DNA from: Deltaproteobacteria bacterium | GTDB taxonomy: Bacteria; Myxococcota_A; Polyangia; Fen-1088 | Assembly (NCBI GenBank): GCA_033763315.1 | Contig: JANRKS010000020.1 | Location: 54,489 to 118,488 of the forward strand | Length of the DNA stretch: 64,000 bases | Direction: 5' to 3' | In this document: one piece after another, positions 1-64,000 of the stretch | Numbering within the stretch: the stretch's first letter is position 1 | Layout: each line of letters opens with the position of its first letter | The notes under the pieces: model-generated | The model's input: only the letters and a program-made list of their open reading frames with translations | Database searches by the model: none | Told to the model about the DNA's origin: nothing | Made by a program: the position numbers and the translations under genes

Positions 1-399
1 CAGCCACTTCGCCGCCGATTGCGCCGCCGACGCCAGACCCATCGGTGCGTTTTGCTGCGACCATGCCGACAACGTCGTCTCCGACAAGGCTCGCACGCGC
101 GCGTCAGCATCGAACAAAGCGAGGTGTCGCAGCAGGTGCACCGTGTCGGGGTGTTTGATCCGCGACATCACCTCAACCAACCGAAGGCGGCCATCTGGCT
201 TTGCAGAATGCAACGCCGTTTCGATTTGAGGCAGCGCGCGCAAACCATGGTTCACCAGCGCGGCGGCCGCCGGCGGCACGAACGCATCGTCACGGTTCAC
301 CACCACGTGGATGTTGCCGTGAATGTCTTTGTGAACGTCGCCTTCACAGGCAGCCACCGTCAAGACAGCCAGCAAGCTTATGCGGGCTAAGCCAAACAA
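1..399 (-). CDS. Lipoprotein with HEAT-like helical repeats (runs off the left edge; not in ORF track)
   Basis: Manual minus-strand translation from TTG at 399: MFGLARISLLAVLTVAAC-EGDVH...ALPQIETALH...DADARVRALSETTL. Lipobox VAAC; overlaps the dusB stop. Confidence 0.55.
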   Translation of the reverse strand, partial: MFGLARISLLAVLTVAACEGDVHKDIHGNIHVVVNRDDAFVPPAAAALVNHGLRALPQIETALHSAKPDGRLRLVEVMSRIKHPDTVHLLRHLALFDADARVRALSETTLSAWSQQNAPMGLASAAQSAAKWL

Positions 400-1475
400 A
401 GTTCTTCCGCCTCGACGCGCTCGCCGTTGCGGCGGCTGTGGCGCGCCATTGATTTTTTCAAAGGGTCAGCGGGCTCCACATAGATATCGTCGCCCAACCC
501 GCGCAGCTTCTCGAAGAAGCTTTCACCAAGGTCAATCAATGCGGCGGGCGACGTGTGTGCGAAAGCCGCCTGGCGCAAATGAGCGCCACCATGCAGCCCC
601 TTTGAGTACCACGCCAAAGTTTTGCGCAGCTCGTGCAGCACCATGCGAGGAGGGCTGTGCTCTTGCACCAAGGCCGCGTGGCGCGACCACACGGTTTGTC
701 GCTCTTGCAGTGTGGGCTCGCCTGGATCTTCTTCGCCTTGCTCCAGCGCCAACAGCGAGCGGAAGATCCAAGGGTTGCCGCGCGAGCCGCGTCCGATCAT
801 CACGCCATCACAGTTGGTGACGGACTTCATACGCTGGTAATCGGCCACCGTTTTCACATCGCCGTTGCCCAACAGCGGGATCTCTTTCGGCAGCCGGTGA
901 CGCACTTGCGCGATGGGCTCAAGCTGCGCGTCGCCCGCAAACCCTTGCGCACGCGTTCGGCCATGCACGGTGATCATCGCTGCACCCGCGTCCACCATTT
1001 GCAATGCAAACTCAGGCGCGTTGATGCTGCACTCATCCCACCCCAAACGGTGTTTCACCGTCACGGGAATGTGGCTCGATAAGGCCGCGCGCACGGATCT
1101 GACCAGCGTTGCCGCCAAATCAGGTTCACGCATCAGCGCTGAGCCACACAGGCCTGAAACGACCTTCTTGGCCGGACACCCCATGTTGATGTCCACGATG
1201 GACGCGCCCGCTTGCTCTGCCATACGCGCCGCCGCCGCCAAACTTTGCGGATCGCGCCCAAAAATCTGCACCACGAAGGCGCGGTTTTCGTAGCTTGGCC
1301 ACATGCGGCTGACGGCTTTTTCGGCACCGCGAGTCAAAGCTTCCGCTGAGAGGAACTCAGTGAACGTGATCGAAGCGCCTTGCTCTTCGCACACCGTGCG
1401 GAACGAAAGATCGGTCACCGCCTCCATAGGAGCCAAGACAAGGCCTGGTCCCAGATCAACATTGCCGACGCGCAT
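387..1475 (-). CDS. dusB: tRNA-dihydrouridine synthase
   Basis: LAPMEAVTD, DINMGCP, GSALMREP, TVHGRT, GNGDV and MIGRG motifs. Confidence 0.92.
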   Translation of the reverse strand: MRVGNVDLGPGLVLAPMEAVTDLSFRTVCEEQGASITFTEFLSAEALTRGAEKAVSRMWPSYENRAFVVQIFGRDPQSLAAAARMAEQAGASIVDINMGCPAKKVVSGLCGSALMREPDLAATLVRSVRAALSSHIPVTVKHRLGWDECSINAPEFALQMVDAGAAMITVHGRTRAQGFAGDAQLEPIAQVRHRLPKEIPLLGNGDVKTVADYQRMKSVTNCDGVMIGRGSRGNPWIFRSLLALEQGEEDPGEPTLQERQTVWSRHAALVQEHSPPRMVLHELRKTLAWYSKGLHGGAHLRQAAFAHTSPAALIDLGESFFEKLRGLGDDIYVEPADPLKKSMARHSRRNGERVEAEELCLA

Positions 1476-1529
1476 AAGGCGCCCAGTATACGGGACGCCC
1501 CCAAGCGGCGCCGCCGCAAAACCTGGGCC

Positions 1530-2867
1530 TCAAAACACTGTGATGGTCGCGGTCCCCGTGACGCCGTCAAAAACGCCACTAATGGTGGCTTTGCCCGCCG
1601 ACACCGCCGTGGCTTGGCCGCGCGACATCACGGCCACCACCGCGGTATCCAGGCTGGAAAACCGCGTTTGGTCGGTGACGATGCGGCTGGTGCCATCGGA
1701 GAAGAACGCCGTGGCTGTGTATTGCAAGCGTGTGCCGCGCGGCACCTCGGTCTCCACGGGCGTCAGTCGCAGTAGCGCAACGGTCAGGTCGCGGCAGGTG
1801 AGCGTGCCAGACGTTGAAAAGCCGTCGAAGGACGCAACAACCATCGTTTCGCCGATGCCTCGGCATGTGGCTTGCCCCCGCTCAACCGTGGCCACAAGTG
1901 GGTTGGTCGCGAGCCAAACCCCCGCATTTGTGACGTTGCGCTGGGTGCCGTCGTTAAACAGCGCGGTGGCCCTAAACGACACCGTTTCACCCACGCGACG
2001 TGCGGCATCTGGCGGTTCGAGAACAAGTGACAAGCGCGCGTCTTGCGTGACGTTGATGACCGCCGCGGCCTCTTGGCCCGACATCTTGGCCAGGATTTTG
2101 GCGGTGCCCACCGCCTGTCCCAACGCCAGTCCAGGAACGTCCAGGTGGTTGACGGCGGCCACCTCGGGAGCGGTGCTGGTCCACGTGACGTCCGCCGTAA
2201 CGTCGCGCTGTTGCCCCGACGCGAAGATCCCTAAGGCGAAGAACTGCACCACACCGGCTGTGTTGATCGTGGTTTCAGTGGGGCGCAGAGACAATGCCGT
2301 GAGTGTGTCGGCCGTGACGCGCACTGTGGCCGTCGCCTTTTGGCCCATGAACTCGGCCACCACCCGCGCCTCCCCCACGAGGACGCCCGTGATGCGGCCA
2401 GGGCGGTTCGGCACGGTGGCCGCGATCATCGACTCAACGAACCACGTCGCCATGTTGGTCACGTCGCGGCTAGGGGCATCCGGAAAAGCCAGCGAAACCC
2501 TCAATTGAACGCTTTGCCCCACTGTGACAGAGGACGAAGCCGGGTCGATAACGAGCTTGCCTGCCACGCTCCCTCCCGCGCCGCCCAACCCACCCCGGCC
2601 ACCCACCACAACGCCGCCCCCTGCGCCGCCGCGGGCGCCGGACCCGCCGGTGCCACCGCGGGCGCCAAACCCGCCGGTGCCAGGCGCGCCGCCACCGGCA
2701 AAGAATCCGCCTTCGCCCCCCTCGTCCAACCCTCCCGGGCCCCCCACGTCGCCCTCTGGGCCTAAAGACGTGCGTCCGCAGGCCGTGGCGATGAACGCCA
2801 ACAAAATCAAGGTGGCGGGTGCGGCCCCCGAACCACTTAACCACCGGCAACGCGTAATCTCGTGCAT
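1530..2867 (-). CDS. Lipoprotein with Gly-rich linker and four Ig-like (Big_2) domains
   Basis: Lipobox ATAC, GGxGG linker, repeated 'RDVT..xW.S..P.VA.V...G' units. Confidence 0.8.
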   Translation of the reverse strand: MHEITRCRWLSGSGAAPATLILLAFIATACGRTSLGPEGDVGGPGGLDEGGEGGFFAGGGAPGTGGFGARGGTGGSGARGGAGGGVVVGGRGGLGGAGGSVAGKLVIDPASSSVTVGQSVQLRVSLAFPDAPSRDVTNMATWFVESMIAATVPNRPGRITGVLVGEARVVAEFMGQKATATVRVTADTLTALSLRPTETTINTAGVVQFFALGIFASGQQRDVTADVTWTSTAPEVAAVNHLDVPGLALGQAVGTAKILAKMSGQEAAAVINVTQDARLSLVLEPPDAARRVGETVSFRATALFNDGTQRNVTNAGVWLATNPLVATVERGQATCRGIGETMVVASFDGFSTSGTLTCRDLTVALLRLTPVETEVPRGTRLQYTATAFFSDGTSRIVTDQTRFSSLDTAVVAVMSRGQATAVSAGKATISGVFDGVTGTATITVF

Positions 2868-2979
2868 AAGAAACTCCCGCGGTGGAACAGCCGCGTGTGG
2901 CTCATGATGTCGCAGGCGCGGCGCAAGAGCAATGAATCCGTCGGCCTTGCTGCCTTGCCCCTGCTACGCTCGGCTAACG

Positions 2980-3654
2980 ATGCCCAGCCCGGCCGAACGC
3001 TTTCGGATGCGCGCCAAAGCCCGCAAAAGCTCGTTGCCCGGCAGCGACGGTCCGTTCGCTTCGTTCCTCGAACGGCACAAAGAGCGCGAGCAGCGGGAGC
3101 GTCGCAAACGCCGCATCTTCTTGGCCTCCTTGGCGGTGCACGTTGTGGTGTTTAGCGTAGTGTTTCTGCTATCGGCGTGGAAGGTCGACGAACTTTTTGG
3201 CCGCCGCGTCGAGGTGAGTGTGGTGCCTGCGAGCCAAGGCGAGGGCCAAGGAGCGGATGGCAAACCAAAGCACACCAATCCCACCAACATCAGCCGCGCC
3301 CTGGGCCTGCGGCTGGTGGTGACGCCGGGGGGCTCGCGCACGGAGCCGCGCGGCGACACGTCGCCCGTCTCTCCCGAAGTGCTGCAACAACTGCAACCTT
3401 TGGTGCTGAACAAGTTGCTGCCTGCGCTCACATATCCAGCGCTTGCCAAAGATCAGCAATTGCGCGGAGCCGTAACCGTGCTTGTCGACGTGGACGACGC
3501 AGGCAAAGCCACCGCGCTTGACGTAAAGCTGCCTTGCTCGAACACCTTGCTGTGCCAAGCCACCAAAGACGCTGTCGCGCAACTTAAGGGATGGCCCAGC
3601 GCCAGCTTGGGTGTTCGCTCGTTTGCTGTGCCCGTCGACTACCGCTTCGAATAG
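2980..3654 (+). CDS. TonB-family energy transducer
   Basis: TM helix ASLAVH; C-terminal YPALAKDQQLRGAVTVLVDVD...VPVDYRF (TonB_C). Start taken as ATG 2980. Confidence 0.7.
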   Translation: MPSPAERFRMRAKARKSSLPGSDGPFASFLERHKEREQRERRKRRIFLASLAVHVVVFSVVFLLSAWKVDELFGRRVEVSVVPASQGEGQGADGKPKHTNPTNISRALGLRLVVTPGGSRTEPRGDTSPVSPEVLQQLQPLVLNKLLPALTYPALAKDQQLRGAVTVLVDVDDAGKATALDVKLPCSNTLLCQATKDAVAQLKGWPSASLGVRSFAVPVDYRFE

Positions 3655-3662
3655 CGTTTGCG

Positions 3663-4628
3663 CTAGCGCACGCAGCGCACCCAATGGGCTTCGCTCATGC
3701 CCGCTTCTTCAGTGGTGCCGTCGCGCACGTCGACGAATACGTAGTTCATCAATCCGGATTTGTTGACGGGCGTCGCCGTCCAGAACAGCGCCGCGGGCGT
3801 GTTGGGAAAAAGCGCCGCATCGATCGCCGGCTGTTGCTTCGTTTCGTCCACAATTGTTTGCAGCTCTTTGGTTGAAGGCAACCGCCACCCATTCTTCAAA
3901 CCGGCGCAATAGTCCTTCGCAGACTCCCACACGAGCTCTTGATCCAAGATGTTGCGTTGCCACGTCAGCAGTGTGTTTCGATCAAACACAGTTGCGCTTG
4001 TGATGTCATAACGAGGCAGCACGCCCGGGCCACCCCCGCGCACACAGCGCACATGCCCGCTGGGGCCGGCGGTTTGCCCAAACGCCGTGAGCCCTGCACC
4101 GAAGTAAACGCTGAACGCATACACCGTTCCGTTGGCCGTAGGCGAAGACGACCAGAAATAATCGTTGGCTGTGTTGGGAAACGCTTCCTGATCAATGCTG
4201 GGCAAGCGCGTAAAATCAACCAGGGATACAAGCTCAATGCGGCTTGGTACACGCCAATCGCCGCGACCTTCGAGCTCAAGCTCCTCGCAATATTGTTTGG
4301 CGTCGGCCCACGTTTTCTTTTCCGTAAATCCCCGCTGCCACGTCAACCCGGATGTGGTCTCTGTCGCGGTCGCCGCCGTCAGCACATACGTGGCTGTGGC
4401 CGACGAAGGCACGCCGGGCGGGCTCGGCATGCGCCACGTGGCATACGTCAATGGGGGGCAGGGCAAAGGAGCGTTGGCGCCGCAAACGCTCAGCGTGTCA
4501 ACACTGGCATCGGCGGCCACAGCGTCAACCGAAGCATCGGTGTTGCCTGCATCGACCACAGCGTCCTGATCGTCGTGACACGCCGCCACGGCGAGCGCCG
4601 CAAACCACAAGCGTCGCGCTCCTGTCAT
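3663..4628 (-). CDS. DUF1566 (Lcl-type) domain lipoprotein, two domains
   Basis: Lipobox VAAC; twice 'T.LTWQ...W..AK.YC..L...WR.PS..EL..xVD...W....VRCVR'. Confidence 0.88.
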   Translation of the reverse strand: MTGARRLWFAALAVAACHDDQDAVVDAGNTDASVDAVAADASVDTLSVCGANAPLPCPPLTYATWRMPSPPGVPSSATATYVLTAATATETTSGLTWQRGFTEKKTWADAKQYCEELELEGRGDWRVPSRIELVSLVDFTRLPSIDQEAFPNTANDYFWSSSPTANGTVYAFSVYFGAGLTAFGQTAGPSGHVRCVRGGGPGVLPRYDITSATVFDRNTLLTWQRNILDQELVWESAKDYCAGLKNGWRLPSTKELQTIVDETKQQPAIDAALFPNTPAALFWTATPVNKSGLMNYVFVDVRDGTTEEAGMSEAHWVRCVR

Positions 4629-4637
4629 ACCTACGTC

Positions 4638-5966
4638 CTAACGCTTACGCCGCCGGCGCGCAATCCCCCTGAACACCAGTGCCACCATAGCCCAGCCAAG
4701 CAGCGACGCCACGCCGATACGCCCGCGCCCGCCCACGCTGCAAAACCCACCACTTGCGTCACCGCCAGCGCGTTTATACCCGTCGAAGAAGTCTCGCGTG
4801 GGGATGGGCTTTTGCAACAAGACAGATGTGATCGGGCTCGCGTTGCCGTTCAAGTCAAGCGTGGCCACGCCCACGAGATAGGGGATGTTGTTCTGCAGCC
4901 CTGTGATCCGCACTGATCGTTGTGTACGCAAAAGATCAGAACACACATACGCGGGGTTCAAGCTCCGAAACGGGTCAGGCGCCCCATATTCAACACCTTT
5001 GCTGGCATTCGACTCATCGGTGCCGGCGTCATCCGGAGCGGCCGCGTCGGTGTTTCCCGCATTGTCGTCTGGAGTCACAACCGTCAGCGCCTGACGCAAA
5101 GGCCCCAAGTCGCCTTGCGACAACGATTGGCTCACCACCTTGCCCGGGCACTCGGTGGTGGGTGTGTGAAATTGCCCGTCGTAAGGACTCTCCTTAAAAA
5201 CGCTAAACTCACCGCGGCTGCAGAAGACGGTGTAACCACGAAAATCCGCAACGCCCTGGCTTTGCTGCCAACTGACTTCAAGCGCTTCGTTGCCCGGGGT
5301 CACTTTGATCGATTCGCGATCGGGAGGGGAGGGTGGCTGGCCGTCGTAGTCCACCGACAGCGTCGGGGCCGCGTCGTCGTTCAGATCCGGAATGCCGTCT
5401 CCATTCGTGTCGATTGCTAAACGAATCGACTGTTGTCCCTGCGCACCGCACGCATTGCCTTCTCGCCCAAACAACCAGCTTACCGGGAAGGTGAACGTCG
5501 GCCGATCGGGGGATCGAGCGAAAGCGGCCAAATTGATGTTATCGATGGTTCGGCAAGCCGCCGCAGACATCGTGGTGGGGTTATTGGAAACGCATGCGGC
5601 ATCGCCAATCAAAATCTTGATGGTGTCCTTGCGCTGGGTAAACAACGTCTTTTTGGCGGCACCCTGGGAGGAGAAATAGAGTTCAAGCCTGATCTGCGTG
5701 CCGCATTGGCAGCGCGCATTGTTGAAATAGTATTTTTGTTCGAAGTCGGAGAACACGCTCCATTCGCCGTTATCCTTCTTGCGCAGCAAACGCATGAGGA
5801 AATCGGCTTTCACCGGTACACCGGGGTTCGCGGTTCCCGAGGCCCCACCGGTGCCCGTGGTGGTTCCTGTGGGGTTCGTTTGAGCTTGGACGAAGCCGAG
5901 CGGCGAACCGACGATACACATCGTTAAAAGGGCGACAGCGACATAAACAGAGCGCACACCGCGCAT
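4638..5966 (-). CDS. Secreted FnIII-domain protein with MYXO-CTERM-like anchor
   Basis: Signal peptide; PGNEALEVSW...ITGLQNNIPY (FnIII); C-terminal GGFCSVG + TM + RRRRKR. ORF extends to 6005. Confidence 0.7.
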   Translation of the reverse strand: MRGVRSVYVAVALLTMCIVGSPLGFVQAQTNPTGTTTGTGGASGTANPGVPVKADFLMRLLRKKDNGEWSVFSDFEQKYYFNNARCQCGTQIRLELYFSSQGAAKKTLFTQRKDTIKILIGDAACVSNNPTTMSAAACRTIDNINLAAFARSPDRPTFTFPVSWLFGREGNACGAQGQQSIRLAIDTNGDGIPDLNDDAAPTLSVDYDGQPPSPPDRESIKVTPGNEALEVSWQQSQGVADFRGYTVFCSRGEFSVFKESPYDGQFHTPTTECPGKVVSQSLSQGDLGPLRQALTVVTPDDNAGNTDAAAPDDAGTDESNASKGVEYGAPDPFRSLNPAYVCSDLLRTQRSVRITGLQNNIPYLVGVATLDLNGNASPITSVLLQKPIPTRDFFDGYKRAGGDASGGFCSVGGRGRIGVASLLGWAMVALVFRGIARRRRKR

Positions 5967-6011
5967 CCTAGCACCTTGGCGCCCCCCGAGGTGCAGCCCC
6001 TCCATGCGGCT

Positions 6012-8294
6012 TTACGCCGCTTTTCGCGTCTGCAGCCGCTCTTTGCAAAGCGCTTCCACGGCGGTTACCTGGTGCGCCAGTTCGTTCAATTGCGCGGTGT
6101 TGAGCTGCCGCGTGCCAAATCGGACGGCCTCGTACGTCGCGACGATGCCCCCATAATCTTTCGCCAATGCGGACTCGGCTCGGCAAGCACGCTGCAAATG
6201 TTCCCGTGGTGTCTCTGATGCCTGCTTGGTGACGCCCAACGAACCCACCGCGCGAACGGACCGCTCGTAAAGCTTCTGCACAGCCCCTTGCGCCCCCGCG
6301 CGCGGCACCAGCCGTTGGCCAGGTTTCACGCGGCGCTTGCGGATGCGAAGCGCCACGTAGACTGCCAAACCAAAGGCCACCACACCGTAAACGAGGCGTT
6401 TATCGGGCTTAGGCAACGAGAAAGCTGACCCCGGCTGGCGTTTGAACCCGAGCGACTTTGCCAGCCCTCGTGCCAGATCAAGCTGGCGGCTGGCGTCGTA
6501 TTCAATCACCCACTGCCCCCACCACAACTCAATCGAGTCTGCGACTTGTTTAAGCCGGCTCATGCGCGAAGGCCGCGAGATGGCGGGGGTCGCATCCATG
6601 CGCGTCCAACCGAACCCAGAAAAATACACTTCCGTCCACGAGTGCGCGCGGTTGTCACGCACTGTCACCAGATTGGATAGATCGTTCCACTCGCCGCCCA
6701 AAAAGCCATTCACATACCGGGTGGGCACGTCCGCGATCCGCAGCATGATGGCGGCCGCCGTCGCGAAGTATTCGCAATGACCGCTGCTTTGAACCATCAG
6801 GAAATCTTCAAGTGGATCTTTAACGGAAGGATCGCGCTTAAGATCGAGCGAGTACGTCTTGCTCCTGTGCAGCCACGTCATCACCGCCTGCGCTCGCGCG
6901 GCCGGTGTCTTGTGGTCAGCGGTGATGCGTCTCACCAACCCCGACAGACGCTTCCGTAGATCTGCAGGCACTTGCAGGTATGGTGCAAGCAAGCCCTCGG
7001 GCAGCTCGGTTATGGCTTTGGCCGCGCCTGGGCGCGCACGCCGCAAGCTATCAATGGAGTAGGCCACGTAGCGTGCCCCCGCAAAATCCGCCAACGGCAA
7101 CGCCCGCCCATAAGGCGAGGTACGCATCGTGCGCAGAGCGGCTTCGCCCGAATACCGAGCCTCAATTTGTGTTGATAAGAAGGCACCTGTCGCCGGCTCC
7201 TCCACTTCAAACGCCACAGGCGAATCCAACGCAAACGCCACCGGCAAGCTCACTCCCATGATTTGAATCTCCTGCCGATCGGCCAACGCAAGCAGTTCCT
7301 TTCTCGACGGAGGTTTATCGGGCGTCTCGGGACCAGAAACCCATCTCCATTGATTGGGCCCTTGGCCAAACCCCGTGGAAAGCTTGGTGCGCGTGAGATC
7401 GGATCGTGACCGCAACCACTGGCCGTTTTCGTACGTGTCGTAAACGGTGCCACGCCAATAAAGGCTTGCAATCACGGCGTCGCGTGCTTCTTCTGAGGGC
7501 TGGTCAAGCAAACGTGGCATTCCCACGCGCAAGATCACCGTTTGGTTGTCGCTTGAGATGTTGCCGTGGTGGCCAAGCTCCACTTGATCACTAAAGCCTG
7601 CCACGCTGCCATGGCGTCGCACGCCGCCCGTCAAAAAACCAATGCCGATGCGGGGCGCCAGCGCGAACACAATGGTTGCCCCAGCCAGCACGGCCAATGC
7701 CGCGGCGGCCGTGGCATAAAAAAACGGGCGCCCCACCACGCGACGTGAATCCAACACGCGTGCGGCTGTCACCCGTTGTGCGGCCGTGGAAGCTTCGTGC
7801 TTCACTAAGTAATTGTCTTCAATCTCTCGGCGCAAGTGAAACAAGATGAGCGCCCACACCAACGCCACCACATACACCGCGAATCCCAGCGCAAACAAAG
7901 CGCTTTGCGCCAACCACGAGGCGGCCAAGATTAACAGAAAGGCCAGAATGTAAAGCTGCATGTAATCGCGGTTGGTTTTCCGCTGCATCAGCTTGTAGCC
8001 CACCAACACCAATACTAAATCAAGCAGCGCGGTCAGATCGGGTTCAGGGAAGGACTGAACCAACGAAAACACCGTGATGCAGAAGTACCCCAGGACCAGA
8101 ACTTTGAACGGCAAATCAAGCCGCACGAGCCACGCGCTCAGCTGGCTTTCGGGCTCCGCGAACCACGACAAAGTTCCCACGATCAGGCACGCGGCGATCT
8201 GAGCGAACGTCAAATTGCCTGCCGCTGCCAAAGTGCCAATGGCGGCGGCCACCATCAAATAAGACGAAGCTTTATGAGCGGCTCTGAACCTCAC
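6012..8294 (-). CDS. TgpA-like membrane transglutaminase (DUF3488 + transglutaminase + DUF4129)
   Basis: Multi-TM N-terminus, YWRG, GHCEYFA, AHSWTEVY, DATP catalytic motifs. Confidence 0.9.
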   Translation of the reverse strand: MRFRAAHKASSYLMVAAAIGTLAAAGNLTFAQIAACLIVGTLSWFAEPESQLSAWLVRLDLPFKVLVLGYFCITVFSLVQSFPEPDLTALLDLVLVLVGYKLMQRKTNRDYMQLYILAFLLILAASWLAQSALFALGFAVYVVALVWALILFHLRREIEDNYLVKHEASTAAQRVTAARVLDSRRVVGRPFFYATAAAALAVLAGATIVFALAPRIGIGFLTGGVRRHGSVAGFSDQVELGHHGNISSDNQTVILRVGMPRLLDQPSEEARDAVIASLYWRGTVYDTYENGQWLRSRSDLTRTKLSTGFGQGPNQWRWVSGPETPDKPPSRKELLALADRQEIQIMGVSLPVAFALDSPVAFEVEEPATGAFLSTQIEARYSGEAALRTMRTSPYGRALPLADFAGARYVAYSIDSLRRARPGAAKAITELPEGLLAPYLQVPADLRKRLSGLVRRITADHKTPAARAQAVMTWLHRSKTYSLDLKRDPSVKDPLEDFLMVQSSGHCEYFATAAAIMLRIADVPTRYVNGFLGGEWNDLSNLVTVRDNRAHSWTEVYFSGFGWTRMDATPAISRPSRMSRLKQVADSIELWWGQWVIEYDASRQLDLARGLAKSLGFKRQPGSAFSLPKPDKRLVYGVVAFGLAVYVALRIRKRRVKPGQRLVPRAGAQGAVQKLYERSVRAVGSLGVTKQASETPREHLQRACRAESALAKDYGGIVATYEAVRFGTRQLNTAQLNELAHQVTAVEALCKERLQTRKAA

Positions 8295-9427
8295 GCGGCT
8301 TGCCCTCGCGCACCACTGGCCAATGTCACGCGGGGCGCGCTATCCGCCATTGTTACGCGCGCCACGACCACGGCCGTGCCCAATGCGCCGCTTGGTGCCT
8401 TCACATCGTCCATGGTCACGAGCGCCAAAGCAGCCAGCAGCGCGTGGCTTTGCTGGTTGCCTGCGCGCGATCCCACGCTCACCTGGCCGGCGGACAAGCC
8501 CACCTCATAGCCGCGCTTCAAGAACCACAACCCCACCGACGCGGCCATAGAAACGGCCTGCTCGAAAGCCTGGTTTTCGTTTTCCTGCCGCACTTCGGCC
8601 CACTGAAGTTTCACCACCACGCGGCCGCCCGCATCGTCTTCATGCTCGCGCACGAGCCATCGACCGCGTCGTGCCGAACTTCGCCAGTGGATCTGCCGTG
8701 GATCATCGCCTTCGCGGTATTCGCGCAGCCCGTGAAATTCCCCTGACCGCGATGCACGTGCGTTGCGGCGATCCGGCAAAGGCGCGCCGCCCTCGGCCGC
8801 CAATAACTGTGGCACCGGCACAAGCGCGGGGTACACCAACATCTGCGCGTTGGCTGGGATATCGTGCGCTTTGCGAATCAACCCGAATGGAAACCGCGTT
8901 GACACGCGAAAGCCCACTAAGCGATGCACGCCCCGGTGGTTCACCACATTGCGGTACGCCGTCTCTTGTTCGCGTCCGGCGGGGATCTTTAAGAAATAGC
9001 AACGCCGCTCCACAGGGCGCTCGTCCGTGAGATCTTCCACTTCCAAGGAAAACGTGGGCGTGCGCTTCTTGTTGTTGCGTACGCCAATGCCCATCAAAAA
9101 CGGCGTGCCCGCATGGATGGCCGTGGGCAACTTGCGCGTCACCACCAAATGCCGCAGGCACAACTCCGACATGATGCCGCTGGCCAAGATCAAAAACAGC
9201 ATCATGCCGAACACCAAGAACAGCAGGTTCAACCCAGCGTTCACAGCGGCGGCGCCCACCACCAACGTGGCGCACATGAACCAAACGCCTTCACGCGTGG
9301 TTGGCAGACGTTTCCATAAACTGCGCTTCTTGCGAGCCCCGCCCGCGCGCGCAGGTGGCTCAGGCATCAACGTGCCGTGAATCGACGACGGCCGCGGCGG
9401 CGTGGTGCGTTCACGAGCCGAACTCAT
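8291..9427 (-). CDS. DUF58 domain protein
   Basis: RFPFGL, EFHGLREYREGDDPRQIHWRSSAR; start uncertain (9427-9475). Confidence 0.88.
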   Translation of the reverse strand: MSSARERTTPPRPSSIHGTLMPEPPARAGGARKKRSLWKRLPTTREGVWFMCATLVVGAAAVNAGLNLLFLVFGMMLFLILASGIMSELCLRHLVVTRKLPTAIHAGTPFLMGIGVRNNKKRTPTFSLEVEDLTDERPVERRCYFLKIPAGREQETAYRNVVNHRGVHRLVGFRVSTRFPFGLIRKAHDIPANAQMLVYPALVPVPQLLAAEGGAPLPDRRNARASRSGEFHGLREYREGDDPRQIHWRSSARRGRWLVREHEDDAGGRVVVKLQWAEVRQENENQAFEQAVSMAASVGLWFLKRGYEVGLSAGQVSVGSRAGNQQSHALLAALALVTMDDVKAPSGALGTAVVVARVTMADSAPRVTLASGARGQAA

Positions 9428-9437
9428 CTGACCACTC

Positions 9438-10424
9438 CTAACCCGGCACAGGGAACTGATTGACGATCTCGCCAATCACACGTTCGGCGTCATCGCGCGC
9501 GCGCCCACCTTCGGTGTGGTGGGCCAGCAGCACGCGGTGTGAAAGCGCTGCTACGGCGGTGCCCTTGAGATCATCGGGCAAAACAAAGTCCCGCCCGTCG
9601 GCCAAAGCGGAGGCCTTCGCTATGTTCCGCCACGCCAACTGGCCCCGCGGTGAAATGCCCAACGACAAAAACGGCGACCGGCGCGTCTCCCCCGCCACCG
9701 CCACGATGTAATCCGCGAGCTCCGGCGACAGCCGCACGCGATCAGCAGCCTCTTGCAACGAAAGAATGTCGCGCAACAAAACGGCCGGCTTAATGGCCTC
9801 TACGGCCGCACCGGCCTTGCCCGGCATTTCCAGCAGCAAACGGCGCTCGTCTTCGGGCTTGGGGTAATCCAGCCGAATCCGCAGCACGAACCGATCCATT
9901 TGCGATTCAGGCAAAGGATAGGTGCCGTAGTGTTCTTCGGGATTCTGCGTGGCGATCACCATGAACGGCGTATCAAGTTTGTGCGTCTTGCCATCCACCG
10001 ACACCTGGCCATCGTTCATCGCCTCAAGCAGCGCGCTTTGCGTGCGCGGTGTGGTTCGGTTGATCTCGTCGGCCAAAACAACGTTCGCAAAAATCGCCCC
10101 GGGCTTAAAATCAAACATTCCGGTGCGCTGATCGAGCAACGACACGCCAATGATGTCGGAGGGCAACAGATCGCTTGTGAACTGAATGCGGTGAAACGTT
10201 CCACCGATCGACCCGGCCAGCGCGCGCGCCAGTGTGGTCTTGCCCACCCCCGGTACGTCCTCAATTAACAAATGCCCCCGCGCCACCAGCGCCATGACAG
10301 CGCTGCGAATGGCCTCCGCCTTCCCGCGAATCACCTTCGCGATGTTCGCCTCAAGGCGGGCGATTAACTCCGACGAGTCTGCTTCGTAACCCTCGGCGGC
10401 AACAATACGGGTCATTTTTTCCAC
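9438..10424 (-). CDS. MoxR family AAA+ ATPase
   Basis: HLLIEDVPGVGKT, RIQFTSDLLPSD, LADEINR, ATQNP, YPLPESQMDRF. Confidence 0.95.
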   Translation of the reverse strand: MEKMTRIVAAEGYEADSSELIARLEANIAKVIRGKAEAIRSAVMALVARGHLLIEDVPGVGKTTLARALAGSIGGTFHRIQFTSDLLPSDIIGVSLLDQRTGMFDFKPGAIFANVVLADEINRTTPRTQSALLEAMNDGQVSVDGKTHKLDTPFMVIATQNPEEHYGTYPLPESQMDRFVLRIRLDYPKPEDERRLLLEMPGKAGAAVEAIKPAVLLRDILSLQEAADRVRLSPELADYIVAVAGETRRSPFLSLGISPRGQLAWRNIAKASALADGRDFVLPDDLKGTAVAALSHRVLLAHHTEGGRARDDAERVIGEIVNQFPVPG

Positions 10425-10493
10425 TATACCAGCCTTCCTATCCTCGGCTCTCTGGCGGCTGGCTTGAGGGGAACCAGCGAATTGGGAAGGCGA

Positions 10494-10925
10494 TTAAAGA
10501 GGGTTTCTTACGTCCAGAAATGCGAAGCGTCGAAAATCAGCATCGTTGGTGTAAAGCACCCTGACCTTGTGCTGAAGTAAAATGACGGCGATGTGTGCGT
10601 CGGGCACAAGATTGCCTCTAACGGGCGCCTCCCCGGCGATTTTTTTGAACCGCATGAGCACGTCGGATTGCTCTGATAACAACCGCACGTGAGGCAACGA
10701 GAACAACGCCTCTAGATTCCCCATCGCCACTTCGGGTGCCAAGGGATTCCTGAGAATGCGCGGGTGTGTGACGATTCGCAGATACGCCATCGCCGCTGGG
10801 CACGGCACATAGACCATCTCGTTCCCCCTGGCGCATTCGGTGAGGAACGCTTTCGCTCTGACGGCCTCCTGGCTACCTTCGTTCGAGGCGTAAATCAGAA
10901 TGTTCGCGTCAATAGCGAAGCTCAT
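10494..10925 (-). CDS. vapC: VapC-family PIN-domain toxin
   Basis: IDANILIYA, GNLVPDAHIA, YTNDADF.RF; ATGA overlap with the upstream antitoxin. Confidence 0.9.
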   Translation of the reverse strand: MSFAIDANILIYASNEGSQEAVRAKAFLTECARGNEMVYVPCPAAMAYLRIVTHPRILRNPLAPEVAMGNLEALFSLPHVRLLSEQSDVLMRFKKIAGEAPVRGNLVPDAHIAVILLQHKVRVLYTNDADFRRFAFLDVRNPL

Positions 10926-11170
10926 CTCGGTAATGTGTCCTTATCCAACGCGTTGGCCAAAGCGTCCTTGTCCTTGAGGTTGACCATGGGCTCAAGGGGT
11001 TGCGACACCCACTTGAAGGCAGGCGGCGCCTTCTTTGCCTTCTTGCGGGCGGCGAGGCCCAGGGCTAGAGCTTCTGAAACCACGTCGCTCAGACTCGCAT
11101 TTTCTTCCTTACCGATTGCTTTTAGCTCCTCCAAGAGCGGGTCCTCGATATTCACTGTCGTGCGTGCCAT
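10922..11170 (-). CDS. vapB: VapB-family RHH antitoxin
   Basis: MARTTVNIEDPLLEELK...SLSDVVSEAL (RHH); immediately upstream of the PIN gene. Confidence 0.85.
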   Translation of the reverse strand: MARTTVNIEDPLLEELKAIGKEENASLSDVVSEALALGLAARKKAKKAPPAFKWVSQPLEPMVNLKDKDALANALDKDTLPR

Positions 11171-11223
11171 GCATCTGATGGTACCATTAGATGCATCTGA
11201 TGCGTTGACTTTTATCATCTGAT
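11169..11223. promoter_or_regulatory. Putative VapB operator: 28-bp palindrome plus three CATCTGAT repeats at 22-bp spacing
   Basis: ATGCATCTGATGGTACCATTAGATGCAT (one mismatched pair) at 11169-11196; CATCTGAT at 11172, 11194 and 11216. Confidence 0.65.
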
Positions 11224-11282
11224 TCCCCCTGCGACGGCAATCATCTGGGTTGCGTTACCGACGCTTGCAACAAGCTGAATCG

Positions 11283-11919
11283 TCATTCATCGGTGGTCGC
11301 CCCCGAAGCGGCGTCCCAAAGCTCGAAAAACTTCGGCCGAACGTACGCATGGAGTTCCTCGCCGAGGGTGCGTGGTAGGTGGGCAGCCCGAATCACTTCG
11401 AGCACGTCCGCCAAATCCTTTAACCGATGCGGCGCCGTCATCCCGGACGCAAGCTTTAACTCGAGGAACCGTGGCACGGGCAGCAGACGGACGGCATGAC
11501 CTTGCTCTGCGATGGCGGGATCGGGGAACGCCACTGGCTTAACCTTTCCATCACCCGGGTAGTCTCCCACTCAAAACCAGGTCAATCTCGACATTGTTCT
11601 CGGTGTCTCTAAAGCCGCGGCTGCCGGGAAATTTTTCTAAGTAACCCAGGCCCAAGCAGCCGGCCTTGAACTTCGCCAACCCGGCGGGCGTTAAAAGAAC
11701 GTTCACGTCGCTGGTCATGCGGCGGTACCCAAGTTCGTTCAACGCCATCGCGCCCACGACCGCATACGGTATCTCGTGCTCCTCCAGCAGGTGCGCAAGC
11801 TTCTCCATGGCCTTGCGAACGTCTGATCCACCCATAAAAAACCGGCTGGCAGCGTCAACCCCCGCCCAGAAAGCGGCTTCGGCGGTTGGGTTCAGGGGTG
11901 GCATGGGTGGGCACCTCAA
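11283..11919 (-). pseudogene. Frameshifted nucleotidyltransferase-fold protein
   Basis: Two overlapping ORFs join as ...IDLVLS-GDYPGDGK... if one G is removed at about 11566-11568. Motifs YAVVGAMAL..G..R.T.DVN and LELKLAS...R.KDLADV. Confidence 0.75.
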
Positions 11920-11962
11920 GAAAGTTTACCACTGCCGGCGTTTGCGGGGCTATGAAGCGTTT

Positions 11963-12652
11963 ATGAGCGAAACGAACGTTGTGAATGCGCTGGATTGGCT
12001 GGACGAGGAGGGTTGGATCCCGGCGGATCCGGCACTGCGTGGGCGGGCCATCCGCATGGCACAAGCGATTGAATACGCCAGCACGCTTGAACCGGATGAA
12101 TACCGGGGCACGATGATTCCCTGCCAGCGGCAAACAGATGGGCAGCCGTGTCTCGGCTTTCTGATCGTCACGATGATGGACAATTACGATTTCGTCGCCC
12201 ATTGCGATGAGTGCAACGAAGAAGAATTCGTCATCACGAACTGGCAGGGCACGGCTTGGGACGAAGGGGGCGACGATGAAGACGACGATGATGGCCCGTC
12301 GGTTTTTGCAACGGAAGAGGTACAGGCGCGCTTTGAAGCGGCCTTGGAGGCGATCGCCTGCCCGTTGTCGGCCAACCGCTTGCTGGGGATCATGAGCTCC
12401 GCAGAATCACCCGCGGTTGTGATGGAAAAGATCATGAACGTGACGCCAGATCCGCCCAGCCAAAAGGCTGTAGACAAGTTTATCGCCGTCCTTATGGACA
12501 CCTGGAACAACGTGCGGCGCCCCGAGCTTGGGGGCAAGACGCCTGCCGAGATGCGTTCCTCCGGCCCCATTGTGAAGGCCGCTTCACCGGGTAGAAACGC
12601 TCCCTGTCCCTGTGGCAGTGGGAAAAAATATAAACGGTGTTGTGCGAATTAA
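11963..12652 (+). CDS. SEC-C motif protein with N-terminal Cys cluster
   Basis: C-terminal GRNAPCPCGSGKKYKRCC; WNN..R..LGGKTP.E; start at MSETNVV. Confidence 0.8.
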   Translation: MSETNVVNALDWLDEEGWIPADPALRGRAIRMAQAIEYASTLEPDEYRGTMIPCQRQTDGQPCLGFLIVTMMDNYDFVAHCDECNEEEFVITNWQGTAWDEGGDDEDDDDGPSVFATEEVQARFEAALEAIACPLSANRLLGIMSSAESPAVVMEKIMNVTPDPPSQKAVDKFIAVLMDTWNNVRRPELGGKTPAEMRSSGPIVKAASPGRNAPCPCGSGKKYKRCCAN

Positions 12653-12867
12653 TTGTGCCATTGCCTACACAGGCGCACCTGTGAAACGCGTGTTTGCGAC
12701 AGCGACCGGCGGCGAAAGTTACATTTGCGCCGATGGCTTCAGGTTTGCTGTGGGGCAATCGATGGTTGGTGCTGGATTTTATGCGTCAACGCAAAGTATT
12801 ATTTTGCGGCCAGCGAACTAGCCCTGATACTCGCAGCAAAGCAATGAGAGTCCCGGTGGGAGGAATT

Positions 12868-15800
12868 ATGCGAAAAGTAGCCCTAGCAGCAGCGTTTTTG
12901 TCCGCGACAGTTGTCGCAGGATGTGGTGATGACCTTCCGTCGAACATCGACGCCAACGTCGTCGTAGCCGATGGCGGCGGCGGCAACACGGGCGAAGGTG
13001 GGGTCCTCCCGGACGCAGGTTGCCCCAGCGCTACGTTTATCTCGCCGGTACCGGCTGCGAAGCTCACCGCGGCGGATGACGTGGACGATCAGTGCAAAGC
13101 CAATGGCTTTCAGATTGACGTGAAGCTGGCCGTTGGCGCTCCCGATGGCACCCCGGTTACCTTGCTGGCGAACAACACACCGGTGGGGACTCCCGGTGTG
13201 GTTACAGGGGGCACGGTGACTTTTGCGGGTGTTTCGCTGGCGACGAGCGGTGCATCGGCACTGGTCGCGCAGATTGGCAACGCGACGGGCTGTACGGCAA
13301 GCAACACGGTAGACATCAATTGTTCTGCGGTCACCTGTAACATCACGAAGCCGGTAATCAGCGAGGCTCACCCCAAGCTGAACGACGTACCGGTGGCAGA
13401 AGGCGGAGACCGCGTGAGCTCGCCCGGGTCTGACTACCAGGCCGCGTTTGAAGTGACGACGAACGCAGGCGACAACAGTGTTGTGCAGCTGCAGGTTCGC
13501 CGCGCCGATGCGCCTGACGCTGTCGTTAACGTGAACGCCACCGTTTTGGGCGGAAAAGCGAATTTCCCCGGCGTGGCTTTGCGGCCGGATGGTGCTTTTC
13601 AAATTCAAGCAGTGTGTAGGTCCGGAGCCGTTGAGGGACGCTCGCAGTTAGGCACCTTCACAGTGGATACGGCGAAGCCTGATTTGACGGTGACGTCACC
13701 GATCGCGAATCAGTTCTACGGTCCTAGCACGGGACCTGGCGACCTTGATGGCAAGGTTGTCAATGGCAAATTCAAGGTTTGCGCCAGCACCATGGCGGCT
13801 GACGCAACCAATGTGGGGATGGCCATAAACGGCGGCAAGAACTTGGGAGCAGCGATAGGGACATCAGCGATGACCTACGTCCCTGTTGCCGTTGGCGGTT
13901 CTGCTGGCAGCGGATGCGTCGAATTGGATTGCCTCGGCGGTGCGCCGTTCTCAGTCAACGTGTCTCTACGAGACGATGCTGGCAACGTTGCGACTAAGTC
14001 GATTGCGGGCGTCACCTGTGCCTCTGCGCTTCCAGGCGTGCAGATTGTTCAGCCAGTATCAGACTCAGCACCATACACTGATCCTTCCAAGCATCTCCTT
14101 GCTGCGAACGCAACGCAGGCGTTCAAGGACAACGATCCGGCGATTGGCGGCGCGCAAACCCTTGTGGTCGCTTGTACGGACAAGAAGCTTGCGAAGGCTA
14201 AACTCTTCGTCGGGGTGGAAGGCGGCGCGCTTGACCAGGTGGGGTCGGAAGTAGATGTTGTCGATGCCGTGACGGGCGATGGCTGTCCTGCGGGTCTCGG
14301 GTTCGTCGCAAAATGGCCGAAAGCTACTCTGCGCGACAGCACAATGAACACCGCAGGGGGGCTCATCTCGCCGACTCAGCTTCGTGTCGAAGTAACGGAG
14401 GTTTCTTCGGCCAAGGGTCAAAGTCCCATCGTGAGCCTGTGGGTTGATTCTACTGCTCCTACAGCAGATCCCCGAACACCCGCATGCGGAACACTGATCG
14501 AATCCACTGTGGACCAGACACGCGAGCTCACCCTGATAACGTCATCCGCCTTGATCAAGCTGGTGGTGACGTCGAACGGCGCTCCGGCTGAATACGACCC
14601 GACAAGTATCCTTGGTAGCGTCGCGACTTTCTCAAACGTGCTCTTAAAGGTAGGCGAGAACGTACTAACGGCGGTTGTGCGGGATCCAGCCGGCAACCAG
14701 TCAGGCTTGAGCGGGGCTGCCTGCGCCATCAAGGTGGGCACGCCCCCCATCGTGAATTTCGTTTCGCCGGCGACAAATGCAAAACTCTGTGCTGTAGGTG
14801 GTTCAGGCTGCGTCGCAGATGCAGACGGCGCTACGGATGGTTGGCAGGGCACCGTCACTGTTTCGGTTACTGTTGCCGGAACTCCAGCTACGACAGGCAC
14901 CGTGACTCTATCTAAGACAGGAGGAGATGCTATTGGGACTTCCAACGTGGTCAATGGCGTGGCCACCTTTTCAAGCGTCACGATTCCTGAAGGCACCGTG
15001 GCTATTTTAGCTGCCACCAGCGAATACCCATCGGCCGGAGTTGGTACAACAGCCTCCGCATTCACAGTCGATTCAAAAGTTCCCTCGGCGGTCGCCTCTT
15101 TGAGTGCGGAGATACTTACAAGGCGAGAGTCGTCGTTTAAGCTTCGCTGGACGGCCCCTGACGACAATGGCCAACCCGCCGCGGCCTACGATATTCGAGT
15201 CTCCGAGGCCCCCTTGACCGAAGGAAATTTTTCTGCGGCTGAGGCGCTGACGTTTGCCGGTGTTCCGGCCGCTTCGGGCCAAGCAGAAGCCCTGGATGTT
15301 CGAGGCCGGAAAATCGAAGCTGACTACTACTTCGGTGTCGTACCAGTCGACGCGGCCGGCAACCGTGGCCCCCTAGTGAAGCTCGATTTACCCACCCGCG
15401 CCTCCTTCAATAGGACCATCCTCAGCCCGCCGAGCATCGACCCCGACCAAACCAAAGAAGACGAGGCCGGCTATTCTGTCTCAGGGTACGGAGATCTAAA
15501 CGGAGACGGCCGTGGCGACGTCATCGTGGGGACTCGACTAGGCAAGCGGGTGTTGGTCTATTTCGGCACGGCAATGTTCTCTCCCGACGCTCCCTCGCTG
15601 ACTATCACCGGAACCAGCGCCGGCTTTGGGCGGCATGCCATGCTTGTAGGCGATGTTGTTCAAAACCCTGATGAGCCGTCTAGTAGCAGCAAACCGGACC
15701 TAGCTGTGGCGTCTTCGGCCAACAAGATGTTCATTTTCGCGGGTCGGACGACCTGGCCCGCGACATTATCGGAGGCTGACGCTGATTTCGTTATCGACGG

Positions 15801-16734
15801 CGCTGGTAGCTCTGGACTTTTCGGTTACGTCTTGGCTCCTCTCGGGGATTTCGACTCGGATGGCATAGACGATTTGGCAATAGGAAATCCAACCTATGCC
15901 AGCAAAGGCCGGGTAGTGATTCTCCGTGGCTCCAAGTCTATGCCCGACACGGTATCGGTACCGGATGCTGCGAGGACCATACTGATCGACGGTTCGGCTG
16001 CTAACGGCCTCTTTGGCCTCAACTTGCAGGGTCTAGGCAAATTCTATTCTGGCGCAGGGGCGAGCCTCGTCGTTGGCGCTGACAGGGCCAACAGTGACGC
16101 CGGCAAAGTCTACGTTTACAAGGGGCAGGCGGCGTTGTCTGGTTCGATTACTTCCTTCGATGCCAGTATTGACGGATCGCCGGGCAGTCGCTTGGGAGGG
16201 AATTTGGCAACGCTGGGACCAGTTAATGGCAGCACGAATGCCATCGGGCTGGCTTCGCTGTTCGCCGGAACCGGCGTCGTTCAATTGTACTTCGGCAACG
16301 AAACGGCAGGTCCCCTTGGTGGCACCTCAAAATCACTCACGAATGCGTCAGCGGTTGGTACGAACCAGTTCGGAATCGTCACCATCGGTGGGGCCTTCTC
16401 GGGTTCGGTGGCGGCATTTTCGCTGATAGGCAACGATGCTCCTGATATCGTTGTCGCTCCAACCCGCGAAGGCTCGGCTCCAGGCAAGCTCTATGTTTTG
16501 GATGGCTCGCAATTGGGTAGCTTGGCGGCGTCCTCCGACGTAACGACCGCGGGAATAGCGTCCGTGGTATTGCCTTTGCCCAACGGCGAGAATGGAACGC
16601 GACCGTGGTTGGGGAATTCCAGCTTCAGTCGCCTCGTAAGGGATGTGGATGGTGATGGATACGTTGACCTTGCCATAGGCGAAGGCTCGTTGCCGGCATC
16701 CGACCGGCGTGGGCGAGTTCTTGTCTTCTGGTAA
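12868..16734 (+). CDS. Large surface lipoprotein: Ig-like domains, FnIII and FG-GAP (integrin-alpha-like) beta-propeller
   Basis: GGAGGA RBS before ATG 12868; lipobox VAGC; LRWTAPDD..YDIR (FnIII); GDLNGDGRGDVIVG, GDFDSDGIDDLAIG, DVDGDGYVDLAIG. Confidence 0.85.
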   Translation: MRKVALAAAFLSATVVAGCGDDLPSNIDANVVVADGGGGNTGEGGVLPDAGCPSATFISPVPAAKLTAADDVDDQCKANGFQIDVKLAVGAPDGTPVTLLANNTPVGTPGVVTGGTVTFAGVSLATSGASALVAQIGNATGCTASNTVDINCSAVTCNITKPVISEAHPKLNDVPVAEGGDRVSSPGSDYQAAFEVTTNAGDNSVVQLQVRRADAPDAVVNVNATVLGGKANFPGVALRPDGAFQIQAVCRSGAVEGRSQLGTFTVDTAKPDLTVTSPIANQFYGPSTGPGDLDGKVVNGKFKVCASTMAADATNVGMAINGGKNLGAAIGTSAMTYVPVAVGGSAGSGCVELDCLGGAPFSVNVSLRDDAGNVATKSIAGVTCASALPGVQIVQPVSDSAPYTDPSKHLLAANATQAFKDNDPAIGGAQTLVVACTDKKLAKAKLFVGVEGGALDQVGSEVDVVDAVTGDGCPAGLGFVAKWPKATLRDSTMNTAGGLISPTQLRVEVTEVSSAKGQSPIVSLWVDSTAPTADPRTPACGTLIESTVDQTRELTLITSSALIKLVVTSNGAPAEYDPTSILGSVATFSNVLLKVGENVLTAVVRDPAGNQSGLSGAACAIKVGTPPIVNFVSPATNAKLCAVGGSGCVADADGATDGWQGTVTVSVTVAGTPATTGTVTLSKTGGDAIGTSNVVNGVATFSSVTIPEGTVAILAATSEYPSAGVGTTASAFTVDSKVPSAVASLSAEILTRRESSFKLRWTAPDDNGQPAAAYDIRVSEAPLTEGNFSAAEALTFAGVPAASGQAEALDVRGRKIEADYYFGVVPVDAAGNRGPLVKLDLPTRASFNRTILSPPSIDPDQTKEDEAGYSVSGYGDLNGDGRGDVIVGTRLGKRVLVYFGTAMFSPDAPSLTITGTSAGFGRHAMLVGDVVQNPDEPSSSSKPDLAVASSANKMFIFAGRTTWPATLSEADADFVIDGAGSSGLFGYVLAPLGDFDSDGIDDLAIGNPTYASKGRVVILRGSKSMPDTVSVPDAARTILIDGSAANGLFGLNLQGLGKFYSGAGASLVVGADRANSDAGKVYVYKGQAALSGSITSFDASIDGSPGSRLGGNLATLGPVNGSTNAIGLASLFAGTGVVQLYFGNETAGPLGGTSKSLTNASAVGTNQFGIVTIGGAFSGSVAAFSLIGNDAPDIVVAPTREGSAPGKLYVLDGSQLGSLAASSDVTTAGIASVVLPLPNGENGTRPWLGNSSFSRLVRDVDGDGYVDLAIGEGSLPASDRRGRVLVFW

Positions 16735-18511
16735 ACCAACGTTCTCCCACTTTTGTGCGGTCTTTACGGATGAGGACGGCGCAATGTGGGCCAGTCTCCC
16801 GGCGACGGCGATACGCGTTCGTTGGGAAGACTGGCCGGCAAATACCGCCACACATGCCCTTTATTCGGACGGTGATAGAATTTGCCTCGCAACTGGACGT
16901 GTAGATAACCTCAGCGACTTAGGGAAAACAGCAGGCATCAATGTCCCCTTTGGGACAAATCTTCCCTTCTGTATAGCGGCGCTGTACCGAAAATTGGGCA
17001 GCAGGCTGTTTGACAAGATCGAAGGCGACTTATCGGTTGTAATTGGAGATCGTCCAAGCCGAAGTGTGCTTGCGTATCGAGACGCATTCGGCGTAGGACA
17101 ACTATTTTCTTGGGAATCAGGGCGAACCCAGATTCTGTCTTCGTCCTGCGACCTTTTGCTTTCGCTATTGCCGCGGAGGCCAGCGATCGATGAAGTGACG
17201 GTGTGCGAATACCTTTCGGGACGCCCTCGCTTCCTAGATCGCACTTACTTCAAGACGATACGTTCGATCAGGCCCGGTCATGTCGACGTGACATCCGGGG
17301 GCCGTCGGCAGACCAGTTGCTCAACCCGCTTGACGCCCAAAGGCGACGCCGAGGAGAGCGACGTGATTTTCGCTCTACGGAAGTCCGTGTGGCATCGCCT
17401 TTTCGACACGCGGAGCGCAGTTGTTCATTTGAGCGGGGGTCTTGACTCATCAGCGATATCCGCTCTGGCGGATGCTTTGAAGAATGATGGTGAACTCCCT
17501 TCGACTGATCTCCACCTCCTTTCTTCTCTTTTCCCTGGGACGGCCTCGGATGAGAGCCGGGGGATACGGAGGACCTTGACGCAGCTCCGCTTGCCCTGGA
17601 AATCACGTGACGCGACATCCTTCCCATTCTTCTGCCCTTCAACGATTGCTCTCGATCGCCCATCGTTTCGCCCGTGGTTACTAAACCCCGATCCTACCGA
17701 GTTCGCCCTAGCCCGCGAAGTCCACGCAGAAGCGAGCTTAACTGGCTTCGGTGGTGACGAACTCTTCTATTCAGTCGGGGCGATAGCCGAGGCCTTGAAG
17801 GCTGGCCACCTAGCAACGTTCGCCAAACAGTTGTTTAGGTTTACTCGGTGGCACCATAGAGGTGCCGTTCTGGCGACTATCAGGGACGCATTACAGGCTG
17901 AGAAGCTTGGTAAATGGCCGTGCGCACCCGTAACACCTCCACCCGAGTGGTTGGCCCCAAATGCAAGACCTTACTGGGAAGAAATGAACCGGTCACCCGT
18001 CGACTATGCGATCGAACCATCCGAAGCGACCGAGAACGTGACACTCAGTAGGATTTTCGGGCCATCTATGCTGCGATCAGCGCATTCGAGGACTTGGATT
18101 GGAGCTGAAAATGGCGTTGCGATGAGATTTCCGTACCTTGAGAAGGACGTTGTCGAGACGGTCCTGGGATTGTCCCGACGCCCACCGAATGGCGATGCGC
18201 GCCATCTTCAAAGGAACATGCTCAAAACCCTCCTTCCTTTTGTCGGGGTCCAGAGGCGGAAGAAGACATCCGTAGGCCCGGTGATGTGGTCTAACCTTCG
18301 AAAAATACGAACCGAAATCGCCGACTATTGGCGTTCCGATTGGCTGGTGGGGAGTTATGTCGAGCGCAGCTTCGTGGGGGCTGCGGACAAGGCACTGTCG
18401 AAAGTATTAGATCCTGGCCCACATACGCCTGTCTGGAGTCTGCCAATCCTTAGGGTGCTTACGCTAGAAGCTTGGCTGCGAAGGATTTCTGGCTATAATA
18501 GACTGTCTTAA
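16709..18511 (+). CDS. Asparagine-synthetase-like lasso peptide cyclase (C protein)
   Basis: AYRDAFG, HLSGGLDSS (ATP pyrophosphatase loop), LTGFGGDELF, RFPYLE; adjacent to precursor, B2 and RRE genes; start uncertain. Confidence 0.85.
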   Translation: MGEFLSSGKPTFSHFCAVFTDEDGAMWASLPATAIRVRWEDWPANTATHALYSDGDRICLATGRVDNLSDLGKTAGINVPFGTNLPFCIAALYRKLGSRLFDKIEGDLSVVIGDRPSRSVLAYRDAFGVGQLFSWESGRTQILSSSCDLLLSLLPRRPAIDEVTVCEYLSGRPRFLDRTYFKTIRSIRPGHVDVTSGGRRQTSCSTRLTPKGDAEESDVIFALRKSVWHRLFDTRSAVVHLSGGLDSSAISALADALKNDGELPSTDLHLLSSLFPGTASDESRGIRRTLTQLRLPWKSRDATSFPFFCPSTIALDRPSFRPWLLNPDPTEFALAREVHAEASLTGFGGDELFYSVGAIAEALKAGHLATFAKQLFRFTRWHHRGAVLATIRDALQAEKLGKWPCAPVTPPPEWLAPNARPYWEEMNRSPVDYAIEPSEATENVTLSRIFGPSMLRSAHSRTWIGAENGVAMRFPYLEKDVVETVLGLSRRPPNGDARHLQRNMLKTLLPFVGVQRRKKTSVGPVMWSNLRKIRTEIADYWRSDWLVGSYVERSFVGAADKALSKVLDPGPHTPVWSLPILRVLTLEAWLRRISGYNRLS

Positions 18512-18529
18512 CTGATAGCGGAACCGCAT

Positions 18530-18697
18530 ATGACCAAGCAAAGCTCGAAGGCCAAGTCCGTCACTGAACTGAAAGAGAAATCCTACAGGGCTCCCGAGGT
18601 GAGGGCTGTGGGAAACCTAAAGGACTTAGTGTCAGGTGGACTGGGAACTGTCCAGGACGGAGGAGAGCTTCCAGGTGAGGATCGACAGGCTCAATAG
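18530..18697 (+). CDS. Lasso peptide precursor (55 aa; not in ORF track)
   Basis: MTKQSSKAKSVTELKEKSYRAPEVRAVGNLKDLVS|GGLGTVQDGGELPGEDRQAQ*; YxxPxVxxxG leader; Gly1 and Asp8 in the core. Confidence 0.88.
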   Translation: MTKQSSKAKSVTELKEKSYRAPEVRAVGNLKDLVSGGLGTVQDGGELPGEDRQAQ

Positions 18698-18709
18698 CAA
18701 AGGTGACTG

Positions 18710-19066
18710 TTGCTCAGAGCGGGCATCCTAGTGTGTCTGGTGGCGCCCTTGGTTGAAGCCTTGCGAAGGTCTTCTGATGCCGCCACTGCGCTTGGGATTT
18801 GTAGAGCCGTAGGACGTTATCAACCGACGAAGGAAGGAAGATTCAAGGACAGCCTCGCCCGATGTGTGTCGGGAGTGGATCTTCGGATGCCTGGAGGACC
18901 AAACTGTTTTCGGAGAGTACTTCTGCTCTCCGCATGTGATAGGTCTGCTGCGCTGACGTCGGTTAAATTCGGAATTGTGGCGGGTGGCGGGGCTAAGTCC
19001 GGTCACGCCTGGCTGGCATCTGAAAGTGTGGATGTAAGCCTCTACGACGCGGTCTTCGACCTATAG
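18710..19066 (+). CDS. Lasso leader peptidase (B2, Transglut_core3-like)
   Basis: PNCFRRVL (Cys), GHAWL (His), VKFGI; 118 aa; AAGGTG RBS before TTG. Confidence 0.82.
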   Translation: MLRAGILVCLVAPLVEALRRSSDAATALGICRAVGRYQPTKEGRFKDSLARCVSGVDLRMPGGPNCFRRVLLLSACDRSAALTSVKFGIVAGGGAKSGHAWLASESVDVSLYDAVFDL

Positions 19067-20082
19067 TTTCTGATCGCGGCTTGAAGACTGTCAAGGTTGC
19101 TTGGACTGTCGAGTGCCGCTGAACGGCAATTAGCAGCGAGGTGGCACGCGGACCTAAATGCCCCTATCAACGTGGGTGGTTGCGAAGTTCCGATAAAGAG
19201 ATTCTGAAACAACTCAGTAGCAGCTTCAAGGGGCGCAAGCTGTCGAAATCCGAACTCCTCTCTGTCGCTACGTCTCTGGGCGCTAATGTGCCATATCCAC
19301 GAAAGCGGCTCCCACGAGTCGGTCGAAAGCACTGGGAATTCTAAGTACGAGTGGTGATCAGCTGCGAGGTGGGTTGCTGCGGCCCGAGCCCATTCCCGAA
19401 CTTGGCTTTCAAATGTAGAGGCCACAAGCGGCTGCGACTCCTTGTTAGCGGATCGGAGACCCTGTACTACGCAGAGATCCTCTGATACCAGCCTAGCTCC
19501 TTGGCTCTGAAAGGCACGTGCGAGTGTCGTCTTGCCGGCCCCACTGTGACCGACGGCCATAACGGTTTCTCCTTCCACTTGAAATGCGGAAGCGTGCACT
19601 ACGAAGTGTCCCCGCGCGGAGAGCAACTTGGGTGCCACCGCTAGAAGCGCTCGATAGGCGAAGGACATTTGTCCCTCCAAAGGACCAGCGAGCCATCGAA
19701 TGACGAAGTCTTCTTTTTCGATGTTTACGATTGCCGATTTTTCGAGCGTGAGTTCCCAGCAGTCCGCCTTTTCAACAAAGGAGAAGTCGCCGGTCCATCT
19801 CGCTCGTTCGAGGGGTACAAAGTCCAACAGGTGTGACAACAATGTCGAACTAATTCCGACCGCCTCCGGCAACGATACCTTCATCAACTCAGCTACCTGG
19901 GAGAAGGCAGCTTCCATGCTGGGAGAGCTTAGGAGCACCTTTATGACCAGCTGCGCCTCGTCATTGAGGCTGAAGAGCTCACCAGTCTCGGCATCAAGGA
20001 GTAGGGAATCGAGAGCCACAGATTGCAGAAAGAAGCGGCTCTTAAGGTCCTTGATTTCCATGTGAGGTTTCGATGTAGTCAT
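19042..20082 (-). CDS. RRE(PqqD-like)-fused HPr-kinase-related kinase
   Basis: N-terminal LLLDAETGELFSLNDEAQLVI (RRE-like); C-terminal VHASA...GHSGAGKTTL...LVSEDL. Confidence 0.8.
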   Translation of the reverse strand: MTTSKPHMEIKDLKSRFFLQSVALDSLLLDAETGELFSLNDEAQLVIKVLLSSPSMEAAFSQVAELMKVSLPEAVGISSTLLSHLLDFVPLERARWTGDFSFVEKADCWELTLEKSAIVNIEKEDFVIRWLAGPLEGQMSFAYRALLAVAPKLLSARGHFVVHASAFQVEGETVMAVGHSGAGKTTLARAFQSQGARLVSEDLCVVQGLRSANKESQPLVASTFESQVREWARAAATHLAADHHSYLEFPVLSTDSWEPLSWIWHISAQRRSDREEFGFRQLAPLEAATELFQNLFIGTSQPPTLIGAFRSACHLAANCRSAALDSPSNLDSLQAAIRNYRSKTAS

Positions 20083-20363
20083 TCGGGTTGGCCCGGTTGG
20101 ATATCCAGCAAACCCCAGGCTTGTAGTTTGCCAACCACCGACGACACATCGGAAGTTGCTGCCTCACCTCCGCCGCACTCATTCTTAACCTCTTTGATCA
20201 AGTCTTCGAGAGATGTCGGCTTGGAGAGCATCCTCCATACGAAGTAAGCAGTCTCGTTGAGTTCCCAGCAGTCCCCCGAGCGCGCGTCAACGAGTACTGC
20301 TCCGGCGCTGGTTGGGCGGCTCAGGACGTTAGGATTGGTCTGATATCGCATCCGCACATTCAT
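20079..20363 (-). CDS. Stand-alone RiPP recognition element (PqqD / lasso B1)
   Basis: AVLVDARSGDCWELNETAYFVWRML...DV...xLQAWGLL; ATGA overlap with the kinase; ORF extends to 20375. Confidence 0.9.
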   Translation of the reverse strand: MNVRMRYQTNPNVLSRPTSAGAVLVDARSGDCWELNETAYFVWRMLSKPTSLEDLIKEVKNECGGGEAATSDVSSVVGKLQAWGLLDIQPGQPE

Positions 20364-21183
20364 GGCTGTCAGCAAGGTCTTTAGCTCTTGACCCCTCCCA
20401 TAGCGTGGCTATCCCTGCAAGTTAACACTGCCGAAGCATCAGTTAGCGCCTGAGCGTTGGCACGATGAAGGCATTGACGTTGATCTCTCTCCTAGGATAC
20501 CAGGAACCAGGGTGTTGTTGTAAGGCGAGGTGCATCCATCACCCCTTCACGCGATGGCCTCGCAGTCGGGCAATCAACCCGTCGGACGATTGATCCGGTG
20601 GTACTGCCTGCCGTTTTTAACGCTGGCTCGTGTTTGTACGGCTTGGCTCGCTGCCAATCAAACCAACTGCGAGGAGAGAGGACCTCACGCTGCAACAGTG
20701 CCCCAATCACTAGCAATGCCTCTTTACCTTGTCCTCCAGCACGACCCAAAAGATCGAAACAATACACTGGACGTTCGGCCGCGCGCAGGCTCGACGCTCC
20801 TCCATGACCGGTTCGGGCGAAGGCGCATCGCATCCTACCTAGAGCTGGTGGCGCGGTTCCTTACAAGAGAGGTGGGGGGCCCGGAGACGATGAAGAGACG
20901 TCCGCCTTGTTCGATGCGGCTCAGCTTGCCAACCCATGACGAAGCGCCCTACATCCGCGTCCGGGGGTTCACCGCTGCTTTGCCTGCCGTAATCGTCACC
21001 CCCTCGCGGACGACTTGCACCCGAACGATGCCGGGGATGTGGTGTTGAGCCAGACTGATGGCCAGCCGTATCGAGCCTCCCCAACTGACGAAGATGAGGC
21101 GATCCGTCGTGCGGATGGCGCCCCCATTTCAAAGCTTCTTTGCACGAGCGCTCCGTGCGGCCGCTGCGCAAGAAAGACCCGCA

Positions 21184-21748
21184 TCAGCCCCCCAAGACAT
21201 CGCGCACAGAAGCCGCCGTCAGGGCCGCCGCATGCCACTTCCGCAACAACGCAACGTCGCGGCTGCGTTCAATGCGTTCGCGCTCTTCTTCCAGCGGTTC
21301 CAATCCCCGTAGGCGCAGCACGGCGAGAACCGCTTGCGCTAGGCGATAGGCCTCTCCCTCCGCCTTGCCCTCCGCCTTGCCTTCCGCCTTGCCTTCGCTG
21401 TGGGCCCGTCGAAGGCTTTGGTCTTGGAATTGGTAGTTTTGTGGAATCATGTTCAAAGCCTTTTTGACTTGATCGCTCAGTGCAGCCCGGATGAGATCGT
21501 AATAATACATCGCCGTTCGACCGTCGGGCAGGCTCAGCGCCGCCTCGATGGCCGTGCGAGCTATCTTGACTGCGCGGGTCGTGTTTTTGTCGTGCCCGTG
21601 GCAGATCGCCGAAAGAACCGCTAACGCTGTGTTCTGTTCAGCTTGCGCCAAGTCCCCTACGGCAGGCATTTGGTCCGGCCCCAGGACAACACGAGGAAGG
21701 CTGCTCTCGAAGCATTTCTACGATCGCTTGGTGTCGTTGCGACGGCAC
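21184..21748 (-). pseudogene. Internally deleted Rpn-like / PD-(D/E)XK-associated protein
   Basis: N-terminal MPSQRHQAIVEMLREQP (GTG 21748) is out of frame with VLGPDQMP...LAVLSA..HG...(EGKA)n...LRKWHAAALTA. Confidence 0.65.
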
Positions 21749-21862
21749 ACCCGGTCTTCGGCACACGCTCGCAACTGTTGCTTACAAAACGCAACCGCCC
21801 TCAACACACTTAAGCGGTGGTATTCTTGGCGTTTCGAAACGAACGTCTTTAAGCGATATCAG

Positions 21863-22783
21863 ATGCCTCAAAGCAACGACGATCTCTTCTCCCGCAATCT
21901 CACGCACACCCAGCAGCTCTTGCGGGAGGCCGAGGAGGTGCTGCAACGGCTTGCTAGGAACCGCGCGGCCATGGCGCGGCCGCGCGTGATGGTTCCAGCT
22001 TTGGTCGAGCCGCCACCGCCCCACGTGCCCGAACCCCCACCGCCTTTGGAGCTCTTGGCCAAGCGGCGACGAGCGCCGAACGAAATAACGCATGAGGAAC
22101 GAAGTGGTTTTACGCGCCTTTTCGCCAAGCGCGGATTTATCGTCAATGCCGACCTGCGCGCTATTTCCGGGTTGGACGTGGCGCAGGCAAGCGTGCGTCT
22201 GCGTGTTTTCCGTAACGCAGAATTATTGCGACAAGATGGCCTTGGTTCCCTGACAAAATATTACCCCGGTCCACGGTGGCAGCCCCTAGAGCTGGAACCG
22301 CATGCCGCGCCCCCGCCCAATCCCGCTGAGATAAACGTCACCATTGGCACGCCACGCGATGTACAAGCGCTTGCAAATCTGCGCGCGCAACAGGTGCAAC
22401 CAATGACCGTTGTTACATCAAGCGAGGCGTCAGGCAAAATCGAGAATTTATTGCGGCAGTTGCGCTCGCGCCGCAATGTTCTGCTTCTTGCATCCGATGT
22501 GGAGGGCAATCTCGTCGGTTATTTGCACTGCGGCTTGGACGAAAAACGGGGCGATCGCATCGGCTCTATCTATGCGTTCTATCTTGCCCCTGGTGCGCAC
22601 CAGAACGCTCGGCTTCGTTTATTTGAAACCGCGAAGCGGTGGTTGACCCAACAAGGCGCCTTAAGGATTCGTGTGCAGGTGCCGCATGAGGCCTCGCCCG
22701 CGCAAGCCTTCTTTGCAGAGCAACAATTTAACCCCGCCAGCGTTGAAATGGAGCTGTTTGTGGGAGCCACGGTCAAGACGTAA
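21863..22783 (+). CDS. Winged-helix + GNAT acetyltransferase fusion
   Basis: GFIVNADLRAISGL...LLRQDG.G..TKY (wHTH-like); C-terminal LVGY...IYAFYL.P...AQAFF (GNAT). Confidence 0.65.
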   Translation: MPQSNDDLFSRNLTHTQQLLREAEEVLQRLARNRAAMARPRVMVPALVEPPPPHVPEPPPPLELLAKRRRAPNEITHEERSGFTRLFAKRGFIVNADLRAISGLDVAQASVRLRVFRNAELLRQDGLGSLTKYYPGPRWQPLELEPHAAPPPNPAEINVTIGTPRDVQALANLRAQQVQPMTVVTSSEASGKIENLLRQLRSRRNVLLLASDVEGNLVGYLHCGLDEKRGDRIGSIYAFYLAPGAHQNARLRLFETAKRWLTQQGALRIRVQVPHEASPAQAFFAEQQFNPASVEMELFVGATVKT

Positions 22784-22940
22784 CGGCCGGGCGCCTATGT
22801 GCACGAGTCGTGTTGCTGTCGCGCCCGTGACAGATTGCAGAAAGGACAGCCAAGCCTGAGACATTTCGGCGTTGAGATGGACCTTGTGGTCGCGCTTAAG
22901 GTCAAAAAGAAGCGCCCGCAGCCGCCTTGACGTTGCTGGT

Positions 22941-23510
22941 TTAACCTCGAAACACGGCATCAAGCGCGACGCTGACTTCAGCGAATGCAGGCCAGGTCAG
23001 TGATGAGGTGCTGCCCACCACTGCACTCTGTTGATAGCGGCCATCGACTGAATTCAATCGCCATTGCGTAACCGTACGCAGATCTGGATCCGCTACCCAG
23101 TATTCGGGAATGCCGAAACGTTCATAAAGGTGCAGCTTCAGCTGCAGATCGCGCTCTCCTGAACTTGGTGACAAAATCTCCACCACGAGATCCGGAACAC
23201 CTTCGATGCCTCGGTTTGTGATGATGCCTTCGCGCGCCTTCGAAACAACCACGAGGTCTGGCTGCACCACGGTCTCGTCATCCAGCATAAGGTCGATGGG
23301 CGCGTCGAATACCTGTGCAAGCCCTGTCTCCTCAAGTTGCTTCATAAGCGCAAACTGAAGACGGCGAGACACCGTCTGGTGGCGCGGAGCGGGGGCGGGG
23401 GTCACGTAGAAGTCTCCTTCGATAAGCTCGTGACGCTTGCCATCCTCGGGAAGCAGGCAGTACTCCCGGTATGTGAAGGGGCGGGGGCGTGGAGCCGACT
23501 GAGAACGCAC
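22941..23510 (-). CDS. Uma2 (DUF820) family endonuclease
   Basis: LPEDGKRHELIEG, VQPDLVV, PDLVVEILSPS, GIPEYWVADP. Confidence 0.93.
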   Translation of the reverse strand: MRSQSAPRPRPFTYREYCLLPEDGKRHELIEGDFYVTPAPAPRHQTVSRRLQFALMKQLEETGLAQVFDAPIDLMLDDETVVQPDLVVVSKAREGIITNRGIEGVPDLVVEILSPSSGERDLQLKLHLYERFGIPEYWVADPDLRTVTQWRLNSVDGRYQQSAVVGSTSSLTWPAFAEVSVALDAVFRG

Positions 23511-23577
23511 GTCCCAAGTCTAGCATAGGCAGGAGCGGGTCCCGCTCGACCCGTCGCCCCCCGCCATGTGCTTGCGC

Positions 23578-24528
23578 CTACTTCTTCAGCTCGGCCATCA
23601 GCGCTGGGATCGCCTTTTCCCAATCCGCCACCAGGCCGTAATCGGCCACTTGGAAGATCGGGGCTTCGGCATCCTTGTTGATCGCCACGATCACCTTCGA
23701 ATTCTTCATGCCCGCCAAGTGTTGAATGGCGCCTGAGATCGCCACGGCGATGTAGAGTTTCGGGGCCACCACTTTGCCGGTTTGCCCCACCTGCAGATCA
23801 TTGGGCACCATGCCAGCGTCAGCGGCCGCGCGGCTGGCACCCAGGGCGCCACCCAATTGATCCGTGAGCTGTTCAAGCAGCTTGAAGTTCTCGGTGGATT
23901 TCATGCCGCGGCCACCGGAGACAACGATTGATGCATCGGCCAGATCGGGCCGCTCGCTCTTGGAGGCATGCAAAGCCACGAACGCCGCGCCTTTCGCGTC
24001 GAGTGCTGGCACAGATTGAGACTCAACGGCGCCTGCGTTGGCCGCGGGGGCAGCGGCTTCGAACGCCGTTTGACGGACCGACACAACGACCGTGGGCGTG
24101 CCCACCTCAACGGTGCTGATGGCATTTCCCGCATAGGTAGGGCGGCGGAACTTGGCGGCGCCATCGACGCCTGAAATTTCGCTCGCCATACCGGCGCCGA
24201 GCAGGGCCGCCGCGCGCGGCAGGACGTCTTTGCCTGTGGAAGTGGCACATGCCACTAGGGCATCTGCACCTGCGGCCTTAAGCGCTTGCACCATCACTGG
24301 TGCGTAAGTTTCAGCCAGCGGCGCCTGCAACGTGGGTGCATCGTAGACGAGCACTTTGTCGACGTACTTTGCTGCCTCGGCCGCTGCGGCAGTAACACCC
24401 GCGCCGATTACCACACCCACCAACGGGCCGGGTCGATGTTTGGCAAGCTCACGAGCGGCGGTGACCGCCGACAACGAGGCTGAGCGAACGGTGGACTCTG
24501 TTGTTTCCAGATAAACAAGCACTGACAT
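23578..24528 (-). CDS. etfA: Electron transfer flavoprotein alpha subunit
   Basis: [36 protein letters not shown]. Confidence 0.96.
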
Positions 24529-24538
24529 GGCAGCCTCC

Positions 24539-25360
24539 TCAGAGCACCTTGGCTTCGTTGCGAAGTTTGGAAACGAGCTCTTCCACAGAAGCCACCTTCA
24601 CGCCCGCGCGGCGGCTGGGCGGCGCTGTGTGGCTGACGTGCTTCACGAGCACCTGCGGCGAAGCCCCAAGCGATGCCGCCGTGACCTCTTTCACTTCTTT
24701 CTTCTTGGCCGCCATGATGCCCTTGAGGGCTGCGTAGCGCGGGCCTTCTTCCCATTCGGCGTCGGCACCCACCAGCGCCAGGTTGTGTACGGATTTTTTG
24801 CCGATGATCCTCAAATCAACCGTGAGCACGGCAGGCAAGGGCACGCGTTTTTCTTCGACGCCCGCATCCACTTCGCGCGTGCCGAGGGCTGACTTGCCGT
24901 CGGCCGCTAACGTGAGCGTGGCCAAGAACGTGGCTTGTGGCCAGCCGAGGTAACCCGCCAGCAGTTGTCCCACCTGATTCGAATCACCATCGACGGTTTG
25001 TTTGCCCATGATGACAGCGTCGGGCTTCTCGGCCGCCACAACCGCGGCCAGAATCTGCGCCACCGCGTTTGCGTCGAGCTCTTGATCTTGGCCGTCCACC
25101 AAGATCGCGCGGTCGGCGCCCATCGCCAGCAAGCCACGAACCTGTTGAGTGGCGTCTTTGGGGCCAATCGCCACCAAAACAACTTCGCCAGATCGCTCGC
25201 CGCCTTTGCCTTTTTCGGTCAGGCGCAGTGCCGCTTCCACGGCGTACTCATCGAAGGGATTCACCTGCCAACCCGGGTTAGAAAGATCTAACCCGGTGCC
25301 AGCGAACTTTAGCTTTTGTTCAGGGTTGGGAACCCGTTTGCAAGGAACGAGGATTTTCAC
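24539..25360 (-). CDS. etfB: Electron transfer flavoprotein beta subunit
   Basis: KRVP, NPFDEYAVE, LAMGADRAI, GKQTVDGD, PRY. Confidence 0.96.
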   Translation of the reverse strand: MKILVPCKRVPNPEQKLKFAGTGLDLSNPGWQVNPFDEYAVEAALRLTEKGKGGERSGEVVLVAIGPKDATQQVRGLLAMGADRAILVDGQDQELDANAVAQILAAVVAAEKPDAVIMGKQTVDGDSNQVGQLLAGYLGWPQATFLATLTLAADGKSALGTREVDAGVEEKRVPLPAVLTVDLRIIGKKSVHNLALVGADAEWEEGPRYAALKGIMAAKKKEVKEVTAASLGASPQVLVKHVSHTAPPSRRAGVKVASVEELVSKLRNEAKVL

Positions 25361-25405
25361 GTTGGCTGCTCCTCTAATTTGGATGCGTGCAAGTGCGTGG
25401 AGGAA

Positions 25406-25909
25406 TCAACTGGTGGCAACTTCGAGCGCTTCTTGCAGGTACTCGACAGTTTCCTCGTCAACATCAACCAAATAAACGGTGGCCGGCTTCTCTGAGCGAT
25501 GGGCGCGCAGTTCGTCCGCAATGGCCCGTGCGGCGTCGCCTGGGTCCACGCCGCCCAAGCCCGCGCCCAAACCCGGGATCGCGATGATCTCGAACTTGTG
25601 GTGGCTTGCAGCCAACAGCGCGGCCCGCGTGGCGCGGCGAACGTTTTCGACAGTCGACTTGTGGCCAGGCTCGTCGATTGTGGGCACGTGAATGATCCGC
25701 TTGGCCCACAACTTCCCGGCGTTTGTGACCACGGCGGCGCCGACGGCGATAGGAGCTAACGACATGGCCTCCTTTTGAATGGTGGGTCCGCCTTTGCGGG
25801 AAATGGCGCCAGCCACCCCTCCGCCCATGATTCCCCAAGAATTTGCCGGGCTTACGAGAGCGTCTACGGCCAACTCAGTGATGTCTGCTTGTGCCAAATG
25901 AACAATCAT
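25406..25909 (-). CDS. Macro domain protein
   Basis: DIT..VDALV.PANS..MGGGVAGAI; IAIPGLGAGLGG. Confidence 0.92.
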   Translation of the reverse strand: MIVHLAQADITELAVDALVSPANSWGIMGGGVAGAISRKGGPTIQKEAMSLAPIAVGAAVVTNAGKLWAKRIIHVPTIDEPGHKSTVENVRRATRAALLAASHHKFEIIAIPGLGAGLGGVDPGDAARAIADELRAHRSEKPATVYLVDVDEETVEYLQEALEVATS

Positions 25910-26079
25910 GATCGCCTGGCGGGGTGCCCAGGACCTCCTTGGCTCACCGTACCACAGGGCTAAACCACGTCACAGGAATTGGTGCACGCAAAACGCGACA
26001 TTGAGGTGCTGCCCCTGCCGCACGCTCATCGATCCCGTTACCTAACGGTGCCCCCTGACGGCAGGGAGCACTGGACACG

Positions 26080-26658
26080 CTAGTCCGAGATGCCTTCGGC
26101 CAGGGCCTGCGTGAGCACATGGTCGACGGCGTCCGGGGCGGTGGCTTGCGCCACGCACAGTTCCTGAACGATCAGATCTTTGGCGGTATCCAACATGCGC
26201 CGCTCGCCAAATGAAAGCGGTTTCGTACGCTTCAAGCGATGCAGGTCGCGAAACACTTCGGCTACCTCGAAAAGCGAACCCGACTTGATCTTGTCCATGA
26301 AACCGCGGTACCGACGGTTCCAGGTGTGACGGTCTAGTGGCACGTCTTTCTCGCGCAGGATCTGGAGGACCTCCTCTACCTCACTCGTGCCAGCCACGGG
26401 ACGCAAACCCACCTGTTGTGCCTTGTGTACGGGTACCAAAATACGCAGCCCGGATTCCGCCAGGCGCAGGACGTAAAAGTGCTGAATTTTGCCGTGGATC
26501 TCGCGACGTTCGAGATCTGTCACTTCGGCTATGCCTTGCGATGGGTAAACCGCTTTGTCACCGATTTTGAAGGTTAACGGAACACCAAGATCTGCTCCAC
26601 TTGAGTCATCGCAGAAGCTTGCTTTGTCCCAGTTCGAAGTGTCGCTGCGATGGCTCAT
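26080..26658 (-). CDS. CarD/CdnL-family RNA polymerase-binding regulator
   Basis: FKIGDKAVYP.QG, TWNRRYR, LSFGERRML; true start may be downstream. Confidence 0.9.
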   Translation of the reverse strand: MSHRSDTSNWDKASFCDDSSGADLGVPLTFKIGDKAVYPSQGIAEVTDLERREIHGKIQHFYVLRLAESGLRILVPVHKAQQVGLRPVAGTSEVEEVLQILREKDVPLDRHTWNRRYRGFMDKIKSGSLFEVAEVFRDLHRLKRTKPLSFGERRMLDTAKDLIVQELCVAQATAPDAVDHVLTQALAEGISD

Positions 26659-26904
26659 GGTGTTTACTTTCCCCTAGAAAACACTATCGACATGCTCTTT
26701 GTCGGTAGTTCTGCTTACAAGTCTGACATGAAACTTCTCGCGGAGGCAATCACACGATGCGTCGACCTCCAGATGCACGAACAAGCTTGCCGAGTTTACC
26801 AGACACCGGTAAAAGCATGCGGGGCTTGCGGCGCGGTGTTGGTGGTAGGACGTGGCCGCTCGCAGAGGGTGTTTCCCGCTTAACTAAGAACTTAAAGAGG
26901 TTCC

Positions 26905-29900
26905 ATGGCAGCGTATCGAGCTTATGTTGCGTTGGTGTTTGGGGTGGCCTTATCGGCAGTGCTTGGCGCCTGCACCACAAGATCAACAGGGTTGGTCACG
27001 CCAGGTGACGATAGCCTGGGCGGAGGCGGCATGATGGGTGGTGGCGGCGGCGACGCAGGAACCTCGGGAACTGATCGCGATGGCGGCGGTCGACCCGATG
27101 TTGGCACCTGCGTGCCACCCGAGAAACTCAAGGAACTGGGCCTTGCGTGTGGTTGTCACGACGAATGTGATTCCGGCAGCTGCGTTGATGGCGTTTGCTG
27201 TTCGGGCAAGTGTGATGGCACATGCCAGGCGTGCAACGTACCCGGAAAGATGGGCACGTGTTCACCCATTCCCGCAGGCATGTCGCCCGTGGTGGTTGGT
27301 CAATGCAAACGCGACGACGTCGCCACGTGCGGTTTCGATGGCACCTGTGACGGCAACGGTGCGTGCCGGCGCTATCCCGACGGCACGACATGCGACAAGG
27401 GCGTTTGCGATGGCGCCACAATCAAGAATTCAAAGGCCTGCAAAGCGGGCAAATGCGAAACGGGGTCGAACACCGTGTGTTCGCCGTTTGCCTGCAACGC
27501 AGACAACGTTCAATGCTTCACAGAGTGCCAAGCAGACAATCAATGCGCGCCTGGGCAGCAGTGTAAGAACGGCAGCTGTGGCAAAAAGAACCTGGGCGCC
27601 AAATGCGACACCGCCGCGCAATGCGAATCTGGTTTCTGTGCCGATGGCGTGTGTTGCAACACAAGTTGCGACGGCTCCTGCGTCAGCTGTAACCAACCGA
27701 GCAAGATGGGGGAGTGTACCCCCGTCGCTAAAGACCAGCTGGATCCGCACAAAGTGTGCAAAGACAACGGTCCCTCGGCGTGCGGCACAAGCGGCGCTTG
27801 TGATGGCAACGGCGGTTGCGCGAAGTATGGCCCAACCACTGTGTGCCGGCCGGGGCGCTGTGAAGGTGCGAATCAAATTCCACCCAGCAACTGTGACGGC
27901 AAGGGATCATGTTTGACGTCAAACCAGGTGGCATGCGCGCCATTCGCTTGTTCGGGCACGGCATGCAACCAGAGCTGCACGAGTGACGCCCAATGCTCGG
28001 GCGGCAACGTTTGCAGAAACAACATTTGTGGTCCGCGTGGCAAGGGCCAAGATTGCACAGCCAACAGCCAATGCGGCAGCGGCTTTTGCGTGGACGGCGT
28101 GTGTTGCGAGAGCGCGTGCACGGGGCAATGCAAGTTCTGCGCTTCTCCGCAGGCGCGCGGCTCTTGCGTCAACGTGGCAGCGTCAACGCCTGATCCCCGC
28201 GCGGCAGCGGGCGTGACGGATCCATCCCGTGTATGTGTGGCACAGGATCGAACAACGTGTGGCCGCAACGGCATGTGCAATGGCAACGGTGGTTGCCAAC
28301 TTTGGGACAATCAAACCGTTTGCGAAAACCAAAGTTGCTCCACGGGGACGAACACGGCGTCGTTTGCGAAGAAGTGCGATGGCTTCGGCATGTGCAAGAC
28401 CACGGGGTCGCAAACGTGCGCGCCCTATAAGTGCAATGGCACCGCGTGTAGCAACGCTTGCGGTTCGGATAGTGAATGCGTGGCGCCGAATACGTGCGTC
28501 GCCGGCAAATGCGGCCCGAAACCTCCAGGGGCATTGTGCAACAACGACACTGAATGTGGCAGTAAGTTTTGCCGCCAAGGCGTGTGCTGCCAAACGGATT
28601 GCAAAGGTAGCTGCTTTTCATGTTCGTTGTCTGCGAGCCGCGGCTTGTGTACGGCGGTGCCCGCCGGCTCGAAGGATCCCGCCAATGTGTGCAAAGACGA
28701 TGGCGTCGCCAGTTGCGATCGCGATGGCACCTGCGATGGCACGGGCAAGTGCCGGCTCTACGGCGCAGGGCAGATTTGTGCAGGAGCCACCTGCGTATCT
28801 GGCACCGCGACGGCAACGTCAACGTGTGACGGCGTGGGCAATTGCAACAAAGGCTCAACGCGCTCCTGCGGAAATTTCAAGTGCAACGCGGAAGGAACGG
28901 CTTGTTATGAGTCGTGCGTTGACAACAACCAATGCATCACAGGGCGCGTGTGCCAAGGCAGCTCGTGCGGTCTGAAGCCGAATGGGGCCCTGTGTCCCTC
29001 CGGATTGGGCAGCGAGTGTATGTCCGGCCAGTGTTACCAGGGCTTTTGCTGCAACGTGAAGTGTGACGGCATCTGCAAGAGCTGCGGCTTGGCCGGCAGT
29101 TCTGGAACCTGCACGAACATCCCGAAAGGTTCGCCCGATCTGGCGGCGCGCTGTGTGGCTGCCGCGCCAGCCACGTGTGGCAACGATGGCACGTGCGATG
29201 GAGCTGGCGCGTGCGCCAAGTTCGCGAACACGGTCACGTGTCGCGATCAATCTTGCCCCGCCGATTCAAACACCCAGACGAACAGCGCCAAGTGCGATGG
29301 CGCCGGCAACTGTCCGGCCGTGCAAACCACAAGCTGTCAGTTGATCAAATGCGATCCGCAGACGAAGTCATGTTTAACCAGCTGCTCAAGCGACGTTCAG
29401 TGTGTGTCCAATAGCTTCTGCGACATAGCGACCATGTCTTGTGGTGGCTTGAAGGACAACGGCACCGCATGCACCGCGGGCACGCAGTGCAAATCGGGCA
29501 AATGCATCGAAGGCGTATGCTGCGGCGGCTTGGCCGCGGGGGCCAACAGCTGCCCCGCTTGCCAAAGTTGCAAGAATGCCCAAGGGACGTGTCAGGCACT
29601 TCCTGCAGGTCCCGAAGGCGCGGGCTCGTGCACGGCGGGCGCGGGTGTGTGCGGGCAACAAACCTGTAATGGTGCGGGGGCATGTGTGGCGGCGAACCCA
29701 GTGGGCACAAGTTGCGGATCGCCAACCTGTGTGGGTGAAGACAAGGTTCAGGCGCAGGCCTGCAACGCCGGTGGCGTGTGCGCCAATGCTGGTGCCCCGA
29801 CGTTGTGTGCCGGCAGCTTCAAGTGCGTGGCTGGTGCTTGCAAGACATCCTGTACGCCCGAGACATCGAGCACTGATTGCGTGACCGGCAAAGTCTGTTT

Positions 29901-30825
29901 GGGCAACCAGTGCGTCGATCCAAAGAAGGCCAACGGCGTCGCATGTTCAGCGAGCGATGAATGCGTTTCTGGTTTCTGCGCCGGCACTGGAGACACGAAG
30001 GTGTGCTGTAACTCAGCGTGTACGGGCGCCTGTAATTCATGCACACTGACGGGTACGGTCGGCACCTGCACGCCTGTCGCCGCTGGCACCGCGGACACGA
30101 ACTGCAGCGCCACGGCCACCAATAACCTCTGCACCTATGGCGTGTGCGGCGCCAATGGGGCCTGCGCGACCGTAAATTGCTCGGCTACGTCCAGCTGCAG
30201 CGCTGACGGAAACGGCGTACAAGGGGCCACTTGCAACGGGACCATGACGTGTGCGGCAGGCGCGACGGTGACGCCTTGCCCTGGCGGTTTCAAATGCACG
30301 GCGGGCGCATGCCGCACGACCTGCTCCGACGATACTCAATGCCAAAGCGGCTTCTATTGTTCGGGCACGGCCTGCGTGGCGAAGAAGGCCACAGCCGACA
30401 CCTGCATGATGAATAACGAATGCATGACGGGAAACTGCGCTCAGGGGGTGTGTTGCGCAACGGCGTGCACAGGAAGTTGCAAGACGTGTGCGGGTGCCAA
30501 CAAGGGTACGTGTGAGAATGTTGCTGCCGATGGGGTTGACCCAGCCGGGATGTGCACGGATGAGGTTTCTTTGTGCGGCACGAATGGCAAGTGCAATGGC
30601 TCCGGCGGTTGTCAGTTCCGCCCGACCACCACCAGTTGCGGAAGCGCGTGCTCCTCCGACTTGATGAGCACCGTGGCCAAGGTTTGCAACGGGGCAGGCT
30701 CTTGTGTAGATGGAGCTTCCACTCCCTGTGTTGGATTTTTGTGTGCGGTGACGGACGGCAACGCCTCGTGCAGTGCGACTCTGCCTCCACCACCCCCCGC
30801 GCCGGCGTCTCTGCTAAACCCGTAG
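26905..30825 (+). CDS. Cys-rich repeat lipoprotein (about eight units of about 155 aa)
   Basis: Lipobox LGAC; eight recurrences of C-x5-C-xSG-xC-xxGVCC-xxxC-xG-xC-xxC; C-terminal poly-Pro. Confidence 0.85.
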   Translation: MAAYRAYVALVFGVALSAVLGACTTRSTGLVTPGDDSLGGGGMMGGGGGDAGTSGTDRDGGGRPDVGTCVPPEKLKELGLACGCHDECDSGSCVDGVCCSGKCDGTCQACNVPGKMGTCSPIPAGMSPVVVGQCKRDDVATCGFDGTCDGNGACRRYPDGTTCDKGVCDGATIKNSKACKAGKCETGSNTVCSPFACNADNVQCFTECQADNQCAPGQQCKNGSCGKKNLGAKCDTAAQCESGFCADGVCCNTSCDGSCVSCNQPSKMGECTPVAKDQLDPHKVCKDNGPSACGTSGACDGNGGCAKYGPTTVCRPGRCEGANQIPPSNCDGKGSCLTSNQVACAPFACSGTACNQSCTSDAQCSGGNVCRNNICGPRGKGQDCTANSQCGSGFCVDGVCCESACTGQCKFCASPQARGSCVNVAASTPDPRAAAGVTDPSRVCVAQDRTTCGRNGMCNGNGGCQLWDNQTVCENQSCSTGTNTASFAKKCDGFGMCKTTGSQTCAPYKCNGTACSNACGSDSECVAPNTCVAGKCGPKPPGALCNNDTECGSKFCRQGVCCQTDCKGSCFSCSLSASRGLCTAVPAGSKDPANVCKDDGVASCDRDGTCDGTGKCRLYGAGQICAGATCVSGTATATSTCDGVGNCNKGSTRSCGNFKCNAEGTACYESCVDNNQCITGRVCQGSSCGLKPNGALCPSGLGSECMSGQCYQGFCCNVKCDGICKSCGLAGSSGTCTNIPKGSPDLAARCVAAAPATCGNDGTCDGAGACAKFANTVTCRDQSCPADSNTQTNSAKCDGAGNCPAVQTTSCQLIKCDPQTKSCLTSCSSDVQCVSNSFCDIATMSCGGLKDNGTACTAGTQCKSGKCIEGVCCGGLAAGANSCPACQSCKNAQGTCQALPAGPEGAGSCTAGAGVCGQQTCNGAGACVAANPVGTSCGSPTCVGEDKVQAQACNAGGVCANAGAPTLCAGSFKCVAGACKTSCTPETSSTDCVTGKVCLGNQCVDPKKANGVACSASDECVSGFCAGTGDTKVCCNSACTGACNSCTLTGTVGTCTPVAAGTADTNCSATATNNLCTYGVCGANGACATVNCSATSSCSADGNGVQGATCNGTMTCAAGATVTPCPGGFKCTAGACRTTCSDDTQCQSGFYCSGTACVAKKATADTCMMNNECMTGNCAQGVCCATACTGSCKTCAGANKGTCENVAADGVDPAGMCTDEVSLCGTNGKCNGSGGCQFRPTTTSCGSACSSDLMSTVAKVCNGAGSCVDGASTPCVGFLCAVTDGNASCSATLPPPPPAPASLLNP

Positions 30826-30829
30826 CGCT

Positions 30830-31963
30830 TTGTCCGAAAACCTCATCCGCGTCGAAATCGAATCACTGGCACCCGGAGGCGATGCTTTCGGGCGCCAAGT
30901 GGGGGGCGCCGCGGAGGGGCGAGCCACATTCGTGCCGTTGGCGGCGCCGGGGGAATTGGTGACCGCGCGGCTGGGGCGGCAAAAGCGTGACGTCGCGTGG
31001 GCAACGTTGGAGAAGGTCGAGCGCGAGAGCCACCTGCGTGCGGTGCCGCCGTGCCCTGTGTTCGGGGTTTGCGGCGGCTGTCAGTGGCAACACGTGACCA
31101 TCGAAACGCAACGGGCCGCCAAGCTGGCGATCGTGAAGCGCGCGCTGCGATTCGAGAACGTCACCTTGTCGGCGCCTTGCGCGCCCTTTGGTTACCGCGA
31201 GCGGGCCAAACTGGTAAGCGTGCACCGAGGGCCAACGCGGGTGCTGGGATTCAAGAAGGCGCAGTCGCATGAAGTGGTGGACATAGAGCGTTGCCCCTTG
31301 CTCGCCGAACCTTTGAACACGGCGCTGGCCAAGCTGCGCTCACAAGCGCTGCCCGTGGGAGAAGTGGCCTTGCAGTTGGGTGCGGGCGGCCTGGTGGGTG
31401 TGGCGGGGGCCGGGCAGCCTGCCTCGACCATCAACTTGGCGGGTGTTGATGAGCCGGTCCTCGAAATCAGCGTGGGCGGCTTTGCGCAGGTGAGCCGTGC
31501 GGCGAACAACGCGCTCGTGCAGGCGGTGCTTGCCCAGGTGGGGCCCCAGCCCGGACGCGTGCTTGAGCTTTATGCCGGGGCCGGCAACTTCACGCGTTTT
31601 CTCGTGTCGCGGGCGGCCCAGGTGATGGCAAGCGATGGCGACGGTGTGGCGGTGCAGCTCGGTGCCAAGAATGTACCCCAAGCATCTTGGGTGGCTCCCG
31701 ACGCTGTGCCTTTGCATGACGTGTTCGATACCGTGGTCGTGGATCCACCGCGGGCGGGGTTGGACGCGTTGGCGTTGGATCTGGCGCGCCTGGCCCGCAA
31801 AACCATCGTTTATGTTTCTTGCGATCCCCAAACCTTGGGCCGCGACGCCCGCCTGCTGGCCGGCTTCGGCTTTCAACTGACCCACGCGGAGGCATTTGAT
31901 CTGATGCCCCAGACGCATCACGTGGAAGTCGTGGCGCGGTTTAGCGCCGCGGGTACCGGGTAG
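30830..31963 (+). CDS. RlmD/TrmA-family RNA m5U methyltransferase
   Basis: TRAM domain, C..FG.CGGC [4Fe-4S], LELYAGAGNF, VDPPRAG, YVSCDP, DLMPQTHHVE. Confidence 0.92.
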   Translation: MSENLIRVEIESLAPGGDAFGRQVGGAAEGRATFVPLAAPGELVTARLGRQKRDVAWATLEKVERESHLRAVPPCPVFGVCGGCQWQHVTIETQRAAKLAIVKRALRFENVTLSAPCAPFGYRERAKLVSVHRGPTRVLGFKKAQSHEVVDIERCPLLAEPLNTALAKLRSQALPVGEVALQLGAGGLVGVAGAGQPASTINLAGVDEPVLEISVGGFAQVSRAANNALVQAVLAQVGPQPGRVLELYAGAGNFTRFLVSRAAQVMASDGDGVAVQLGAKNVPQASWVAPDAVPLHDVFDTVVVDPPRAGLDALALDLARLARKTIVYVSCDPQTLGRDARLLAGFGFQLTHAEAFDLMPQTHHVEVVARFSAAGTG

Positions 31964-31997
31964 AACTACCCCGCGCTTTTTCCGCTACACTGCGGCC

Positions 31998-33188
31998 GTG
32001 CGCGAGCGAGCTCGAATTTTGGTGACCGTGACCGGCCCTGATAAGCCGGGCGTGACGTCGACGTTGATGGGCATCCTGGCTGAAAAAAACGCCGGCCTGG
32101 AGGACATTGAGCAGGTGGTCGTGCAGGGCCAACTGACCTTGTGCTTGCTCATCACCGTGCCCCCTTCGAGTGACGTGCTCAAAGAGTTGCTGTTCACGTC
32201 GAAGCAGCTCGGCATGGAGCTCGACTTCAAGCCGGTGGAAGACGACAGCCAGGCCACGACGCACGCGGATATCGGACGTCGATACGTGATCACCGCCATT
32301 GGTCGGTCGCTCGGCCCCACGGCCTTGCACGCGTTGGCATCCACGCTGGCGGGCGAAGGCGCCAACATTGAGAAGATTTCGCGGCTTTCAGAAGGGCCTT
32401 TGGCCTCGCTTGAGATTCACGCGAAAATTCCTTCCGATCGGGATCACGAAAACCTCAAGCGCTTGCTGCTGGCTGTGGCCACGCGTTCTGCGTTTGACGT
32501 TTCGCTGCAACGAGAAAGCCTTTACCGTCGGTCAAAGCGCTTGGTGGTCATGGATATGGATTCCACCTTGATCCAGATCGAGGTGATCGATGAATTGGCA
32601 CGCCGCCACAAGGTGGGCGATCGCGTGTCGCGCATCACCGAGCAAGCCATGCGCGGCGAAATGGATTACGACGATTCGCTTCGTCAACGTGTCGCCTTGC
32701 TCAAAGGCTTGGACGCCAAGGTCTTAGAGAGCATCTGCGCCGAGCTGCCCTTGACCGAAGGTGCGGAGATCTTGGTTCGCGTGCTCAAGCGTTTGGGTTA
32801 CCGCATCGCCGTGTTAAGCGGTGGCTTCTCGCAGGCCGCGGAGGCTTTAAAGCGCCGTTTGGGCCTGGACTATGCGTTCTCAAACCAGCTTGAGATCGCT
32901 GACGGCAAGCTCACCGGACGCGTGACCGGCCCCATCGTGAACGCACAACGCAAAGCAGAGCTGCTTGAGTTGATCGCGCAACTGGAAGGCGTGCTGTTGG
33001 ATCAAACGATCGCCGTGGGCGACGGTGCCAATGACGCCTTGATGTTGGAGCGCGCCGGCTTGGGTATCGCGTTTCATGCCAAGCCAACCCTGCGCGAGCG
33101 GGCCGACACGGCGATTTCGGCTGGTGGCCTCGACTCGGTTCTATATTTGCTGGGTCTGAGCGCGCGCGAGATCAAAGAGATCCAGTAG
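31998..33188 (+). CDS. serB: Phosphoserine phosphatase with ACT domains
   Basis: DMDSTLI, LSGGF, AVGDGAND; N-terminal ACT (GPDKPG). Confidence 0.95.
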   Translation: MRERARILVTVTGPDKPGVTSTLMGILAEKNAGLEDIEQVVVQGQLTLCLLITVPPSSDVLKELLFTSKQLGMELDFKPVEDDSQATTHADIGRRYVITAIGRSLGPTALHALASTLAGEGANIEKISRLSEGPLASLEIHAKIPSDRDHENLKRLLLAVATRSAFDVSLQRESLYRRSKRLVVMDMDSTLIQIEVIDELARRHKVGDRVSRITEQAMRGEMDYDDSLRQRVALLKGLDAKVLESICAELPLTEGAEILVRVLKRLGYRIAVLSGGFSQAAEALKRRLGLDYAFSNQLEIADGKLTGRVTGPIVNAQRKAELLELIAQLEGVLLDQTIAVGDGANDALMLERAGLGIAFHAKPTLRERADTAISAGGLDSVLYLLGLSAREIKEIQ

Positions 33189-33197
33189 CGCGCGTGC

Positions 33198-33887
33198 TTA
33201 TCGTTTGCGCGTTTTCGCGCTTGTTTTCGGCGCCCCGGCCGCTTCAGTCAACCCGCCCAACGGGTCGTTGTCGAGCTGCTTCTTGTTGAACGTGGGCAGC
33301 GGCGCGGCGGGCTTGGCGGCCTCGGGTTCTGCGTTAGGCGCACTGGCGGCCGCGTTCGGCGCCGCCGCATTGAGGGCGGCGTTGCGTTCCGCGCGCAACG
33401 CTTGCAACGCGGCTGCGTGCTCGGCACGTTCAACCGCCAACGTATTCTCCACTTCGGCGCGCGCCTCCTGTGCTGCGCTTTTTTGCGCTTCCATGCGCTG
33501 CAATTGCTGATCTTTGGCGCGCATGAGCCGCGTGTGCTCTTGCTGCTGCCAAAGCCACGCGCCGGTTGCCAGCGCGCCCACCACCAAACTTGTGACGATG
33601 ATGGTGCCCATGGAGCTCTTTGGCTTCGTCACCGGGGGCGCCGCCCAGGCGGCCTGCTCGTGCACGCGCAGGGCGTGACCAGGCTCGGGGCGGATCACTG
33701 GGCCGGCCGATACGATCTTGTCCTCCCAGTGTGTGGCTGACGCAGGCTCGGGGCCTTCATAGGTCTGGCGCCGCGCGCGCGTGAGCGCCGCTTGCCACTC
33801 GTCGCCATCTTCTGCTGGCTCCTGATTGTCGCCTTCGGCAAAAGGTGTTGAGGGAATGCTGCCATAGGGCTGACGGGTCGCGGACAT
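33198..33887 (-). CDS. Hypothetical single-TM coiled-coil protein
   Basis: TM segment followed by an Ala/Gln-rich helix and a Pro-rich tail ending DDPLGGL-like. Confidence 0.6.
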   Translation of the reverse strand: MSATRQPYGSIPSTPFAEGDNQEPAEDGDEWQAALTRARRQTYEGPEPASATHWEDKIVSAGPVIRPEPGHALRVHEQAAWAAPPVTKPKSSMGTIIVTSLVVGALATGAWLWQQQEHTRLMRAKDQQLQRMEAQKSAAQEARAEVENTLAVERAEHAAALQALRAERNAALNAAAPNAAASAPNAEPEAAKPAAPLPTFNKKQLDNDPLGGLTEAAGAPKTSAKTRKR

Positions 33888-33969
33888 GTGGAACTTCCTT
33901 TCGCGAGAGCGCTAAGAACTCAACACACCGCTGGAGACGTTTGGGAAAACGTCCCTGTTTTTTGCCCGC

Positions 33970-35556
33970 CTAAGCCATGGGACCGTCTCCGCGCGCCAAA
34001 ACAGTGTCCTTTTGGAAGCGGACATCCTTTTCCGGGTGATCGATGTTGTAGTGAAGACCGCGGCTTTCAGGTCGCCGGCGCGCGCATTCAACGATGAGGT
34101 CGGCTACGAGCGCCAGGTTGCGCAGTTCAAGGAAATCGCTGGTGACGGTGAAGTTCCAGTAATACTGGCGAAGTTCGCTGCGAATGATGTCGATGCGTCG
34201 GGCGGCGCGTTCAAGGCGCGAATCAGACCGCACAATGCCTACGTAGTTCCACATCAAGCGGCGCAGCTCGTCCCAGCTGTGGCTAACCACGACCGCTTCG
34301 TCGGGTGAACGTGCTTCGCCTGCATACCAAGGCGCGGGTGAAGCCGGGTGTTCGACCTTGATCTTCGCCACATCGTCCGCGGCACGGGCGGCAAAGACCA
34401 ACGCTTCAAGCAACGAATTGGAAGCGAGACGACAAGCGCCATGCAGACCCGTCATCGCCACTTCGCCGATGGCATAAAGGTTCTTCACGCTGGTGCGCCC
34501 TTGTGGATCCACAACCACGCCACCGCAGCTGTAATGCGCCGCCGGCACCACAGGGATCGGCATCGTGCGCATATCGATCCCAAGCTCCATGCAGCGCTTG
34601 AAAATGTTGGGGAAACGGTTCTCGAGGAAGTCGGGCGCTAGGTGAGTCATGTCGAGCAGCACTGAATCATCACCGCTGCGCTTGAGCTCAGAGTCGATCG
34701 CGCGTGCGACGACATCGCGAGGCGCGAGATCTTTCATCTCGTGGTACCGCGGCATGAACGCGTTGCCGTTGAGCGTGCGCAAAATACCGCCTTCGCCTCG
34801 CAAGGCCTCGCTGATCAAGAACGACTTGGCTTGGGGGTGGTAAAGGCAGGTGGGGTGAAATTGGAAGAACTCCATGTTCGCCACGCGCGCGCCCACGCGA
34901 TACGCGATCGCGACGCCATCGCCGGTGGCCACGTCAGGATTGGTTGTGTAGAGGTAGACCTTGCCGGCGCCGCCCGTCGCCAACACAACCGCTTTGGCGG
35001 TGATGGTCTTCATCAGTTGTTGGTGCTGATCGTAAACGTAGGCACCAAAGACGGCGTTGGGGCCGCCATACTTGGCCGTGGTCAGCAGATCGGCCGCCAT
35101 GTGGTTCGGCAGCAAGGTGATGCGATCGGCGCGCTCGCGGATGCGATCCATGAGCGCGGCCTGAATGGCGGCGCCCGTCATGTCGCGCGCGTGGACGATG
35201 CGGCGGGCGCTGTGCCCGCCTTCGCGGCCGAGGTCAAAGTTGCCGTCGTTGCCGCGGTCAAAGGGCACGCCCACTTCGTTGGCCAGGTTCAGGATGTGAG
35301 CCGGCCCCTCCGCCACGCATGCTTCCACCACATCGCGTTTGCACAGGCCTTCGCCCACGGTCAACGTATCAGCCACGTGCATTTCGGCGGTGTCGTCCGC
35401 GCCCAGCACGCCCGCCACGCCGCCTTGCGCGTAATTGGTGTTCGCTTCAGACGGGCTGCGCTTGGTGACAACCACAACACGTCCGTGTTTTGACGCCTGT
35501 AAAGCGAAGTAAAGGCCAGCAAGCCCAGAGCCCAGCACCAGATAATCGGTTTCCAC
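33970..35556 (-). CDS. nadB: L-aspartate oxidase
   Basis: GSGLAG, YAQGG, EGGHS.RRI, QFHPT, PAAHY.CGG, GLHGA.RLASNSLLE, ESRGLH. Confidence 0.96.
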   Translation of the reverse strand: METDYLVLGSGLAGLYFALQASKHGRVVVVTKRSPSEANTNYAQGGVAGVLGADDTAEMHVADTLTVGEGLCKRDVVEACVAEGPAHILNLANEVGVPFDRGNDGNFDLGREGGHSARRIVHARDMTGAAIQAALMDRIRERADRITLLPNHMAADLLTTAKYGGPNAVFGAYVYDQHQQLMKTITAKAVVLATGGAGKVYLYTTNPDVATGDGVAIAYRVGARVANMEFFQFHPTCLYHPQAKSFLISEALRGEGGILRTLNGNAFMPRYHEMKDLAPRDVVARAIDSELKRSGDDSVLLDMTHLAPDFLENRFPNIFKRCMELGIDMRTMPIPVVPAAHYSCGGVVVDPQGRTSVKNLYAIGEVAMTGLHGACRLASNSLLEALVFAARAADDVAKIKVEHPASPAPWYAGEARSPDEAVVVSHSWDELRRLMWNYVGIVRSDSRLERAARRIDIIRSELRQYYWNFTVTSDFLELRNLALVADLIVECARRRPESRGLHYNIDHPEKDVRFQKDTVLARGDGPMA

Positions 35557-35699
35557 TGGGGGTTCACTTTAGCGGCATTTGCTCGTCGCGGCAGGTATCA
35601 CGGCCACGCCCCGCGCCCCGCTGTGCGCGGTTTCGTGGAGCCGCGGTTGCAGGGCTGCTACCATGGGCTTGCCTTGTGGTGCGCCATCCGGGGGTTTTG

Positions 35700-36554
35700 G
35701 TGAAGCTTCGGCTCGGTTCCGTATGCGTGTTTCTCAGCTTGATGCCTGTGGCTTCGGGCCAGGCGGGCGTGTGGAAACGCGAGAAGAATGACGGCACCGT
35801 GGAATACACGAACGTGCCCCGTGGCGGATCTGATCGCCGCGCCGCGAACCCTGCATCGCCTCCGACGCCCACCCCAGCACGTCGCTCAACCCCGAGCGGG
35901 GGCGCGTTTTGGTTCCGCGAGCGCGCCGACGGCGTCATGGAGTTCACCAACCTGCACCCCATCGGCTCAAAGTGGAAGGTGTTGTTTCGCACCGGCCCGG
36001 GCAAGGCGGCTTCCATGCGTGGCGAAACCGATCGTGTGCGCGCCAGCGATCGATCAAGCGAACGTTTCACGCGCTACGACGAGCACATTCGCGATCAGCA
36101 AGTGCTTTACGGCATCCCGCCGTCGTTGGTGCGGGCGGTGATCCGCAGCGAAAGCGATTTCGATCCACACGTCATATCGAGCGCGGGCGCCATGGGCCTG
36201 ATGCAATTGATGCCAGGGACGGCGCGCGACATGGGGGTGACCGATCCCTTTGATCCGCGGCAGAACATCATGGGCGGCTGCCGCTATCTGCAAATTCTGG
36301 CGCGCAAGTTCTGTCGCACGCCGGCGCCGGCGGGCCAGGGTGTTTTGTTCCATTGCTCGGCAGAAGAGAACATCAAGGTGATCTCCGGTTACCACGCGGG
36401 GCCTGGTGCGGTAGACAAGTACGGCGGCATGCCTCCTTACCAAACGACGCGCGAATATGTGGCCACGGTGTTGGCGCGGTTTGATCGCTACATCGGGGAC
36501 GAGCGTGCGGCGGGCGTTTTCGCTGCCGACACCGGCCCGGAGGAAACGCCATGA
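35700..36554 (+). CDS. Soluble lytic transglycosylase (SLT) with DUF4124-like N-terminus
   Basis: AVIRSES, GAMGLMQLMP.TA, YHAGPGAV; start estimated. Confidence 0.88.
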   Translation: MKLRLGSVCVFLSLMPVASGQAGVWKREKNDGTVEYTNVPRGGSDRRAANPASPPTPTPARRSTPSGGAFWFRERADGVMEFTNLHPIGSKWKVLFRTGPGKAASMRGETDRVRASDRSSERFTRYDEHIRDQQVLYGIPPSLVRAVIRSESDFDPHVISSAGAMGLMQLMPGTARDMGVTDPFDPRQNIMGGCRYLQILARKFCRTPAPAGQGVLFHCSAEENIKVISGYHAGPGAVDKYGGMPPYQTTREYVATVLARFDRYIGDERAAGVFAADTGPEETP

Positions 36555-38014
36555 CCGTGCAGGGCGAGGGCAACGCCAATGGCGACAGCATGGGGATGAC
36601 CCGCGAGCCTACCGTGAATGTTCATGTGGCCGAGGCGGGCCAAATGGACGAGCCGCGCTTCTTAGAACACCTGGCGCGGGTGGGTGCTTTGGTCAAAGGC
36701 GACCATCTGCCCGAAGCCGAGCTTGAAGCCTTACGAGCGCTGCAGCTGCGGCCTACCGATATGCGTGGGCTCAAGCTGTTGGGCCTGGTGCGGTTCAAAC
36801 GCGGTCGCTACGCGGAGGCCCGCGAGGTTTACGAAGCCTTGGCGCGCGCCACCCCCGATGATCTAGGCGTGCGAATGTCGTTGGGCCTTATCGCGCTCAA
36901 GATGGACTGGGCCGATGAAGCGGTGGCGGAGCTTGAGATGGCGTCCCGCTCGCCTGCCGCCCCCGCCAAAGTGTGGACGTACTTGGGTTATGCGTACGCG
37001 CGGCTGGGGAAGAACGCGCGTGCCGCCGAGGCGTTTCGTCGGGTGGGGCAGGACGCATTGGCGGCAGAGGCTGAATCGGGAGAACTCGCGGGCAAAGGCT
37101 TGCCAGACGACTCGGACGTGCGCCGGGTGAGCGCGCCCAAGGAAGCGCCCGCACCCGCTGTGGAAGCGCCCGCCGCGCAGGAACCTTCGGCGGGCTGGTC
37201 CCGCGGCAAGAGCGGATTTTTCTCACCCGATCCGAAGGAGCTGACCGGAGAGCCCAGCCAGCCGGTGACGGCCGAACTGGAAGTGGAAGGCTTCGCGCCC
37301 GCCTCGGACGACATCGCCAGCGAAACGGGCGAGCACCAAGGCACCACGCTGACCAATTTCGTGCTGGGGCGTTTGTTGGACGTGCCCGTCACGGACGAGT
37401 TCACGTCGCCGTTTGCTTCGCTGGTGGGAGAGGTGCTGCGGTTCTCTGTGAACGGCCAGGCGTGCGTGCGTGCACCGGCGCTCCTGGCGGCCACCGGGGC
37501 GTTGCAAGTGACCACCGCGCAACGCCGGTCGAGGGGTCGCACGGAGGACGTCCCGCTTGGCGATGCCGCGGGCGATTTTGTGATCTACGACGGCCGCGGC
37601 GAGTTGTGGTTGGCGCCCTCGGGCACGCAGACGCGGCTTTTGGCCCTGACTTTGGAAGACGACATCCTGTTTATGCGGCAGTCGCGCGTGGTGGCGTTTG
37701 ACCAGGACGTTGTCTGGGAGGCCGGCCGGCTGCCGGGCGACGCCCTGCCGCTGTTGCAGCTGCGCGGCACGGGGCGAGCCATTTTAGACATCGGCGAGGA
37801 GCGCTTTCGGGCGTTCAACGTGCCCCAGAACCGGCCACTGTGGGTGGAACGAGACCGTTTGCTGGGTTGGGTGGGGCGTGTTGTTGCGCAGGCCGTCAGA
37901 CCCGCTGGCGCTTTGGGACGCCGGCGCGGATGTTTGGTCGCCTGCGAGGGTGAAGGGGTGCTATTGGTGAGTACGCATGGGCTCCTTGACCAGCCAACTG
38001 ACGAACGCCCCTAA
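36551..38014 (+). CDS. TPR + AIM24-like domain protein
   Basis: N-terminal TPRs (LLGLVRFKRGRY.EA; LGYAYARLG); C-terminal GRGELWLA / LRGTG / CEGEGVLL. Confidence 0.7.
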   Translation: MTVQGEGNANGDSMGMTREPTVNVHVAEAGQMDEPRFLEHLARVGALVKGDHLPEAELEALRALQLRPTDMRGLKLLGLVRFKRGRYAEAREVYEALARATPDDLGVRMSLGLIALKMDWADEAVAELEMASRSPAAPAKVWTYLGYAYARLGKNARAAEAFRRVGQDALAAEAESGELAGKGLPDDSDVRRVSAPKEAPAPAVEAPAAQEPSAGWSRGKSGFFSPDPKELTGEPSQPVTAELEVEGFAPASDDIASETGEHQGTTLTNFVLGRLLDVPVTDEFTSPFASLVGEVLRFSVNGQACVRAPALLAATGALQVTTAQRRSRGRTEDVPLGDAAGDFVIYDGRGELWLAPSGTQTRLLALTLEDDILFMRQSRVVAFDQDVVWEAGRLPGDALPLLQLRGTGRAILDIGEERFRAFNVPQNRPLWVERDRLLGWVGRVVAQAVRPAGALGRRRGCLVACEGEGVLLVSTHGLLDQPTDERP

Positions 38015-38588
38015 CCTTGTGACCATGGGGCGGGTGGCGCTGATTCCCGCGGTGCTGCTGTTTCTCGACAACTTCAGCCCTCTGCGCAGCTTCATCGCCG
38101 CCATCTTGTATTTGCTCGCGGCGGCGGGTGACGGCTTGGATGGCTACCTCGCGCGCAGCCGCGGCCAGGTGAGCGTGTTGGGCAAATTCCTTGATCCGTT
38201 GGCCGATAAGCTGATGGTCACCGCGACCCTGGTTTACCTCGTGGCGATGGGGCGCGTGCCTGCGTGGGTGGTGGTGTTGTTGATTGCGCGCGACGTGGCC
38301 ATCACGGGTTTGCGCAGCATCGCTTCGGCCGAAGGTTTGGTGATCGCGGCCAGCGAGGGCGGCAAGATCAAAACGGCGTTGCAGTTCGCTGGCACCGTCA
38401 TGTTGATGATCCACTTTCGCTATCCGATGCTGGGCCTCAACATTCCTCCGATCGATTTTCACGCGGCAGGCGTTGTGATCCTCTACATGTCGTTGGCGAT
38501 GTCGTTGCTGTCGGCGGCCGAATACATCCGCTTCTTCTTTCGCGCCGTGGCCGTGCACGATCGCGGCATGGCACCTCCGGCGTCGTGA
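37977..38588 (+). CDS. pgsA: CDP-diacylglycerol--glycerol-3-phosphate 3-phosphatidyltransferase
   Basis: PNLVT.GR, DGLDGYLAR...GKFLDPLADK, GKIKT. Confidence 0.93.
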   Translation: MGSLTSQLTNAPNLVTMGRVALIPAVLLFLDNFSPLRSFIAAILYLLAAAGDGLDGYLARSRGQVSVLGKFLDPLADKLMVTATLVYLVAMGRVPAWVVVLLIARDVAITGLRSIASAEGLVIAASEGGKIKTALQFAGTVMLMIHFRYPMLGLNIPPIDFHAAGVVILYMSLAMSLLSAAEYIRFFFRAVAVHDRGMAPPAS

Positions 38589-39880
38589 TCGTTCTTGCTG
38601 GGCCCGCGCTCACCGCTGTTGAGGCGGCCGAAAGGCTGGCCACGTTCGGTGGTGTGTCATGGGTGAAGAGTCCCGGCGTTGAAGGTGAGCGAAGCTTCGT
38701 GGCGTGCGCGCCTGTTCAAGTGGTGTCAGCCGCACAACCCGAAGCGTTGCAGATCGCGTGGCTTGAGCATCGGAAGCGCTGGGCCCCTGCGCCCCCTCGC
38801 TGCCCGTTGGCTGTAGGGTTTTTCACGTACGAGTACGGCAAGGCATTGGTGGGTGGCGCGTACGCGGCGCAGGTGCCGAGCGGCTGGTCGGCGATGGAGT
38901 TTCGTTTCTACGACGCCATGTTTGAAATCAGCGACACCACGCGTGTTCTGGCTGTGGATGAAGCGGCCGCCCAGCGTTTGTTGCAGCGCTTGCGGCACGA
39001 ACCAGCGGAGCCCGACGACTCGCTGTTGGGCAGCTTGAGCGCCGCTGAACCCGACGACCTGTTCTTGGAAGGTGTGGCGCGCGTGCAAGAATACCTGCGT
39101 GCCGGTGACACGTATCAAGTCAACTTGGCGCGGCGTTTGGTGGCGCCACTTGCGAACCAAGGCGCGCTTACTGGCCTGAGCCTCTCGGCACAGCTTGAGC
39201 AGCATACACCAGCTCCGTTTGGCATTTGGTACGGTCCGGCGGCTGAAGGCGTTGCGCGCGCTTTGGTGGGCAACTCTCCTGAATGTTTCATTCGCATCAC
39301 CGTTGATGGCGTGATCGAGACGTCCCCCATCAAAGGCACGCGGCCTCGCGTGCACGAACATTCACTCGATGATAACCGTGTGGTGCAGGAGCTTGCCACA
39401 TCACAAAAAGACCGAGCGGAACACGACATGATCGTGGATCTCGAACGCAACGATCTCGGCCGCATTTGCACCACCGGAAGCGTGCGTGTGGTGGAGCACG
39501 CTCGCGTGATGCACTTGCCCACCGTGCATCATCTGGTTTCAACAGTGCGAGGGCAGCTAGTGCAGCCGCGGCCCAGCCTGCGCGAGATCCTGGCGGCCAC
39601 GTTCCCCGGCGGTTCGATCACAGGCGCACCGAAACGTCGAGCGATGGAGATCATCGCGGAGCTTGAGAGCCACGAGCGCGGCCCTTACACCGGCGCCACG
39701 GGGTGGTTGGGCGCGGCGGGCGATATTGAAATGGCGATCGCCATTCGCACGGCGGCGTTGTCAAACGATCGGCTGGTGTTGTGGGTGGGCGGCGGCATCG
39801 TTGTGGATTCTGATGCCGAAGCTGAGCTCGCCGAGACGAACGCGAAAGCCCAAGCGTTCACGCGGCTGTGGGCCGTGTAA
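38585..39880 (+). CDS. Aminodeoxychorismate synthase component I / anthranilate synthase I family
   Basis: GDTYQVN, SPE, PIKGT, MIVDLERNDL, FPGGSITGAPK, IAIRT; GTGA overlap with pgsA. Confidence 0.9.
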   Translation: MIVLAGPALTAVEAAERLATFGGVSWVKSPGVEGERSFVACAPVQVVSAAQPEALQIAWLEHRKRWAPAPPRCPLAVGFFTYEYGKALVGGAYAAQVPSGWSAMEFRFYDAMFEISDTTRVLAVDEAAAQRLLQRLRHEPAEPDDSLLGSLSAAEPDDLFLEGVARVQEYLRAGDTYQVNLARRLVAPLANQGALTGLSLSAQLEQHTPAPFGIWYGPAAEGVARALVGNSPECFIRITVDGVIETSPIKGTRPRVHEHSLDDNRVVQELATSQKDRAEHDMIVDLERNDLGRICTTGSVRVVEHARVMHLPTVHHLVSTVRGQLVQPRPSLREILAATFPGGSITGAPKRRAMEIIAELESHERGPYTGATGWLGAAGDIEMAIAIRTAALSNDRLVLWVGGGIVVDSDAEAELAETNAKAQAFTRLWAV

Positions 39881-39960
39881 ACAAAGGCACTCTCGACGCT
39901 TTAATTCGCATGCCACGCCTGTGGGGGGTGATCTACGGAAAGCCGCTTGTAAGGCCTTCG

Positions 39961-42900
39961 TCACCAACACATAGTCTGCACATCTAGTTCATAAGGGCAC
40001 GGGCCTCCTTGGGTGCCGCATGAACTTGGACACGTTTGCAGCGTCTCGATGGAACTCTGTGTGCCGTCGGCGTTGTAGTAATTCACAACGCGGCAGTCGT
40101 TGGAGGGAACGCAGCCTGTAAGCGGCGTCAGTTGATAGCGTTTGAGGCAAACGTACCGGAGGGTGTCGGGCTCACCGGTGACTATCGATGTACCTTCCCA
40201 GTTTCCCATGGCGTTTCGGCGCAGAGTCCACACGTATCGCTTGCCCAAATCAACCGGGTTGGGATACTTCGGCGCAACGCACTCGTTAAGCGAAAGTGTC
40301 TCACCCGCCAACGACCAGGCGCCCTGAACGAAGCTGTACATCACGCCGCCCGCCGAGGTGCATTTGCGGCTGTTGTTGGCCGGGTACACCATCGCGCCGT
40401 TGGGATAGAGCGCTATCCGAAGCGCGGCGCGAAACTCGCCATCACAAGGGTTTATCGCGGTGGTGGAAGTGGCGGAGTAGCTCCAAACGCCCACCGGGCC
40501 TTCGTCGCCCACCGAGAACAGTTTGCCATTGGATGTTTCTTCGTTGCCAGCGGCACCGCGCTGAACCGATACAAGCCAGGTTGCGATGGCCGGGTCGAGC
40601 GTAGGCACAACCACGGTTAGCTGCGTGTCGGAAGCGACGTTTACGGTGGTTGCGAACACCGCCTTCGCGACGCTTGGCGAGACGCCCGCTTGCATGAACA
40701 GCACTTTAACCGGGGTCCCCGGGCGGCCTTGAAAGCCCTTCCCTGTGAGGGTCAACGTATCGCTTACCTTGCCTGTGGCAGGCGTCAACGCATCGACCAC
40801 GAAACCTGACATCACTCGAATCGTCTCCGCGGCTGCAACGATGTCAGTGCCGACCTTCACGCTGACCTTGATGGGACCTGCCGCTCGCTTCGCATAGCTG
40901 CCTGGCATCGTGACCAGGATGCGACGTCCGTCTGAGGCAATGAACATCTTGTCCACATCGTGCAAAAGTTCAAGACGGCCTGCACCACCGATGTCCTGAT
41001 CTTCAAGCACCACAGAAGGAATCGCGAACACGCCGCCTACGGTCCTTGGGTAAAGGAAATGCCCTTTGAGCTCAAGTTCGTTCGCCACATCCTGCTTAGC
41101 AACGAGGGGAGGCAAAAGGCGCGTGATCGACATTTTGAATATGACGTCAAAGGTAAGCCGCGAAGGAAGGCTCGCAAGATCGATGAAGGCTTTCAAAGAT
41201 CCGACAACTGCCGTTCCAATGCTAAATGCCTCAAGCGCCGAGTTGATCCCTGGCACCACCTTCTTTGCGAGGTTTGCCGCGAACGATGCAACCACCGACG
41301 CCGTCGCGCTGCCGATGACACGCGTCGCAAGCGCCTTGAGAAATGGCCCCTGATCTTCAAGCTCGCGCTTGAGCGCTGACAGCATGATGGCCGACGCCAC
41401 CTTGGCGCCCTGGTCGAGGTAGGCCTGGTACGCGTCCGAAAGCGCGGGAAACATGTGCGTCACCAACAACTGCGCAAGGAGCTTATCGGGCACCACTTTG
41501 CCGACAGCTTCCTTGATGGGCGGGTAAAGAACCTTATCCAGAACCGTGCGAAGGAACACCAACATGTGCGCGCGCTTTTCGGCCTGTGTCAGCGCCGAAC
41601 CGCCGATCCAACCGCCGGTTAAAACGTGAACGCGGGCGTTGCGAAAGCCAGGGCCAGGAAGGTTGCGTGATTTCGCAGCAAACACGCCATCCAGATCCAC
41701 AACCCCCTGTGCACCGATCACGTCAGGCCCGAACATATTGCTGATGTGTGGAGCGATCCGACGCTTGCTCTCCAGATCGATGACTTCAGCGCTTAGAAAG
41801 CTCGATGTGTCGTTGTTCACGCCAACATTACCGTCCGTCCCAGTGCTAAACACCGTCACGTCGTTTCTTGTGGGGGGCTCGATGAGCGGGCCCTCGTTGC
41901 TGGCGTCCGCCCTCACAGGTGCAGGCGCCGGCACGGCGAACGTGCCTTGGGCAATACCGTCTGCGATGGCTTTGCCGGCGGCGGCCACGGCGGCCGCCAG
42001 CAGTGGTTTAAGCGACGTGGCCAGTTGCGCTGCGGGACCATCGGTCGCAGAGGCGAGCGCTTGGGCCTGTGGGATCGCGCCGGCCAGAGCTACGACTTCA
42101 GGCAGCGCAGCCACGCGTGTTCGCGCGGGCTGCCACGAAGAGCGCGCGAGCGTACGCGGCAAATCCATCGCTAGCAGTGACCAGGCGATGGCCGTGGAAA
42201 GGGGGCCGATAACAACCTCGGTGTCTGATGGCAGTGTGTATGCCATCGCAACCGTCGTCGGCACGCCCGCACGCATGCCGTCCACTGTGACGAGCTCGGG
42301 GCGAACCGCATTCGTTGATGCTGTGGCGATCGAACCTTGTGCAGCCGTGGGCGTCAGCCCTGCGTGAATTGTGAATGGTCCCACCACGCCCGCGGGCGTC
42401 AGGGCCACATCGTCGATGCCCACCGCAAGTGGATGTCGAATGGCGAGGGGCACGGTGTTCGATCCACCGCTTGGAGTGATTGCCTTAGCGCCTTCGCCCG
42501 CATCGATAGGCACCACGACGCTCACCGTGTTTGCGGTTGCCGTAACCACGGGCGACATCACTGTGCCCAGCACCACTTGTGTCGCTCCAGCCAGATCCAC
42601 GCCGGGCACCGTCAACATGGTTCCGGGCGTCGCAAGCAGGCCGCCCGGCGGCGGGGTCAGGATGGGTGCGCCCGCAGGCAGAAGCTCAAGCGGCAACGCC
42701 AGTGACCGACGCCCGTCTACCTGAAGGAACAGTTCGGTGTAGCCTCCGGGGGGCAAAACGAAAGTCGCGCTATCGGCCGCGACAGCCGTTGGTTGCAGGT
42801 TCACGGGCGGCTCGGCCACCCTTACGCCCACCAGCCACGCGGCACAGCCAAGCCCAGCGCCCGACACTGTGATGGTGTCACCGGGCCGAGCGGCGAAGCT

Positions 42901-43365
42901 TTGTGCAACGCCTGATGAGGTCACCACGATGTCCGCCAAGCCAACGGCCTCCGCGCCGCCAAGCGGGATGTCGGCTGCGATCAAGCGCTGCGAATCGAAC
43001 ACGTCTAAAAGGGCGTCGCCGTCGTCGTCCACATCCTCGAAATCGGCTACGCCATCGTGATCCGTATCGAGCGGCATCACTGCCAGCGGTCCCCATTCGT
43101 CACGGTCAACAAGCCCGTTGTCATCCGTATCTTTCGCTGCCAACGAGGCAGGCCCTTTGCCCGGCGCGCCTGTCGCGACCACGCGGAGCAACGGCGCGCA
43201 AGGCCCTGCAGCAGCCGGCGCATCGGAGGCGCCATCCCCATCAAACCCCGGCGACCCATCGATAACACCCGACGGGGTCTTGTTTTTGTCACACGCCCAC
43301 GCACTGAAGAGGGGCACTAGCAGGATCAGCACTCGGGCGAACCGGGCGAGCAGCATGAGGCCCAT
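39961..43365 (-). CDS. Large lipoprotein with Ca-binding DxDxDG repeats and IPT/TIG-like domains
   Basis: Lipobox AWAC; DTDDNG / DTDHDG / DDDGD; 'P..G..xD.LTLTG.GF' and 'SDTQLTVVVP'. Confidence 0.7.
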   Translation of the reverse strand: MGLMLLARFARVLILLVPLFSAWACDKNKTPSGVIDGSPGFDGDGASDAPAAAGPCAPLLRVVATGAPGKGPASLAAKDTDDNGLVDRDEWGPLAVMPLDTDHDGVADFEDVDDDGDALLDVFDSQRLIAADIPLGGAEAVGLADIVVTSSGVAQSFAARPGDTITVSGAGLGCAAWLVGVRVAEPPVNLQPTAVAADSATFVLPPGGYTELFLQVDGRRSLALPLELLPAGAPILTPPPGGLLATPGTMLTVPGVDLAGATQVVLGTVMSPVVTATANTVSVVVPIDAGEGAKAITPSGGSNTVPLAIRHPLAVGIDDVALTPAGVVGPFTIHAGLTPTAAQGSIATASTNAVRPELVTVDGMRAGVPTTVAMAYTLPSDTEVVIGPLSTAIAWSLLAMDLPRTLARSSWQPARTRVAALPEVVALAGAIPQAQALASATDGPAAQLATSLKPLLAAAVAAAGKAIADGIAQGTFAVPAPAPVRADASNEGPLIEPPTRNDVTVFSTGTDGNVGVNNDTSSFLSAEVIDLESKRRIAPHISNMFGPDVIGAQGVVDLDGVFAAKSRNLPGPGFRNARVHVLTGGWIGGSALTQAEKRAHMLVFLRTVLDKVLYPPIKEAVGKVVPDKLLAQLLVTHMFPALSDAYQAYLDQGAKVASAIMLSALKRELEDQGPFLKALATRVIGSATASVVASFAANLAKKVVPGINSALEAFSIGTAVVGSLKAFIDLASLPSRLTFDVIFKMSITRLLPPLVAKQDVANELELKGHFLYPRTVGGVFAIPSVVLEDQDIGGAGRLELLHDVDKMFIASDGRRILVTMPGSYAKRAAGPIKVSVKVGTDIVAAAETIRVMSGFVVDALTPATGKVSDTLTLTGKGFQGRPGTPVKVLFMQAGVSPSVAKAVFATTVNVASDTQLTVVVPTLDPAIATWLVSVQRGAAGNEETSNGKLFSVGDEGPVGVWSYSATSTTAINPCDGEFRAALRIALYPNGAMVYPANNSRKCTSAGGVMYSFVQGAWSLAGETLSLNECVAPKYPNPVDLGKRYVWTLRRNAMGNWEGTSIVTGEPDTLRYVCLKRYQLTPLTGCVPSNDCRVVNYYNADGTQSSIETLQTCPSSCGTQGGPCPYELDVQTMCW

Positions 43366-43394
43366 AATCGTCCAGAGGCGGGGCTGGGCGCAAT

Positions 43395-45065
43395 GTGCGC
43401 CAGTGGCGACCTTCGCGAAGTCGAACCATGTTCGGCCGACGTTCTGCGCCCGCGCTGCGTTGTTTCTCCGCCACTTTGCGTACGAAGTGGAACAGGCCCT
43501 TGACCAGCGGGATCGCGTCTCGCAGCCTGTGCACTGTGCATGTAAATTCGATAACAGAATATCTATGCAGAAGTCGCTCGTGGCGACGGTCGATAGCGCT
43601 GGCCACAGCGGTGGTGCTCGCCGCGAGTGCGCTGGGGTCAGGTTCGCGCGCGCAGGCCGCATCGGCCGCGACGTCAGGCCCGATCGCGATCCATCCCGAT
43701 AACCCGCGCTACTTCCTTTGGCGGGGCAAACCCACGGTGTTGGTGGGTTCGGGTGAACACTATGGATCGGTCATCAATCCCGATTTTGATTACAAACGGT
43801 TTTTGGCCACTGTGAAGCAGGTGGGGCTGAACGAGACGCGGTTGTTTTTGGGAGATTACGTTGAGTGGCCTGGGGCGTTTGCGATAGCCGACAATCCGTT
43901 GTCACCGGCAGAGGGGCGGTTCCTTGCCCCGTGGGCGCGCAGCAAGACGCCCGGTTTCGCTCGTGGCGGCAACAAGTTCGATCTCGACCGATGGGATCCG
44001 GCCTACTTCGCGCGGCTTCATGCGTTTTTGGACGAAGCCGATCGGCAGGGCGTGGTGGTGGAAGCCGTGATGTTCTTTGTGGGGCCGGGATGGAGCCACA
44101 TGCCCATGAACCCCAAGAACAACATCAACAACACCACCGACGCGGGCGCCAAAGGATACCTCACGCTCAACAATGGCAATTTGCTGGCGCGACAAGAGGC
44201 CTACGCGCGCAAACTGGTGCGTGAGCTCAACCGGCATGACAACGTCATTTTGGACCTGTGCAATGAACCTTGGTTCGACAACCAAGAACACCCAGGGTTC
44301 GCCTCGCAGCCAACAGACGCAACAAAGCAGTGGATACGTCGCGTGTCCGAATGGGTGCGCGACGAAGAAAGCCGTCTGCCCAAGAAACACCTAACCAGCG
44401 TCGATATATCGAACCAAGGCACACCGATCTCCCAAGCAGATCTGGTCCGCTTCTTTCCTTATGTCTCTGGATTCAACGTTCACTACGACGGCAACGCCGC
44501 CTCGTTGGAGATGAATCCGTTCGTGCCGCGATACTTCGGTTTCAATGAGACTGGCTTCAACGGCACAGGCGATGACAATTATCGTGTGCAAGGCTGGCAA
44601 TATCTCTTGTCCGGCGGGGCGCTTTATTCGCACCTCGACTACAGCTTCACCGTGGGCCACGAAGACGGCAGCGCAACGCCTCGGTTCACCGCGGGCTGGT
44701 ACAACGGCGGCGGCAGCGCGGCCCTTCGCAAGCAACTGCGCGTGCTTTTAGATTTCATGAACAGCGTTCCGTTCGCGCATATGCATCGGGACGACACCAT
44801 TGTGGTGGGCGGCGCGGATCGATGGACGGTCTTGGCAGATCCAGGTGTGGCCTACGCATTTTGGTTCCCAGGCGAAGGCGAAGTGACGCCTTTCATCACG
44901 CTGCCAAACGGAACGTACCGCGCCGAATGGGTTGACATTCTAAGCGGAGCTGTAACGGCTGAGGAAGTGAAGAGCACGGGGTTCTTGCTGAACCTGCGCG
45001 GCCAGCGACACGGCGGTGGCGTGGCTCTTCGCATCGTATCGGTCACGGACAAGCCGAAGCACTAA
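43395..45065 (+). CDS. Secreted clan GH-A glycoside hydrolase-like protein with C-terminal beta domain
   Basis: HPDNPRYF..RGKP, LCNEP (acid/base), FNETG (nucleophile); true start probably near 43540-43600. Confidence 0.72.
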   Translation: MRQWRPSRSRTMFGRRSAPALRCFSATLRTKWNRPLTSGIASRSLCTVHVNSITEYLCRSRSWRRSIALATAVVLAASALGSGSRAQAASAATSGPIAIHPDNPRYFLWRGKPTVLVGSGEHYGSVINPDFDYKRFLATVKQVGLNETRLFLGDYVEWPGAFAIADNPLSPAEGRFLAPWARSKTPGFARGGNKFDLDRWDPAYFARLHAFLDEADRQGVVVEAVMFFVGPGWSHMPMNPKNNINNTTDAGAKGYLTLNNGNLLARQEAYARKLVRELNRHDNVILDLCNEPWFDNQEHPGFASQPTDATKQWIRRVSEWVRDEESRLPKKHLTSVDISNQGTPISQADLVRFFPYVSGFNVHYDGNAASLEMNPFVPRYFGFNETGFNGTGDDNYRVQGWQYLLSGGALYSHLDYSFTVGHEDGSATPRFTAGWYNGGGSAALRKQLRVLLDFMNSVPFAHMHRDDTIVVGGADRWTVLADPGVAYAFWFPGEGEVTPFITLPNGTYRAEWVDILSGAVTAEEVKSTGFLLNLRGQRHGGGVALRIVSVTDKPKH

Positions 45066-45078
45066 AGGAAGGATCGTT

Positions 45079-46107
45079 ATGAAAGTTCTCATTGTCGGGG
45101 GCACGGGCCTCATCAGCACCGCCATCACAAACACGCTGCAACAGCGAGGCATCGAAGTAACGCATTTTAACCGGGGAAAGAGCCAGGTACGTGTGCCAGC
45201 CGGTATGCCGCGTCCGCAAGTCATCGTCGGTGACCGTAAGGATTTTCCGGCATTCGAGCGGCAGATGGCGCAGGCCGGGCGCTTTGACGCTGTCATTGAC
45301 ATGGTGGCCTACCTGCCTGAAGAGGTCGAAAGTGCGGTGCGCGCGTTTCGCGGCCGAGTGGGCCAATACATCTTCTGCAGCACAGTCGATGCATACGTGA
45401 AGCCCTATGTTCGCTTCCCGATCACTGAGAACCACCCGATCGGTGGGCTAACGGCGTACGGCAAAGCGAAGGCCCGGTGCGAAGACGTGTTGATGGCCGC
45501 GCACACCCGTGAATTCCCCGTCACGATCATTCGTCCCGCGATGACGTTCGGCGAGGGAGGTCACATGATCGACCTGTTTGTGTGGAACAGCCGGTTCCTT
45601 GATCGCATCGCGCGCGGTATGCCGATCATCTCGCATGGTGATGGTCAGTCGCTATGGGGCGCGCTCTATATCAATGACATTGCCGGGCCGTTTGCGAACG
45701 CCGTGGGGAACTATAAGGCGTTTGGCCGGGCGTACCACGTCACAGCCGATGAAGTTCAAACATGGGATCAGTATTTTGCGGGCTGCGCGCAAGCGATTGG
45801 TGTGCCGGTTCCTGAGTTGGTTCACATTCCAACCTCGCTGCTTGTTCGCGCTCTACCAAAGGCGGCGCGTGAATGCGCCGAGAATTTTCAGTTCGACAAC
45901 GTCTTTGACAACAGTGCGGCTAAAGAAGATTTGGGATTCCGTCAAACCGTGAGTTTTGTGGAGGCCGTTCGCCGAACGTACCAATGGTTGGTGGAAAACA
46001 AGAAGTTGCAGCGGAATGAAGAGAATCCGCTCTACGACGAGATCCTGGCGGCGTGGCGCCCCTTGGCGGACCAGTTCACGCACAGCCTTTCTGGCAACGA
46101 CGCCTAA
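45079..46107 (+). CDS. NAD-dependent epimerase/dehydratase family protein
   Basis: MKVLIVGGTGLIS, YIFCST, YGKAK; GGAAGGA RBS. Confidence 0.9.
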   Translation: MKVLIVGGTGLISTAITNTLQQRGIEVTHFNRGKSQVRVPAGMPRPQVIVGDRKDFPAFERQMAQAGRFDAVIDMVAYLPEEVESAVRAFRGRVGQYIFCSTVDAYVKPYVRFPITENHPIGGLTAYGKAKARCEDVLMAAHTREFPVTIIRPAMTFGEGGHMIDLFVWNSRFLDRIARGMPIISHGDGQSLWGALYINDIAGPFANAVGNYKAFGRAYHVTADEVQTWDQYFAGCAQAIGVPVPELVHIPTSLLVRALPKAARECAENFQFDNVFDNSAAKEDLGFRQTVSFVEAVRRTYQWLVENKKLQRNEENPLYDEILAAWRPLADQFTHSLSGNDA

Positions 46108-46134
46108 CGAATTTCAGGGGACAAGGACCAAGTC

Positions 46135-47325
46135 ATGACCACAGCCTCTTTGCGCGCACCGGCCTACGCCCTTCGCAACACCACCGCCATCACGTACGCG
46201 TGCTACGCATCGATGCTGTTTTTGGGCGTGGGCTTCGCCATCATAGGGGCAGCCGCCAGCACGATTGGCTTGAGCGCCGCCCAGATCGGCACCTTGATTG
46301 CGGTCCAGCAAGCAGGCTTTGCGGTGGCCATTTTTGCGTCGGGCTTCCTGGGCGAGGTCATCGGCCGGCCGCGCGTGATTCTGTGCGGGTGCATCGTTAT
46401 AGCGGCATCATTCTTAGGTTTTTATCGGACGCCGTCCTTGCTGATAAACGCGTTGATGATGTTTGGCGTGGGGTTGGGCATGGGTGCATTTGAGGGCAGC
46501 ACTGATGCCTTGCTATTGGAAATGCATCAGAAAAACCAAACAAGGTACATCAACATCAATCACTTCTTCGTGACCATTGGTGCCATGGCCATTACGTTCT
46601 ACCTGTCTCGCTTGGACGCGCTTGACTGGCGGAGCAGTGTCACTCAAACCGGACTTGTGGCGCTGGCCATCGGCGTGGTGTTTGCCTTTGCACATGTTCA
46701 CAAGACCGCGGGTGACGGCGGCGGTCGCCCCTTGGGCGGGATCAAGATCCAGAACAAACGTCTTGTCGTACTTCTATTTTTGTTCGGCGTCCTATCGGTG
46801 GGCATTGAGCTGGGGGCCTACGGCTTCCTGCCGGCATTCCTCGTGGATCATCGCGCGTTCGCTGCGGCCACGGCGAAGCTTGTGCTGTTGCTGTTCTTCG
46901 CAGGTGTGGCCGCGGGAAGGCTTGCCATTGGGCTGTTCGCGGCCAATCGTTGGCTGCGCTTGTATTTGCTCGCCTTCTTGGCCTCCGCAACCATCGCCTT
47001 CACCACACTCTTCTTTGTGCCCACCGCACACGCGCTAACTGCGGTGTTGGTGTTTGTGGCCGGCGTGACAATCTCGGCCCCGTTTCCTTTGATGATCGCC
47101 TTCGCAGGTCTCACATGGAAGGAACACGCGGGTCCGGTGATTTCGGTGTTGAAACTTTCGATTCCCGCGGGCGGCATGTTGCTACCGTTCGCGGTCGGTG
47201 CGGCGGCCCGCGAACGCGGCTTGTTGTTGGGGTTGGCCGTGCTGCCTATCGCAGCGTTGGCAGCCACCCTGATTGCTGTGATTTGCAAACCGCAGCAATC
47301 AGGGGTCTCACGCGCATCTGGGTAG
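46135..47325 (+). CDS. MFS transporter (fucose-permease-like)
   Basis: About 12 hydrophobic segments; GFLGEVIGRPR motif-A variant; AAGRL. Confidence 0.85.
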   Translation: MTTASLRAPAYALRNTTAITYACYASMLFLGVGFAIIGAAASTIGLSAAQIGTLIAVQQAGFAVAIFASGFLGEVIGRPRVILCGCIVIAASFLGFYRTPSLLINALMMFGVGLGMGAFEGSTDALLLEMHQKNQTRYININHFFVTIGAMAITFYLSRLDALDWRSSVTQTGLVALAIGVVFAFAHVHKTAGDGGGRPLGGIKIQNKRLVVLLFLFGVLSVGIELGAYGFLPAFLVDHRAFAAATAKLVLLLFFAGVAAGRLAIGLFAANRWLRLYLLAFLASATIAFTTLFFVPTAHALTAVLVFVAGVTISAPFPLMIAFAGLTWKEHAGPVISVLKLSIPAGGMLLPFAVGAAARERGLLLGLAVLPIAALAATLIAVICKPQQSGVSRASG

Positions 47326-47352
47326 AGGGCAGCGGGGCTGTGGACGCGGGGC

Positions 47353-48771
47353 TCAACCTAGGTTGGCGAGGGGGCCACCCACGTTCCACTCAGGCTCACC
47401 GAACGAAGTGAACGTCGGATCGGTGGTGGGCATATAGGTGGCTAACATGCTCAAGAGCAACCGCTGGTGGGACGTACCGTTGTGCCTTAACCATCGCCCA
47501 GGCCGCAGCGCGCCTCCAGCTTTGCCCGCGATCATGAACGGGTAGTTCTTGAACCCGTGCGTCTCTTCACCAAACTCGTTCACGTAAAGGATCGCGGTGT
47601 GGTCGAGCAGCGAGCTGCCATCTGCCTCTCGCACGGACTTTATTTTGCCGATGAGATTCGCAAACGTGCCCTGCATGTACTTTGCGGCGGCACGGAAGTT
47701 CATCTTCGCTTCCGCGATGTTTTCGACCGTTCCGCCGAACTCGCCCGGCCTTTGCCACGCACGGTGGACCACGTCCTGGTGCCAGTCAGTGCCATCGCCT
47801 GGCAGCGCTTTGCCGTCAGGGCGCTTCATGTAGTTGCGCATGTTGCCGTCGGGTCCACCGAAGTCGAGAGTGATCACGCGCGTAAGGTCGCAGGCCAAGG
47901 CCATCGCCGCCACGGATGATAGGTCCGACGATCGAGGGTCGTAGGCACTGTTGCCGTTCACCGTGGGCTTTCCGCAACTGGCCGATGCCAAGACGGGCGC
48001 GGACAGTCCGTTTGATAATTCGCTAAGGTCCGTCAGATAAGCCTCGACGCGTTTCTTGTCGTCGCCGCCCAATTTGGCGCGCAAGGCGTCGCCACTTTCT
48101 TTAACAGCGTCAAGCATTCGCTTGTTGCGCATCCGCTCCTTTTCAACAAGCGGATCGGGCATCGATGGGCCGCCGGTGGAGACGCCCATGAATAGGTTCT
48201 TCACGAGCTCCGTCGGATTCGATTCGCGGCTTACGGGTGAATTCTTGGCCGAATAGCAAACGTGCCACGAGGAGTTCGGCCCCAGATGCAAGATGCGGGA
48301 GCGTGGCGTGGCCGAGCCATAGATCTTGGTCGATATCACCTGATCGATCGAGGGGCCGCCCGCCTGAAAGAACCCCTGGCCCGTGGCCTTCTTCCCCGTG
48401 AGCAGATAATTAAAGACAACCTCGTGAGCGTTTCCGCCCGGTGTGATCTTATTGTCGAGGCCGGTCAGGAACAGCAGATCGTCCTTGTACGGCGCAAGGT
48501 CGGCGGACAGCGAGTTCATGTCGTACTCGTCTGCGGCATACTCGGTTTTGGTCGGGGCGCCGCCCGCTTTGAGCTTCGGCTGCCACTCGTCCATGAACAT
48601 ACCCTGCGAGTGGTAAACCAGAATGAAGCGCTGCGGAGGCGCGGCGAAGGCCTTGCCCTCCATCGCCTCAAGGAACGGCAGGGCCAATGAAACGCCGCCC
48701 GCACCGCGGAGCAACGAACGGCGTGAGATCGAAGAACCTTTTCTTACGGGCACATAACCTTTAAATGACAT
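47353..48771 (-). CDS. DUF1552 domain protein (Tat signal)
   Basis: SISRRSLLRGAG...LPFLEAM, SIDQVI, ALACDLTRV, SLLD.T, P...AG.AGG. Confidence 0.9.
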   Translation of the reverse strand: MSFKGYVPVRKGSSISRRSLLRGAGGVSLALPFLEAMEGKAFAAPPQRFILVYHSQGMFMDEWQPKLKAGGAPTKTEYAADEYDMNSLSADLAPYKDDLLFLTGLDNKITPGGNAHEVVFNYLLTGKKATGQGFFQAGGPSIDQVISTKIYGSATPRSRILHLGPNSSWHVCYSAKNSPVSRESNPTELVKNLFMGVSTGGPSMPDPLVEKERMRNKRMLDAVKESGDALRAKLGGDDKKRVEAYLTDLSELSNGLSAPVLASASCGKPTVNGNSAYDPRSSDLSSVAAMALACDLTRVITLDFGGPDGNMRNYMKRPDGKALPGDGTDWHQDVVHRAWQRPGEFGGTVENIAEAKMNFRAAAKYMQGTFANLIGKIKSVREADGSSLLDHTAILYVNEFGEETHGFKNYPFMIAGKAGGALRPGRWLRHNGTSHQRLLLSMLATYMPTTDPTFTSFGEPEWNVGGPLANLG

Positions 48772-48786
48772 CTGCAGGTCCTTCTG

Positions 48787-50544
48787 TTAATTCGTGGTGG
48801 CTGGGCGGAAGCGGAAACCATCCGACGTCGCAAGCGCGGAGAACAAGGCGGCAAAGTCACCGCCACTTGCGTTGAAGGCACTGGCTAGATCGGCAATGGC
48901 GCACTCATCTTCGGGCACTTCGAGCCGCGCCCGTGCGTAGCGAAACCATTGCGTGGCCACACACGCTTGGGCCTTCGCGCTGCGGGCAAGCATCGAGACA
49001 AGTTCTCCTGCGTCTTTGAAGTCGCCGTCGACGTCTGTGTCCAAAAGCGTGCCTGTTGTGTCCACCATCGCTGTTTGCCCAGACTCTGTTTTTTCCGTGA
49101 GGCTGTACCGGCCGATGGCGTCGTACGATTCAAGCGCAAACCCTGGCGGATCGATGAGCTGGTGGCAGGCCTTGCATGCCGGCATTTGTGAGTGCGCGGT
49201 TTTGATCTGCCGATTCGTGGCGCCCGCAGGGGTGGGCGGTGGCGCTTGCGATTCAGCCCCCGGCGGTGGGGTGCCTAGTTCTTGGCACAGCAGCTCTCGC
49301 CGCACGAAGGTGCCGCGCTGAATGGGCGAAGGGTATTTGGCCTGCGCAAAACCAGCGAGGAACCCTGCACGTGTCATGAAGCCCGGGCGCGTTTCGGGCA
49401 GCGTTACTTCTGATAGGCCACCGCTGGCGTTGCCTGAAGGCACGTCCACGCCATAGATCGGCGCGGTCCTTGCGGTCACGAATCCGCTTCGACCCGTCAT
49501 AAGGTGTTTCCAGCCATCGCGAGCGTCGAGCACGCTCTTCTCGATGAACTTGGTTGTTTCGGCCCTTAGATCATTCGCAACGAGTTCGTTCCAAGAAGGG
49601 AAAACGTTGGCATCCTTGATGCGGGTGAGGCGATCTTGCTCGGTCCATTGGTCTGCAAAATTGCGAACGCTTTCGCGGGTGCGGGGGTCACCAAACATTC
49701 GCTTGACCTGTGCTTGTATGACGCTGGTCTGCAACAACTCTTTTGATTGCGCAGCGGCAAAGAGCTCGGCGTCGGGCATCGTTCCCCAAATGAAGTAGGA
49801 CAAACGCGTTGCCAGTTCAAAGGCTGAAACACTCACGTAGCCGGCTTCTTTGCTGGGAAGGCTGGCGTCGCCAACTTCGGCCATGAAATTGAATTGGGGA
49901 GAAAGCAGCATCGACTGAACGACGGTGTCGAGCTTCTCTTTCACGGAAAATTCAGCGCCCAGACCATTGTAGAGCTTGAGCAACACCGCGCCCTCTTCGG
50001 TGGTGGGCGGCCGTCGATAAGCCCTTGTGCCAAACGCTGTGATGAAGTCGCGCACGCATGCCTCTGTCACTGCTGTGGCGGGGCACTTGAGCTCTTTGAC
50101 TGGATCAAAAGCATCCGTGGCTCGACGTGTGGCCTCAAACATCTTTTGGGTGCGCAGCTTTGGGATGGAGCTGGTGTTCGCGTTGTTGTCGAAGCCGTGA
50201 CCGGCGCCCTCGAGAGGAAAGGTGGCCACGAGATCTCTTCCATCGGAACGGTTGAGAAGATCTCGCAAGGTGTTGGCGTATTCAAGATTGGTGAGGCGGC
50301 GCATGGGCGCTGGACCCATGCGCGACACACCTTTGCATTCGTCTGATGCATCCACCTTCGGCGGGTTCGACGAAGGGTCAATCGGCACCTCGGGCACAAA
50401 CCCATCACCACCTGCGCCTCCTTCTCCGCCGCCGCCAGAGTTCTCTTGGCTAACCATGCCGGTACAACCGATGGCGCTTGCGCCTAGAGTCAAGGTCAAG
50501 AAGGCCAGCACTCCACAACTTCGCGAACAACCTGCGAGGACCAT
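48787..50544 (-). CDS. DUF1592-family protein (DUF1587/1595/1592/1588/1585) with CxxCH
   Basis: RRLTNLEYANTLRDL, RAYRRP, ELATRLSYFIW..PD, SPIQRG.FV, CKACH..IDP.GF. Confidence 0.9.
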   Translation of the reverse strand: MVLAGCSRSCGVLAFLTLTLGASAIGCTGMVSQENSGGGGEGGAGGDGFVPEVPIDPSSNPPKVDASDECKGVSRMGPAPMRRLTNLEYANTLRDLLNRSDGRDLVATFPLEGAGHGFDNNANTSSIPKLRTQKMFEATRRATDAFDPVKELKCPATAVTEACVRDFITAFGTRAYRRPPTTEEGAVLLKLYNGLGAEFSVKEKLDTVVQSMLLSPQFNFMAEVGDASLPSKEAGYVSVSAFELATRLSYFIWGTMPDAELFAAAQSKELLQTSVIQAQVKRMFGDPRTRESVRNFADQWTEQDRLTRIKDANVFPSWNELVANDLRAETTKFIEKSVLDARDGWKHLMTGRSGFVTARTAPIYGVDVPSGNASGGLSEVTLPETRPGFMTRAGFLAGFAQAKYPSPIQRGTFVRRELLCQELGTPPPGAESQAPPPTPAGATNRQIKTAHSQMPACKACHQLIDPPGFALESYDAIGRYSLTEKTESGQTAMVDTTGTLLDTDVDGDFKDAGELVSMLARSAKAQACVATQWFRYARARLEVPEDECAIADLASAFNASGGDFAALFSALATSDGFRFRPATTN

Positions 50545-51037
50545 AGTTGCTAAAGTATATCTTCACGGAGCGGCTGAAGATGGGGCTAAAGGCCTAGGAA
50601 CATCGAAAATGTGGAGCGCGAGCGCACAAATACGAAAGAGCTGGCCACCCGGCCAGGCTCTTTCGTATTGCCAAGTAGATCCAAATAGCTATGGCTTGAC
50701 GCCGCATTATCGAGAGGCGCATGCAGCTCAGGGCCAAGAGAGGAACGTGCGAAGCGGTCTTGCGACAGGGGGGGAAGTTTGCCGGTGATTCGTTAGTCCG
50801 ATTGGCGGACACCGACTGTTCACGGCCGGGCATGGGAACGGTGGGGGGCGTAACAAGATGGGATCGTCGCAGCATCGTTCGTTTTTCCTGTGCACCTAAG
50901 TTCTATTCAAGGTTAAGGTCGCGCTTCTAGCTGAGGCTGCACATATGACGGTCCTTTGCTCGCCTTTACCTTGGCGGAGCACTGTCATTTTTGTCCGGCG
51001 CGATGACAGGGGCCTGGGCGCCCTAGAGGAGTAAGTT

Positions 51038-53164
51038 ATGACTAGAGTGGCGTGTGGGTTTTCTTCGAAGGTGGCTTTGCTTGGACTTGTTTTGTTGGGT
51101 GCCGCGTGCGGCAGCAGCAGTTCAAGCGACGACGGAGCCGGTGGTGATGGCGGTGGCGGTGGGCAGGCCGGTGGAGGTTCTGGAGGCAAGGGCGGGGCGT
51201 CTGCAACAGGTGGCGCGGGAGGCGTGGCTGGCAATGCTGGTGGATCTGGCGGAGCCGCAGGCGGCATGGCGGGCGGCACAGCCGGCGCCGCAGGTGGCAT
51301 GGGTGGGCAAGCAGGCGCAGAGCCGCCGCCCTTCATGCTGGAAATGGGAACGCCCATCGCAACGGCGGGTACGTTGCCGATAGATATCAACTTCGCTGCG
51401 CCCGCTGATCTCACAGGAAAGTTCAAGACGTTCTCGCGTGCGGAGACGCCGGCCATCACACACGACGCCACGATGGGCGGCCGCGTGAAGATCGCCGCTG
51501 ATATGCAGGCCGTGGCCTACTACGACACAACACCAGACGATACGGGGACCGTCGGGTTCACCGAGTTCACCGCGTCGATGAAGTTTCAATCAACTGGTTT
51601 GGCGAGCGTGTATTTCGTTTTGTCAGGCGACAACAAGCGATCTGACTCCCGCGCTGTGGGCTTCACCATCAACAACGGTGTTGCCGGCCCCGTCGGCGTG
51701 ACCGACGTCGATAGCCTAAGGGCAGACATGGATTGTTCACCTCAATACTGGAAGGTGCCAACGATCGTAAATATCTGCCAATCGCCGATGGGCAGCGCGT
51801 ACGCCTATTTGGCACCCGAAGCAGGCGATAAGGTTTACACGCTTGAAGTCACAACAAAGAAAGTCAGCGACACAAGCCTAACGGTCTATGCCGCCATCAA
51901 TCAGGGCGACACCTTTATCGATCACCAAACGTACACATACACGGCGATGAAGCAGGTGATTGGTGAAGTGGGCTTTGGAGGATCTGCCAAAGGTGGGGAT
52001 CTGTTCATCGACGATTTCAAAGTCACCGCACCCAAGGCGATTCCCGACCTCAAGATCCTAGAGCACACGGGTGTCGACGGTATCACCTGGAACCTTTGGT
52101 TGCCCGAAGGCACAACGCCGATCAAGGGTTTGCTTCACTTCTCGCCCGGTATGGCTTTGGGCGCTGGCAAGGCGGGCGAGTTCGCCTTGTTCGAGGGGCA
52201 GCGAAAATTCGCCCGCGCCAACGGCTGGGGCTTGCTGAGCAGCACCGGCGCGGCTCCCACCGTGGCAAGCGCAGATGCCGCTCTCGCTGCGTTGGCGACC
52301 GCCAGCACTCGTCCCGAAGTGGCCACGGTGCCTCTGTTCGTGGAGAGCTTGATCAACAGCTTTGCGAATGACTTCGCTGCCACACATCCAGAGAAGACCA
52401 TCGGCTTTTTCCAAAACAAGTTGGCTTCGGAAAACCTCGCTATGGCAAAGAAGCCAACGGGCGCTACCGATCCCTTCTTGAATGTGCCGGGTATGTTCAC
52501 ATACGCGCCGCTTTCGATCATATCGGGTCTTGCGGCTTCGTCGGCGCAATTCAAATCAGGGCGTGATCTCGGTGCCCAATGGGCCTTGGCTGCGCACGGG
52601 GGCCAAACGCATGCCATCGTGGATAGCGCCGCGCTTTACCTGCCCTTTTTGCAAGAGCTCATTGATGCTCGAATGACCAATGGCGCCGCACCCTTGAAGC
52701 CCGCGCCCAAAGAGATGGGTTACCTTGGTGAACACAAGGCGATCTTCGCCGCCACGCAGTCCGACCTTGCACCTGTGGCGGCATTCGCAGCCGCAGACGA
52801 CTTGATGAAGAGCTGGTTGCTTAACGCCGACGTCGCGAAGATCTTTTCCGCCTTTCATTACAACCGAATGATGGGCCAGATGTTTGCGCCCCGCCGTGCA
52901 CACTTCACGTCGATGCCTCTTCACGGAAAAGCCGGCGAAGCTCGCACAGTAACAGTGGGATTCGCGGCAGGCTTCATGTGGCAAAAGGTTGAGTTCTTCG
53001 ACGGCGCCACAAAGGTTGGCGAAGTGGCTTCACCGGCCATGCCAATGTTCACGTATCCCGCGCTTGCGAAGGGCGCTCACAGCTTGGTGGCGCAGGTCAC
53101 GGGCATGGACAACGCCATTCACATGACGATGCCCGTACTCGTGGTGATGGAACCGATGAATTAA
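51038..53164 (+). CDS. Lipoprotein: Gly-rich linker, beta-sandwich, hydrolase-like domain and C-terminal Ig
   Basis: GAGGAG RBS; lipobox GAAC; WLPEG..PIKG; KVEFFDGATKVGE (Big_7-like). Confidence 0.65.
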   Translation: MTRVACGFSSKVALLGLVLLGAACGSSSSSDDGAGGDGGGGGQAGGGSGGKGGASATGGAGGVAGNAGGSGGAAGGMAGGTAGAAGGMGGQAGAEPPPFMLEMGTPIATAGTLPIDINFAAPADLTGKFKTFSRAETPAITHDATMGGRVKIAADMQAVAYYDTTPDDTGTVGFTEFTASMKFQSTGLASVYFVLSGDNKRSDSRAVGFTINNGVAGPVGVTDVDSLRADMDCSPQYWKVPTIVNICQSPMGSAYAYLAPEAGDKVYTLEVTTKKVSDTSLTVYAAINQGDTFIDHQTYTYTAMKQVIGEVGFGGSAKGGDLFIDDFKVTAPKAIPDLKILEHTGVDGITWNLWLPEGTTPIKGLLHFSPGMALGAGKAGEFALFEGQRKFARANGWGLLSSTGAAPTVASADAALAALATASTRPEVATVPLFVESLINSFANDFAATHPEKTIGFFQNKLASENLAMAKKPTGATDPFLNVPGMFTYAPLSIISGLAASSAQFKSGRDLGAQWALAAHGGQTHAIVDSAALYLPFLQELIDARMTNGAAPLKPAPKEMGYLGEHKAIFAATQSDLAPVAAFAAADDLMKSWLLNADVAKIFSAFHYNRMMGQMFAPRRAHFTSMPLHGKAGEARTVTVGFAAGFMWQKVEFFDGATKVGEVASPAMPMFTYPALAKGAHSLVAQVTGMDNAIHMTMPVLVVMEPMN

Positions 53165-53224
53165 CGACCTTGGGGGGAAGCGAACGTTTCGCTTCAACGT
53201 AGGAAACCAATTGGAGGCTAAATT

Positions 53225-54523
53225 ATGAAGAAGCAATTTCTAGGATCTTTGATGGCGCTCGCGTTCGTGGGCGGTTTGGCGGCTTGCTCGTCTGACAGCA
53301 AGAGCAACGACGATAGCGCGGGTGGTGGGGGCGGTGGAGGAGGTAGCGGTGGTTCTTCTGCTGGTGGCGGCGGTGGTAAAGCTGCCGGTGGCAGCGGAGG
53401 AAGTGCCGGCGGTGCTGCAGGTGCCGCAGGCGGAGCGGGCGGTGCTGCAGGCGCCGCAGGTGGAGCGGGCGGTGCTGCAGGCGGCGCGGCTGGAAATGCA
53501 GGCGGCGCTGCGGGGCAGGCTGTGGCTGTGAATGTCGCATCCGACTTCAAGTGCCCTGCTGGAATGACCTACGGGGATCCTCTCCCAGCGGAAGCTATGC
53601 GAAAGCTGACGCTTGTGAAGGATGGCCTCAAGGGTGGTGAAGGCGGCATTTGGGTTGAGTCGCAAAAAGCATTGTTCTTCTCGGATCTGCAGCGCTCAGC
53701 TGAACCAGCTGCCGATGGACAAAAGGACGCGTTCTGGCGGATGGCCTCAAGCTCGAAGATCTGGAAGCACACGCCCGAAAACAACATGACGGTTGAGTGG
53801 CTTGCTGACGCCGGAGTCAACGGCATGGCACTGTCGGCGGATCTTACAAAGCTCATTATCGCGCACATCGCCGACCGATCGATCACCTCCATCAACCTCG
53901 TTGATAAGGTGAAGACGAAGGTTGTTGACAAGATGATGACTCAAACCTTCAACGTAACGAATGACCTGACTGTCCGCTCCGATGGCCACATCTATTTCAC
54001 CGATCCGCTGTGGCAGGCTCACATCGTAGGCAAGAACCCAGGCGCGCCTGCGGCTGGCAGCACGAAGGTTTATCACATGGCTCCAGGCGGAGAAGTCACC
54101 GTCGTGGACGCAGACCGCGTGCATCCCAACGGAACCGCGTTGTCGCCAGACGGACGTACCCTTTACGTCGGAGCGATTTCTGGCGTTGATCAGCTGGACA
54201 GTGGTGGTTGGGCGTTGGCCGGGAAATTGTGGAAATACGAAGTGAAGGCAGATGGGTCCACGGGGCCCGCGGTCGAGTTCGCTTCCGGTTTGAAAGCACC
54301 TGACGGCATCGTGGTGGATTGTGCTGGCAATGTCTACGTGGCCAATTCTCCAGGCATCGTGGTGTTCAAGAACGATGGCACCAAGATTGGCGCCATCGAA
54401 GGACTCACGCCTACGGCTGGGCTTACGAACGTGGCATTCGGCGGCTCGGACCGTAAAACTCTGTTTGCCACCACGAACACTGAACTGCTGAAAATCGCGG
54501 TGAACGTTCCCGGTCCCAACTGA
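53225..54523 (+). CDS. SMP-30/gluconolactonase family lipoprotein
   Basis: Lipobox LAAC; EG.IW, NDL..RSDG.IYFTDP, PNG.ALSPDG, PDGI.VDCAGN.YV, TNVAFGG. Confidence 0.92.
   Translation: MKKQFLGSLMALAFVGGLAACSSDSKSNDDSAGGGGGGGGSGGSSAGGGGGKAAGGSGGSAGGAAGAAGGAGGAAGAAGGAGGAAGGAAGNAGGAAGQAVAVNVASDFKCPAGMTYGDPLPAEAMRKLTLVKDGLKGGEGGIWVESQKALFFSDLQRSAEPAADGQKDAFWRMASSSKIWKHTPENNMTVEWLADAGVNGMALSADLTKLIIAHIADRSITSINLVDKVKTKVVDKMMTQTFNVTNDLTVRSDGHIYFTDPLWQAHIVGKNPGAPAAGSTKVYHMAPGGEVTVVDADRVHPNGTALSPDGRTLYVGAISGVDQLDSGGWALAGKLWKYEVKADGSTGPAVEFASGLKAPDGIVVDCAGNVYVANSPGIVVFKNDGTKIGAIEGLTPTAGLTNVAFGGSDRKTLFATTNTELLKIAVNVPGPN
53408..53482 (+). repeat. 30-bp tandem repeat (GGAAGAAGGA x2.5) in the Gly/Ala linker
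   Basis: GGCGGTGCTGCAGG recurs at 53408, 53438 and 53468. Confidence 0.75.
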
Positions 54524-54547
54524 ACGCACGCTGCTGCTCGTCTTTAG

Positions 54548-54683
54548 GGCCGGCCGGGGGAACCCGCCGGCCTTATTGATGTGATCGCCCCAAAAGCGAA
54601 AAGCCGATCCCAGGGATCGGCTTTCGCCGCGCTTTTCACGGCGTTCGAAAAGGCCAAAAGCCGACGGTGAAGCCGGCTTTTGG
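54548..54683. terminator. Three hairpins between convergent genes (probable bidirectional terminators)
   Basis: GGCCGGC..GCCGGCC; AAAGCCGATCCC/GGGATCGGCTTT; CCAAAAGCCG/CGGCTTTTGG. Confidence 0.7.
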
Positions 54684-54702
54684 GCAAATGTGCTTGGGTT
54701 GC

Positions 54703-56025
54703 TTATGTCTTCACTGCGACGTCGTCGATGCAGGCGCCTTGGTTTTGCCGAATCTCTACCTTCAGCAAGCCATCCCAGTTAAGCGTCACGTTGTTCAAGC
54801 CTGTCGACAAGGTCCGTGTCACTCGGGTTGTTGTGCCCTTCTTGTAGCCCGTGATGGTGGAGGCGTTACCCACGTGAACCTTGAGCGAGGTCAATGAGAA
54901 CGGTTCGCCGGTGTTCTTCGTGATAACGATGTGCTCGCCCCAGTTGTTCGAGCAAAGCGCGTTGCTCCCTGCCACCGACTGAATCTCCAGGTTGCCCGTG
55001 GCCATACGGTTAACCGTGTTCTTGAACTCGAAGTTGCTCGTGGTTGTCCACACATGGGCGCGGCTTTGTGTTCGGAAGCCCAGCCCTTCGCTATTGAAGT
55101 TCAACGTCAAGGGCGAGAAGTTCTGTGTCACCGCGCCGTTGTAGTTGCGGTTCACATAGGTGGTCATCACGTTTTGCCAGTACCCGTGGTAGTAATCGCC
55201 AACGTAATCCGCGCGGCCGCAGTTGATGAAGTCGAAGTGCTCGTTGTCAGGCAATTGCTTGGTCATGCAAAGATCGGCTGCAATGCCATCGATCCAGGCG
55301 CCTGTGTCCGACCGATAACCGCTCCATGATTTGTATGGGTTCCCCGAGTTGGCGCCCAACCGGCCCGGAATGCTTGCCTTGAAGCCGTCGCCCTTTACGA
55401 AGTAGGCGCTGGGTGGATTCGACGCGAGCATGTTGCCGAAAAACACGCCTTCTTGAATGATGGCGTCGCTACCGGAATCGGTTGGCAAGCTCATGCCCAC
55501 GGATGGCATCTTGTCGCTGTCACCGTTCACGAAGATGGGCACGTGGTTACCCGTGCTGTTCATGTGGGCCATCATGCAGGCCGAGATTCGTTCCTGGCAG
55601 GCACCGTCACAAGACCCCGACTTCCATCCAGAGCCAATGCCGAGGCGTCCGTAATACCGGTACCAAGCCCCGCCTTGATCTTGCTTGTCGATGTAGTCGC
55701 CGTTGCCCAGCGCGCATTTCGCCAGGTATTCCACCGTGGCTCGTCCACCGTTGCTGGTCATCAAGCCGTTGCTGGCCATCAAACCGTTAATGGTGGAGAG
55801 CCCATTGATGGTGGAAAGACCATTGGCGGTCATGAGCCCATTGCTGGCCACAAGACCATTGATCGCCGACAAGCCGTTAATGGCGGACAGACCATTTTCA
55901 GAGGCTAACCCCTGCCCGATGGGATCGTCCTGCAACAATGCGGGACCATCTTGCCCAGCCGCGCCACACCCAACCGCGCCACCCACCAACAGCACACCCA
56001 ACGAGTTCCAAATTGCCTTCGTCAT
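54703..56025 (-). CDS. NGLxxx hexapeptide-repeat lipoprotein with a Cys-containing myxobacterial-type domain
   Basis: Lipobox AVGC; eight NGL units; YLAKCAL...CQERISACMMAHMN..G.HVPI; EGVFFGN. Confidence 0.8.
   Translation of the reverse strand: MTKAIWNSLGVLLVGGAVGCGAAGQDGPALLQDDPIGQGLASENGLSAINGLSAINGLVASNGLMTANGLSTINGLSTINGLMASNGLMTSNGGRATVEYLAKCALGNGDYIDKQDQGGAWYRYYGRLGIGSGWKSGSCDGACQERISACMMAHMNSTGNHVPIFVNGDSDKMPSVGMSLPTDSGSDAIIQEGVFFGNMLASNPPSAYFVKGDGFKASIPGRLGANSGNPYKSWSGYRSDTGAWIDGIAADLCMTKQLPDNEHFDFINCGRADYVGDYYHGYWQNVMTTYVNRNYNGAVTQNFSPLTLNFNSEGLGFRTQSRAHVWTTTSNFEFKNTVNRMATGNLEIQSVAGSNALCSNNWGEHIVITKNTGEPFSLTSLKVHVGNASTITGYKKGTTTRVTRTLSTGLNNVTLNWDGLLKVEIRQNQGACIDDVAVKT
55744..55896 (-). 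repeat. 18-bp/6-aa tandem repeat (NGLxxx x8)
   Basis: NGLSAI NGLSAI NGLVAS NGLMTA NGLSTI NGLSTI NGLMAS NGLMTS NGG. Confidence 0.9.
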
Positions 56026-56032
56026 CGTTCGC

Positions 56033-56115
56033 CCTCCTTCGGTAACCCGGCCAGCTCGTTGAGCTCCGTCGGCTTTGCGTCGCGCGGTTGCCCGCGGTTT
56101 GCCATTTCGGGAAAA
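56033..56115 (-). ncRNA. c-di-GMP-I (GEMM) riboswitch
   Basis: Minus strand: TTCCCGAAATGGCAAACCGCGG-GCAA-CCGCGCGACGCAAAGCCGACGGAGCTC-AAC-GAGCTGGCCGGGTTACCGAAGGAGG; GGCAAA / GACGCAAAGCC / GGGTTACCGA landmarks; GNRA loop. Confidence 0.88.
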
Positions 56116-56133
56116 TCCCCTTGTCCTCTCCTA

Positions 56134-56150
56134 TTGCAGCTGTTGTGCCA
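56134..56150 (-). promoter_or_regulatory. sigma54 (-24/-12) promoter
   Basis: TGGCACAACAGCTGCAA = GG-N10-GC, placing the TSS just upstream of the riboswitch. Confidence 0.7.
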
Positions 56151-56414
56151 TCGATGTTTGGTAACTTATGTTACTAAAACAACGCTTTAAACGTGTTCAG
56201 GGACCCTTTGCCTGTTGCGCGCCAGACAACACCTGTTGTTACTGGGGCACCACGCGACCAACGGGCAGGTGAAACAGCGAACACCCCCGGGGACCCTCCT
56301 TTAGGTGCGGGACCCGCTTTCGACGTGTAGGCCTTGTGCAGACAACCACTTAGGTCGCCACGCCCAAGGTGGGCGCGATGTATGGTGCGCTTGCTGTCGC
56401 AAAGACACGCGCGG

Positions 56415-57383
56415 TCAAGCCACCAAAGCGCCTCCGCGCACCTGTCGAGGCAGCTGCCACAGCAGGTACACCCCGAGCGCGATGAGCGGCAATGAGATGA
56501 GCTGCGACGTGGATACGTAGCCGCCCAAGAACACGCCACGGTCGTCGTCTCGCCAGATCTCCACGATGGATCGAAACACACCTTTGGCAATGAGCAGCCA
56601 ACCGAACAGTTGGCCATCGAAGCGCTTGCGCGGCCGAATCAGGTAGTAAAGCAGCGCGAAGGTCAGCAGGTTCAGGGCCGCCAAATAAAGCTGGGTGGGG
56701 TGAACGGGCAGCGGGTTCTGGTAAGCCGTGATGAGGTTCAAGTCACGTTGGTGTTCAAACACGGCAGAGTTATAGGGAAAGTGCACGCCCATGTGGCCGT
56801 GCGTGACTTTGCCAAAGCAGCAGCCGTTCAAAAAACAACCGATGCGCGTGAGCGCAAGACCAAACGCGATCCACGGTGACGTCAGATCCGCCACTTTCCA
56901 CATGCCCAGCTTGTGTTTGCGTGCGAACCACAGACCAAACACGGACGCGAAAACGAAGCCGCCATAGTAAGCCAAGCCGCCGCGCCACACTTTGATGGCT
57001 GCCAAACAATCGCGCGGCGGGTGGCAAGTTTGCGTGGCCACATTGCACACGTAGTCGTATCCACACTGCGCACTCGTTTGGCACACGGCCACCTTTGCAT
57101 CCACAGCTTTGACGAGCGTGGGATTCATGCACAGGTTCACGTAATCCATGAAGTGGCCATCGGCGAACACGTGCAGCACACGCGCGCCAATGATGGCCCA
57201 CACCACGATCCACAAATTCATGTCGATGATGGTGTCTTTGTGGAGGCCCAGCTTCGGCGCCTCGCGGCTGGTCATCCACACGCCCAGCAAGAAGCTGAGC
57301 GTGAGCATCGTGAAGTAGGCTGGGAAATTGAGCGGCCCCAAAAAGGGAAGGTTGATTCCCGTGTCGAACAGAATGGGGCGCAT
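56415..57383 (-). CDS. lgt: Prolipoprotein diacylglyceryl transferase
   Basis: IGAR, GGLAYYGG, RIGCFLNGCC.G, HPTQLY, R..VE.WR.D. Confidence 0.93.
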   Translation of the reverse strand: MRPILFDTGINLPFLGPLNFPAYFTMLTLSFLLGVWMTSREAPKLGLHKDTIIDMNLWIVVWAIIGARVLHVFADGHFMDYVNLCMNPTLVKAVDAKVAVCQTSAQCGYDYVCNVATQTCHPPRDCLAAIKVWRGGLAYYGGFVFASVFGLWFARKHKLGMWKVADLTSPWIAFGLALTRIGCFLNGCCFGKVTHGHMGVHFPYNSAVFEHQRDLNLITAYQNPLPVHPTQLYLAALNLLTFALLYYLIRPRKRFDGQLFGWLLIAKGVFRSIVEIWRDDDRGVFLGGYVSTSQLISLPLIALGVYLLWQLPRQVRGGALVA

Positions 57384-57398
57384 GCGACGTGGCCGCGC

Positions 57399-57932
57399 CT
57401 ACGCAGAAGCGTCGGACGAGGCCTTATCGGCCAGACGCGCTTTGGGCGCCAACAGCATGTCGAGCACCATCAAGCCCACGCCAATCACCAACGCCGCGTC
57501 AGCGATGTTGAACGCGGGCCACTCGTATTGTTTGTAGCGCCACACGATGAAGTCGGTGACACGCCCCAAAGTGATGCGATCGATCAAGTTGCCGATCGCG
57601 CCACCGCCGATGAGGCCCAGCGCCGCGTGCAAACGGGTGTGGCCATCTTCAGACTTGCGCAAATAAAGCACGACCATCGTCAGGGCGAACGCGGCCACAA
57701 GCGTGAGGATCACGCGACCACCCTGCAGGTTCTGAAACATGCCAAACGCCACCCCGGGGTTCTCCGAGTAGCGCATGTCCCAGTAGCCCTGGATCCACGT
57801 TTGTTTTTCGCCGAACGGCAAGGTCTTGAGCGCGCCGCGTGCCCACACCTTCGACCATTGGTCCAAGATGATGGTGAGAATGCCCAGACACGAAAACAGA
57901 ATGTATTTACGTTTGCTCACGTGTAGCTCCAA
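57399..57932 (-). CDS. lspA: Lipoprotein signal peptidase II
   Basis: DQWSK, NPGVAFG, GAIGNLIDR, VTDF, FNIAD. Confidence 0.95.
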   Translation of the reverse strand: MELHVSKRKYILFSCLGILTIILDQWSKVWARGALKTLPFGEKQTWIQGYWDMRYSENPGVAFGMFQNLQGGRVILTLVAAFALTMVVLYLRKSEDGHTRLHAALGLIGGGAIGNLIDRITLGRVTDFIVWRYKQYEWPAFNIADAALVIGVGLMVLDMLLAPKARLADKASSDASA

Positions 57933-57933
57933 C

Positions 57934-60873
57934 CTAACTGGCTTTCGGGCCCGCGGCTATGACATCGGCACAACGACCACAGAGTAGAGGGTGCGGGCCT
58001 GCGGCCACAGGCGCCAAATGACGCCAGCAGCGAGGGCACTGCGGCAACGTAGCGGCCACGACTGACACCTCGGTGGGGCCCGAAGCCGTTTCGGCAGCCA
58101 CCGTCACTTGCGACACCACACACAGTTCAGCCATGACGTCCACGATGGATTCCCAGCGGCTGCGGTCGGCAGCGCTTGGCTTCACGATAACCTGTGCGTC
58201 CAAGCTTTTATTCCCCTGGGCGCGGAAGGCTTCAAGTTGTGCCAACACCGCGGCGCGGCCGTCGCGCACCATGGCCCACGAGGCTAGGTGATCTTCATCC
58301 GGCGCGACGGGAGCCGGCCTTAGCTGCCCGTGCACGTCGAACGGCACGCCCGTCATGCGAAGCAGTTCGTCGGCCACATCCTGCGCCGTGAAGCACAAGA
58401 TGGGAGCCAACCACGTGGTCATCGTGCGGATCATTTCGTTGAGCACGGTCTGCACACTGCGACGGGCGCGGCTATCGGGCGCTTCGCAATAAAGCGCGTC
58501 TTTGATCGGATCCAGGTATTCAGCCGATGTGACGATGCAGAATTCAACCAGCTGCCGCACAACTTCGTGGAAGCTATAGCGATCGTAGGCGTCGATGATT
58601 TTGAGGTTCCGCTCGCGCAGCAAAGCCAACGCCATCTGGTCTAATGGGCGCAAATCTTTTTCGGCCACGCTGTGTTGCTTCGGATCGAAGTCACCCAACG
58701 TGGATAAGAAGAAGCGGCAGGTGTTGCGGATGCGGCGGTAAGATTCCGACAGCTGCTTGATGATGGTTTGCGAGAACACAACGTCGGCTTGGTAATCCGC
58801 GTTGCCCACCCACAAGCGCAGCACTTCGGCGCCGTTCTTCTCCATGTATTCGCCGGGATCGATGTAATCGATCTTCACGCCCTGGGCGCGCGCCTTGGCG
58901 ATTTCGGACTTCGAGAACACTTTGCCGCGTTCATCCAAAACCCAGCCGTGGGTGAGCACGGCCTTGTACGGCGCCTTGCCTCGCGTGGCCACAGACGCCA
59001 GCAACGACGAGTGAAACCAACCACGGTGCTGATCGGCGCCTTCGAGATAAAGGTCCACCTTCTCGCCCGTGGGCACCAGCTTGCCTTCGGCCACAGCGGC
59101 CCACGACACGCCCGATTCAAACCACACGTCCACGATGTCGTTGCCTTTTTCATAGGCCGACAAAGGTTTGCCGCGCAGGTCAAAGCCCGGCGGCACAAGT
59201 TCGGCCAGCGGCTTCTCGAACCAAGCGTTTGAGCCTTCGCGGGCAAAGATCTCGGCCACGTGTTCCATCAGTTCGGCCGACGTGAAGGCTTCACCCGTTT
59301 GTGGATCACGCAAAGCTGGAATGGGCACGCCCCACACGCGCTGGCGCGACAGACACCAATCGGGACGCACTTCGATCATGCCGTGGATGCGATCGCGGCC
59401 CCACGCGGGGATCCACTGGGTTTTCTCGATCTCTGCGAGTGATTTTTCACGCAGGGACGCGGGATCGCCGAGATCACCCAACCGCGCAAACCATTGGCTG
59501 GTGGCGCGGAAAATCAGTGGGCTCTTCGTGCGCCAACAATGCGGATACGAGTGGCGCAGCGTTTCGCCGGGTCGGTTCACTAAGTGCCCCGAAGCCGCCA
59601 AGAACTTCACGATGTGCGGGTTTGCTTCGAACACACCCATGCCCGCCCAATGCGGCACCTCCGCGATGAAGCGGCCATCTTCGCCCACGGGCGCGTAGAT
59701 CTCGAGGCCCTGATCGCGGCCCACAGCGTAGTCTTCCACACCGTGTCCGGGCGCTGTGTGAACCAAGCCGGTTCCGGCTTCGAGTGTGGCGTGATCGGCA
59801 AACCACAGGCGAAAGTCTTTGTCGGACTTGGGCGGCGAGATGAAGGGATGTGCATAGCGGACGCCCTTCCATGCGACGAAGGCGTCTTTCGGGATCGGCA
59901 CCCATTCGGCTTGCGGCGCCGCTTTGACGGGACCTTCGGGTCCGGCGACCGCGGCCAAAAAGGCTTCGGCGCGGCCTTCTGCCACGATCAACGTCTCTTG
60001 TTCGCCGTTCGCCAACGTGACGGGAATGCCCACGTACGCCAGCGCTGGGTTGGCAACCACCGCCAAGTTGGCGGGCAGCGTCCAGGGCGTGGTGGTCCAG
60101 ATCACAAGCGATGCGGGCGTCTTGCCGAAAGTGGCTTCCACGGCCGCTTGGCCAGGCAAGAGCGGAAAGCGCACGTAGATCGAAGGCGAGGTGTGCTCTT
60201 TGTATTCCACTTCGGCTTCAGCCAAGGCCGTGCGCACAGGGATGGACCAGTGCACGGGACGCTTGGCGCGGTAAAGCAGATTGGCGCGCGCAAAACCCGC
60301 CAGCTGTTTGATGATCGCCACTTCGTAGTCGCGTGACAGCGTAAGATAGGGGTGATCCCAGTCGCCCAAGCAGCCGAGGCGTTTAAACTCAGCGCGCATC
60401 ACGTCCACGTACTTGCGGGCGTGCGCCTCGCAGCGGGCGCGAAATTCGATGGCCGACAACCCTGCCTTTTGGAAACCAAGACCAGCGTCCCCCGCTTCCG
60501 TGGCCGCGTCGGGTTTGCCTTCGGCCTTGCGGGCCTTGGTGACCTCTTGCTCCACTTGGTGTTCGATCGGCAGGCCGTGGCAATCCCAGCCGGGGACAAA
60601 TTTCACGGCCTTGCCGCTCAACAACTGCGCGCGGACGATAATGTCCTTGAGCACCTTATTGAGCAACGTGCCGTAATGGATGCCGCCCGTGGGGTAGGGG
60701 GGGCCATCGTGCAACACGAACGCGGGTGCGTTGGCCTCCGCCCTATCCTTGAGGATGCGGGTGTAAAGGCCTTCGGATTCCCAGCGCGCGAGCCACTCAG
60801 GCTCACGACGCGCAAGGTCGGCCTTCATGGGAAACTGGGTTTGGGGTAAGCAGAGGGTGTCTTTCCAGTCCAC
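57934..60873 (-). CDS. ileS: Isoleucine--tRNA ligase (type 1 architecture)
   Basis: LHDGPPY, GWDCHGLPIE, WTTTPWTLP, GTGLVH.APGHG, DWCLSRQR.WG, EG.DQHRGWF, C-terminal CPRC..C.RC. Confidence 0.97.
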   Translation of the reverse strand: MDWKDTLCLPQTQFPMKADLARREPEWLARWESEGLYTRILKDRAEANAPAFVLHDGPPYPTGGIHYGTLLNKVLKDIIVRAQLLSGKAVKFVPGWDCHGLPIEHQVEQEVTKARKAEGKPDAATEAGDAGLGFQKAGLSAIEFRARCEAHARKYVDVMRAEFKRLGCLGDWDHPYLTLSRDYEVAIIKQLAGFARANLLYRAKRPVHWSIPVRTALAEAEVEYKEHTSPSIYVRFPLLPGQAAVEATFGKTPASLVIWTTTPWTLPANLAVVANPALAYVGIPVTLANGEQETLIVAEGRAEAFLAAVAGPEGPVKAAPQAEWVPIPKDAFVAWKGVRYAHPFISPPKSDKDFRLWFADHATLEAGTGLVHTAPGHGVEDYAVGRDQGLEIYAPVGEDGRFIAEVPHWAGMGVFEANPHIVKFLAASGHLVNRPGETLRHSYPHCWRTKSPLIFRATSQWFARLGDLGDPASLREKSLAEIEKTQWIPAWGRDRIHGMIEVRPDWCLSRQRVWGVPIPALRDPQTGEAFTSAELMEHVAEIFAREGSNAWFEKPLAELVPPGFDLRGKPLSAYEKGNDIVDVWFESGVSWAAVAEGKLVPTGEKVDLYLEGADQHRGWFHSSLLASVATRGKAPYKAVLTHGWVLDERGKVFSKSEIAKARAQGVKIDYIDPGEYMEKNGAEVLRLWVGNADYQADVVFSQTIIKQLSESYRRIRNTCRFFLSTLGDFDPKQHSVAEKDLRPLDQMALALLRERNLKIIDAYDRYSFHEVVRQLVEFCIVTSAEYLDPIKDALYCEAPDSRARRSVQTVLNEMIRTMTTWLAPILCFTAQDVADELLRMTGVPFDVHGQLRPAPVAPDEDHLASWAMVRDGRAAVLAQLEAFRAQGNKSLDAQVIVKPSAADRSRWESIVDVMAELCVVSQVTVAAETASGPTEVSVVAATLPQCPRCWRHLAPVAAGPHPLLCGRCADVIAAGPKAS

Positions 60874-61063
60874 GAGGCCGCGGATACTAGCAGATTGGCC
60901 CTAGGCCGGTGCGAAGGCAATGGAATCCTTAAATTTCAGCGACATAGGTTACATAGAAACTTGCATGGATCCCGCAAAGCGTTAGGGTTGGCGGGCGTTT
61001 TTTACGGTTGAGGCGCAGATGCAAGTTGACTTTTATCCACAGACTGCCGAAGTGTAGAGGCTC

Positions 61064-61837
61064 ATGCGGTTGTTGCTTTTCCCGCTCGCGGCTGTGTTGG
61101 GCCTCCCCATCGCTGCCGATGCATATGCCGGTTCGGCCACCAGTTCGAAGCTGGTGGGAGCTGAACCGGATGATGATGGTGAGGCTGCGGCTCCGGTTGA
61201 AAAAACCGAGGCCAGCCCCGCCAAAAAATCCGCCAAGCCGAAAGCGAAAGCCCGAAGCCGGCGCAAAGCACGCCACGCGAAGCCGCACGGCTACGCTGTG
61301 GCCGAATCAAAGCTGTTGGCCACGCCGTTGCCTCCTCCCTCGGGAAACCTTCACCTGGTGAACATCGCCAGCAACGAAGATCTCAAGGTCAACATCTACA
61401 ACGAGGACGGCTCGTACAACATCGATGCCCTCAAGGCGATCACGCACTTGTTCCGTTGCAAGCGCACCGAGGCCGAAAAGGACATCGAGCCGCGCCTGTT
61501 AACGATCCTTTCCCACATCTACGATCACTACAACAAGCCGCTTGAGTTGTTGTCGGGCTTCCGCAACCAACGCAAGACCACCAGCTACCACTACAAAGCT
61601 TCGGCGTCCGACATTCGCATTGAGGGCGTGCACCCGAAGCAACTGCGAGCGTTCGTGGAAACCCTGGACGCGGGTGGCATGGGTATCGGGCTTTACCCGC
61701 GTTCCATGTTCGTTCATGTGGATGTGCGGCCGCCGCCTTCTTACCGCTGGATTGATTACTCCACTTCGGATCCGGATTCGTCCGACAAGAAGCCGCCCAA
61801 GAACTGGAACAAGAAGAAGACGAAGCTGCGCAGCTAA
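61064..61837 (+). CDS. DUF882/YcbK (peptidase M15A) family protein
   Basis: Signal peptide; LLSGFR, SYHYKA.A.D, GIGLYP...FVHVDVR. Confidence 0.88.
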   Translation: MRLLLFPLAAVLGLPIAADAYAGSATSSKLVGAEPDDDGEAAAPVEKTEASPAKKSAKPKAKARSRRKARHAKPHGYAVAESKLLATPLPPPSGNLHLVNIASNEDLKVNIYNEDGSYNIDALKAITHLFRCKRTEAEKDIEPRLLTILSHIYDHYNKPLELLSGFRNQRKTTSYHYKASASDIRIEGVHPKQLRAFVETLDAGGMGIGLYPRSMFVHVDVRPPPSYRWIDYSTSDPDSSDKKPPKNWNKKKTKLRS

Positions 61838-62020
61838 AACACCGGTTGAGCTTTTGCTCACACGGGAACACATCGGCCTGGAGGTTCACGCCCCCGGGCC
61901 GATTGCGTTTGTGGCGCGCGAACTTTCGCTAGATCGCCAAATATTCCCGGCAAAAACACTGCGAAGCAAGCGCCGGCGTTTCTTGACCGGGTGGTGCGCG
62001 TCTCGTAGGGTCGCGGTCGG

Positions 62021-64000
62021 ATGGCCACGAAGCAAGTTGACCTGACAGAGGGAGGCGAACCTCCCGCCGATACGTCTTTGGCGGACGAAGCGCGCCGCCG
62101 GTATCTGAATTATGCCGTTAGCGTTATCACGTCACGCGCTTTGCCGGATGTGCGCGACGGGCTTAAGCCCGTGCAACGCCGCATCTTGTTCGCCATGTTC
62201 AACAACCTTCATCTGTACCCGGACGCGCGCTTTCGAAAGTGCGCGGCCATCGTGGGTGAAGTGCTTGGTAAGTACCACCCGCACGGCGATACATCTTCAT
62301 ACGAAGCATTGGTGCGCATGGCGCAGGATTTCTCGTTGCGCTACCGCTTGGTGGATGGCCACGGCAACTTCGGCTCATTGGATGGCGATGCGCCCGCGGC
62401 GATGCGCTACACCGAAGCGCGCCTGGCGCCCATGGCGATGGAAGTGCTCGAAGAGCTTCGCCAGGGCACGGTCGACTACCGCCCCAACTACGACGGCTCG
62501 CTGGAAGAGCCGATGGTGTTGCCCTCGCGCGTGCCGCAATTGCTCGCGAATGGATGCACGGGCATCGCGGTGGGTATGGCCACGAACATTCCGCCGCACA
62601 ACATGGTTGAACTGTGTGCGGCCGCGATTGCGCTGGCCAACGATCGCAACCTTGAAACCAAAGATCTACTGAAGTTCATTAAGGGGCCAGATTTCCCCAC
62701 GGGCGGTCTGGTGACGAACTCCCGATCGGAGCTGCGTGAGATCTATGAAACGGGGCAAGGTCCGATTCGCTTGCGTGGCGAATGGGAATTGGAGACGCCC
62801 AAAGGCGGCAAGCCTCAGATCGTGATCACCTCGATCCCTTACAACGTCACGAAGTCGACGTTGGTGGAAAAGATCGCCGAAGTCATCATCAACAAGAAGT
62901 TGGCGATGTTGACAGATGTGCGTGATGAATCCACAGCGGACGTGCGCGTCGTGCTTGAGATTAAGCCCGGTTCCGATCCCGCGTTGGTGATGGCGTACCT
63001 TTATAAGCACACACCGATGGAGCTTTCGTTTCACGTCAACATGACGTGTTTGGTGCCCACGCAGAACCGCGAGATCTGCGGGCCGATGCGGCTGAACTTG
63101 CGCGGCATCCTGGAAGAGTTCCTCAACTTCCGGGAAGAGGTCGTCACCAAGCGTTTTGAGTTCGAGCTCGCGGCGCTGGAGAAGCGCATCCATCTTTTGG
63201 AGGGCTTCCGCGTGGTGTTCGACGTGCTGGACGAAGCCATCCAGATCATCCGGAAGTCCGACGGCAAGCAAGACGCCGCAGGCAAACTGATGAAACGCTT
63301 CCCGCTGGACGATGACCAAACGGAAGCCATCTTGGAGCTTAAGCTCTACAAACTGGCAAAGCTTGAGATCAAACTGATCTTGGAAGAGCTGCGCGACAAA
63401 CAAGTCAAGGCCACCGAGATCCGCACCATCTTGCGCGACAAGAAGCGCTTGTGGCGCGTGATTCGCGAAGAGCTTGAAGCGGTGTCGAAGCAATACAACG
63501 AAAAGCGCCGCACGCGGATCGGCGGCCCCGGCTCCGAGGACGTTGAGTTTTCAGCTGACGCGTTCATCGCCGATGAAGAAGTCACGGTGGTGCTCACACG
63601 CGACGGTTGGCTCAAGCGCGTGCGTGAGTTAAAAGATCCCTCTTCGACGCGTGTGCGCGAAGGCGACGCGGTGTTGTCGGTGTTGCGCATGTCCACCAAA
63701 GAGCCGATGGCGATCTTCTCCAACGCCGGCAGCTGCTACGTGATGCGCGCGGTGGATGTGCCTGCGTCCACGGGGTATGGCGAGCCAATTCAGAAGCTGT
63801 TTAACTTCCGCGACGGGGAACGCGTTGTGGGAGCGTTGAATGTGTCTGACAAGGCGATTAAGCCGGGCACGTTCGCATTGGCGATGAGCCGCGGCGGGTT
63901 TGGTCTGCGTTTTTCGTTGGATCCGCACCGTGAGTTGTCCACGCGCTCGGGGCGCAAGTTCGCGAAGCTGGCCGATGGCGACGACATCGTGGGCGTGATC
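62021..64000 (+). CDS. parC: DNA topoisomerase IV subunit A (partial, runs off the right edge; not in ORF track)
   Basis: MATKQV...[43 protein letters not shown]; no GyrA box at the CTD start ([15 protein letters not shown]). Confidence 0.82.

Follow-up and report, generated by a model that had tools for sequence, protein, structure and literature searches.

A putative gene cluster for a tailored, probably phosphorylated lasso peptide, with a leader-recognition domain fused to the kinase

Lasso-peptide clusters that carry a kinase, such as that of paeninodin, are already known. The closest described system is the bsf cluster, known from Bradymonas sediminis FA350 and from related Bradymonadales (Duan et al. 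2023, PMC10368454). In the available text of that work, the precursor BsfA has a Gly1-Asp8 ring and an Ile at position -2, which works for both phosphorylation and leader cleavage. The kinase targets ring Ser3, efficient phosphorylation by BsfK required BsfB1, and none of five heterologous hosts gave a detectable mature lasso peptide (PMC10368454, section 22). In the paeninodin type (PadeK, ThcoK, SyanK), an HprK-homologous kinase likewise tailors the leader-bearing precursor of a split-B lasso cluster, as far as the available text of PMC8498205 describes. [quoted passage not shown] An HprK-related kinase is also paired with a PqqD-family peptide chaperone in the HPr-rel-A system (TIGR04352, HprK-related kinase A; TIGR04353, PqqD-family chaperone).

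Five intact open reading frames at 16709-20375 of the window (the whole analysed stretch of DNA, 64,000 nucleotides) encode a cyclase, a precursor, a B2 peptidase, an RRE-kinase and a PqqD/B1 protein (Table 1). The initial annotation had placed them there as A, B1, B2 and C plus a kinase joined to a second RRE, and had proposed a pathway for a modified lasso peptide. The frames are uninterrupted at these positions, family scans, synteny and conserved catalytic residues agree with the parts list, and the canonical leader/core pattern, together with that synteny and those residues, supports the pathway. Sixteen further loci in related genomes have the same C-A-B2 / K-B1 order and a homologous precursor, at protein identities of 24-47% (tblastn segments), so the arrangement is not due to chance. 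The locus is best read, with a probability of roughly 70%, as an intact cluster that makes a tailored lasso peptide, probably a phosphorylated one, and that belongs, though divergent, to the split-B lasso clusters with a kinase. Gene content, conservation of the catalytic residues and of leader and core, and RRE homology support this directly; the leader-docking model described below is supportive, not proof.

Table 1. Positions of the cluster genes, their parts and the upstream neighbour in the window.
Feature	Position	Strand	Remarks
Large FG-GAP / Ig-like surface lipoprotein	12694..16734	+	longest ORF 1346 aa; PF01839 E 6.6e-15
Lasso cyclase C, Asn-synthetase-like macrolactam synthetase	16709..18511	+	600 aa; PF00733 E 7.8e-21
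Promoter-like site TTGGCT-16-TATAAT	18472..18499	+	just upstream of the precursor gene, within the cyclase 3' end
Precursor gene	18530-18697	+	55 aa
Leader peptide, 35 aa	18530..18634	+	Tyr(-17), Pro(-14), Val(-12), Gly(-8), Asn(-7), Val(-2), Ser(-1)
Predicted core GGLGTVQDGGELPGEDRQAQ, 20 aa, plus stop	18635..18697	+	Gly1-Asp8 macrolactam predicted; candidate phospho-acceptor Thr5
B2 leader peptidase, transglutaminase-like Cys protease	18710..19066	+	118 aa
RRE-kinase, whole protein	19042-20082	-	346 aa
HprK/PEPCK-fold P-loop kinase domain plus stop	19042..19785	-	residues about 100-346
N-terminal RRE, PqqD-like winged helix, beta3-alpha3	19825..20034	-	residues about 17-86
Stand-alone B1, PqqD-family RRE	20079..20375	-	98 aa; PF05402 E 7.6e-14, above cut-off

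Like bsf, the window cluster has split B1 and B2, a cyclase and an HprK-like kinase. Both precursors carry YxxPxL from -17 to -12 and, at -2, an aliphatic residue in place of Thr, and the Gly1-Asp8 ring of bsf is predicted here too; in both, the kinase acts, or is proposed to act, on a ring residue of the linear precursor (PMC10368454, available text). The bsf cluster possesses an ABC exporter and a nucleotidyltransferase. Neither gene is present in the window, and the description of the cluster as complete thus holds for the minimal A/B1/B2/C set, not for these two; the N gene is also missing in some relatives (PMC10368454, available text). Paeninodin-type clusters differ from the window in gene order and in having an exporter (PMC8498205, available text). 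The LPP family, from another phylum, is non-lasso and has a signal-peptidase-like protease and, in the available text of PMC13381572, neither cyclase nor B2. The compound itself may still be called undescribed; the system may not, as kinase-bearing split-B lasso clusters are known, including in Bradymonadales (PMC10368454, available text). A further suggestion, that the host is probably a myxobacterium, is consistent, indirectly, with one related locus from a MAG titled 'Polyangia bacterium', which has 77-78% nucleotide identity with flanks of same-family genomes.

Lasso precursors are short, with YxxPxL in the leader, Gly, Ala, Ser or Cys as first core residue and Asp or Glu at core position 7-9. 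The window precursor has these features: Y(-17), P(-14), V(-12), Gly1 and Asp8. The aligned precursors (n = 17) have Y(-17)xxP(-14)xL in common, with Y(-17), P(-14) and G(-8) invariant. Gly1 is found in 14 of the 17 and Asp8 in 13, the other four having Asp9 (3) or Asp7 (1). Thr at the penultimate leader position was long held to be essential for lasso leaders. This residue is absent from all 17 precursors, that of the window included, which carry Leu (13) or Val (4, as in the window) instead. Since Ile(-2) was validated in BsfA, Thr(-2) is no longer strictly defining; position -2 is Ile in bsf, Val in the window and Leu in most of its relatives, the core boundary being set here, as for bsf, from the fixed YxxPxL register (PMC10368454, section 22). 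The promoter-like site in front of the gene matches at 10 of 12 hexamer positions and counts for little, as the whole region has two such sites against 3.0 expected from shuffles.

The bsf acceptor is Ser3, while position 3 of the window core is Leu (PMC10368454, available text). The paeninodin-type kinases phosphorylate a C-terminal Ser, while the window core ends in Gln (PMC8498205, available text), and a C-terminal Ser occurs in only one of the 17 related cores. The sole hydroxyl position conserved over these cores is Ser/Thr at +5 (13/17; three of the remainder carry Ser4). Because the window core has neither a C-terminal Ser nor Ser3, its Thr5 is put forward as the candidate acceptor from this conservation. 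A conserved ring Ser/Thr5 in place of those residues has no description in the literature searched.

The unusual feature of the kinase is that it appears, from homology and modelling, to carry its own peptide-docking domain, a lasso-type RRE. A profile built from 11 kinase N-termini matches the lasso B1 proteins TfuB1 (6jx3_B, E 1.9e-13) and TbiB1 (5v1u_A, 4e-11), and the AF2 kinase model (pLDDT 93.6) predicts the same N-terminal beta3-alpha3 topology as in TfuB1 (6jx3) and TbiB1 (5v1u). Unlike in these proteins, the RRE is covalently joined to a tailoring kinase and does not serve the peptidase. PqqD was seen in eight of nine scanned kinase homologues, two of which have two PqqD domains, and one related locus encodes a B1-RRE-kinase triple fusion. 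No description of an RRE-kinase fusion was found in the literature searched. The kinase domain matches Hpr_kinase_C (E 1.5e-4) and HprK_rel_A/B (about 8e-6) below the curated cut-offs, and its model matched PEPCK and HprK/P in Foldseek. The window scores for TIGR04352 (8.2e-6) and TIGR04353 (8.8e-5) are weak, far below the equivalog cut-offs; unlike in HPr-rel-A, the kinase itself includes a PqqD domain, in addition to the separately encoded PqqD. Residues K152, H163, G178, S180, A182, G183, K184, T185 and D202 are invariant among 40 kinase homologues. In a comparison with BsfK made by printed motif numbering only, H163, G178, G181, G183, K184, T185, E201 and D202 are colinear, at a constant +15, with H148-G163-G166-G168-K169-S170-D186-D187 of BsfK, for which the available text of PMC10368454 does not describe an RRE.

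The predicted complex of RRE-kinase and precursor scored 0.84, against 0.01 for the best of three controls. Most solved complexes (116 of 157) reach that mark, against few mismatched pairs (2 of 215); these counts hold only roughly, because the present prediction was made with alignments built for this analysis. Contact agreement between runs was at least 63%, with a partner pLDDT of at least 55; the pass may partly reflect memory, as similar RRE-leader complexes have already been solved. In the modelled interface, the peptide from Y(-17) to Gly4 lies against RRE residues 27-43 and 77-93, together with K152, H163 and 289-309.

In the proposed route, the N-terminal RRE of the kinase would bind the 55-aa precursor via its YxxPx(L/V) leader and thereby bring the start of the core to the active site of the HprK-like domain. 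A ring residue, with Thr5 as best candidate, would be phosphorylated with ATP. The stand-alone B1 would then hand the leader to B2, whose Cys-His-Asp site would cleave after Val(-2)-Ser(-1). Cyclase C would adenylate Asp8 and link it to the freed amine of Gly1, closing the ring around the threaded tail and giving a lasso of 20 residues, eight of them in the ring. Several points of this route are predictions: that the kinase acts on the peptide, which residue it phosphorylates, in which order the steps run, where the leader is cut, and that the product folds as a lasso.

A lasso peptide may also be made while the kinase leaves no phosphate on ring residue 5: it could modify another site, add several phosphates or set a transient processing mark, Ser/Thr5 then serving ring geometry. 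Precedents are known, namely a C-terminal Ser with polyphosphorylation (PMC8498205), Ser3 in BsfA (PMC10368454) and Ser3 in LppA, of which little processed peptide is obtained without the kinase (PMC13381572), in the available texts, and Thr5 is not among the confident contacts of the modelled complex. This alternative deserves weight but is unlikely: +5 is the only conserved hydroxyl position, a C-terminal Ser is nearly absent from the family, the modelled peptide leaves the RRE and reaches K152/H163, placing Gly1-Gly4 at the kinase domain, and no gene for a lyase or other follow-up enzyme was found in the window cluster.

The module is highly divergent. Between congeners, at the same site, the cyclase has 24% identity, compared with 81% for EtfA, and the entire module is much more divergent than the flanking housekeeping gene; such extreme same-site divergence between congeners has no description in the literature searched. 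Loss of function is conceivable because the window cyclase, B2 and kinase score below curated cut-offs and the closest public cyclase is only 27% identical. For the window B2 alone, PF13471 (E 0.0096) and NF033537 (E 0.0063) are both under cut-off; on the other hand, 7 of 11 B2 orthologues match NF033537, the lasso B2 model (best 2.2e-9), Cys66, His99 and Asp113 are invariant in all 11, and the stand-alone B1 matches the lasso PqqD chaperone model NF033530 (E 2.1e-13). The locus could be a silent or decaying relic that makes no lasso, the long enzyme branches reflecting relaxed selection. The window proteins are indeed the most divergent of their families (24-28% for cyclase and kinase to the same-site congener proteins), and heterologous expression of the related bsf cluster did not yield a mature product (PMC10368454, available text). 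Yet none of the five frames is interrupted, the window retains every residue invariant among orthologues (PP-loop, Cys-His-Asp, P-loop with its His/Lys/Asp, leader Y/P/G), and the kinase is modelled confidently, which makes a relic rather improbable.

The cyclase begins either at a GTG at 16709, overlapping the FG-GAP gene, or at an ATG at 16784. It contains SGGLDSS and GFGGDE motifs, the PP-loop SGGLDS being unchanged across 11 orthologues. The match to PF00733 is above cut-off, while those to the lasso-cyclase model NF033535 (E 3.2e-22), NF033561 (7.8e-25) and TIGR01536 (3.8e-23) are each under the curated cut-off. The nucleophile of AsnB is an N-terminal Cys, and the second residue is not Cys at either candidate start. 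A reading of the 600-aa protein as a paralogue of glutamine-hydrolysing asparagine synthetase, beside unrelated small genes, is hardly credible: taken by itself, the window protein scores about equally with TIGR01536 (AsnB) and with the lasso models, and the family profile matches AsnB and a hydroxyamidotransferase but no lasso cyclase among its seven PDB matches, but the orthologue set prefers NF033535 (1.5e-85) over AsnB (2e-56), a separate true AsnB is encoded in the genome (332.5 bits with PF00733, against 76.3 for the window cyclase), and a Gly1/Asp8 precursor, B2 and RRE proteins always flank the gene.

Upstream of the cyclase lies the FG-GAP lipoprotein gene, with a likely true start near 12868, just ahead of a lipobox (..VVAGC) that is also present in 3 of 7 orthologues. 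For the model of its C-terminal 646 aa (pLDDT 85.1), the best matches are the propellers of integrin alpha headpieces (8tcg_A, E 1.7e-11). Of 17 loci, 14 have an orthologue immediately upstream of the cyclase gene. Linkage of the gene to the cluster is seen in three bacterial families, in differing arrangements: inside the cluster in another family and, in one genome, with the lasso genes on one side and the nucleotidyltransferase gene on the other. The FG-GAP lipoprotein is probably the first gene of the operon and is probably tied functionally to the lasso cluster. An FG-GAP repeat gene also borders the bsf cluster, where it is treated as not involved (PMC10368454, available text); no description was found, in the literature searched, of an association of an integrin-alpha-like FG-GAP lipoprotein gene beside or inside such a cluster.

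This linkage in three families, and in Bradymonas as well (PMC10368454, available text), suggests a tentative and on balance doubtful idea for the biology of these organisms, to which the position between lasso and nucleotidyltransferase genes, the divergence of the module far above that of the flanking housekeeping gene, the predicted likeness of the propeller to the peptide-binding head of integrins and the missing exporter gene also point. The lasso peptide and the FG-GAP lipoprotein may be a co-inherited, fast-diversifying pair of ligand and surface receptor, for example a peptide-based module for self/non-self recognition or signalling in predatory-type bacteria, and the peptide would then not be an exported antibiotic.

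The cluster consists of five open reading frames, all confirmed as uninterrupted, and the initial annotation, which reads it as a lasso cluster having two RREs (PqqD-like leader-binding domains) and a tailoring kinase, is supported by family scans and by comparison with relatives. The novelty claimed for the system holds in part: its kind is already known, the closest relative being the Bradymonadales bsf system of Bradymonas sediminis (Duan et al., PMC10368454), but some features are new relative to the literature searched. Both the lasso and the kinase chemistry are predicted. By family scans, the window proteins are borderline when taken alone, and the case built from sequence depends on the relatives.

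Genes of the window cluster and the gene directly 5' of it
Feature	Position	Strand	Length (aa)	Characteristics
FG-GAP gene	12694-16734	+	1346	FG-GAP repeats; lipoprotein-type signal
Cyclase (C)	16709-18511	+	600	SGGLDSS, GFGGDE; PF00733, E 7.8e-21 (Pfam)
Precursor ORF (A)	18530-18697	+	55	
B2	18710-19066	+	118	transglutaminase-like B2 models, weak (E 0.006-0.01; Pfam, NCBIfam)
RRE-kinase (K)	19042-20082	-	346	weak lasso-PqqD match, residues 27-71; weak HprK-type match, 157-209
B1	20079-20375	-	98	clear PqqD, E 7.6e-14

Sixty related genomes were searched, the DNA around cyclase homologues was fetched and the gene order was read by tblastn. Numerous genomes of the same family have full-length cyclase homologues (24-33% identity), and one more locus lies in a MAG titled 'Polyangia bacterium'. 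The order cyclase, small ORF, B2, then RRE-kinase and B1 is the same in 16 loci, in most of which the kinase and B1 read against the other genes, the arrangement also seen in the window; one locus ends at a contig end, leaving a C-terminal piece of the kinase. Locus searches of genome contigs with the window cyclase alone found no relative, and those with the kinase alignment gave, besides a generic P-loop pattern, two loci only. The RRE-kinase and B2 genes converge in the window, their 3' ends overlapping by 25 bases (19042-19066); like overlaps are found in two other loci (L013, 8 bases; L024, 25 bases). A sigma-70-like promoter match (10/12) at 18472-18499, in the end of the cyclase gene and 31 bases 5' of the precursor ATG, could give a separate precursor transcript; the promoter and terminator scan of the region gave a site count not above that of shuffles.

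Gene content around this core varies. A nucleotidyltransferase gene (PF14907) adjoins the kinase in several relatives (L017, L022, L024, L035); the window cluster contains neither this gene nor an ABC exporter gene, and elsewhere in the window genome (7.6 Mb, 40 contigs, 90.85% complete) only a sub-threshold PF14907 fragment was found. In two related clusters an additional 397-aa gene, absent from the window and without Pfam match, separates the kinase gene from B2 (L021:478-1671(-), L025:6734-7927(-)); it possibly encodes another tailoring enzyme. Genes of the protein arginine methyltransferase type adjoin two related lasso clusters (L022:9475-10842(-), L032:3983-5128(-)).

The window cyclase scores about equally on two lasso/macrolactam cyclase models and on AsnB, all below the curated cut-offs (NCBIfam). 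The initial annotation had made its grouping with lasso cyclases rather than AsnB a check of the whole reading, and the set of 11 orthologues, in which the PP-loop is kept, matches best NF033535, at 1.5e-85 versus 2e-56 for AsnB. An AsnB paralogue is rejected on this preference and because the genome also encodes an ordinary AsnB as a distinct gene, scoring 332.5 bits where the window gene scores 76.3. Among public cyclases, the closest reaches 27% identity. A PDB sequence search with the window cyclase alone gave no match, and one with the cyclase-family profile gave AsnB-like enzymes only, with no lasso cyclase. Cys66, His99 and Asp113 are invariant in the 11 B2 orthologues, seven of which are recognised by the lasso B2 model, at E 2.2e-9 in the best case; the B2 profile had no match in the PDB sequence search.

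A short ORF is present between the cyclase and B2 in every one of the like-ordered loci. In the alignment of 17 precursors, window included, Tyr(-17), Pro(-14) and Gly(-8) are invariant, and Asn(-7) and Ala(-1) nearly so, the window having Ser(-1). Position -2 is Leu in 13 and Val in four, among them the window. The classical Thr(-2) is absent from these window-type precursors; it is present in two other cyclase loci of the same family (L019, L032) and in three kinase-containing clusters from the phylum-wide sample (L037-L039). In Duan et al. (PMC10368454, section 22), the core start of the precursor BsfA is placed by the YxxPx(L/V) register at -17 to -12. On the same register, the window core is predicted to be GGLGTVQDGGELPGEDRQAQ, with a Gly1-Asp8 ring. 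Gly +1 is found in 14/17 cores (Thr, Ser and Met in the others) and Asp +8 in 13/17, the rest having Asp9 (three) or Asp7 (one). The putative Leu/Val(-2)-Ala/Ser(-1) junction appears new relative to the literature searched and would widen the known specificity of B2 peptidases, and the predicted 20-residue acidic core would be a new scaffold for natural-product discovery. Seven of the 17 cores (L013, L015, L018, L020, L023, L033, L035) have exactly two Cys, the first in the ring or adjoining it and the second near the C-terminus, and the window core has none; this suggests disulfide-braced lasso variants inside the same cluster family.

The weak HprK-type matches of the 346-aa protein (Pfam, NCBIfam) surround a Walker A loop. 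Its AlphaFold model (pLDDT 93.6) has an N-terminal beta3-alpha3 domain followed by a PEPCK/HprK-fold domain, and a profile of 11 kinase N-terminal domains matches the lasso B1 proteins TfuB1 (1.9e-13) and TbiB1 (4e-11). Invariant in 40 aligned members are K152, H163, G178, S180, A182-G183-K184-T185 and D202. The motif given for the bsf kinase BsfK by Duan et al. (PMC10368454), H148-G163-G166-G168-K169-S170-D186-D187, recurs in the window kinase at a constant offset of +15, with Thr for Ser and Glu201 for the first Asp. Exhaustive HMMER searching yielded 1910 cluster representatives at E <= 1e-3, of which 204 reach <= 1e-10 and three <= 1e-30; the nearest homologue is 39% identical. Most of the best 150 of the 1910 match over the full length (330-345 aa); hence, the RRE-kinase fusion is a populous, unnamed family. 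No description of the fusion was found in the main-text passages searched, and as a family trait it is a putative novelty within that scope. B1 and the RRE-kinase are fused as a 423-aa protein in one locus (L015:4770-6041(+)), and two PqqD domains precede the kinase in two metagenomic homologues (P0054, P0088). Such triple fusions of a B1-type PqqD, a second PqqD/RRE and a kinase link B1 and the RRE-kinase functionally.

In L031, a cluster from a different family, the kinase has 318 aa, and an hhalign comparison of its N-terminus with the RRE profile was negative (probability 0.2), so some cluster kinases are without a recognisable RRE. In a phylum-wide sample of 301 genomes, with seven first-look candidates scored per genome and uncertain sensitivity, the RRE-kinase profile matched only five at E <= 1e-20, and the matches outside the window genome cover the kinase part only.

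A predicted complex of kinase and precursor passed with a score of 0.84, the best of three controls reaching 0.01. The mark of this test is reached by 116/157 solved complexes and 2/215 mismatched pairs, a rough calibration, since own alignments were used. Contact agreement between runs was at least 63% and partner pLDDT at least 55. In the model, the Tyr(-17)-Gly4 stretch of the peptide follows RRE residues 27-43 and 77-93, with further contacts to K152, H163 and residues 289-309. The model supports leader binding by the RRE-kinase; the RRE part of the pass may reflect likeness, as solved RRE-leader complexes exist. With a tailoring kinase that carries an RRE and a separate B1 next to it, the locus would be a clean case for studying how a single leader serves two recognition elements.

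The acceptor of known lasso kinases is the C-terminal Ser (PMC8498205) or, in BsfA, Ser3 (PMC10368454). Paeninodin-type phosphorylation of a C-terminal Ser is rejected for the window family, as only 1/17 cores ends in Ser; position 3 is not conserved among the 17 cores. The sole conserved core hydroxyl is Ser/Thr at +5 (13/17; Thr5 in the window), three others having Ser4. Because of this, and of the direction of the modelled peptide, we propose ring residue 5 as the probable acceptor; Thr5 lies outside the confident contacts of the modelled complex. The conserved Ser/Thr5 seems to be new relative to the literature searched. The metanodin paper (PMC12670498) is unrelated.

The FG-GAP ORF lies directly 5' of the cyclase on the same strand and overlaps the longest cyclase ORF. 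Near-full-length orthologues of its C-terminal 646 aa (36-41% identity) occur in 16/60 relatives. In 13 of these, under 400 bases separate the end of the orthologue from a following cyclase-like match on that strand; the remaining three matches are cut by a contig end. Among the 17 clusters with an LLA|G-type junction, the gene is directly upstream in 14, the exceptions being L020 (absent), L033 (where only the opposite flank shows an FG-like match, a weak one) and one contig end. A chance adjacency is rejected, since the window genome has one full-length copy only, apart from a single further protein with two short repeat matches. The linkage also occurs, differently arranged, in two other families of the class: L031 has the order FG-B1-B2-C-K, and in L039 the FG gene is inside the cluster, flanked on one side by a nucleotidyltransferase gene that follows with a 4-base overlap and on the other by B2, kinase and cyclase. 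A second, shorter FG-GAP/fn3 gene is found on the far side of L016 (1541-3601(+)), besides the large one 5' of the cyclase. The modelled C-terminal half of the window protein (pLDDT 85.1) matches best the propellers of integrin alpha headpieces. In the literature searched, 'lasso peptide' and FG-GAP meet only in Duan et al. (PMC10368454), who note an FG-GAP gene bordering bsf and presume it not involved; no functional link to lasso clusters is described in the main-text passages searched. Within this literature, a conserved integrin-like lipoprotein partner would be new.

The cluster occupies the same site, next to etfA, in the congener G001. Identity between the window genome and G001 is 81% for EtfA, and falls to 36% for FG-GAP, 31% for B2, 25% for the kinase and 24% for the cyclase; between G001 and a second congener, G002, it is 64% for FG-GAP, 46% for B2, 34% for the kinase and 35% for the cyclase. 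The window FG-GAP and cyclase are no nearer to those of congeners than to those of other genera. This points to either very fast diversification or cassette exchange of the module, whose apparent hyper-divergence is new relative to the literature searched. The B1-etfA interval measures ~3.2 kb in the window (20376-23577) and ~0.6 kb, with one small ORF, in G001 (L028). The window interval, which resembles an insertion next to the cluster, holds the gene of a Uma2-family endonuclease (22941-23510, E 2.4e-35), a 411-aa ORF whose C-terminus is faintly GNAT-like (E 0.022) and further ORFs without family.

Few lasso peptides tailored by a kinase are known, and the mature product of bsf, the closest known system, has never been seen (PMC10368454). 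The window locus and its 16 relatives form a well-delimited subfamily that can be aligned and that makes three questions testable: the sharing of a leader by two RREs, the specificity of B2 and the FG-GAP linkage. This linkage, together with the extreme divergence that the module shows among congeners, suggests that lasso peptides have a role beyond antibiosis.

Follow-up and report, generated by a model that had tools for sequence, protein, structure and literature searches.

A lasso peptide kinase with an N-terminally fused RRE domain in a split-B biosynthetic cluster

Lasso peptide kinases serve as tailoring tools, and the substrate rules described for them cover two modes only, a C-terminal Ser and a Ser at position 3 of the ring. 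The paeninodin-type kinases PadeK, ThcoK, SyanK and PsmK are HPr-kinase homologues of lasso clusters that use the linear precursor (PMC8498205); their target is the C-terminal Ser and their leaders bear Thr(-2). The ring mode is that of BsfK, whose precursor has Ile(-2), ends in Asp and is phosphorylated at Ser3 (PMC10368454). The same paper describes strict regioselectivity for position 3, with Thr accepted, activity solely on the leader-bearing precursor, a need for B1 for efficient turnover and, by mutagenesis, the importance of the motif H148-G163-K169-S170-D186-D187; every Ile/Val(-2) lasso cluster that its authors found encodes a kinase. An HprK-like RiPP kinase that phosphorylates Ser3 of a linear core is likewise described in PMC13381572. 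HprK-like kinases also occur with PqqD-like proteins as HprK-related kinase A/B with a PqqD-family chaperone and as ScmC/ScmD cassettes (TIGR04352, TIGR04355, TIGR04353, TIGR04248; PF27840), where, unlike the case described here, the two are represented as separate genes and no lasso cyclase appears in the model names.

In the window, that is the whole 64,000-nucleotide stretch of DNA that was analysed, a kinase gene lies in a split-B lasso cluster, with genes for A, B1, B2 and C beside it and C-A-B2 convergent with K-B1 (Table 1). The stop codon of B1 overlaps the start codon of the kinase (ATGA), and the convergent 3' ends of B2 and the kinase gene overlap by 25 nt. C was recognised by Pfam Asn_synthase (E 7.8e-21) and by NCBIfam lasso cyclase models (1e-22 to 1e-25, under their cut-offs). 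Two profiles matched B2 below their cut-offs, Transglut_core3 of Pfam at E 0.0096 and lasso_biosyn_B2 of NCBIfam at E 0.0063; the protein is 30-60% identical to its counterparts at related loci. B1 also weakly matched NCBIfam TIGR04353 and TIGR04248; against the HprK-related A/B and ScmC/ScmD models the window proteins score far under the curated cut-offs. An FG-GAP homologue adjoins the cyclase in 25/35 related loci and lies next to all 7 bsf-type loci, and the FG-GAP protein is a conserved neighbor whose membership of the cluster is only putative. No exporter or nucleotidyltransferase gene was found in the 12.7-25.4 kb interval of window coordinates, and profile searches found no lyase or further tailoring gene in the cluster.

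Table 1. Coordinates of the cluster genes, the kinase domains and the neighboring FG-GAP gene in the window.
Feature	Position	Strand	Basis
Large FG-GAP repeat surface protein	12694..16734	+	Pfam FG-GAP E 6.6e-15
C, lasso macrolactam cyclase, asparagine-synthase-like, 600 aa, exact start uncertain	16709..18511	+	Pfam, NCBIfam
Precursor peptide A, 55 aa	18530..18697	+	Leader motif, alignment of related precursors
B2 leader peptidase, transglutaminase-like, 118 aa	18710..19066	+	Weak profile matches, conserved position
Kinase gene, 346 aa	19042..20082	-	
Small beta subdomain and HPr-kinase/PEPCK-like P-loop kinase domain, kinase residues 91-346	19042..19812	-	Profiles, conservation, Foldseek
Fused PqqD/RRE winged-helix domain, kinase residues 1-90, three strands and three helices	19813..20082	-	AF2 secondary structure, Foldseek, VIA-align, profiles
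B1, discrete PqqD/RRE protein, 98 aa	20079..20375	-	Pfam PqqD E 7.6e-14, 52.2 bits, above cut-off

The kinase has two parts, an RRE fold at residues ~10-90 and a kinase at ~92-346, and the AlphaFold2 model of the full-length protein reached a pLDDT of 94.1 and a pTM of 0.91. The original prediction had pointed to a likeness between its N-terminus and the adjoining PqqD protein (B1). This was confirmed: residues 27-43 are LLLDAETGELFSLNDEA in the kinase and VLVDARSGDCWELNETA in B1, and BLASTP aligned the two proteins with 12/38 identities (E 1e-4). The signals in the window kinase sequence alone are weak. NCBIfam lasso_PqqD_Strm matched residues 27-71 at E 4e-5 (23.8 bits, far under its cut-off of 70), Pfam PqqD (PF05402) gave no match up to E 1, and the protein stays below the curated sequence threshold for PqqD/RRE domains. 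Relatives and structure settle the RRE fold. Pfam PqqD matched 68/80 aligned kinase relatives at E <= 1e-3, a precomputed PF05402 match was present in 6/7 non-self homologues, and G34, N40 and A43 of the fused domain are at least 90% conserved over the 80 relatives. Scored against a B1 profile, no other member of the family is as divergent as the window domain (E 3e-4; others 1e-5 to 1e-16).

In the AlphaFold2 model the N-terminal domain has strands at residues 17-22, 25-30 and 35-38 and helices at 41-52, 56-67 and 71-86 (pLDDT >90), which is the three-stranded sheet followed by three helices of a winged helix-turn-helix. When the whole kinase was searched against PDB sequences, the matches were P-loop noise, with TfuB1 at E 0.57, so fold comparison was used instead; Foldseek with the whole model returned the kinase domain only, and the N-terminus was therefore modelled separately (pLDDT 88.4). 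Lasso B1 proteins then came first in Foldseek, led by TfuB1 (6jx3_B; E 3e-3, TM 0.56/0.62, rmsd 2.6 A over 76 columns) and followed by TbiB1. VIA-align against 48,161 chains gave the same top two, with TfuB1 (Z 8.1, 81 residues aligned at rmsd 3.0) ahead of TbiB1 (Z 7.8, 79 residues at rmsd 2.8), a Z near 8 being middling by the tool's own remark. TfuB1 and TbiB1 (PDB 6jx3, 5v1u/5v1v) are hence the best structural matches of kinase residues 9-89, and the assignment of the N-terminus to the RRE type holds. Those proteins are free-standing partners of B2, whereas the window domain is part of a kinase whose cluster encodes a separate B1 as well.

The HAS, GxSGxGKT and SED motifs that the original prediction had read in the remainder of the protein are there, as HAS 163-165, GHSGAGKT 178-185 and SED 200-202; R270-R271 also lies in this domain. 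H163, G178, G183, K184 and D202 are invariant across 80 relatives. A degenerate or inactive kinase was considered and discarded, as every motif residue is intact. The window kinase nevertheless scores below every curated family cut-off among the Pfam and NCBIfam profiles, including the Hpr_kinase_C and HprK thresholds: Pfam Hpr_kinase_C (PF07475) matched at E 1.5e-4 with 21.8 bits (cut-off 33.3), and NCBIfam HprK_rel_A/B (TIGR04352, TIGR04355) at E ~8e-6 with about 25 bits (cut-off 200). A fold search with the whole model supports a PEPCK/HprK fold, with Foldseek matches to PEPCK (E 3e-5) and HprK/P (3tqf_B, 2.7e-4; 1kkl_C, 1.1e-3), and structure matches in the atlas to 'serine kinase' clusters of 266-340 aa cover residues 92-346. 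On sequence and model grounds, the window kinase is a complete HPr-kinase-like lasso kinase with a B1-like RRE fused at its N-terminus.

A search for the kinase family returned 1910 representatives at E <= 1e-3 and 204 at E <= 1e-10. Among the 150 matches listed, 133 align from query residue 31 or earlier, which includes the RRE, and judged from these alignments the RRE fusion is a family trait. The RRE-fused kinase was found in 32/71 sampled genomes of the window's own family; since these genomes are kin, their counts lack independence. The loci of this family repeat the order C-A-B2 / K-B1. A discrete B1 adjoins the kinase in most related loci, and in two of them (L106 and P0003) the kinase carries B1 as an in-frame fusion that precedes its own RRE. 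Searching genome contigs by the P-loop pattern gave at least 599 stretches and 2 confirmed loci. The search of metagenome contigs gave 2 loci, one with B1 followed by the fused kinase (L049) and one not lasso-locus-like (L050).

The precursor carries the leader motif Y19xxP22xV24xxxG28N29, then V34(-2) and S35(-1). The canonical leader spacing Y-17, P-14, V-12, G-8 (third element V or L) puts the core start at G36 and gives a core G36-Q55 of GGLGTVQDGGELPGEDRQAQ, for which a G1-D8 ring is predicted. The core ends in RQAQ, that is in Gln and not in a C-terminal Ser, Thr5 (residue 40) is its only Ser/Thr/Tyr, and Ser35, residue -1, lies at the cleavage site, all of which the original prediction had described correctly. 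We aligned 28 related precursors, in which P22, G28, N29 and D43 (D8 of the core) are invariant, and counted residues in 35 (the window, 31/32 family loci, L002, L034 and L035), which with one exception are the family that accompanies the RRE-fused kinase. Leu dominates position -2 (26, beside 8 Val and 1 Thr) and Ala dominates position -1 (29), where the window precursor alone has Ser. Core residue 1 is Gly in 27/35 and residue 8 Asp in 28/35, while a C-terminal Ser occurs in just 2/35. At least one Ser/Thr stands at ring positions 2-5 in all 35 precursors (position 5 in 24, position 4 in 8, position 3 in 15); as the window has Leu3, yet 15/35 have Ser/Thr at position 3, these counts do not fix the acceptor position of the family. 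Lasso peptide rings are commonly rich in Gly, Ser and Thr, and the conserved ring hydroxyl could be structural.

Binding of the leader by the N-terminus of the kinase, another element of the original prediction, is seen in a modelled kinase-precursor complex. Its ipSAE was 0.83, against 0.00 for the best control, on a score whose mark is reached by 58/80 solved complexes and 2/110 mismatched pairs; this pass may reflect likeness to known structures, since B1-leader complexes have been solved (6jx3, 5v1u). The runs agreed in at least 69% of contacts, with a partner pLDDT of at least 54. In the model, precursor residues 22-31 run along kinase residues 33-43 and pair with them, which would place the leader on the third strand of the fused RRE, the canonical RRE mode and the same strand as in TfuB1 and TbiB1. 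Precursor residues 19 to 41, Thr5 among them, touch the kinase. None of the confident contacts involves the P-loop, H163 or D202, and Thr5 was not placed in the active site.

From sequence, models and the analogy with known kinases, we think it moderately probable that this protein acts as the tailoring enzyme in a minimal split-B lasso cluster, its fused RRE capturing the leader and its kinase domain phosphorylating Thr5 of the ring. We infer activity, acceptor and step order as follows. The fused RRE would capture the precursor through the conserved stretch P22-K31 of the leader, which would pair with it as a beta-strand, and this capture would keep the junction of leader and core, together with core residues 1-6, against the kinase domain. 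Phosphate would then pass from ATP to Thr5 at the P-loop site (K184/T185, H163, E201/D202); Thr5 lies inside the future ring and is the most likely acceptor. The discrete B1 with B2 would subsequently cut the leader off after Ser35, and C would close the G1-D8 isopeptide ring to give a ring-phosphorylated lasso peptide.

The retention of a separate B1, together with the need of BsfK for B1 in efficient turnover, means that the RRE within the kinase may be insufficient or may have another function. It could dock B1 (or B2/C) or be purely structural, with the leader delivered by B1 in trans as for BsfK, which BsfB1 strongly accelerates (PMC10368454). The B1 genes beside most related kinases, the two in-frame B1 fusions and the divergence of the window domain from the B1 profile fit this explanation, which we regard as unlikely: in the complex model the conserved part of the leader lies on strand 3 of the kinase RRE with controls at zero (a result that may stem from likeness to the solved B1 complexes), G34, N40 and A43 are kept in the family, and none of four B1-reliant BsfK-type kinases carries such a domain (PqqD at E <= 0.01 in 0/4).

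A different doubt concerns the fate of the phosphate. An active kinase might have as target Ser(-1) at the leader junction, or the mature lasso peptide (for self-protection or export), or its phosphate on Thr5 might be transient and eliminated to a dehydro residue. Ser35 does sit at the cleavage site and within the modelled contacts, and a dehydroalanine-containing lasso peptide from a 'hybrid biosynthetic system' is cited in PMC13352647. Against this, Ser at -1 is seen in one of the 35 precursors and Ala in 29, so it is unlikely, on this alignment, to be the conserved target of the family and was discarded as such; the cluster has no lyase or other tailoring gene; and the characterised lasso kinases use the linear precursor, not the threaded peptide (PMC8498205, PMC10368454). 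We give these outcomes together a low probability. The MAFFT alignment raises yet another possibility, as the three closest relatives outside the family (L034, L035 and L108) read ...DLV-G with a one-residue gap at -1, which means that the register at the junction is not rigid. Cleavage one residue earlier, after Val34, would start the core at Ser35 and give a nine-residue Ser1-Asp9 ring with Ser1 and Thr6 as candidate hydroxyls. Known lasso peptides include nine-residue rings and Ser1 cores. This register is nevertheless very improbable, since the leader spacing (here Y-17/P-14/L-12/G-8) sets the core start at G36, Gly1 and Asp8 prevail in that register, and the window Ser35 falls in the Ala(-1) column of the alignment.

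The original prediction of a new phosphorylation site thus stood in part. Thr5 remains the best candidate acceptor; the leader Ser is unlikely as a conserved target, and a carboxylate was discarded because nothing examined points there. P-loop kinases of the HPr-kinase type are not known to phosphorylate carboxylates. The premise that known lasso kinases use a C-terminal Ser was out of date, given the ring Ser3 of BsfK (PMC10368454), and with ring phosphorylation already published a ring Thr would be a positional variant and not new RiPP chemistry.

Both BsfK and the window kinase are HPr-kinase-like P-loop kinases of split-B lasso clusters. H163, G178, G181, G183, K184, T185, E201 and D202 have spacing identical to the BsfK motif residues (H..15..G..6..K-[ST]..16..[DE]-D), with Thr for Ser and Glu for the first Asp, both the majority residues among the 80 relatives. 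The residue at -2 is hydrophobic in both (Ile in bsf, Val34 here; Leu/Val in 34/35 relatives), and both have a core without a C-terminal Ser, a leader-bearing substrate and an acceptor in the future ring, the last two presumed for the window. An FG-GAP protein borders both clusters, and the two belong to the same phylum, judging from genome searches. The bsf cores, however, read G-x-S3-G4 in 7/7, whereas the window core reads G-G-L-G4-T5, with Leu and not Ser/Thr at position 3, and the D and N genes of the bsf cluster are absent here. One locus (L111) has every feature that PMC10368454 reports for BsfA/BsfK, namely I(-2), a 21-residue core GTS...D8...D and a kinase His 148. Its kinase aligns with the window kinase over a 44-residue core stretch alone (45% identity) and has no PqqD match; for three further bsf-type kinases, too, only the 44-residue catalytic core aligns and no PqqD match is seen. 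The same scan did match the RRE-fused kinase of L002, and the window kinase therefore does not have BsfK-like architecture.

The literature searched, the coverage of which was limited, contained no report of a lasso or HPr-type kinase with a fused RRE. The fusion, the precursor family and the presence of two RREs in one cluster appear unreported there, which would make this, as far as that literature goes, the first RRE-fused lasso kinase in print. A large family of so far uncharacterised kinases that carry their own leader receptor could offer a self-contained, leader-guided peptide kinase for engineering; two RREs of one pathway sharing one leader would be a natural experiment; and phospho-Thr5 in the ring is a defined, testable prediction. 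The conserved Leu/Val(-2) Ala(-1) junction extends the recently recognised lasso leaders without Thr(-2). More speculatively, and we think this doubtful, the RRE-fused kinases might form a third class of lasso kinases, in which the RRE acts as a molecular ruler with the acceptor at ring position 4-5, the two RREs, one partnering the kinase and the other the peptidase, order phosphorylation before cleavage, and the ring-phosphorylated peptides co-diversify with the FG-GAP protein. By keeping the leader anchored a set distance away from the active site, a ruler of this kind would not select position 3 or the C-terminus, and co-diversification with a giant FG-GAP surface protein would hint at a receptor-ligand or cell-surface role, not a classical antibiotic.

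The window precursor, with Gln at its C-terminus and Val(-2), has neither the C-terminal Ser nor the Thr(-2) of paeninodin-type substrates. In sampled genomes of the window's phylum, within which the RRE-fused L002 also lies, Thr(-2) leaders accompany the kinases that match the kinase profile only from position 63 onward, with no RRE part matched by that profile (L036-L043, L109, L120-L122, L124, L126-L128). A C-terminal Ser occurs in 5/16 precursors of these Thr(-2) kinase loci.

The kinase gene lies in a compact lasso peptide cluster, in which the genes for the cyclase (C), the precursor (A) and the leader peptidase (B2) are on the + strand and those for the kinase and the discrete RRE protein (B1) are convergent on the - strand. 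Around the cluster are a giant FG-GAP protein, two ORFs without family, a Uma2 nuclease gene and ETF genes. Between 12.7 and 25.4 kb of the window there is no exporter or nucleotidyltransferase gene. The two ORFs overlap one another, and the 161-aa one carries three EGKA repeats and has a partial relative at another locus (L123).

Features of the lasso peptide cluster and its surroundings (window positions)
Feature	Position	Strand	Remarks
Giant FG-GAP repeat protein	12694-16734	+	beside lasso cyclase
C, cyclase, asparagine-synthase-like	16709-18511	+	Pfam Asn_synthase E 7.8e-21
A, precursor, 55 aa	18530-18697	+	
B2, small transglutaminase-like peptidase	18710-19066	+	weak matches alone
RRE-kinase, 346 aa	19042-20082	-	ATG overlaps B1 stop as ATGA
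B1, PqqD-family	20079-20375	-	Pfam PqqD E 7.6e-14
ORF	21184-21669	-	no family match; between B1 and Uma2 nuclease gene
ORF	21548-22783	+	no family match; between B1 and Uma2 nuclease gene

On re-reading the sequence, all that the original prediction had stated of the kinase and precursor sequences was correct. The PqqD resemblance that it claimed for the kinase N-terminus was borne out by relatives and by structure; the window protein alone gives weak statistics (BLASTP against the neighboring B1, E 1e-4; NCBIfam lasso_PqqD_Strm, E 4e-5, far under the cut-off; no match to Pfam PqqD). PF05402 was found on 6/7 non-self homologs from a word-indexed search, and Pfam PqqD matched 68 of 80 aligned kinase relatives at E ≤ 1e-3. 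An AlphaFold2 model of the kinase (pLDDT 94.1, pTM 0.91) showed three strands and three helices over residues 17-86. When the N-terminal domain was modeled separately (pLDDT 88.4), two independent structure searches both put TfuB1 and TbiB1, which are lasso B1 proteins, at the top: Foldseek with E 3e-3, TM 0.56/0.62 and rmsd 2.6 Å, and VIA-align with ranks 1 and 2 among 48,161 chains (Z 8.1 and 7.8, values near 8 being middling).

Beyond this domain the protein adopts the PEPCK/HPr-kinase fold: Foldseek matched PEPCK at E 3e-5 and HprK/P at 2.7e-4 to 1.1e-3, and structure-based Atlas matches to clusters of 266-340-aa "serine kinases" span residues 92-346. As the kinase fold is complete over these residues, the RRE is an addition to a whole kinase and does not replace its N-terminal part. 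Among the 80 relatives H163, G178, G183, K184 and D202 are invariant, whilst S180, G181, A182, T185, T186 and E201 show 90% conservation or more. The motif spacing is that of H148-G163-G166-G168-K169-S170-D186-D187 in the characterized lasso kinase BsfK, where the importance of the motif residues was demonstrated through mutagenesis (PMC10368454). Compared to BsfK, the window kinase has Thr in place of Ser and Glu in place of the first Asp, both being the majority residues in the RRE-kinase family.

An exhaustive profile-free search with the window kinase returned 1910 representatives at E ≤ 1e-3 (204 at E ≤ 1e-10), and among the matches listed 133/150 begin at query residue 31 or before, hence taking in the RRE. 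The nearest Atlas clusters by features comprise 92, 213 and 51 members, of which 59-80% carry PqqD. Databases thus contain many proteins of this architecture, mostly labeled hypothetical or "PqqD family". In a phylum sample of 401 genomes, HprK-like matches at E ≤ 1e-10 occurred in 71, with the match extending into the RRE part only in the window's genome and two others. In a class sample, also of 401 genomes, 36 matched at E ≤ 1e-28, of which 32 belong to the window's own family (71 genomes sampled), and 32 of these loci were retrieved for context comparison. The C-A-B2 order convergent with kinase-B1 recurs across these loci. A B1-derived profile gives two matches in nearly all of them, one to a discrete B1 next to the kinase and one to the N-terminal part of the kinase frame; this does not hold for three loci truncated at contig ends, for L109, whose kinase is without the RRE part, and for L110. 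At L110 (G1075:C7, 6100-7064) the kinase frame has 213 aa and matches profile positions 171-332 only; an RRE-like piece sits in another frame and the gene is probably frameshifted. At L106 (5758-7038) and in protein P0003, B1 precedes the RRE-kinase as an in-frame fusion, so that one protein has RRE-RRE-kinase in tandem.

Complex models of kinase and precursor, built from alignments of both, reached a median score of 0.83 (best control 0.00), a mark reached by 58/80 solved complexes and 2/110 mismatched pairs; because B1-leader complexes are solved, this pass may reflect likeness to them. Runs shared at least 69% of contacts, with a partner pLDDT of at least 54. The lowest-error predicted contacts join residues 33-43 of the kinase, in strand 3 and the first part of helix 1, to precursor residues 22-31. 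In the model precursor Tyr19-Val41 touches the kinase, passing the junction and reaching core residue 6, along kinase residues 95-104, 144-152 and 289-309. None of the confident contacts involves the P-loop, and Thr5 is thus not placed at the active site by the model.

We compared 35 precursors, from the window, 31/32 family loci (L080 being too short) and L002, L034 and L035, with the leader-core junction set by the canonical Y-17/P-14/L-12/G-8 spacing; as the genomes are relatives, the counts overstate independent support. Position -2 is Leu in 26, Val in 8 and Thr in one (L109), position 1 is Gly in 27 and position 8 is Asp in 28. Ser/Thr occupies position 5 in 24, position 4 in 8 and position 3 in 15 precursors, and none of the 35 lacks a Ser/Thr at core positions 2-5. 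Only two end in Ser. P22, G28, N29 and D43 (D8 of the core) are invariant in an alignment of 28 of the 35; outside it were L081 and L088 (ambiguous starts), L094, L095 and L098 (precursor in frame with C), L083 and L109. The non-family relatives L034, L035 and L108 have Lys at position 1 by canonical spacing, but MAFFT instead pairs their Gly with Gly1. Exactly two Cys occur in 17/35 related cores, frequently one at ring position 7 and one at the C-terminus or close to it, and none in the window core; this pattern suggests a disulfide-braced subclass. In three genomes of one genus (L094:3541-5727, L095:3613-5703, L098:7411-9471) the cyclase frame reads into the precursor with no stop codon, which could be either a cyclase-precursor fusion or an internal precursor start.

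The precursor on which BsfK acts has Ile(-2), a Gly1-Asp8 ring and a C-terminal Asp. BsfK phosphorylates its Ser3, accepts Thr as acceptor, requires the leader and is strongly accelerated by B1; all of the Ile/Val(-2) lasso clusters located by the authors contain a kinase gene (PMC10368454). Seven loci of another family in the window's phylum encode bsf-like precursors, with Ile/Val at -2 and G-x-S3-G4...D8 cores. One of these, L111, has a precursor with every feature reported for BsfA and a kinase with His at 148, which aligns with the window kinase over 44 catalytic-core residues only (45% identity). PqqD was detected (E ≤ 0.01) in none of the four bsf-type kinases scanned, in contrast to the RRE-fused kinase of L002, a same-phylum MAG; the closest characterized enzyme therefore lacks a fused RRE. 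In other HprK-like kinases of the phylum's lasso clusters the profile match begins at position 63 or later and the leaders have Thr(-2); C-terminal Ser is present in 5/16 of the accompanying precursors.

The best-supported explanation for the predicted kinase is leader-guided phosphorylation of Thr5. The kinase, working through its own RRE, would phosphorylate Thr5 on the linear precursor, B1/B2 would then cut off the leader, and C would close the G1-D8 ring. Thr5 is favored because no other residue of the window core bears a hydroxyl, because all precursors of the family have a ring hydroxyl (positions 2-5), with position 5 the most conserved, and because ring phosphorylation has direct precedent. 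Ser(-1), offered earlier as an alternative target, was rejected as that of the family, since Ser occurs at -1 in the window precursor alone (Ala in 29/35, Gly in four, Leu in one); nothing was found in favor of a carboxylate. Of the phosphorylation at a new site that was originally proposed, the Thr5 candidate is thus preferred, whilst the claim of new chemistry falls, as ring phosphorylation and non-Thr(-2) leaders are already published. In the main texts searched, no report was found of an RRE fused to a lasso kinase, of a two-RRE layout in a lasso cluster or of a family of precursors of the Leu/Val(-2)-Ala(-1)/G-x-x-G-[ST] type.

The FG-GAP giant protein adjoins the lasso cyclase in the window and in 25/35 related loci, and is near 7/7 bsf-type loci; the bsf cluster is likewise bordered by an FG-GAP protein (PMC10368454). 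This association extends over two classes of the phylum and may have a functional basis. Comparison of window 12694-20375 with L105, from the same genus, showed very divergent FG-GAP and lasso genes between conserved flanks (identity 36% for FG-GAP, 23.7% for C and 24.8% for the kinase, against 80.7% for EtfA); the block looks hypervariable or repeatedly replaced.
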